Below are positions 1 to 12,769 of a stretch of DNA of 12,769 nt, one piece after another (within the stretch, counting starts at the first letter, position 1; the number at the start of each line of letters is the position of its first letter). Location of the stretch: contig JANLOX010000380.1 in the NCBI GenBank assembly GCA_031366795.1, positions 1 to 12,769 on the forward strand, in the 5' to 3' direction. Source of the stretch: Candidatus Eiseniibacteriota bacterium. GTDB taxonomy: Bacteria; Eisenbacteria; RBG-16-71-46. Under the pieces are notes generated by a model. The model was given only the letters and a program-made list of their open reading frames with translations, searched no databases and was not told where the DNA came from. The position numbers and the translations under genes are program-made.

Positions 1-1179
1 CTCGAGCGTTTGCTGGACTGGCGGGAGAATGCAGTGCGACTCGGGCATCCCGCGCGCGTCAGCCCAGCGCTACGCGCTCACACGCTGGACCTGCTGGTCG
101 AGGATCATCCCGACGTGCGGCTGTCCCGCAAGATGGTGAAGGAGGCGCTGGGACTGTTCCGGCAGGCGGACAGGCATACGCGCGCGAAACCGGCCCCGGG
201 GGCACGCCAGGAAGCGCGCAGGGAGGCGAAGAGCCTGATGGCCGATGCGCGCAAGCTGGAGGATCAGGCCGCGCAGCGCATTCTCGATGGCGCCGACATC
301 CTGTGCGCCACCACGACCGGGCTCGACAGCGCGATCCTGGGAACGCGGCGGTTCGATCTCGCCGTGATCGACGAAGCGTGCCAGAGCACGGAGCCGGGCA
401 GCTGGATCCCGCTGCTGCGCTGCGACCGCGTCGTGCTCGCCGGCGATCATTGCCAGCTGCCGCCGACGGTGATCAGTCGCGCAGCGGTGGACGAGCACTT
501 CGACCGCAGCCTGTTTGAACGGGTGATCGCTGACCTCGGGCCCCACATCGCCCGCCGCCTGAACGTGCAATATCGCATGCACGAGTCAATCATGAATTTC
601 TCCTCGCGTGAATTCTACGACGGGGACCTGACCGCGGACGCGTCCGTGCGCGAACACCTGCTCTGCGACCTGCCGGGCGTGCTGCGCACCCCCGCCACCG
701 AGACGCCGGTCGATTTCATCGACACGGCCGGGGCGAGTTACGACGAGGAACTCGAACCCGATGGCGAGAGCCGCTGCAACCGGGACGAGGCGGCTCTTGT
801 GTGCCGCAAAATTCAGCTGCTGCTCGACGCGGGCCTGCCCGCGCGAGATATCGCGGTGATCGCGCCTTACGCCGCGCAGGTGCGGTTGCTGCGCGAGATG
901 CTGCCGATGCCGGAGCTGGAGATCGATAGCGTCGATGGCTTCCAGGGGCGCGAGAAGGAAGCGGTGGTGATCTCGCTCGTGCGCTCCAACCCGAAGGCCG
1001 AGATCGGCTTCCTCGCGGATGTGCGACGAATGAACGTCGCCCTCACCCGCGCACGGCGCAAGCTCATCGTGATCGGCGACAGCGCCACGCTGTCGGGACA
1101 CCCGTTCTACCGGCGCATGATCGAGTACTTCGAAAGCATCGGCGCGTACAAGACGGTATGGGAAGAGGCCGGCGGGTAG
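1..1179 (+). CDS. Upf1-like superfamily 1B helicase (DNA2/NAM7, IGHMBP2-like), 5'-truncated by the window edge
   Basis: The frame is open from base 1 (LERLLDW...) to TAG at 1177-1179. SF1B motifs are present: VIDEACQ (Walker B), GDHCQLPP, LNVQYRMH, IAPYAAQV, SVDGFQGREKE and RRMNVALTRARR. Walker A is absent, so the start lies upstream of the window. Confidence 0.93.
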   Translation, partial: LERLLDWRENAVRLGHPARVSPALRAHTLDLLVEDHPDVRLSRKMVKEALGLFRQADRHTRAKPAPGARQEARREAKSLMADARKLEDQAAQRILDGADILCATTTGLDSAILGTRRFDLAVIDEACQSTEPGSWIPLLRCDRVVLAGDHCQLPPTVISRAAVDEHFDRSLFERVIADLGPHIARRLNVQYRMHESIMNFSSREFYDGDLTADASVREHLLCDLPGVLRTPATETPVDFIDTAGASYDEELEPDGESRCNRDEAALVCRKIQLLLDAGLPARDIAVIAPYAAQVRLLREMLPMPELEIDSVDGFQGREKEAVVISLVRSNPKAEIGFLADVRRMNVALTRARRKLIVIGDSATLSGHPFYRRMIEYFESIGAYKTVWEEAGG

Positions 1180-1234
1180 CCCAACTGTTCAGGGCGCGCC
1201 GAGCCTCGCCGGATCAGATGCTCGCCCGACGGCT

Positions 1235-1726
1235 TCAGCCCTGTGGCGGCGCGCCGTCCTGGTCCAACGTCATTTCGGTCATCGTCTGCCGGAAGCCGAA
1301 GCTCCCGAACAGGCTCTGCGCCGCAACATTCTGGGTCATTCTCCAAAGCACCACCTGCGACATTCCCTTGGAGTGGATCCAATCGATCGCCGCGCGCACG
1401 AGCATTCGCCCAGCGCCCTGCTGGCGCACACCTTCGAGTACGAGGACGTCGTGGATAAAGCCGCAGGGCCCGCGCAGGTCGCGCCAACTCGTTCCCTCGA
1501 TGCTCGCGAACACATAGCCCACGACCTCCCCCGCGTCCTCGGCGACCATCACCAGCGTACCGGCATCCGCGAGTTGCGAAACGAGGAAGCGGCCATAGCC
1601 GGCTTCGGGTTTGTCCGTGAGCAGGAACCGTCGCGGATCGGCAGCATGGTGCTGTCGCATGAGTGCGGCGCCCATGGGTCCGAGGGCGGACTGGTCGGAT
1701 GACGTGGCGGGGCGGATGGTGATCAT
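1235..1726 (-). CDS. GNAT family N-acetyltransferase (~163 aa)
   Basis: Typical GNAT start MITIRPATSSD, then VVGYV, IHDVLV, acetyl-CoA motif A RQQGAG, and NVAAQSLFGSFGF. The ATG at 1726 overlaps the upstream TGA (ATGA), so the longer ORF-track start at 2002 is not used. Confidence 0.9.
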   Translation of the reverse strand: MITIRPATSSDQSALGPMGAALMRQHHAADPRRFLLTDKPEAGYGRFLVSQLADAGTLVMVAEDAGEVVGYVFASIEGTSWRDLRGPCGFIHDVLVLEGVRQQGAGRMLVRAAIDWIHSKGMSQVVLWRMTQNVAAQSLFGSFGFRQTMTEMTLDQDGAPPQG

Positions 1727-2841
1727 CGTGAGTCGAGGATAGCGGGGATGCGGCGGGACGGGAACCGCGCGGCCAGCGCGATCCCCGAGAGGTATGCACC
1801 CTCGATCCCGCCAGCGGCGTGGAATCCATCGCCCGCGATGCCGAGGGAAACGTTGCCCGCCAGTTGTGCCAGCAGTGGGCTGGCGAGCCCTGAGCCGGAA
1901 GCGACGCGGGCGTTTCTCCAAATGTGCGATTGCACGAGATCGGGTGCCTTGATCCACTCGCCGTGCAATGCGGCAGCTTCCTCCAACAGCGCTCGCGTCC
2001 ACGACTCCTCGGACTCACTGAGGTGGTCTCGCGAGTATTTCGCGCGCGCCTGGATTACGAGTGTGAGCCGAGGCTCTCCTGCGCGTTTGCTCGAGTCCTG
2101 CAGGATCGCCTGGATCGACTTGCTGCCGCCCGGATAGCTGGCATCCCATGCGGGAGCTGGGACGCCCTCGGGATAGCGCGCGATCACGGTCATGCATGGC
2201 AGCATGTGGACCAGTTCGAGCAGCGGCAGCAATGCCGTGACCGCCGCATCGGACGGCTCCATCGCGCGCAGGAGCTCGTGCACCGCTGGCGCGGGCATCG
2301 CCAGCGCCAGAGTTTGCGCGTGCAACCGTTCGCCTGAGGACAGCGCGAGCTCCCACGTCCGCTCCGCTTGGGCACCCGGCTGCCCCATCAACCCGATCGC
2401 CTCAACGCGAACGTCGAGGCGAAGCTCGAGCCCCTGGGCCAGGTGCTTCGCGAAGCGATTCACACCGGCCGCGGGTGCTATGCGCATATCGAGCCCATCG
2501 AACGCTTCAGGCTGGCAAGCTACACCGGCGCCCTCTCGCACGCGTGGCCAGTTCGCGACTTCCCCACTCTGCCTCGCGGCCGCCAGCTCAGCGAGAAACC
2601 GGTCCGAGCGCCCGTGCAGGAATGCGGGCCCGTGGTCCACCGGCTGCCCCTCGACCCGGCGCGTGGCGCAACGGCCCCCGACACCCCGGGCGCGCTCGAT
2701 CACCAGCGGATGACGGCCCAGCGCGCGCAACTCGCGCGCCAGGGAGAGCCCCGCGATTCCAGCACCCACCACGACCAGATCGGAATCGGTGGAGCCATCG
2801 CCACCGGGGAAATCACTCCCAGCGCTAATTTCCGCTCCCAC
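1723..2841 (-). CDS. Renalase-like FAD-dependent oxidoreductase
   Basis: Contains VVVGAGIAGL (GxGxxG), ERARGVGGRCATRR, DHG and C-terminal AGDGF..GGIEGAYLSG. The likely start is GTG at 2841, overlapping the end of the PLD gene; the exact start is uncertain. Confidence 0.85.
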   Translation of the reverse strand: MGAEISAGSDFPGGDGSTDSDLVVVGAGIAGLSLARELRALGRHPLVIERARGVGGRCATRRVEGQPVDHGPAFLHGRSDRFLAELAAARQSGEVANWPRVREGAGVACQPEAFDGLDMRIAPAAGVNRFAKHLAQGLELRLDVRVEAIGLMGQPGAQAERTWELALSSGERLHAQTLALAMPAPAVHELLRAMEPSDAAVTALLPLLELVHMLPCMTVIARYPEGVPAPAWDASYPGGSKSIQAILQDSSKRAGEPRLTLVIQARAKYSRDHLSESEESWTRALLEEAAALHGEWIKAPDLVQSHIWRNARVASGSGLASPLLAQLAGNVSLGIAGDGFHAAGGIEGAYLSGIALAARFPSRRIPAILDSR

Positions 2842-4153
2842 TCGCTCCCGCGGCCTTCTTCTCCCCGTGCGCGCGCGTCTTGTACACCGCGCCATGCCCC
2901 ACGGGTTGTCCTTCCGCCGCCGCCCAGCTGGCGCGGAACACCGCTCGCGCTTCGGTCGCCAGTGGACGGTTGCGCAACGTGAGCGCAACGTTGCGCGTGG
3001 TGTGGAAGTAGCTCGGCGACCAGTTGGCGGTGCCGACCCAGGTCACCAGCGTGTCGACCACCATGTACTTGCAGTGCTCGACGCGCGCGAATGAGACGTA
3101 GCCCTTGCTCCACTCGGGCACGCTCGAGAGCCGCACTTCGATGTTCGGCACCTGCGCGAGCGAGTCCAGCGCCTGCATGGGTTCGCCGGGGGATTGCCAG
3201 TCGGAGATGATCATCTTCACCTGCACGCCACGCGCGGCGGCGCGGCGCAAGGCTTCGTCGAACGCGGTATCCGTGATGCCGCGATCGGAATTGCCGTAGT
3301 GGAGTGACTGCATCACAACTTCGCTCCTCGCGTCATCAATCCGCTGCACCACGGCGTCGCGGTCCCACAGCATGCTGTCGGGCGAATAGGCCCGCGGGCT
3401 CCAGCTCGGCCAGACGTCCACGGTGTCGCCAGCGGACTGCACCACGCGAATGGGTAGGCTGCTGCCCATGGGAACCTGCGCCGGCCACGCCACGATGCCG
3501 CTGGAATCGGCTTTCGAGGCCTGCAGCTCGGCGGCCGCCCAGTCCATGTCGAATACCTGTTGCAACCGGGCGGTGACACGCTCATCGCGCGCGAGCACAC
3601 CGAGTTCATGAATATGGTTCAGCGCGCGCCAGTCGAGGTTCTGGCTGCCCTCATAAGCGATGGCGCCGTCGATCAGGAAGAATTTCGCGTGCTGCACACC
3701 ACCGCTGATCTTGCCCATGTCGATGGTGCGCACGGTGATCCCGGGAACGAGGCCGAGCGAATCGCCGGGTTGGGGATAGGTGCGGTACATCCGCGAGTCG
3801 AGCAGCAGGCGGATGCGCACTCCCCGTTTGGCGGCTTCGATGATCGCGGCGAGCACGGGCTCCATCGGCTCGCCCGGCTCACTGGTGAGATAGAACTCCT
3901 CGAAGTCGATGTTTTTCGTGGCGCTGCGAATGAGTTCGACCCACACCTCGGCGGCGGAGCGCAGCCTCGGATTGCCAAGCGCCGATTCAATGGGTACCGA
4001 CTCGATCAACTCGATGGCCGGGCGTGGCGCTGCGACGTTCGCCGTCACCGGCTTGCGCGCGCGAGCCTTCGGCGCGGGTGCCGCGAGAACGAACGCCGCA
4101 GCGAGCACCAGCAGCACGGGGACAAGGAGGCGGACCAAGGATGTGCGTCGCAT
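2825..4153 (-). CDS. Exported phospholipase D superfamily protein with two HKD motifs, PLD3/PLD4/poxvirus K4-like
   Basis: Signal peptide [27 protein letters not shown]1 is HAKFFLID (3668-3691), followed by [17 protein letters not shown]2 is HCKYMVVD (3053-3076), followed by [15 protein letters not shown] lies upstream of the ATG at 4153. Confidence 0.9.
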
Positions 4154-4212
4154 ATGCGGCAATGCCTCCGGGAGCAGCGGGAATGGCGGGAATCGAGGGG
4201 CTGGAACCCCTA

Positions 4213-4241
4213 ATGGTACGCAACCCGGCGGGGATCGCCAA
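4213..4241 (-). promoter_or_regulatory. Putative sigma70-type promoter of the PLD-renalase-GNAT operon
   Basis: The minus strand reads TTGGCG (4241-4236), 17 nt, TACCAT (4218-4213). Confidence 0.55.
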
Positions 4242-4247
4242 CCGGGT

Positions 4248-4277
4248 TTGCGCTGCTCCCAAGGCCCTCTCTATGCT
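4248..4277 (+). promoter_or_regulatory. Putative sigma70-type promoter of ispG, probably giving a leaderless mRNA
   Basis: TTGCGC (4248-4253), 18 nt, TATGCT (4272-4277), 6 nt, then the ATG at 4284. No Shine-Dalgarno is present. Confidence 0.55.
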
Positions 4278-4283
4278 GCTCCC

Positions 4284-5555
4284 ATGAGCTTGGTCCAGAT
4301 CGATCCGTCGCGTCTGCGGGCCCATTCGACCGTCGTTTGCCGAGTGGGACACGTTTTTATGGGCGGACCGCACCCCGTTGTGGTGCAGTCGATGACCAAT
4401 ACCGACACAGCGGATGCCGCCTCGACCGCCGAGCAGGCGCGCCTGCTGGCCGAAGCGGGCTCCGAGCTGGTGCGCATCACCGTCAACACGCGTGACTCCG
4501 CGGCACAGGTCGCGGAAATCCGGCGCCGCATGGATGACGCCGGCTGCACGGTGCCGCTGGTCGGCGATTTCCATTACAACGGCCACCAGTTGCTCACCGA
4601 GTTCCCCGACTGCGCAGGGGCACTCGCCAAGTACCGTATCAATCCCGGCAATGTAGGGGTCGGTGCGGCGCATGACGACAACTTCCGCCGCATGATCGAA
4701 GTGGCGGTGGCGCACGGCAAACCGGTGCGCATCGGCGTCAACTGGGGCTCGCTCGACCGCGCCATGCTGACCGAGATGATGGACGCCAACGCGCGCCGCA
4801 GCGAACCGCAGGCGGACCGCGACGTGGTGCTCGAGGCGATCCGCGAGAGCGCTCTGCGTTCGGCCGCACTCGCGGAACAATTCGGCCAGCCGCACAACGC
4901 GATCGTGCTGTCGGCCAAGGTCAGCGACGTGCGCGACCTGATTGATGTCTATCGGGGGCTCGCGGCGCACTGCGACTACCCGTTGCACCTGGGGCTCACC
5001 GAGGCGGGACTCGGCTCCAAAGGCATCATCGCCACGACCGCGGCGTTGTCGGTGCTGTTGATCGAAGGCATCGGCGACACGATCCGCACCAGCCTCACGC
5101 CTGCGCCGGGTGGGGATCGCGCCGAGGAAGTCCGGGTGTGCCAGCAGATCCTCCAGTCGCTGGGGCTGCGGCATTTTGCGCCGCAAGTCACGGCGTGCCC
5201 CGGTTGCGGCCGCACCTCGAGCACGTTCTTCCAGGAACTCGCGACGCGCGTCACGGCGCACATTCATGACCGCGTCAACGCCTGGCGCGAGCACTACCCG
5301 GGCGTCGAACAGATGCGCGTGGCGGTGATGGGCTGCGTCGTCAACGGGCCGGGCGAGAGCAAGCATGCCGACATCGGCATCTCGCTTCCGGGTACGGGCG
5401 AGGATCCGCGCGCTCCGGTCTATGTCGATGGCAAGCTGCGGACGACCTTGCGAGGAAATGCCATCCCGGAAGACTTCGCGCGGCTGCTCGATGAGTACGT
5501 GGCGCAGCGCTACGGCGCGGCGACTGGTGCGGACGCTACTCCCGCTCGAAAATAA
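4284..5555 (+). CDS. ispG: (E)-4-hydroxy-3-methylbut-2-enyl-diphosphate synthase (MEP pathway)
   Basis: Contains [62 protein letters not shown], and the [4Fe-4S] ligand motifs CPGCGR and [10 protein letters not shown]. The ORF-track extension to 3909 is antisense to the PLD gene and is not used. Confidence 0.98.
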
Positions 5556-6147
5556 GCGTCTGGTCGCCTTCACCGAAGCCGAACTTCACGTGGCGCTGGT
5601 AGACGAGTTCGCGACCGTTCGGGGCGCTCACCCAGCGATCGTCGAGTGAGGTGTCGAGCATCAGCAGCTTCGCGGTCGAGACGAGGTGCAGCGTGCGCCC
5701 CTCCCACGTCACGACGGAACGAATGTCGCTGTGCGCGACCTTGTTCACCGTCGGCGTGCCACCGGTCGAGTAGATGTAGATCGTGGTGTCGGGCTTCGAG
5801 CCGAGCACCAGGAACAGCGTCTGCTTGATGCGCGTGCCGTCCTGCTCGATCAAGTCGGTGCGTGAGGTCGGCTTGCCGCCCGGGATGATGCCGAAGCTGG
5901 AGCGCGTCATCGACAGCTTCCACCGGCCGGCGAAGGATGGGTGCGCGTTCGTGTCGGCGGGTGCCGCTGCGGGCGCGGTTGCCACGGCGGGGGCCGGCGC
6001 TGCGGCCTGCGCGGGATGCTTCGCGGGTCGCGTCTTCGCGTGTGCGGGGCGCCTCGCGGGGGTCGTCCCGGACGGCGCAGCCGCGGCTGTGCCCGCCACG
6101 CCCAGACACGCCACGAGCATCAGCGCCATCACCTGCCGCACGGTCAT
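5536..6147 (-). CDS. Secreted hypothetical protein: signal peptide, Ala/Pro-rich linker, probable calycin (FABP/lipocalin-like) beta-barrel
   Basis: Hydrophobic N-terminus ending in AAAA, then a low-complexity linker, then FAGRWKL (GxW motif) and alternating beta-strand patterns. It starts 10 nt after the Mur-fusion stop, and its 3' end overlaps the end of ispG by 20 nt. Confidence 0.75.
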
Positions 6148-6157
6148 CGCCCGCGGC

Positions 6158-8176
6158 TCACGAACGTCCGGCGCCGGGCGCAGTCTGCGCCAGCGCCGCC
6201 ACGATCTGCCGCGCTAACCCGCTGAGCGAGGGATCGCGCGCGCCCATCACCAGCACGACATCGCCCTCGCGCGCCTCGGCGGTGATCCGTGAGATCAAGG
6301 CCTCGCGCGAGGCTGCAAACTCAGCGTGCGTCCCACGCGCCGCGATGTCGGCGATGATGTCGGCGGAAGAGAAGTCGCGCTGCGCCGTGCCACCGGCGTA
6401 GAACACCTCGAGCATCCATAGGCGGTCGTCCGGGTGAAGCTCTGTAGAGAAGGTGTCGACGAAGTCGCGCCACAGGAAACGCGTGGGTCCATAGCCATGC
6501 GGCTGGTACACCGCGAGCACCCGGCGTGCGCGCCCCTGCGCGGTGCGGATGGCCGCCGCGATCTTGGCGGCGTTGTGCGCAAAGTCATCGATCACCTCGA
6601 CGCCGCGCGCGATGCCGGCACTCTGGAAACGCCGCCCCACGCCGCGGAAATCCGCGAGCGGGGCGACCAATTCTGCGAGTGGCACACCGACCGCAATGCA
6701 CGCGGCAATGGCAGCCAAGGCGTTCAGGACATTGTGCTCGCCGGGAACCGGCAGCGTGAAACGCACGCCAGACACTTCGAATGTGCTGGATGCGGGCCCC
6801 AGCTCGACGCGTTCACCGCGCACCGTGGCGCGTGGCCCGAACCCGAACACGCGCGCGCCCGGGCTAAGGGACTCGAGGTTGTCGTCCTCCCCCACCACGA
6901 ACGCTTCGCGCACCTGCTCGCGGAAGCGCGCGAACATGCGGCCCACGACTTCGGGTTCCTTATGGTCGCGCTGGAGATTGAGCACGACGCCGACCGCGGG
7001 CCGGTAGCGTACGACCGAGCCGTCGCTCTCGTCGGCCTCGACCACCAGCAAGTCCGAGCCGCCGTACCACGCGTTGCCCCACAGACCTTCCGCCTGAAGT
7101 GCCATCAGGTCACCGCCGGTGATCACCGAGGGCTTGCGGGCAGCACCGCGAAGCATCTCGAACACCATCGCCACGACGGTCGACTTGCCACTGGTGCCGG
7201 TGATGGCGAGTGTGCGGAAGCCGTCGACGAAGTGCGCCAGCAATTCGGAACGGTGCACCATCGGGACGTGGCGCTCGCGCGCCGCGGAGACGTCGGGCAC
7301 CTCGCTCTCGACCGCGGTCGAGACCACGAGTGCCGCGCACGCGTCATTCAGCCCCGAGCCATCCTGCGGCATGATCGCGATGCCCAGCCGCTCCAGCTGT
7401 TCGCGCGCCTCGGGCCGCTCGCCGCGATCGAAGGCGCGGTCACTGCCGCTGGCCTTGCCGCCGAGCATGACCTGGAACTGCGCGAGCGCGCTCATGCCGC
7501 TGCCACCGAGACCGGCATAGTGGAAGCGGCCGGCACCCCGCGGATCGGGGATCGCCGGCTTCTCGCTGCTCGCGGCCGCCGCGGTAGTTGCCGTACCCGC
7601 GGCCGCGGCCGCACCCTCGCCCACGACCACCACCGCATCGCCTTCACGCACGCGGTCGAACAACGCCATGCAATCGGCGCCGCGCATGCGAATGCAGCCG
7701 TGCGACGCCGGCTGGCCGACCGCCGCCTCGTGGTTGGTGGCGTGGATATAGATGTAGCGCTCGAGCGAGTCGAAGCCCTCGCCGCGATTGACGCCGGGCT
7801 CGAGGCCATCGAGCGTCAGGATACGCGTGAGGATCAGGTCCTCGCTCTCGGCTTCCCCATTCCAGATGCGCCCCGTGGGCTCGCGGCTGACGAACTGTGT
7901 CCCCGGCGTGGCCCTGGCGCCGATGCGCGCGTGCACGCGATGCCAGCCCGGCGGCGTGCGGTGCGAACCGCTCATCCCACCGACGCCCAGATACGCGGTC
8001 GACACCGGGTACTCCACGAAGATCTGGCCCTCGACCAACAGCGCAAGCTTTTGGTTCGCTACATCGACAAGGATCACGCGATCGGGCAAGACCTGAAACG
8101 GCGACAGCGGGCGCGCCAGGGCTTCGGCGGCGAGCGCGTTCCAGCGGGTCGAGGCAGCGAGCGAGGGGGACGCCAT
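6158..8176 (-). CDS. Fusion of a YkuD/L,D-transpeptidase-fold domain (ElsL-like) and a MurC/Mpl-like Mur ligase
   Basis: N-terminal domain: YPVST, TPPG, LILTRIL and YIYIHATN...SHGCIRM (catalytic His and Cys). An Ala/Thr linker follows. Complete Mur ligase: GLGGSGMS, SGSD, ITGTSGKST (P-loop), VEADESDGS, NLQRDH, GEHNVLNA, FRGVGRRF, DDFAHN, QPHG and VLVMGA. The start could be 8176, 8194 or 8206. Confidence 0.92.
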   Translation of the reverse strand: MASPSLAASTRWNALAAEALARPLSPFQVLPDRVILVDVANQKLALLVEGQIFVEYPVSTAYLGVGGMSGSHRTPPGWHRVHARIGARATPGTQFVSREPTGRIWNGEAESEDLILTRILTLDGLEPGVNRGEGFDSLERYIYIHATNHEAAVGQPASHGCIRMRGADCMALFDRVREGDAVVVVGEGAAAAAGTATTAAAASSEKPAIPDPRGAGRFHYAGLGGSGMSALAQFQVMLGGKASGSDRAFDRGERPEAREQLERLGIAIMPQDGSGLNDACAALVVSTAVESEVPDVSAARERHVPMVHRSELLAHFVDGFRTLAITGTSGKSTVVAMVFEMLRGAARKPSVITGGDLMALQAEGLWGNAWYGGSDLLVVEADESDGSVVRYRPAVGVVLNLQRDHKEPEVVGRMFARFREQVREAFVVGEDDNLESLSPGARVFGFGPRATVRGERVELGPASSTFEVSGVRFTLPVPGEHNVLNALAAIAACIAVGVPLAELVAPLADFRGVGRRFQSAGIARGVEVIDDFAHNAAKIAAAIRTAQGRARRVLAVYQPHGYGPTRFLWRDFVDTFSTELHPDDRLWMLEVFYAGGTAQRDFSSADIIADIAARGTHAEFAASREALISRITAEAREGDVVLVMGARDPSLSGLARQIVAALAQTAPGAGRS

Positions 8177-8206
8177 GACGCGACTCTGCCACATGCGCCA
8201 CCCCAC

Positions 8207-8238
8207 GAAAAGGCCGGCTTCCGTAAGGGAACCGGCCT
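8207..8238 (-). terminator. Intrinsic terminator downstream of the M43 protease gene
   Basis: The minus strand reads AGGCCGGTTCCC-TTAC-GGAAGCCGGCCT, a GC-rich stem with one G-U pair and one mismatch. It runs into a short T-tract (TTTT counting the stem's last T) about 35 nt after the stop at 8272. Confidence 0.75.
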
Positions 8239-8271
8239 CTCGCGTGCGGCCCGATATTGGGTATCGGGGTG

Positions 8272-9528
8272 TTACGGAATCAGTACGATGCTGCGGGTGA
8301 TCGCCTGGTCGTTGTAGCGCAGCGTCGCGAAGTACATGCCGGGGCGCATCTGCGCGCCACGCAACGAAACGTTGTGCTCGCCGGCCGGGCGTTCCCCGTC
8401 GACCAGCGTCTGCACCAACTCCCCGGCCACATCGAACACCTTGAGCGACACGTTGCCGCGCTTAGGCACGGCGAAGTGCAGCGTCGCCGTGCGTGCGAAC
8501 GGGTTGGGGAATGCCCCACGGAAGCTGAGCTGCGCGCCACCGATCGCCGACGATGAACGCGCCAGCTCGGTGGTGCCGCCACCGACCGTGATGTTGCCGC
8601 CGCCGGCCACGAGTGCCGCGTTCAGCAGGTTCGGACGATACACCGGCACGATACCGTCCATACGCGCGTCCTGGCCCGCTGTGAACGTCGTGTAGCAAGC
8701 GTCGTCCGAGTAATCCATGTAGTTCTCGATCGGGTCATTGCCGGCCGTCGCACACGTGTTCTTGCCCACCGGGCAGCCCGACGTCGAGGTGGCTTCATCC
8801 GGCGTATCGGACACCTGGTCGCCCGGGGCGACACAGCCGCCCTGGAACGTGTGGTAGAGACCGAGATAGTGACCGGTTTCGTGAGCCAGTGTGCCGCCCA
8901 GGTTGTAGGGCGCCAGGTAACCGCCCGGGACCGAGCCATAGTGGAATACGACGCCGTGATGCCAGTCGCTCTCCGCGTATGAGTTCGGGAAGTAGGCCCA
9001 GCCGAGCAGGTTCTGGCCGAGCGCGCAGGAATAAATGTTGAGGCGATGGATGACATCGGTGGCCAACGCCTGCTTGGCGCTGCGCTCCTTGGCCGAACCA
9101 GGCGTCATGGTGAACCACTTGCTGTTGTTGGTGCGGTCCACGCTGGCCAACACGAACGTGTAGCCCGTGTTCACGCCACCATAGAAACCCGAGTAGGCCT
9201 TGTTCATGTAGGCGATCTGGGCATCAATCTGCGACTGCGGAACGTTGCCGGTCGTGCCGCTGTAGATCACGTGCCACGCGACCTTGATCTGACCGCCGAC
9301 GGCCATAGTCTCGAACGGATGGGCCTTGCGATAGCCCTCGACCGCCTGGATGACGCCCGCCATCTCACTGGGCGTCGGGTCGATGGTGGCGCAATTTCGG
9401 TGGGTGATCGCGGCGCCGAGTCCGGCGTCGGAGACTTCGGCGGCATGGACGGATGCTGCGCTGAACGTGCAGAGCGCCAGGGCAAGGGTGAACGTCACCA
9501 ACTGCTGGGTGGGGGTACGACGCTTCAT
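8272..9528 (-). CDS. Secreted M43 (pappalysin/ulilysin-family) zinc metalloprotease with a C-terminal T9SS type A-like/FlgD Ig-like domain
   Basis: Signal peptide ending VHA; propeptide Cys (NCAT, possible cysteine switch); metzincin motif HETGHYLGLYH (8851-8883) followed by TFQGGC; DQVSDTP; Met-turn NYMDY; C-terminal FPNPF...VFDVAG...GMYFATL. Shine-Dalgarno GGAGGT at 9539-9534. Confidence 0.93.
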   Translation of the reverse strand: MKRRTPTQQLVTFTLALALCTFSAASVHAAEVSDAGLGAAITHRNCATIDPTPSEMAGVIQAVEGYRKAHPFETMAVGGQIKVAWHVIYSGTTGNVPQSQIDAQIAYMNKAYSGFYGGVNTGYTFVLASVDRTNNSKWFTMTPGSAKERSAKQALATDVIHRLNIYSCALGQNLLGWAYFPNSYAESDWHHGVVFHYGSVPGGYLAPYNLGGTLAHETGHYLGLYHTFQGGCVAPGDQVSDTPDEATSTSGCPVGKNTCATAGNDPIENYMDYSDDACYTTFTAGQDARMDGIVPVYRPNLLNAALVAGGGNITVGGGTTELARSSSAIGGAQLSFRGAFPNPFARTATLHFAVPKRGNVSLKVFDVAGELVQTLVDGERPAGEHNVSLRGAQMRPGMYFATLRYNDQAITRSIVLIP

Positions 9529-9647
9529 TGGGCACCTCCGTTAACCGAACAACACGTTAGGGGATCACGTAAGGCAGACGTCTGGGAGACCCCGCATGCG
9601 GCGAGCATCCGTTCGCTTTATCATTAACCTGACATCAATATTCGCGC

Positions 9648-9676
9648 CTGCCAACCCCTATTTTGGGGGATATGCT
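9648..9676 (+). promoter_or_regulatory. Putative sigma70-type promoter of the PBP1B gene
   Basis: CTGCCA (9648-9653), 17 nt, TATGCT (9671-9676), within a relatively AT-rich divergent intergenic region. The -10 hexamer is the same as the one before ispG. Confidence 0.4.
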
Positions 9677-9723
9677 CCGGGCGGGTTGCGGCCGGGGCCG
9701 AAGCGACCGAGAGTGTAAGTCCT

Positions 9724-12162
9724 GTGATTCCCCCTGTTTGGACGCCAGTGACTGAGCTAAGGCAACGCCTGCGCGGTCTCCTGCCCCGGCGGCGCCTAAC
9801 GCGCTGGACGGTGCTGGTGGGGTTCGTCGTGTTGGCGGGTGCCACTTGGCTCAGCTTCACGGCGCGCGTGATGGCGTTGCGCGAGATGCGCACCACCGGC
9901 CCGGGCTGGAGCTATCCCTCACGGTTGTACTCAGCGGATTTGCCACTCACCGCCGGCGCGCGGCTGTTTGCGGATCCGCTGCTGCGCCAGGTGGAGGTGC
10001 GCGGCTACAGGCGGGTGGCGGGTCAGGCCGTAGCCCCCGGTGAGTTCACGTCGTTGTCGAATGCGATCGAGATCGGTGTGCGCGGTTTCCACGCGGCGGA
10101 CGATCCCGCGGGCCACGGCGGGCCAGAGCGTGTGCGCGTGGTCTTCGGTCGCGGTGGCATTGCCACGATCGAACGACGCGGCGGCTATCGCGGCCTCCCG
10201 GCGCCGGATCTCGCACACCCTCCCCGGCTCGAACCCGTTGCGTTCGCCACCGTGCTAGACTCACTGCGCGTGCGGCGCACGTGGTTACCGCTTTCACGGG
10301 TGCCGCGCGTGGTGCAGGACGCCGTGATCGCTTCAGAAGACCGGCGCTTTCGCCAGCACCTCGGGCTCGACTTGCGCTCGAACGCGCGGGCGTTGTTCGT
10401 CAACGTAGCCGCCGGCGGCGTGCGCGAGGGCGGCAGCACGCTCACTCAACAGTTGGCGCGCGGATTGTTCCTGGGCCGCGAACGGACTTTGCCGCGCAAA
10501 GTGGTGGAGGCCGCGCTGGCCGTGGGTCTCGAACTCGCGTTGTCCAAGGACGAGATCCTCGAGATGTACCTGAACTCCGTGTACTGGGGGCAGGATGGCG
10601 GCGATGGCGTCGCCGGTCTGGCCGAGGCGTCGCGTCATTACTTCGGGGTGCCCGCGGAATCGTTGGGCCTCGCCCAGGCGGCGCTGCTGACCGGGATCAT
10701 TCCGGGGCCCAATGCGCTCTCGCCCTTCCGGCGCCCCAACCTCGCGAAGCGCACGCGCCATCGCGTATTGATGGACATGGTCGAACTCGGGCGCATCGAC
10801 TCCGCCGCCGCCGGCGCCGCGGACCGCTCACCACTCGGCCTCCACCACCAACCACCGCCTGCCGACCGCTTCCCCGCCGCGAGCGGTTTCATACGCGATG
10901 AGTTGGCGCGCCGGCTCGGCGCGGGTGCCGCCGAACACATGGGACTCGCCGTGTTCACCACGATCGATCCGGTGTGGCAGGCCGACGCCGAATCGCTGCT
11001 CGTGATGGGGCTCAACGAACTCGAGCCGCCGCACGGACGCGATCTATTGCAGGGCGCCTTCGTCGCCATGAACGCGAGCGATGGTGCGGTGCGCGCGATG
11101 GTCGGTGGCCGGGACGACCAGCAGGGCCAATTCAATCGCGCGACACAGGCGCGACGGCAGCCGGGCTCCGCGATCAAGCCGGTGGTCTACTCGGCTGCCC
11201 TCGATCCCACCCGCGGCGCGCCGCGCTTTACGCCGGCGAGCACCGTTCCCGACCAACGGCGCTCGTTCGATACGCCCGAGGGCCCATGGACGCCGCGCAA
11301 CGACCAGGAGGATTATCACGAGCAGGTCACGCTGGCGAAGGCGTTGGCCAAGTCGCTCAATGTCGCCACGGCCAATCTCGTGCAGTTGATCGGCCCCGGC
11401 ACCGTGGTGCGCTACGCCGAGCGCTTTGGACTTGGGACGCTCAAGCCCGTCGCGAGCATCGGGCTCGGCTCCAACGAGGTGACGCCGCTGGCGCTGACCT
11501 CCGCCTACACGGTGTTCGCGAATGCCGGAATGCATGCGCCGAGCACCGGCCTTCGCGCGGTCGTCGCGCACCACGCGGGCAATCCGTTACCGCGGCTCAC
11601 GGCACCCACACGTGTGCTGCCGGTCGAGACCGCAACGCTGATGACGGGGTTGCTCGAGAACGTGGTGAACTTCGGCGTCGCCTACCCGCTGCGCCACAAC
11701 TATGGATTCACGCGGCCCACCGCGGGCAAGACGGGCACGACGAACGATTACAACGACGGCTGGTTCGTCGGCTTTACGCCCGACGTCGTGGCCGGCGTCT
11801 GGGTCGGGCACGACCAGCCGCGCTCGCTGGCCGGGCCGTCGTCGGATACCGCGCTGCGTGTGTGGGCGCGCGTGATGACGCGGCTGCTCGCGGGAGTGCC
11901 GGGGATAGACTTCGCCTCGGACAAGGGGCTGCAGCTCGCGTGGATCGATCCCTACACGGGCGGTCTCGCGCGCAGAGACTGCCCGGTGCCGACGCGCGTG
12001 CCATTCCTGCCCGGGACCGCTCCCGTGAAGACCTGCACGCGGGATCACACGCATGACTGGGAGAAGATCCGCGCGGCAGCCGCCGCCGAGAGCCTTACCA
12101 TCAACAACATGGTTCGGGAGGACCTGATGCGACTTGCCGATTCGACCGCGGCGGAACCATGA
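9724..12162 (+). CDS. mrcB: Class A bifunctional penicillin-binding protein, PBP1B type (TM, UB2H-like, transglycosylase, transpeptidase)
   Basis: N-terminal TM helix and a UB2H-like segment (PSRLYS...GYRRV...PGEF...RLEP). GT51 motifs: EDRRFRQHLG, GGSTLTQQL, RKVVE, KDEILEMYLN. Transpeptidase motifs: SAIK, SLN, KTG. The start (GTG at 9724 or 9748) is uncertain. Confidence 0.9.
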   Translation: MIPPVWTPVTELRQRLRGLLPRRRLTRWTVLVGFVVLAGATWLSFTARVMALREMRTTGPGWSYPSRLYSADLPLTAGARLFADPLLRQVEVRGYRRVAGQAVAPGEFTSLSNAIEIGVRGFHAADDPAGHGGPERVRVVFGRGGIATIERRGGYRGLPAPDLAHPPRLEPVAFATVLDSLRVRRTWLPLSRVPRVVQDAVIASEDRRFRQHLGLDLRSNARALFVNVAAGGVREGGSTLTQQLARGLFLGRERTLPRKVVEAALAVGLELALSKDEILEMYLNSVYWGQDGGDGVAGLAEASRHYFGVPAESLGLAQAALLTGIIPGPNALSPFRRPNLAKRTRHRVLMDMVELGRIDSAAAGAADRSPLGLHHQPPPADRFPAASGFIRDELARRLGAGAAEHMGLAVFTTIDPVWQADAESLLVMGLNELEPPHGRDLLQGAFVAMNASDGAVRAMVGGRDDQQGQFNRATQARRQPGSAIKPVVYSAALDPTRGAPRFTPASTVPDQRRSFDTPEGPWTPRNDQEDYHEQVTLAKALAKSLNVATANLVQLIGPGTVVRYAERFGLGTLKPVASIGLGSNEVTPLALTSAYTVFANAGMHAPSTGLRAVVAHHAGNPLPRLTAPTRVLPVETATLMTGLLENVVNFGVAYPLRHNYGFTRPTAGKTGTTNDYNDGWFVGFTPDVVAGVWVGHDQPRSLAGPSSDTALRVWARVMTRLLAGVPGIDFASDKGLQLAWIDPYTGGLARRDCPVPTRVPFLPGTAPVKTCTRDHTHDWEKIRAAAAAESLTINNMVREDLMRLADSTAAEP

Positions 12163-12769
12163 GCCACCGCGAAGCAGACATCCGCGCATTGACGATCGAC
12201 CCGGACGTCAGCCTCTCGGCGACCCTGCCGGGCTGGGTCTACACCGACGAGGCCGTACTCGAGGCCTGCCGCGAACGCGTGTTCGCGCCGAGCTGGCAGT
12301 TCGTCGCCGATCTCGATCGCGTGCGCGAGCCCGGCCACGTACTGCCCTTCACGCTACTCGAGGGCATGCTCGACGTACCGCTACTGCTGACACGCGACCG
12401 CGCCGACCAGCTGCATTGCATCTCGAACGTGTGCACTCACCGTGCGAATCTCGTGTGCGAACACGAAGGCATCGAGCAGGGCCTGCGCTGCCGCTACCAC
12501 GGCCGCAAGTTCGGGCTCGATGGCGCCTTCGCCTCGATGCCGGAGTTCGAACAGGCCAAGAACTTCCCCTCGCCCGTGGACTCGCTGCCACAAGTGCCGT
12601 TCGGCGCGTGGGAAAAGTTCATGTTCGCCTCGCTCGCGCCCGCTGCGACGCTCGACTCACTCGTGGCACCGATGCGTGATCGCTGCGCCGGCCTCCCGTT
12701 CGGCGAGGCGCGCTTCGATGCCACGCGCTCGCGCGACTACCTGGTCAAGGCGAACTGGGCACTGTACGT
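12159..12769 (+). CDS. Rieske non-heme iron oxygenase alpha subunit (choline monooxygenase-like), 3'-truncated by the window edge
   Basis: Translated by hand; not in the ORF track. MSHREADIRALTIDPD...TLPGWVYTD...VFAPSWQFV...SNVCTHRAN...LRCRYHGRKFGLDG...KANWALY carries the Rieske CxH...CxxH motif. The ATG at 12159 overlaps the mrcB TGA (ATGA). Confidence 0.92.
   Translation, partial: MSHREADIRALTIDPDVSLSATLPGWVYTDEAVLEACRERVFAPSWQFVADLDRVREPGHVLPFTLLEGMLDVPLLLTRDRADQLHCISNVCTHRANLVCEHEGIEQGLRCRYHGRKFGLDGAFASMPEFEQAKNFPSPVDSLPQVPFGAWEKFMFASLAPAATLDSLVAPMRDRCAGLPFGEARFDATRSRDYLVKANWALY

Follow-up and report, generated by a model that had tools for sequence, protein, structure and literature searches.

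An ElsL-like YkuD domain fused to a Mur ligase in Candidatus Eiseniibacteriota: a candidate trim-and-ligate enzyme for the re-use of wall peptides

In the accessible text of PMC8649774, ElsL of Acinetobacter baumannii is described as a cytoplasmic enzyme with M4-to-M3 activity, of which a C138S mutant was made. According to the available parts of PMC8649774 and PMC13046382, loss of ElsL or LdcA leads to tetrapeptide toxicity that is exerted via Mpl. The available portion of PMC3060825 attributes the binding of the incoming L-Ala in MurC to two arginines (R383/R386 in Escherichia coli and R377/R380 in Haemophilus influenzae) and gives a weak L-Ala activity for Mpl (0.7 vs 260 per minute). In E. 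coli, free peptides released by periplasmic amidases are known to be imported through Opp (PMC10622912, in its accessible text), and bacteria without mpl and ldcA, such as Caulobacter crescentus, probably degrade wall peptides and do not re-use them, as indicated in the accessible sections of PMC13046382 and PMC11980594.

The window analysed here is a whole stretch of 12,769 nucleotides (contig JANLOX010000380.1) from a Candidatus Eiseniibacteriota bacterium. The gene under study lies on its minus strand at 6158..8176 and encodes 672 amino acids, in which an ElsL-like YkuD domain, a linker, and a three-domain Mur ligase were recognized from the ORF, Pfam, profiles, and trees. As the preliminary description had claimed, the reading frame (8176..6158) was translated without a stop from one part to the other, and all four Pfam domains scored above their cut-offs (YkuD, residues 32-184; Mur_ligase, 218-321; Mur_ligase_M, 325-493; Mur_ligase_C, 515-647). 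Its statement that no Met lies between the linker and the GxGGxG motif of the ligase was extended to all common start codons, as no in-frame ATG, GTG, or TTG was found between residue 185 and Gly222 of the ligase glycine loop. Alternative starts exist farther upstream (GTG at 8206 and ATG at 8194), and the N-terminal lengths of the homologs favour the start at 8176.

The fusion was confirmed to be genuine. The YkuD domain and the three Mur domains occurred together in all 120 top homologs (the best 120 of 4557 database matches), so that the architecture, for which a search across genomes had been proposed, is not confined to one assembly. Likewise, a proposed check of coverage showed the linker to be spanned by one contig per run in four runs from two studies, with zero substitutions or gaps, one of the four runs possibly being the assembly's own source. 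Split yet adjacent ElsL and ligase genes do occur among the relatives (L023-L026 and L033) and would fit an artefact of assembly or frame in which two separate genes are read as one; in view of the fused homologs and the unchanged linker, this explanation was dismissed as having a negligible probability.

The linker (about 7541..7621, minus strand) is Ala/Thr-rich and weakly conserved, appears as a gap in the family consensus, and is about 17 residues longer than that of most homologs. In the structure model (mean pLDDT 86, pTM 0.70), residues 188-207 of the linker had a pLDDT below 50, and the placement of the domains relative to each other was left free. A crude check by hydropathy and Tat motif detected no export signal, the best N-terminal 12-residue Kyte-Doolittle value being 0.83; N-terminal hydropathy exceeded 1.8 in just two of the 120 homologs, and a Tat motif was present in none. 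In the model, the sole hydrophobic 19-mer of the fusion (residues 483-501) forms part of helices in the ATPase domain. These results agree with the absence of a signal peptide and of a transmembrane helix noted earlier. A cytoplasmic location also accords with the attachment of the YkuD domain to an ATP-dependent ligase.

The N-terminal domain (residues 32-184; 7625..8083, minus strand) is a predicted cytoplasmic L,D-carboxypeptidase. It matched Pfam YkuD with 71.7 bits and the ElsL model NF040925 with 134.5 bits, which is under the cut-off of 270 that none of the 151 genomes of the phylum reached, and the best score with Ldt models was 30 bits. Identity to a 167-aa YkuD protein of A. baumannii was 45% (E 1e-48). 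The His and Cys that had been singled out in the preliminary description are His145 (7742..7744), the YkuD-motif His with a presumed catalytic role by family, which aligns with His122 of ElsL, and Cys161 (7694..7696), the putative nucleophile, which aligns with ElsL Cys138; both were invariant in 120 of 120 homologs. The suggested membership of the ElsL-like subfamily is thus borne out by the scores, the identity, and the aligned Cys. By inference, the domain would work like ElsL, though it scores under the cut-off of the ElsL model. An N-terminal helix (residues 6-20; 8117..8161, minus strand), seen in the model and in the alignments, is conserved among the fusions. A periplasmic L,D-transpeptidase was also considered and rejected, on the basis of the hydropathy check, which revealed neither signal nor anchor, and of the Ldt scores, which did not exceed 30 bits.

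The ligase occupies residues 217-664 (6185..7528, minus strand). Its glycine loop and the residues Lys331 (P-loop), Glu380, His405, Asp531, His534, and His560 were invariant, the ATP/Mg ligands Lys331, Glu380, His405, and Asp531 being retained in all 120 homologs. Foldseek with the model returned MurC as the best match (E 5e-40) and Mpl as the next (2e-28), and identity to the MurC of the same genome was 35%. Profile scores were 281.6 with the murC model TIGR01082 (cut-off 335.1) and 110.3 with the mpl model TIGR01081 (cut-off 388.7). When the L-Ala site was aligned, Arg377, Arg380, and Tyr346 of MurC corresponded to Gly561, Pro564, and Phe532 of the fusion; Gly561 and Pro564 (6485..6496) stand in place of the two L-Ala-binding arginines, and Phe532, as in Mpl, together with Asn535 and Lys538 (6563..6583) is diagnostic of the lineage in the amino-acid-binding domain. 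Arg647 (6236..6238), which is invariant in the lineage and Gly in MurC and Mpl, is a candidate replacement for the carboxylate-binding residue. Compared with 17 MurC and 5 Mpl sequences, the fixed differences of the lineage were Gly561, Pro564, Phe532, Asn535, Lys538, Arg647, Arg247, and Ser329.

In a 67-row tree, which did not fix the root of the split among MurC, Mpl, and the third lineage, the lineage came out as a group (SH-aLRT 94) distinct from MurC (99) and from Mpl (100). It was also separate (87) in a 46-row mixture-model tree that included Gram-positive MurC, with MurC plus Mpl at 92 and Mpl as its own clade at 100; both trees were quick ones with a long-branch outgroup. A sister relation of the lineage to Mpl was not rejected (AU p 0.52). 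On these sequence grounds, the ligase is a third lineage, a member of neither the MurC nor the Mpl family. Membership in Mpl was dismissed from the low mpl score, the separate branch in both trees, and the missing motifs: the glycine-loop Phe, the FFDKRSK loop, EPRSNT, and SNG, which are Mpl-specific in the accessible part of PMC3060825, were absent from the ligase alignment, and just Phe-Ala-His was common.

In the host genome, which is 96% complete, a canonical murC is located in the dcw cluster (contig C425), and the fusion gene lies outside that cluster. No match to LdcA, Mpl, or AmpD was found in this genome, and none to AmpG above the cut-off. The predicted pattern, in which the dcw murC is kept and ldcA and mpl are missing, was hence observed here. 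The genome also carries a murQ-sugar ABC-anmK set, nagZ, Opp-type genes, and Amidase_3 genes, as well as YcjG-like and YkfC-like (SH3_16 + NlpC/P60) genes for complete peptide breakdown. The murQ, sugar ABC transporter, and anmK genes stand in one row (C121 and C399; L183, L187), which is likely an uptake route for anhydro-MurNAc without AmpG or MurP. The neighbours of the fusion in the window gave no clue to its pathway: an M43 metallopeptidase that ends in a sorting-like domain (8272-9528, minus strand) and has a homolog close to the ligase at 15 of the 40 loci from the phylum; a 203-aa ORF immediately downstream (5536-6147, minus strand) with a signal-peptide-like start and no Pfam match; and ispG (GcpE; 4281-5555, plus strand), which recurs close to the fusion at 10 of those 40 loci. 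Pfam also identified a UB2H-containing class A penicillin-binding protein (9724-12162, plus strand). No promoter or terminator consensus was detected within 5400-8400.

Subsequently, the gene content of 151 genomes of the phylum was compared, including one unpublished genome (G015, with ligase and LdcA). The ligase lineage was present in 107 of them, a count that takes in two partial matches and leaves G074 out. An L,D-carboxypeptidase was found in 107 of 107 ligase carriers (106 of 106 without G015), ElsL-like in 64 and LdcA in 43 more, after six weak ElsL-like matches near 1e-4 had been dropped. Neither peptidase nor ligase was found in 36 genomes, and a peptidase without the ligase in eight. 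In total, the phylum had 65 strong ElsL-like matches, 53 LdcA, and mpl in none of 151 genomes, and the ElsL-like protein and LdcA occurred together in just three. Related genomes are not independent, and the family-majority version of this ligase/peptidase table reads 9, 0, 1, and 7.

A scan of GTDB yielded at least 585 confirmed relatives, of which the best 80, a set biased towards the query, were retained. Among these 80 loci, 29 were fused, 11 had ElsL adjacent (at least one through a frameshift), 11 had LdcA adjacent, and 29 had neither. Fusions were seen in Eisenbacteria, Holophagaceae, Methyloceanibacter, Nitrospirota, and Syntrophaceae, and fell into two sub-branches of the 67-row tree, each of which also had unfused members. 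When 24 of the 29 loci with neither, all outside the phylum, were checked genome-wide, LdcA was encoded elsewhere in 10, ElsL elsewhere in two, and neither in 12. An even sample of Alphaproteobacteria contained the ligase in 36 of 301 genomes, and in the best 30 loci a Pfam-confirmed S66 (LdcA) gene was next door in 25, 11 of them downstream in line and 14 divergent; as a control, ldcA was beside the canonical murC in none of 30 loci from other genomes with the same flank. The strongest evidence for an action of the ligase on wall peptides is that it neighbours two carboxypeptidases unrelated to each other. Among 50 carriers from other phyla, 44 had a further murC-type gene, whole or partial, five had the lineage ligase alone, and one had the lineage ligase plus mpl; mpl was present in two of the 50.

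Several single loci were also recorded. A Myxococcota genome (G162; L089, L190) carries mpl and the lineage ligase, and no canonical murC was found in its assembly, which may be incomplete. At an Elusimicrobiota locus (L053:2021-7212), the genes flanking the ligase encode an SH3_16/NlpC-P60 peptidase and an Amidase_3 protein. At six alphaproteobacterial loci (L055, L061, L063, L065, L068, and L096), one gene family follows the fusion on the opposite strand, and its member at L055 is a Scaffold+YkuD transpeptidase. Plasmid records gave MurC-level matches only, and phage records contained no fusion. An unverified 'bacteriophage' scaffold (MT835979.1; L196) encodes a lineage ligase by motif and by its tree position near gut alphaproteobacterial members, and is probably bacterial DNA.

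The Elusimicrobiaceae represent a different situation. In 39 of 41 genomes of this family the lineage ligase was the sole MurC-type gene, the remaining two being without a match. Five well-assembled genomes all had murB (split in one), and LdcA was found in none of the five. In one genome (G204), MurD and MurE are present, and the ligase follows dapA, aspartokinase, asd, and dapB in a row. The members in this family mostly have Ala and Ser at positions 561 and 564, and no peptidase was adjacent in nine loci. These ligases must presumably add a single amino acid, because MurD needs that product, and it looks like the essential gene MurC was replaced by a paralog here. Therefore, the ligase family as a whole cannot be taken to be peptide-specific.

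From the architecture, the intact catalytic residues, the lineage, and the co-occurrence, all of which were observed directly, we infer the activities as follows. Periplasmic amidases would free wall peptides, which may enter through the Opp-type transporter, as judged from the gene content. The ElsL-like domain, by its homology to ElsL, would remove the terminal D-Ala from tetrapeptides, either free or on sugar or UDP-MurNAc. Using ATP, the ligase would join the tripeptide to UDP-MurNAc, as the genomic coupling suggests, and thereby feed MurF; the fusion would hold the trimmer beside a ligase that might otherwise make a dead-end UDP-MurNAc-tetrapeptide. We regard it as reasonably probable that the fusion trims the tetrapeptide to the tripeptide and ligates the latter to UDP-MurNAc, taking over the work of LdcA plus Mpl without orthology to either. 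The preliminary description had proposed this trimming and ligation; the recycling role gained strong, though indirect, support from the pairing with two unrelated carboxypeptidases, and its reading of the ligase had missed the separate non-Mpl lineage and the sole-MurC sub-branch in Elusimicrobiaceae. More broadly, the third-lineage ligase would do the job of Mpl where mpl is missing and would probably be broad enough for L-Ala too. A broad ligase that specializes either way is plausible because Mpl itself is weakly active on L-Ala. We hold the case to be evenly poised that the lineage, found in more than 10 phyla, is dual-function, recycling in Mpl's place when paired or fused with an L,D-carboxypeptidase and having replaced MurC in Elusimicrobiaceae.

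Against the recycling reading stand the sole-MurC role in Elusimicrobiaceae, the 12 of 24 outside-phylum carriers without either peptidase, the two carriers that also have mpl, the absence of the Mpl-specific motifs, the closer resemblance of the ligase to MurC in sequence and fold, and, in the host genome, the lack of AmpD and of any AmpG match above the cut-off and the presence of the YkfC-like and YcjG-like breakdown genes. The YkfC-like SH3_16 + NlpC/P60 protein of this genome, together with the YkfC-like gene directly upstream of the ligase at L053, would suit a ligase that attaches the dipeptide L-Ala-D-Glu: the trimmer would form the tripeptide, a YkfC-type peptidase would remove meso-DAP, and the ligated dipeptide would feed MurE. 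This route predicts the same carboxypeptidase association; however, L053 was the only case of a YkfC-like neighbour among 47 neighbours scanned, whereas carboxypeptidases are the constant partner, and a dipeptide-limited ligase would yield no toxic tetrapeptide product and so would explain the fusion less well. We consider the dipeptide route unlikely. If the ligase were just a further MurC for a single amino acid (L-Ala, Gly, or Ser) and the fusion merely co-regulated breakdown and precursor synthesis, this would account for the sole MurC-type gene of Elusimicrobiaceae and for its position in the G204 row; the murC score is higher than the mpl score, Foldseek favours MurC, and Lys538 and Arg647 could stand in for the lost arginines. 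Nevertheless, the separate murC-type gene in 44 of 50 carriers would make a second MurC redundant, the constant co-occurrence in the phylum and the ldcA adjacency in Alphaproteobacteria would be left unexplained, and the Elusimicrobiaceae members are mostly altered at 561 and 564 and have no adjacent peptidase in nine loci, which renders this explanation improbable for the fusion.

YkuD domains are mostly transpeptidases. This usual activity and the score under the ElsL cut-off would allow the N-domain to act on cytoplasmic peptides by transpeptidation or by exchange of D-amino acids instead of by hydrolysis, but it has 45% identity to ElsL, hardly ever coexists with LdcA in a genome of the phylum, and substitutes for LdcA as the neighbour of this ligase, so that we see a very slight chance of this. 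It is also very unlikely that another acceptor takes the place of UDP-MurNAc in the ligase reaction, in a pathway unlike Mpl recycling. Across the lineage, the uridine pocket does depart from that of MurC, with Arg247 in place of Leu51, Asp272 in place of His71, and an insertion; Ser329 replaces the P-loop His, and the Asp-x-Tyr loop behind His405 has been lost; yet Mpl too alters its uracil contacts and still uses UDP-MurNAc, according to the accessible text of PMC3060825, and the Elusimicrobiaceae members share the changes and presumably must use UDP-MurNAc.

In the literature searched, which was mostly open-access and included the accessible parts of PMC8649774, PMC13046382, PMC11980594, PMC13204101, PMC10117817, PMC11915815, and PMC10622912, no description of the fusion or of the ligase lineage was found. 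None of the ten supplementary files of the ElsL paper listed Geothrix, Eisenbacteria, Methyloceanibacter, or Nitrospira, and the single 'Holophaga' match in them was a 180-aa Thermotomaculum protein. The proposed chemistry is known, and the enzyme family and the fusion appear to be new. The pairing of trimmer and ligase across many bacterial groups suggests a second way of re-using wall peptides. If this is true, a widespread ligase annotated as murC and tied to two unrelated carboxypeptidases would fill the recycling gap left where mpl and ldcA are lacking, and many annotations would be corrected; peptide re-ligation would be common beyond the proteobacteria that carry mpl, and trimming and ligation would be united on one chain in the fusion. 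The Elusimicrobiaceae case suggests, in addition, that this paralog assumed the essential MurC step. Holophaga foetida (L052) is a cultured carrier of the fusion, which makes the question directly testable.

Compared with the known systems, the N-domain resembles A. baumannii ElsL (NF040925; PMC8649774, in its accessible text) as a signal-less YkuD protein with the same aligned His and Cys; ElsL, however, is a stand-alone protein that partners Mpl, whereas the domain described here is joined to a non-Mpl ligase and adds the helix of residues 6-20, which is absent from Acinetobacter ElsL. With Mpl (TIGR01081; PDB 3HN7; PMC3060825, accessible part), the ligase shares the three-domain fold, the Phe in Asp-Asp-Phe-Ala-His, the lack of a MurC-type arginine pair, the status of a second copy next to MurC, and a functional link with an L,D-carboxypeptidase, but it is without the four Mpl motifs and forms a separate branch. 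MurC (TIGR01082; PDB 1P3D, 2F00) is nearest in sequence and fold, with the ATP/Mg ligands in common; the fusion ligase nevertheless scores below the MurC cut-off, is not in the dcw cluster, has neither R377/R380 nor the His that stacks on uracil, and carries the invariant Lys538 and Arg647. Finally, the fusion would follow the same trim-then-ligate logic as the E. coli pathway of LdcA (peptidase S66) and Mpl; neither enzyme of that pathway is orthologous to the parts of the fusion, yet stand-alone ligases of the lineage do pair with LdcA.
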